A stretch of DNA of 7,632 nucleotides from a virus, in IMG/VR virus record IMGVR_UViG_3300029397_000005, positions 1-7,632 of that record. One strand, 5' to 3'. The notes below the pieces were generated by a model that searched no databases, was not told the DNA's origin, and worked only from the letters and a program-made list of their open reading frames with translations. Position numbers and translations under genes: made by a program. Positions 1-7,632 of this stretch are shown here, in pieces. The number at the start of each line of letters is the position of its first letter. The first letter of the stretch is position 1.

Positions 1-95
1 CTGCGCATGCATTCGTGGCAGCGATGCTCGAAGACCTAGATGACTCCGATAACGAGGACGAAAAAAAAGCCGCAGACGGCTTGAAGGCCATGCTT
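1..95. repeat. Terminal direct repeat, copy 1; circular-assembly overlap, exact duplicate of 7538..7632
   Basis: A base-by-base comparison of 1-95 (ctgcgcatgcattcgtggcagcg...gaaggccatgctt) with 7538-7632 shows identity. The repeat touches both window ends, and an ORF runs through it in frame. Confidence 0.95.
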
Positions 96-251
96 GCAGC
101 TTTTCCTAACGACTGGCGGAGGCTGTACCAAACGGACAGACTTCGATGGACTTCAAGAGCGGTAATCAGGCTTTGTCTTTTTATAGACAAGGCGCTTCAC
201 CACGGAGTCAGATACCCCAAAGCGCTGGGCAACTCCCTTCAGCGTGTATAG
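1..251 (+). CDS. C-terminal continuation of the HTH repressor candidate (same frame as track ORF 15..251); 1-95 duplicates 7538-7632
   Basis: Position 15 corresponds to 7552, and 7552 - 7357 = 195, which is in frame. The first in-frame stop is at 249-251. The tail from 153 to 251 is antisense to the recombinase 3' end, so the functional length of the tail is uncertain. Confidence 0.6.
   Translation, partial: AHAFVAAMLEDLDDSDNEDEKKAADGLKAMLAAFPNDWRRLYQTDRLRWTSRAVIRLCLFIDKALHHGVRYPKALGNSLQRV
61..83 (-). terminator. Rho-independent terminator for the rep-recombinase transcript (a duplicate copy sits at 7598..7620)
   Basis: The minus strand reads AAGCCG-TCTG-CGGCTT followed by a T tract (the plus strand has A8 at 61-68). 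This is a 6-bp GC-rich stem with a 4-nt loop, about 70 nt downstream of the recombinase stop at 153. The plus-strand sense has no T tract after the stem. Confidence 0.65.
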
Positions 252-725
252 GCCCGTAGCGTAGGCATCCACAATCGCAACCGCCGTTGCAGCATCCACA
301 GACAACGCACGACCGCAGTGCACACCCCGGGCCATGGCTTCCTTCTGACCAGCCATGCAACGCTCACGGATTAACGACCGCTCGAATTCAGCCATAGCGC
401 CAAGAATTTGAAGCATCAAGCGCCCAGTCGGCGTAGTCGTATCGATAGGCTCAGTCAGAGACCGAATGCAAGCGCCTGCGCGCTCTACACGGTCGAGAAT
501 CTTGAGCAAGTCGGAGAGCGATCGCGCAACGCGATCGAGCTTGTAGAAAACGAAATGATCCCCCGTTTTTAGTGACGCAAGGCACTGACGGAGCACAGGC
601 CGATCAAACTTCGCGCCGCTAGCCTTCTCTTCAAAAATCACCTGAACGCCAGCAGCATGCATTGCCGCAATCTGCACTGCCGTATCTTGCTCTTGAGTAC
701 TTACACGGGCATATCCAACCAGCAT
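153..725 (-). CDS. Small serine recombinase (resolvase/invertase family), probable integrase/excisionase of the phage
   Basis: The N terminus MLVGYARVSTQEQD carries the catalytic-Ser motif YARVST. The length of 190 aa fits the family. A C-terminal HTH is present (TLKGVAQRFGVSDSVVKRLV). The SD AGAGGGA lies 5 nt upstream of the ATG. Confidence 0.9.
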   Translation of the reverse strand: MLVGYARVSTQEQDTAVQIAAMHAAGVQVIFEEKASGAKFDRPVLRQCLASLKTGDHFVFYKLDRVARSLSDLLKILDRVERAGACIRSLTEPIDTTTPTGRLMLQILGAMAEFERSLIRERCMAGQKEAMARGVHCGRALSVDAATAVAIVDAYATGLYTLKGVAQRFGVSDSVVKRLVYKKTKPDYRS

Positions 726-730
726 CTAAA

Positions 731-760
731 TCCCTCTCTGTTTCGATAGAGAGAGTCTCT
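731..760 (-). promoter_or_regulatory. CT/AG repeat element overlapping the recombinase ribosome-binding site; possible SD-sequestering hairpin or protein-binding site
   Basis: The mRNA sense is AGAGA-C-TCTCTCT-ATCGAAAC-AGAGAGGGA-TTTAG-ATG. TCTCTC (753-748) can pair with AGAGAG (739-734) of the SD, giving a 6-bp stem with an 8-nt loop. An upstream AGAGA could compete only weakly. Confidence 0.3.
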
Positions 761-795
761 TTGATGCCGAAAATTCCCAAGCTTCAATGAGATAG

Positions 796-818
796 ATTGC
801 TATAGCTTTTATAGCGAT
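796..818. promoter_or_regulatory. AT-rich imperfect dyad between rep and the recombinase; candidate recombination (attP/res-like) or operator site
   Basis: The sequence is ATTGCTATAgctttTATAGCGAT. The core GCTATA (799-804) and TATAGC (810-815) are perfect, and the flanks extend the dyad to 8 of 11 matches per arm. This is the only strong dyad in the 130-bp rep-recombinase spacer. Confidence 0.3.
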
Positions 819-855
819 TCTGCCAGGCGCAAATCTCTTCAGAATCACTTGCAGG

Positions 856-1794
856 CTAATGGAGCATTTCAGCCGGCATGGGCTCAGTCACCAGCCAATA
901 CCGAGCTTCTCCGAAGCGTTCCAGGGTCAGGCGATGGGAAACGATGATTTCATCCTCTGCACACTGAAAAGTCATCTCGATCATGTCTTGAAGGGATGCA
1001 CCCCAAATGCGGATTTTTTCGGCCTTCGGCATGGAGGCAATGCCGTTCTTTGAATCACTACGGCTGTAGCGATCAGAACCCTTTGGAGCGTCCGCATAGT
1101 CCTTGGTGATGTACTTAGACACGTAAGCCGCGATTTTCGCGATAGAGCGCTGTTTAACGCGTCCTTGAGGGGTCTTGCGACCACCGACGAAGCACAGGCC
1201 GTTGTCACTACCGACGATGGAGCGCCACACCTTAGTCCCCAGCTCCCAGCCCTTCACCTTGACGTCCTTGTGAACCGCGTGCTTTGGCAGCTTGTGGCAA
1301 GCGATGTGCACATGCATTGCCCCACGGTCTTGACGCTCAAAACTGGCGCAGTAGACGAACCGTCCACCGAGAGCGCTCTTCATACGGCGCACCCATTCCT
1401 TGAAGTGCTTTTTGCACAGATTTCGGTCTGTCTGATTTGCCCGATAGGTCAGCGTCAGAAGCTCATTCAAGCCATTGGCTTTGATGAACCAGCGGCATTT
1501 AGCTTTGGCGTTCTGAGCATTCTTTTTCATCTGCTTGTCACGCTTAGCCTCTGCCTCCTCCTCTAGCTCTTTTTCCCGCCAGGCGCGTTCCTCACCATCC
1601 CACTGTGAGAGATAGGCTTCAGCATCAAACGGAGGAGGGGCGAGCTTGTCGGTTTCCGACCAAGTGACGGCGTTACGGAAAGAGATTTCCCGATGGCCGT
1701 TGACGTTCTTTACATACACGTCCCAAGCGTCCTCATGGACTTCGCCTTGAATGACTATGCGTTCCCCCGTAGGGGCAGTTATGATTCTCTCCAT
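856..1794 (-). CDS. HUH-superfamily rolling-circle replication initiator (gII-analogue, two-tyrosine type)
   Basis: Motif I is LLTLTY, the HUH motif is MHVHIACH, and motif III is AAYVSKYITKD, with two Tyr residues 3 apart as in phiX174 gpA (YVAKY). A GGAG SD lies 8 nt upstream of the ATG at 1794. Confidence 0.85.
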   Translation of the reverse strand: MERIITAPTGERIVIQGEVHEDAWDVYVKNVNGHREISFRNAVTWSETDKLAPPPFDAEAYLSQWDGEERAWREKELEEEAEAKRDKQMKKNAQNAKAKCRWFIKANGLNELLTLTYRANQTDRNLCKKHFKEWVRRMKSALGGRFVYCASFERQDRGAMHVHIACHKLPKHAVHKDVKVKGWELGTKVWRSIVGSDNGLCFVGGRKTPQGRVKQRSIAKIAAYVSKYITKDYADAPKGSDRYSRSDSKNGIASMPKAEKIRIWGASLQDMIEMTFQCAEDEIIVSHRLTLERFGEARYWLVTEPMPAEMLH

Positions 1795-1825
1795 TGCAGC
1801 TACTCCGATTAGTTGCAGTCACGAG

Positions 1826-1863
1826 TCCCGAACAGTTCCACCTGTTGCGGGGCTCTTTTTTTT
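1826..1863 (+). terminator. Plus-strand intrinsic-terminator-like hairpin plus T8 tract, facing the rep start codon
   Basis: CCCGAACAG (1827-1835), a TTCCAC loop, then CTGTTgCGGG (1842-1851) form a 9-bp stem with one bulge. This is followed by gctc and T8 (1856-1863). The minus-strand sense has no U tract after the stem. Confidence 0.5.
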
Positions 1864-1916
1864 CTACGATCCAGCCATGCGCCGAGTGGCAATCACTCGC
1901 TGTGTTCCAAAGTTAA

Positions 1917-2141
1917 CTATGAATAAATTAGCCGTGCGCTGCGCGCACGGCTGCCCGTCCGCTTCGCCAGCCGTGCAGCCGTTGCGCTCAGCATTTCGGC
2001 CATGTTTTTCAACGCGACCTGCGGCCGCAGCTTTTCGAGCTGGACAGGCTTGAGCAGATCCGCCAGCCGCAAACAGGCAAGGGCGATTCGCCGCACCTGC
2101 GGCGACCGGGCTTTGGCCCTTCGGGTTGAGCCTTGTCCCAA
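1917..2141 (-). CDS. Hypothetical 74-aa protein, or a shorter form from an internal start; predicted helical and basic
   Basis: My hand-counted codon-position GC is about 66/55/70 % (GC3 > GC1 > GC2), with CTG/GCG/AAG/CAG-type codons like the other phage genes. The peptide RRIALACLRLADLLKPVQLEKLRPQVALKNMAEMLSATAARLAKR looks protein-like. Against this, the start is TTG, the SD is poor, and I recognise no family. Confidence 0.3.
   Translation of the reverse strand: MGQGSTRRAKARSPQVRRIALACLRLADLLKPVQLEKLRPQVALKNMAEMLSATAARLAKRTGSRARSARLIYS
1930..1952 (-). other. Strong 10-bp GC stem-loop next to an AT-rich island; candidate minus-strand terminator and/or origin or packaging hairpin
   Basis: AGCCGTGCGC-TGC-GCGCACGGCT is a perfect inverted repeat. 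On the minus strand it is followed by AATTTATTCATAGTTAAC (1929-1912), the only AT-rich patch in the region. Confidence 0.4.
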
Positions 2142-2328
2142 GTCTCAATCGGCACAGAGGCCGACTAGCAATCCCTATCGCAGACATCCAGACACCCATA
2201 GTCAGAGTGCCTGCGGCACTGGTAGCGCTCGCCGCGCGGCGTCCGCTGCCCGTCGAGCATCGCGCCCAGCACCGTTCCCCAGAGTTCTCGCCTCTACGGC
2301 CTACGCTAAGCCAGGAGCGGCCTGCGGC
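2018..2328 (+). repeat. Dispersed 8-mer CCTGCGGC x4 (starts 2018, 2096, 2210, 2321), each at or near the centre of a local palindrome
   Basis: Exact copies were found by eye, all in one orientation, and none elsewhere in the window on either strand. The contexts are CTGCGGCCGCAG (2019-2030), TCGCCGCAccTGCGGCGA (2088-2105), AGTGCCtgcGGCACT (2206-2220) and GGCCtgcGGCC (2319-2329). Confidence 0.7.
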
Positions 2329-2529
2329 CTTTGGTTTTCTCCGGGGGTATTCATAAAGCTTCGCTTTACAAAGCTTCCCCACTCCGAAAACCAATCCCGG
2401 CAACGCTAAAGGCACGGCGAGGAACTCAGGGGAACGGTGCAAGCAAGGGACAGCTACACGGGCAGCAGACAGATAACGACCCGGCTCCAAATCTAGGGGC
2501 CCGGTACACCAGAAAGGCAGGGGCGGCAC
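2142..2529. other. Non-coding gap between the divergent orphan ORFs; GC palindromes, then a purine-rich leader. Probable cis-acting region (origin, packaging signal or promoters).
   Basis: Stops interrupt every protein-like frame. A 12-bp palindrome CGCCGCGCGGCG lies at 2230-2241. AAGCTT occurs twice (2356-2361 and 2371-2376). GGGCCC lies at 2497-2502. The plus strand is A+G rich from about 2385 to 2529. Confidence 0.5.
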
Positions 2530-2814
2530 ATGGCGATAGCAGCAAATTTCAGGAAGTATGCAGAGGCGATGGCTTTGCAGCTGGTGCTGCCCTTCGGGAA
2601 GCCCGTGTGGAATGGCAAGCGCCCGACGACGACTCTCGGCCGTGCTTTCCGCGCCTACATCACCGCCGCGATGAAGGCCCGGGGCCTGATTGAGCACCCT
2701 GTAGCCCCCGCAGTGCCTCAGTGGTGGAAAGATGCCCAGAGCGCCGCCCGTAAATTCGCCCGCGCCCTGAAAAGCGATCAGAACGCGATTCATTGGAATA
2801 CCGACCTGACCTGA
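2530..2814 (+). CDS. Hypothetical basic, Trp-rich 94-aa protein on the strand opposite to the morphogenesis operon
   Basis: GC3 is about 73 % by hand count (69 of 94 codons), with CTG/GCC/AAG/TTC/ATC preferred codons. The composition is non-repetitive. AGGGG lies 8 nt upstream of the ATG. The 3' end overlaps the zot-like 3' end by 25 nt in convergent orientation. I recognise no family. Confidence 0.5.
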   Translation: MAIAANFRKYAEAMALQLVLPFGKPVWNGKRPTTTLGRAFRAYITAAMKARGLIEHPVAPAVPQWWKDAQSAARKFARALKSDQNAIHWNTDLT

Positions 2815-3938
2815 GCATTACGCGCCGCAAGCCCTTGCGTGTAGGAGTCCTGAGGCATTGGAGCTGGACGCTCTTTTGGCTCGGGCATGGGCACGGTCTG
2901 AGGCACAACAGGCTGCACTGACGCGAGCTGAGCCGTGACTGCCGGTTTCTCTTGCCGCTGCTGCTGCATATCGGCGTTGGGCCTTTTGAAGTCGACAAAG
3001 AAACCACGCTTGACGATCAGCATGCATGTGGCTTCATCCATTGTCATCAGCGTGGCTTGCTGGGTGTAGCACCGGCACTCATTGCGCATCGTCACGCATG
3101 CCGCCGGATAGGGCACCTCAACAGGCTGCGCGACCTGGTCATAGGCCGGGGCTGTGTGAGGAAACCCAGCGATGCGTGCAGTGCGACTTTGCACGTACTC
3201 ATAAGGCGTCACCGCACGCGTTCTAGCGGCATCTGATGCGGACGCAGCACCCGGCTTTGCCGCAGACGTTTCCGCAGCTTGTGGCGCGCCCTTGGTGACG
3301 TTTTTATAGACGCCCGTGATGGCCAGATAGCCCATGATCGGCACGAGCACGACCGTGGCCAGAACCGTCCACACGGCACGCGGAATTTTCTTCTTACCGG
3401 TATGCAGACTGGCGCTTTTGTACCAGCCGTAAACCTCTTTGGGGAAGCCCACCATGGTGACCGTGCCGGACTTGCCGCTACCGCTTTTTTCGCAGTTCGG
3501 ATTGACGGCTTCCCACTCGATACAGCTCACCAGGTCAGCACCGAACGTGCGCTTCAAGTGACGGTGCCAGCCCGGAGAGCCCACCAGTCGCCGCACGAAG
3601 TTATCGAGGTTCTGAGGGTGTTGCGTGACCAGGTAGAAATCCATGCCGCGCCTGCGATGCTCAGCGAGCATTCGGACCTCCTCAGGAACCGCCGCGCCAC
3701 TGCCGCGCACGGGCAAATCGTTATGGCATTCATCGATCAAGAAGATCGTGCCGTCCGGCTCTTTTTGCCAATCCTTGAAGTCGATTTTTTTCCAGCTCGA
3801 AAGCTCACCACCGGGCACAGGCTCAAACCGCCCGTTATGACACACAGGACGGTTTTCCTTAAGGCTGCGCTCACGTACCCATTTGAGCGTGTTGAGAGTC
3901 TTCCCAGCGCCATTAGCGCCCGTAATCAGGTGCAGCAT
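2790..3938 (-). CDS. Zot/pI-family inovirus assembly ATPase
   Basis: Walker A is GANGAGKT at the N terminus and Walker B is FLIDECH. A central TM segment AVWTVLATVVLVPIMGYLAITGV is followed by a periplasmic tail. The gene sits immediately after the pVI-like gene, with a 1-nt gap. Confidence 0.92.
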   Translation of the reverse strand: MLHLITGANGAGKTLNTLKWVRERSLKENRPVCHNGRFEPVPGGELSSWKKIDFKDWQKEPDGTIFLIDECHNDLPVRGSGAAVPEEVRMLAEHRRRGMDFYLVTQHPQNLDNFVRRLVGSPGWHRHLKRTFGADLVSCIEWEAVNPNCEKSGSGKSGTVTMVGFPKEVYGWYKSASLHTGKKKIPRAVWTVLATVVLVPIMGYLAITGVYKNVTKGAPQAAETSAAKPGAASASDAARTRAVTPYEYVQSRTARIAGFPHTAPAYDQVAQPVEVPYPAACVTMRNECRCYTQQATLMTMDEATCMLIVKRGFFVDFKRPNADMQQQRQEKPAVTAQLASVQPVVPQTVPMPEPKERPAPMPQDSYTQGLAARNAQVRSVFQ

Positions 3939-3939
3939 G

Positions 3940-4236
3940 TCACACCCTCCTCAGGCGCTTGACGACCCCACCAAGGCCCGACAAACCCATGCGAACAGCA
4001 ACCGCTGATGCAATGATGCTGATGCAAACACCGACCTTCATATAACCAAGCATTGCCACCAAATCAGGCGGCAACCCCATCAGAGCAGCGATCGCATCAG
4101 CCTTGAGCTTGCTCAAAACCGTATCGACACCCGTGTAGCTGACAACAGTCAGGCCCAAAGCAATGAGCACCCGGCCAACCAATGACCCAGCAACGTTTAA
4201 TAAACCACCGAGCAGGGACGCGATAATCACGGGCAT
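3940..4236 (-). CDS. pVI-like minor coat / membrane protein (98 aa)
   Basis: The protein has multiple hydrophobic segments and a basic C terminus (KRLRRV). It lies between the pIII-like and pI-like genes. A strong SD AGGAGG lies 6 nt upstream of the ATG, with its 3' bases overlapping the pIII stop codon. Confidence 0.75.
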   Translation of the reverse strand: MPVIIASLLGGLLNVAGSLVGRVLIALGLTVVSYTGVDTVLSKLKADAIAALMGLPPDLVAMLGYMKVGVCISIIASAVAVRMGLSGLGGVVKRLRRV

Positions 4237-4239
4237 TTT

Positions 4240-5676
4240 TTAGTCCTCCTTTGACGGTCCTGAAACGATGCGGAAGGCCGCCAGCGAGCACACTGCGACG
4301 AGCACCCAGCCGAGATAGCCAAGCGACGGACAGATGTTGCTGAACGGCAAAGAGACGCTAGTCCTCCAAACTTGGACATTCAGGTCTGCGATGCAGCGAC
4401 CACCACCTAAAACGTCCTCAGAGCTGAGCTTCCCTGCGACGTCCACTTCAGTGTTTCCAGGCAGGTCTTTGGTCACATCACGGTCTGAACCTTTAGCGAC
4501 CTCAGAGCCATATAGCTGAGACTCAGAAGTCTTGTCATCAAACATCTGGCAGTTGCGCTTGTGCTGATCTCTCGCGATAGCGCACTGGAGCGCGTCACCC
4601 TCACACGCAAAGCCGGCCTCACACGACCCACCAAAACTACCGCCTTTACCGTCCTTTTCCCCATTAGCAGAGCTATTGCATTGCGCAGAATTCGCATTCG
4701 ACTTGCAGTAGTCTTCTTTGCTTTGCACAACCGTGGAGCTATTGATAACGGTGGAAGAACCACCGCCGCTTGGCGTGCTTGTGGTGGTCTTTTCCGTGGT
4801 GCATGTATTGCCCTGGCAGGTGGTTTTTTCGCTCACCTTGTCAGTACTGCCATCCTTGTTCTTGGTCTCAGTGTTCTTCTCACTTTTGACTACGTTCGTA
4901 CCCTCGTCCTTTACGCAGACCTCAACGCCGTTTACCTCACCACCAAAACCACCAGGGCATTTAGGCGGATCGAGACAAACACGTCCGCCAGGACTGCTTT
5001 CACTTGAGGCATAACCGGCCTTGCTGCACTTTTCCTCAACTGTCGTGCCGTCCCCTGGCGTAGCAGCAGGAACCTCACAGGCCTTACCTTGAGTCGTGCC
5101 AGGCGGACCCTGATACATGCCCAAACGTCCGTAAGTCTGCTTAGTTCCACCAGGCATGGTGACAACCTTGTCCTGCACAAATCTCACGGTGCAGCCGCTA
5201 GATGGCGAGTCGTGTGGCCAGCACATATCACCCGTGGGAACCTCACCGCTCAACACTTGCGAATCAAGCAACTTCCCAGAACCCAACGCAAATCCTGAAA
5301 GGTTGAAATCACCCGCACATTTAGCATCAGGCGTGGTGGTAGCAACGCAGGACCCGTTCTTTTCTGAATAGCCCGAATTGCAGCCGCATTCCTGACCCGC
5401 AAGCGTGGCATTAGCCGGACAGTAGTAGGTTGTTTGCTTGTAAACCGTAGCGTTCGCCATGAGCGGATCCAGGCTGTACGCACACAGCCACTCATAACTA
5501 CTGTTTTGCACAGCCGTGTTTTGGCGCGACTCAACCGCATTACAAGCAGCCTGAGCGGACTCATAAAGAGTCGAGCCAGCTTGCCAACGGTCCCCATACT
5601 TTGCGGGGAACGCGTACGCTGAGACACTGAGCACCAGCAACAGTAAGCCGCAGATCAAGCGGTAAGGATTAGCCAT
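4240..5676 (-). CDS. pIII-like adsorption / minor coat protein (478 aa from the ATG at 5676; the track ORF extends to a TTG at 5736)
   Basis: From the ATG the protein starts with a signal peptide, MANPYRLICGLLLLVLSVSAYA / FPAKY. Cys-rich domains are separated by Gly/Ser/Thr-rich linkers (TTTSTPSGGGSS). A C-terminal membrane anchor is present (LGYLGWVLVAVCSLAAFRIV). The gene follows the major coat gene. Confidence 0.8.
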   Translation of the reverse strand: MANPYRLICGLLLLVLSVSAYAFPAKYGDRWQAGSTLYESAQAACNAVESRQNTAVQNSSYEWLCAYSLDPLMANATVYKQTTYYCPANATLAGQECGCNSGYSEKNGSCVATTTPDAKCAGDFNLSGFALGSGKLLDSQVLSGEVPTGDMCWPHDSPSSGCTVRFVQDKVVTMPGGTKQTYGRLGMYQGPPGTTQGKACEVPAATPGDGTTVEEKCSKAGYASSESSPGGRVCLDPPKCPGGFGGEVNGVEVCVKDEGTNVVKSEKNTETKNKDGSTDKVSEKTTCQGNTCTTEKTTTSTPSGGGSSTVINSSTVVQSKEDYCKSNANSAQCNSSANGEKDGKGGSFGGSCEAGFACEGDALQCAIARDQHKRNCQMFDDKTSESQLYGSEVAKGSDRDVTKDLPGNTEVDVAGKLSSEDVLGGGRCIADLNVQVWRTSVSLPFSNICPSLGYLGWVLVAVCSLAAFRIVSGPSKED

Positions 5677-5754
5677 GCGGCCCCCAGCATTGCGATGATG
5701 ACGAACAGGCCCATGTAACCCCCTCAGCTTTTTCAAAGCACCACCGTTGACGCT

Positions 5755-5786
5755 TTGAGAAAGCCCCGCAGCCGGCCGGTCTGCGG
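5755..5786 (-). terminator. Hairpin with a short U tract just after the major coat gene (attenuating terminator candidate)
   Basis: CCGCAG (5766-5771) pairs with CTGCGG (5781-5786), with an inner CC/GG pair. The minus strand then continues GGCTTTCTCAAAG. The position parallels the terminator after gene VIII in Ff phages. Confidence 0.4.
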
Positions 5787-5799
5787 AGTTAGCTCCCGA

Positions 5800-6012
5800 T
5801 CAGGACAGCGCGGAACGCACCCAGCGGAAGGCCTTCACCCCCACATAGATCAGCAGCACAGCAGCACCGATCAAGCCAATGGGCGCAGCTTGCGCACCGA
5901 TGTCAGTCACGACACCGGCAACATCCACAGCAGCGGCATTAGCAGCCGATGCGGCAGCAACAGCACCAGCGGCAACAGCAGCACGCAGGGCAAGGGTCTT
6001 GGAAGTACGCAT
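5800..6012 (-). CDS. pVIII-like major coat protein precursor (70 aa)
   Basis: A signal peptide ends in ASAANA. The mature part of about 44 aa has an acidic N terminus (AAVDVAGVVTD), a hydrophobic core (IGLIGAAVLLIYVGV) and a basic C terminus (KAFRWVRSALS). The SD GAGGAG lies 7 nt upstream of the ATG. Confidence 0.9.
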   Translation of the reverse strand: MRTSKTLALRAAVAAGAVAAASAANAAAVDVAGVVTDIGAQAAPIGLIGAAVLLIYVGVKAFRWVRSALS

Positions 6013-6017
6013 AGGAA

Positions 6018-6221
6018 TTACTCCTCGTTAGGTTGATTTCCGTCGGTATCTCTGAGCGTCTGAATGAGCACACGAAAGGCCCATCCAGCAGCCCAGACCA
6101 GCAGGACGGCACCGCTGATTGCTGCGCCTTCTTCCGTGGTCAGGTTGAGCACGGGGAAGACAAATTCATGCTGCACGGTGACCGTGCAGGCTTGAGAGCA
6201 TTGAATGACCTGCTCGGTCAC
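6018..6221 (-). CDS. Small membrane protein (67 aa from the GTG at 6221); re-called from track ORF 6018..6374
   Basis: The C-terminal TM segment is AAISGAVLLVWAAGWAFRVLI. The GTG start overlaps the stop of the upstream 35-aa ORF (GTGA). GGTGG lies about 6 nt upstream. The exact start is uncertain. Confidence 0.55.
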   Translation of the reverse strand: MTEQVIQCSQACTVTVQHEFVFPVLNLTTEEGAAISGAVLLVWAAGWAFRVLIQTLRDTDGNQPNEE

Positions 6222-6325
6222 AGAGCACCACCGCAGAGAGGACGCCGAAAAGCGATGATCTGTGCCACGACGCAGAAAGCACTGAGCAGGTGCGCCACCA
6301 GAAGGAGGACTAGCGGCCACGTCAT
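6218..6325 (-). CDS. 35-aa hydrophobic protein, pVII/pIX-like minor coat candidate (not in the ORF track)
   Basis: The hand translation is MTWPLVLLLVAHLLSAFCVVAQIIAFRRPLCGGAL. The SD GGGAG lies 8 nt upstream. The ATG overlaps the stop of the upstream gene (ATGA). GC3 is about 66 % in this frame against about 47 % for the overlapping 118-aa frame. Confidence 0.65.
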   Translation of the reverse strand: MTWPLVLLLVAHLLSAFCVVAQIIAFRRPLCGGAL

Positions 6326-6660
6326 GTAGCACGCTCCCAATCAGCGCGACCACCGCAGGTAACGCAGACGCCACCTACCCACTCGTGAGTCGAGTAGTTT
6401 TCAGTGCAGTAGTGGCCAGGAGGGTCACTAGGGTCAGGGGCACCGGGAGCCGGCAACGGAGCCGCCGAAGAAGCAGCGCGAGCACGAGCAGCCTTGATGC
6501 GCTTATGACGGTCAACCAAGTAGCCGATACCTGAAACCATCCCAAGCCCGGATGCTTGGATCAAGTCCCAGATAACAGCACCCACCAAACCACCCAGCAG
6601 CGCGACGACGATCATCACGCGGATGAAGTGCTCAAACTGTTCAGGGGTGAGCGTGACCAT
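6322..6660 (-). CDS. Membrane protein (112 aa) with a Pro/Ala linker and a C-terminal Cys/His cluster
   Basis: TM segments lie in IRVMIVVALLGGLVGAVIWDLIQASGLGMVSGIGYLV. A basic stretch follows, then the linker APLPAPGAPDPSDPP, then HYCTENYSTHEWVGGVCVTCGG. Codon usage is coding-like. The gene starts 2 nt after the ssb stop. Confidence 0.7.
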   Translation of the reverse strand: MVTLTPEQFEHFIRVMIVVALLGGLVGAVIWDLIQASGLGMVSGIGYLVDRHKRIKAARARAASSAAPLPAPGAPDPSDPPGHYCTENYSTHEWVGGVCVTCGGRADWERAT

Positions 6661-6662
6661 GA

Positions 6663-6968
6663 TCAGCCCTTAGCCTCAGAAGCTTGACGCTCTTGCTTGC
6701 TAGGGATGCGAGTCAGGCCAGTCAGGCGAGATTCGATCTTGCGAGTCTGATAGTGAGCAGCCAGCGTGAACGTGGCTGTGTAGTTGCCCGGCGTGAGATT
6801 GCCAATCATGTCCTTAGGCACATCCAGGACGCCGACCTGCGACACCTGACCGTCAGCATCAATCAAGATGCACTCGGCCTCTTGCATCGTCCAATTTTTG
6901 CCGTTCTTGCCAACCCCGGAACGGGAGTCATTGACCTTGAGAATTTGAACTACGGATGAATGCTGCAT
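6663..6968 (-). CDS. gV-like ssDNA-binding protein (101 aa)
   Basis: Size and position are typical for inovirus gV. The sequence is small and beta-rich (ILKVNDSRSGVGKNGKNWTMQEAECILIDADGQVSQVGVLDVP) with an acidic/polar tail. A strong SD GGAGG is present. Confidence 0.7.
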   Translation of the reverse strand: MQHSSVVQILKVNDSRSGVGKNGKNWTMQEAECILIDADGQVSQVGVLDVPKDMIGNLTPGNYTATFTLAAHYQTRKIESRLTGLTRIPSKQERQASEAKG

Positions 6969-7061
6969 ATGGCCTCCTATGGCGTGATATCCCCTGCAGA
7001 TGGGGCACTACGAGCAACAGCGCTCTGAGCTATCCCGCACGCGAGATAGCGCGGAGGGTTG

Positions 7062-7274
7062 TCACGGAAAGCATTCGTTGTTATTCCAAAGGCAATCAGC
7101 GCAGGCGCAGTAGCCCTCGTACGAGGTGTAAGAAAGGCGCTCGCCACACCAAGGGCAAAACCTGAATTTGAGGGTGTCAAAGGTGCCCCCCGCCTGACCG
7201 ACCTCGGCGGGAGCTACCACGCACGCGTCAGCGCTTTCGTGGTCAGCAGGGGGACGTACTTCGGGTGTAGGCAT
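7062..7274 (-). CDS. Small zinc-ribbon protein (70 aa from the ATG at 7274), first gene of the minus-strand operon
   Basis: CPWC...(12 aa)...CACADC gives a four-to-five-Cys ribbon pattern. GGAG lies 7 nt upstream of the ATG at 7274. The track start at 7298 is a TTG inside the operator region. Confidence 0.65.
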   Translation of the reverse strand: MPTPEVRPPADHESADACVVAPAEVGQAGGTFDTLKFRFCPWCGERLSYTSYEGYCACADCLWNNNECFP

Positions 7275-7293
7275 GTGGTAGCTCCATGAGAGA

Positions 7294-7329
7294 ATCAATT
7301 ACCAAATTGATCAATTTATCAATTTGATA
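7294..7329. promoter_or_regulatory. Operator array in the AT-rich divergent control region between the repressor and the structural operon
   Basis: Three nested dyads share the half-site ATCAA/TTGAT. They are ATCAATTaccaAATTGAT (7294-7311), the perfect 12-bp palindrome AATTGATCAATT (7305-7316), and TATCAAtTTGATA (7317-7329). The 7-mer ATCAATT occurs three times (7294, 7310, 7318). Local GC is far below the genome average. Confidence 0.6.
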
Positions 7330-7356
7330 ACTGGATGTTACAAGGAATTTACCAAA

Positions 7357-7632
7357 ATGGCAACAGATGAAGAAATCAGTCTGCTGATCGAGAAAGCCGC
7401 TGAAGCAGCAGGCAGTCAGACGCGACTAGCCGAACTCATAGGGATGCCAAAGAGCCACATCACGCAGATGAAGCAAGGCAAGCGTCATGTGAATTGGAGA
7501 GTGAGAGGGAAGCTTCGCGCTGTACTGGGCGAAGACCCTGCGCATGCATTCGTGGCAGCGATGCTCGAAGACCTAGATGACTCCGATAACGAGGACGAAA
7601 AAAAAGCCGCAGACGGCTTGAAGGCCATGCTT
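7357..7632 (+). CDS. XRE/Cro-CI-type helix-turn-helix repressor candidate, N-terminal part. It runs off the window end and continues at 96..251 on the circle (143 aa in total).
   Basis: Hand translation from the ATG at 7357 gives MATDEEISLLIEKAAEAAGSQTRLAELIGMPKSHITQMKQGKRHVNWRVRGKLRAVLGEDPAHAFVAAMLEDLDD... The segment SQTRLAELIGMPKSHITQMKQGKR is a typical HTH_3 pattern. AAGGA lies 10 nt upstream of the ATG. The gene is divergent from the structural operon across an operator-rich AT region. It is absent from the ORF track only because no stop occurs before the window end. Confidence 0.8.
   Translation, partial: MATDEEISLLIEKAAEAAGSQTRLAELIGMPKSHITQMKQGKRHVNWRVRGKLRAVLGEDPAHAFVAAMLEDLDDSDNEDEKKAADGLKAML
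7538..7632. repeat. Terminal direct repeat, copy 2 (duplicate of 1..95); the unit genome length is 7537 bp
   Basis: Same comparison as for copy 1. 7538 - 1 = 7537 gives the circle size. Confidence 0.95.

Follow-up and report, generated by a model that had tools for sequence, protein, structure and literature searches.

What kind of sequence fills the gap between the zot-like gene and the replication gene of a filamentous phage when that gap is long, GC-rich and crowded with palindromes? The DNA analysed here (hereafter 'the window') is a stretch of 7,632 nucleotides from IMG/VR record IMGVR_UViG_3300029397_000005. The window derives from a circular Comamonas inovirus of 7,537 bp, whose cis-acting intergenic region occupies positions 1795-2529 and is composed of two modules with separate histories. 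One module carries a long hairpin, shared by roughly a hundred phages of Neisseria, Comamonas and their relatives, that most likely starts either second-strand synthesis or packaging.

Layout and composition of the zot-rep gap

Both genes that flank the region reside on the minus strand and were identified with Pfam and PHROGs: zot at 3938..2790 and rep, which encodes a HUH Rep protein, at 1794..856. A first-pass annotation, made from the sequence alone, had estimated the gap at about 1 kb, and the measured distance is 995 nucleotides. The gap is thus as long as claimed, but the annotation missed a real plus-strand gene that takes up 285 nucleotides of it (2530-2814) and encodes a protein of 94 amino acids. 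The same annotation judged the region more GC-rich than the genes. This difference is real, if modest, with a GC content of 60.5% for 1795-2529 versus 56.3% for the genome and 58.7% for zot, and it reaches a maximum of 64.6% at 2019-2247.

Short dyads are enriched in the region. Seven perfect stems of at least six base pairs occur in 1795-2529, versus 2.0 +/- 1.45 in dinucleotide shuffles (2 of 200 reach seven), and four occur in 2019-2247, where 0.72 are expected (0 of 200 shuffles); within the rep, zot and pIII genes, such stems are no commoner than chance predicts. All ten dyads that had been listed are present. However, the one at 1827-1851 is actually an offset, bulged hairpin (1823-1835/1842-1855), the one at 2356-2376 is merely one alternative pairing in the apex of a larger structure, and the list overlooked the long-range pairing of 2241-2253 with 2458-2470 and of 2269-2294 with 2414-2440, which unites local dyads into a single hairpin of 230 nucleotides. 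Folding, a check that the annotation had proposed, bears out the structure of the viral strand, with z = -5.3 for 1795-2530 and, folded as DNA, z = -6.75 (-53.9 kcal/mol) for 2241-2470. So does comparison among related phages, which exhibit compensatory changes in the origin hairpin, the small hairpins and the big hairpin described below.

Two other suggestions fared less well. The dyads had been thought to fit a large structured RNA, but a search of Rfam 15 at E <= 1 produced only two sub-threshold matches in the window and none in 2019-2529, and the folding strand runs antisense to the one gene that neighbours the big hairpin. An Acido-Lenti-1 match to the origin hairpin at 1930-1952 scored 21.8 bits against a gathering score of 37 (E = 0.15), and an isrG match in the coat gene was rejected as false. 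A position-specific GC signal over 2142-2330 had been read as a hint of decayed coding sequence. The signal is present (0.78 in one phase versus 0.57 and 0.63), but it is weak as a hint of this kind, as 212 of 5000 shuffles reach it in what is a pre-selected window, and it ranks 87th among 245 sliding windows. Substitutions speak against decayed coding sequence, because they are rarest in the GC-rich phase (78, versus 129 and 119 in the other two), which is the opposite of a third codon position. A minus-strand ORF for 74 amino acids at 1917..2141 that matches the phase signal is not conserved in relatives and carries an in-frame stop in L062, an 84%-identical relative (L numbers designate the loci compared). 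Searches of every ORF in the region against Pfam, PHROGs, NCBIfam and PADLOC matched only the known genes, a tRNA/tmRNA scan found none, and megablast of the whole window against phages returned no match.

A Rep-linked core, probably the plus-strand origin, and an exchangeable cassette

The first module, from 1795 to approximately 2018, is kept in every phage with the same Rep family and travels with the Rep gene. It probably comprises the plus-strand (rolling-circle) origin together with the rep leader. An AT-rich box at 1902..1929 (CTAATTTATTCATAGTTAACTTTGGAACAC on the viral strand, which is the minus strand of the window) varies little or not at all across the ten Rep-family relatives aligned, whose Rep proteins are 44-99% identical, and its flanks diverge. 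This pattern of conservation marks the box as a candidate site at which the plus-strand origin would be recognized or nicked. Abutting it on the same strand, at 1930..1952, is a GC-rich hairpin with a 10-bp stem, detected by complementarity (10/11) and covariation. The stem changes sequence in nearly every Rep relative and retains its pairing, with variants that include CCGTGCGC/GCGCACGG, CCGGGCGC/GCGCCCGG, CGGGC/GCCCG and GCCCGC/GCGGGC, among others. The bulged hairpin noted above lies 30 nucleotides upstream of the rep start codon and precedes a T8 tract of the plus strand (A8 when read on the viral strand), so that the whole feature spans 1823..1863. It shows up in the predicted folds, and L001-L003 and L062 retain it, with a compensatory change from CAG/CTG to CGG/CCG. 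Read on the plus strand, this feature resembles an intrinsic terminator facing the rep leader. The remainder of the core, 1953..2018, is common to L001 and L002, and homology to relatives without the second module stops at about 2018-2031, as judged from blastn and MAFFT breakpoints.

The second module, from about 2019 to 2789, is an exchangeable cassette that consists of small hairpins, the 230-nucleotide hairpin and an antisense gene, which we call orf94. The closest relatives of this phage do not have it and carry approximately 210 unrelated nucleotides there instead. For example, L001 encodes a Zot protein 93% identical and a pVI protein 98% identical to those of this phage, and its DNA is 86% identical on both sides, yet the cassette is missing; among L001-L010, not even an approximate motif of the big hairpin was found. 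Conversely, the cassette is found again in inoviruses whose Rep and Zot proteins are unrelated. The big hairpin accompanies a HUH Rep in this phage and L062, a Rep_trans Rep in L033 and Neisseria-type Reps elsewhere, and Zot identity is only 27-48% across hairpin-bearing loci with differing Reps. The notion of a captured foreign segment, which the first-pass annotation had raised, therefore stands in the form of modular exchange, since the segment is absent from the nearest relatives and common to otherwise unrelated inoviruses.

The left part of the cassette (2019..2240, minus strand) is an array of small GC-rich hairpins, recognized by stem enrichment and compensatory changes, at 2019-2030, 2028-2042, 2088-2105, 2108-2119, 2126-2148, 2206-2220 and 2230-2241. 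Compensatory changes were seen in L026, L014, L013 and L021. The stem at 2206-2220 occurs as GTGCC/GGCAC, GCGCC/GGCGC, GCAC/GTGC or GGGC/GCCC, the one at 2088-2105 changes from TCGCCGC/GCGGCGA to TTCTTG/CAAGAA, and the one at 2126-2148 from TTGAG/CTCAA to TCAAG/CTTGA.

The right part is orf94 (2530..2814, plus strand), which runs antisense to the phage genes and shares 25 nucleotides with the 3' end of zot. Its product is a small helical protein whose family carries no annotation. A spacer at 2471..2529 separates the base of the big hairpin from this gene and carries a Shine-Dalgarno-like AGGGG 8-9 nucleotides before the ATG. Substitutions are in excess at third codon positions (345, versus 159 and 119), and the GC3 phase is also coding-like. 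Homologues number 55 at 90% clustering, and there are 107 clusters at 50%. In Comamonas-type loci, orf94 always resides just past the hairpin on the opposite strand. Searches for orf94 in Pfam, PHROGs, NCBIfam and PADLOC gave no match, a profile search against PDB sequences gave nothing, Foldseek against PDB and BFVD gave nothing with E below 3, and longer members of the family show no Pfam domain. AlphaFold2 predicts four helices, with a pLDDT of 66 from 23 sequences and 81.7 from 69.

Structure, strand and distribution of the big hairpin

The big hairpin (2241..2470) is a long, imperfect hairpin of the viral strand, supported by an inverted repeat with arms at 2269-2287/2422-2440, by its DNA fold and by covariation. 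It includes a side stem-loop at 2319-2329, and its two arms each carry TAGCGT on the viral strand (2303-2308 and 2403-2408) in unpaired internal loops. In an alignment of a 14-sequence subgroup, 94.6% of the cells assigned to the stems are paired, versus 40-53% when the partners are slid. Compensatory changes affect 16 of 41 pairs, the observed values are reached by none of 500 shuffles, and G:T pairs outnumber A:C combinations by 63 to 10. RNAalifold, applied to a simple MAFFT alignment of the full set of 22 hairpins, recovered the tip alone, as the stems have diverged too far to be aligned.

The structure is specific to one strand. Among 91 distinct hairpins, the strand with the sense of zot is the more stable in 87, by a mean of 9.2 kcal/mol with DNA parameters. 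The mean advantage is larger, 13.9 kcal/mol, in a calculation with RNA parameters. By inovirus convention the packaged strand is the gene-sense strand, and the zot-sense strand is thus presumed to be the one that is packaged here. The median hairpin spans 243 nucleotides with 82 nested pairs. In nearly every locus whose contig includes zot, the hairpin resides on the zot strand, 16-1800 nucleotides downstream of the zot stop codon (counting four circular wrap-arounds, with L051 as the sole exception), and in several Neisseriaceae phages this distance is only 16-35 nucleotides.

The apex (2342..2381, minus strand; core motif 2348-2378) was recognized by motif recurrence and reads GGGG-AAGC-TTTGTAAAG-CGAAG-CTTTATGAA-TA-CCCC on the viral strand. 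It is nearly invariant in the form GGAAGCTTTGTAAAG...CTTTAYGAAYRCC, and its inner stem-loop differs among copies in both length and sequence yet pairs in every case. Across Neisseriaceae, Comamonadaceae and Rhodocyclaceae, the tip varies at just 3-4 positions and the stems are fully turned over, although part of this invariance arises because the searches used exact patterns, a constraint that a half-motif scan relaxes only partly. Exact or near-exact copies of the motif were found in 21 and then 59 further IMG/VR contigs, as well as in 21 Betaproteobacteria genomes and the Neisseria plasmids pJS-B and pNL3.2. The latter, a 3.9-kb plasmid of Neisseria lactamica, has lost most assembly genes and retains the hairpin. 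A MITE or other repeat element was considered and rejected, as the copies sit in inovirus prophages. Four chromosomal copies in N. gonorrhoeae most likely reflect the several filamentous prophages that are described for that species (PMC7561177).

Thus, the same hairpin family and tip are shared with Neisseria phages and plasmids (the Nf/MDA group, NgoPhi prophages, pJS-B and pNL3.2) and with the salivary inoviruses D_HF35_23, D_HF5_49, D_HF3_8 and D_HF3_19, just 3' of zot. These elements differ from the present phage in that their stems are unrelated, orf94 is missing, Rep is of the 'replication initiation factor' family, and some carry an IS110-family recombinase in place of a serine recombinase. 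All Neisseriaceae and Rhodocyclaceae hairpins occur without orf94, and the next gene there is in the viral sense.

Candidate functions of the big hairpin

To our knowledge, the cis-acting signals of filamentous phages have been experimentally defined almost solely for Ff (f1/M13/fd). The Ff intergenic region, of approximately 0.5 kb, contains a 78-nucleotide packaging hairpin (A), minus-origin hairpins B and C, and plus-origin hairpins D and E, and its minus origin mimics a sigma-70 promoter whose -35 and -10 elements reside in hairpins. A region of this type is needed in cis both for packaging and for turning the single strand into the replicative form. The region studied here is likewise a noncoding block that extends from the last assembly gene to the replication gene in the same strand sense. 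It carries ordered, orientation-dependent viral-strand hairpins that, in the presumed packaged strand, keep pairing rather than sequence, and its probable plus origin lies beside rep. Unlike its Ff counterpart, it comprises about 735 noncoding nucleotides plus an embedded antisense gene and a main hairpin of about 230 nucleotides, it exhibits no sequence similarity and no -35/-10 mimic, and its hairpin cassette is swapped independently of both Rep and assembly genes. The earlier proposal that the dyads could be origins and a packaging signal finds support in kind, given the compensatory changes, the specificity for the packaged strand and the Ff-like location.

We tentatively favour, at somewhat below an even chance, the explanation that the big hairpin is an exchangeable single-strand (minus-strand) origin that works like the sso elements of rolling-circle plasmids. 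The hairpin would form in the packaged single strand, in the same sense as zot, and its duplex stem would remain free of single-strand-binding protein. A conserved host enzyme of Betaproteobacteria could then recognize the nearly invariant tip and lay a primer, by which the incoming single strand would be converted into the double-stranded replicative form. We infer that the recognizing factor belongs to the host and that recognition leads to priming, not packaging; slow change of the tip amid turnover of the stems fits recognition by a slowly evolving host factor. The length range of plasmid sso hairpins includes the median span found here. As with ssoA and ssoU, the element is a single long imperfect hairpin (150-300 nucleotides) of the displaced or packaged strand, is orientation-specific, combines short conserved unpaired motifs with variable stems, and is exchanged as a cassette between replicons of a limited host group (sso properties partly after PMC8860593 and PMC4598088). 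However, those origins belong to Gram-positive plasmids, and the conserved element here is a paired tip of 30 nucleotides.

TAGCGT is also the CS-6 motif of ssoA origins (PMC4598088), a match that offers a weak lead. In contrast to CS-6, which is located in the terminal loop of origins that also have an RSB element in the stem, TAGCGT here occupies internal loops and is confined to one subgroup. Of the 91 hairpins, 26 carry the shorter TAGCG on the viral strand and four carry it on the complement. The hexamer is also common, with five occurrences in the window against 2.3 expected, and 17 of 200 shuffles reach five.

The main rival, which we regard as unlikely, is that the hairpin is the packaging (morphogenetic) signal. 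It would protrude from the strand coated with single-strand-binding protein, minor coat proteins and the Zot/pI ATPase would bind it and start extrusion, and the smaller hairpins at 2019-2240 would serve as the minus-strand origin. By analogy with Ff, position argues for this reading and against a minus-strand origin, because, of the structures that follow the last assembly gene, the hairpin comes first and is the largest, lying close behind the zot stop codon in several Neisseriaceae phages, and smaller conserved hairpins come next, matching the Ff order of A followed by B and C. Specificity for strand and orientation, together with the lack of promoter-like features, would also suit a packaging signal, and the hairpin is kept in the mini-replicon pNL3.2 just as Ff miniphages keep their signal. 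What weighs against packaging is that the near-identical assembly proteins of L001, which also encodes similar small proteins, do without any trace of the motif, which argues against a protein-specific signal. Packaging signals tolerate sequence change, and the absence from L001 is therefore compatible with a packaging role. In addition, the tip is nearly invariant even though the assembly proteins are 27-30% identical, so that recognition by such phage proteins is hard to explain, and the hairpin has roughly three times the length of the one packaging signal that is well defined.

RNA polymerase might instead be what the hairpin recruits. As an improbable alternative, it could be a single-strand promoter of the Frpo/ssi type that mimics a duplex and drives orf94 before the complementary strand exists, with the packaged strand as template and a transcript that might double as a primer. 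Every Comamonas-type orf94 is indeed templated by the packaged strand about 60 nucleotides past the hairpin base, and this arrangement of a long hairpin on the entering strand followed by a gene templated from that strand parallels Frpo in plasmid leading regions (PMC11541004). The sequence upstream of orf94 yielded no double-strand promoter, and a search of both strands of 1700-2900 gave no sigma-70-like promoters, although this is weak evidence because the scan uses the E. coli consensus and also misses the rep promoter. Unlike Frpo/ssi elements, the hairpins exhibit no -35, -10 or UP mimic: in 41 hairpins, the arm in the non-template role scored the same as control arms, and polymerase recognition of the Ff or Frpo type is therefore unsupported. 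Furthermore, half of the hairpin family is without such a downstream gene, including all Neisseriaceae and Rhodocyclaceae hairpins, and only in Comamonas-type loci does one follow. A non-canonical promoter active solely on single-stranded DNA, which would both prime the second strand and express orf94 at once, is similarly improbable. If true, it would be the filamentous-phage counterpart of early ('zygotic') expression from plasmid leading regions, and orf94 would be an establishment or anti-defence factor. Slightly less probable still is that the hairpin acts as RNA, either as a 3' stabilizer or terminator of the zot operon or as a regulatory RNA antisense to the orf94 leader. This would agree with the fact that the best-folding strand has the sense of zot mRNA, with the larger strand advantage under RNA parameters, and with hairpins right after the zot stop codon in several phages. 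It is opposed by the lack of an Rfam family match and of a U-run after the stem, by the 285 nucleotides antisense to orf94 that read-through from zot must first traverse, and by the invariant 30-nucleotide tip, which a plain terminator does not explain.

The least probable explanation, by a clear step, is a recombination substrate, such as a folded single-strand attP like that of CTXphi or a site for a serine or IS110-family recombinase (the latter in Neisseria phages). The CTXphi attP(+) is a forked hairpin with inverted dif-like XerC/XerD sites, and its arms part to the prophage ends upon integration. Size and forked shape recall that element, which like this one is a hairpin of about 150-230 nucleotides in the packaged strand of a temperate inovirus, and a resolvase gene adjoins the hairpin in L013, L014, L015 and L023. 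An IS110-family gene adjoins it only in L011, L032 and L041-like loci. However, both arms and the tip are intact in the prophages L033 and L062, where the prophage ends lie elsewhere and the resolvase is beside hrcA, and the hairpin is therefore not a double-stranded attP. These intact copies, unsplit by integration, largely refute the recombination reading. The hairpin also carries no XerC/XerD arms, a search for a dif/XerCD site found none within 3 mismatches, and many hairpin phages have neither recombinase nearby. An invertible segment for a phage invertase was rejected because the GAAAACCAA stem, which looks like a hix half-site, is not retained at other loci. An IS110 bridge or seek RNA, suggested by a match beside a transposase gene, was likewise rejected, as most hairpins occur without an IS110-family gene and none is present in this phage or any Comamonas locus.

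Neither this hairpin nor any packaging signal or minus-strand origin of the Neisseria MDA/Nf/NgoPhi phages or of environmental inoviruses is described in the literature that we searched. The hairpin family belongs to a known kind of element, of which it is a hitherto undescribed member. With its searchable tip, fixed orientation and clear covariation, it provides a concrete candidate for the packaging or minus-origin signals of about a hundred Betaproteobacteria phages, a marker of the packaged strand, and a minimal element to try in Neisseria or Comamonas phagemids. Moreover, the noncoding control region of an inovirus can itself be a mosaic, in which a Rep-linked origin core and a hairpin cassette are inherited separately.

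A complete inovirus genome with an enlarged zot-rep gap

An exact 95-nt direct repeat forms a terminal overlap at the two window ends (1-95 and 7538-7632), and therefore the window is a complete circular genome with a true length of 7,537 bp, opened at an arbitrary point. Nearly all genes of this inovirus lie on the minus strand, including those for a single-stranded DNA-binding protein (ssb, 6968..6663), the major coat protein (6012..5800), pIII-like (5736..4240) and pVI-like (4236..3940) proteins, Zot/pI (3938..2790), an HUH rolling-circle Rep (1794..856) and a serine recombinase (725..153). Named Rep homologues derive from Comamonas resistens (87% identity), Delftia, Vandammella and Ramlibacter, and a C. 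resistens prophage (L062) is collinear with positions 881-2906 at 84% DNA identity, which identifies Comamonas or a close relative as the host.

Two genes depart from the overall pattern of relatedness. The recombinase (153-725) shares 99% identity with its counterpart in L002, a relative found via Rep, but only 52% with that of L001, which is elsewhere the closest relative; in the C. resistens prophage, the recombinase gene (L062 10296-10883) is located at the prophage end, adjoining host hrcA. The pIII-like protein (4240-5736) exhibits only 53% identity to its L001 counterpart, whereas its neighbours pVI and Zot reach 98% and 93%, and it aligns with the L002 and L003 proteins only from residue ~378 onwards. 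This mostly N-terminal divergence is as expected for a swapped receptor-binding domain.

The first-pass annotation described the region between zot and rep as oversized, GC-rich and dense in palindromes, and each of these features is real. The gap measures 995 nt, and GC content is 60.5% in 1795-2529, above the 56.3% of the genome, and peaks at 64.6% in 2019-2247. All ten listed dyads are present. Perfect stems of at least 6 pairs number seven in 1795-2529 versus 2.0 +/- 1.45 in dinucleotide shuffles (2 of 200 reach seven) and four in 2019-2247 versus 0.72 (0 of 200 reach four), whereas coding genes carry them at chance level. However, two of these dyads (2319-2329 and 2356-2376) belong to a single long hairpin (2241-2470) that had been missed, and the gap also holds a genuine plus-strand gene, orf94 (2530-2814).

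Comparison with relatives revealed that the region is a mosaic. Ten relatives found via Rep (L001-L010) align on either side of it, and L001 aligns at 86% over 345-2018 and 2790-4924. In L001, L002 and L003, the interval between the zot stop and ~2018-2031 is filled by ~210-240 nt of unrelated sequence, compared with ~770 nt in the window. The window segment 2191/2225-2750 instead has counterparts of 63-83% identity in contigs that encode a distant Zot (only 27-48% identical) and a Rep of another family (e.g. Rep_trans in the C. testosteroni prophage L033), with the match starting as early as 2040 in L026 and 2105 in L014. The suggestion of a captured segment thus holds for an exchangeable cassette at ~2019-2789. 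Its right-hand junction lies inside the last orf94 codons, which overlap zot, consistent with how strongly the C-termini vary among orf94 homologues. At the junction with the Rep-linked module (~2019-2085), L062 carries a tandem duplication of the 21-nt unit GTCCAGCTCGTGCTGCTGCAT (8640-8760), which the window sequence does not resemble.

A Rep-linked core and an antisense gene

The module next to rep (1795 to ~2018) has a viral-strand box, CTAATTTATTnATAGTTnACTTTGGAACAC, common to all ten Rep relatives (44-99% Rep identity). Directly before the box is a GC hairpin whose stem sequence varies from phage to phage while pairing is retained. Because these elements track the Rep lineage rather than the cassette, we infer that they form the plus-strand origin, where Rep would recognize and nick the DNA. 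A second hairpin (1823-1855) with an A8/T8 run is located 30 nt before the rep start. On the plus strand, 1823-1863 comprises a bulged hairpin followed by T8, resembles an intrinsic terminator facing the rep leader and ribosome-binding site, and is kept with compensatory changes in L001-L003 and L062. By analogy with rolling-circle plasmids, it could end a short counter-transcript controlling rep; no promoter for such a transcript was found.

The ORF in this module that matches the position-specific GC signal (1917..2141, minus strand) has an in-frame stop in L062, and this area is non-coding; the substitution pattern also argues against the decayed coding sequence at which the signal had hinted. 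Two sub-threshold Rfam matches were judged to be chance: Acido-Lenti-1 (21.8 bits; gathering score 37) on the origin hairpin at 1919-1950, and isrG (23.7 bits against a gathering score of 100) at 5929-5983, where the coat gene encodes an alanine-rich stretch.

The orf94 gene exhibits a fitting GC3 phase, and substitutions relative to relatives of the phage fall mostly at codon position 3 (345, versus 159 and 119 at positions 1 and 2). Clustering at 90% gives 55 homologues and at 50% gives 107 clusters; the family consists of unannotated small helical proteins with a very conserved N-terminus (MAIAANFRKYAEAMALQLVLPFGKP.W...RPTT) and a C-terminus that is free to vary. A model built from 69 sequences predicts four helices (pLDDT 81.7), and neither structure nor sequence revealed relatives of known function. 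In all Comamonas-type loci the gene comes after the hairpin, on the other strand, whereas Neisseriaceae and Rhodocyclaceae loci lack it.

A hairpin family with a conserved tip

The arms of the long hairpin pair at 2269-2294/2414-2440 and 2241-2253/2458-2470, and most of it (viral-strand segment 2255-2455) folds at -53.9 kcal/mol with DNA parameters (z = -6.75). A 38-nt stretch at its tip (core motif within 2342-2381) matched a salivary inovirus, which prompted exact-pattern scans. These located the tip in 21 IMG/VR contigs, with 59 more once the search was relaxed to the 5' half of the motif, and in 21 genomes, all of Betaproteobacteria: Neisseria (including N. gonorrhoeae), Kingella, Eikenella, Conchiformibius, Vitreoscilla, Snodgrassella, five Comamonas species, Propionivibrio, Azonexus and a Rhodocyclaceae MAG. 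It also occurs in the Neisseria plasmids pJS-B and pNL3.2. The latter (NC_010922.1), a 3.9 kb plasmid of N. lactamica, derives by deletion from a pJS-B-like filamentous phage and retains rep, zot in truncated form (~175 aa) and a ~200-nt member of the hairpin family. In salivary inovirus D_HF35_23 (OR148983.1, 3026-4024), the gene for an IS110-family recombinase terminates 20 nt from the tip, and the 3' arm overlaps its coding end.

In every case found, the motif caps a long hairpin. The 91 distinct hairpins have a median of 82 nested pairs over 243 nt, and their stems are unrelated between lineages. In a 14-sequence alignment, 94.6% of cells pair, versus 40-53% with partners slid by 1-3 columns, and in 16 of 41 pairs both partners have changed in a compensatory way; the observed values were not reached by any of 500 column shuffles. 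The inner stem-loop of the tip comprises 5-13 pairs and shows both paired insertions and compensatory substitutions, and the 3' half of the motif, given the 5' half, varies only as CTTTAYGAAYRCC. The smaller hairpins to the left also carry compensatory changes (L026, L014, L013 and L021).

When each strand was folded independently with DNA parameters, the zot-sense strand was more stable for 87 of 91 hairpins (mean 9.2 kcal/mol), and a smaller set gave 21 of 23 (mean 13.9 kcal/mol with RNA parameters). G:T pairs outnumber A:C mismatches by 63 to 10, a count that leans this way since the consensus structure was predicted in that orientation. Where the contig includes zot, the hairpin almost always lies on the strand of that gene and downstream of it, with four circular wrap-arounds. 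The sole exception is L051 (Conchiformibius kuhniae), where the nearest same-strand zot is on the other side (offset -1870); this prophage may be tandem or rearranged. Inoviruses conventionally package the strand that has the sense of their genes, and by that analogy the folded strand would be virion DNA.

Candidate functions of the hairpin

The earlier guess of origins and a packaging signal was right in kind: these are covarying, orientation-specific hairpins, probably of the packaged strand. Minus-strand origins and packaging signals both fit that description, and sequence alone cannot separate the two. We lean, tentatively, towards a minus-strand origin of the plasmid sso kind. L001 shares Zot (93%) and pVI (98%) with the window yet has no trace of the motif, which also speaks against a packaging signal. 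The tip is almost fixed across phages whose own proteins are <30% identical, but within one bacterial class, and this points to a conserved host enzyme. Furthermore, the mini-replicon pNL3.2 keeps the hairpin, and the length, single-hairpin form, conserved unpaired motifs and cassette exchange match those described for sso elements (PMC8860593, PMC4598088). The viral-strand hexamer TAGCGT, unpaired on both arms, is identical to CS-6 of ssoA (PMC4598088), although this is only a lead. A packaging signal, the less likely main rival, would agree with the position of the hairpin: as in Ff, the largest hairpin comes first beyond the final assembly gene, and smaller ones lie behind it.

Other functions fared less well. 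The orf94 template strand is the packaged strand, so the hairpin might act like Frpo of plasmids (PMC11541004) and drive this gene while the DNA is still single-stranded. We regard this as improbable because some loci have the hairpin but lack orf94, and because the search for promoter elements was negative: on the would-be non-template arm, the best -35/-10 matches equalled those of control arms, which argues against a sigma-70 mimic such as those of Ff and Frpo, and 1700-2900 holds no promoter-like sites. A TTGAC-like pentamer does, however, recur just below the tip in Neisseriaceae and Rhodocyclaceae hairpins. A 5' leader RNA for orf94 is excluded by the folded strand, which is opposite to the gene, leaving a zot-sense RNA as a minor possibility. 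The large structured RNA suggested in the first-pass annotation found no counterpart in Rfam within the cassette. A double-stranded attP is incompatible with the intact arms inside prophages L033 and L062, and no dif-like site was found for a CTX-type folded attP. Likeness to hix invertase sites is confined to a non-conserved stem, and most carriers lack the IS110 recombinase that a guide RNA of that kind would serve.

Among open-access papers, none was found to describe a stem-loop, a minus-strand origin or a packaging signal for the filamentous phages of Neisseria or for such inoviruses. The novelty is modest, yet concrete: a hairpin family that is widespread, had not been annotated before and keeps a conserved tip, borne by an exchangeable cassette that in this genome additionally brings the orphan antisense gene orf94.
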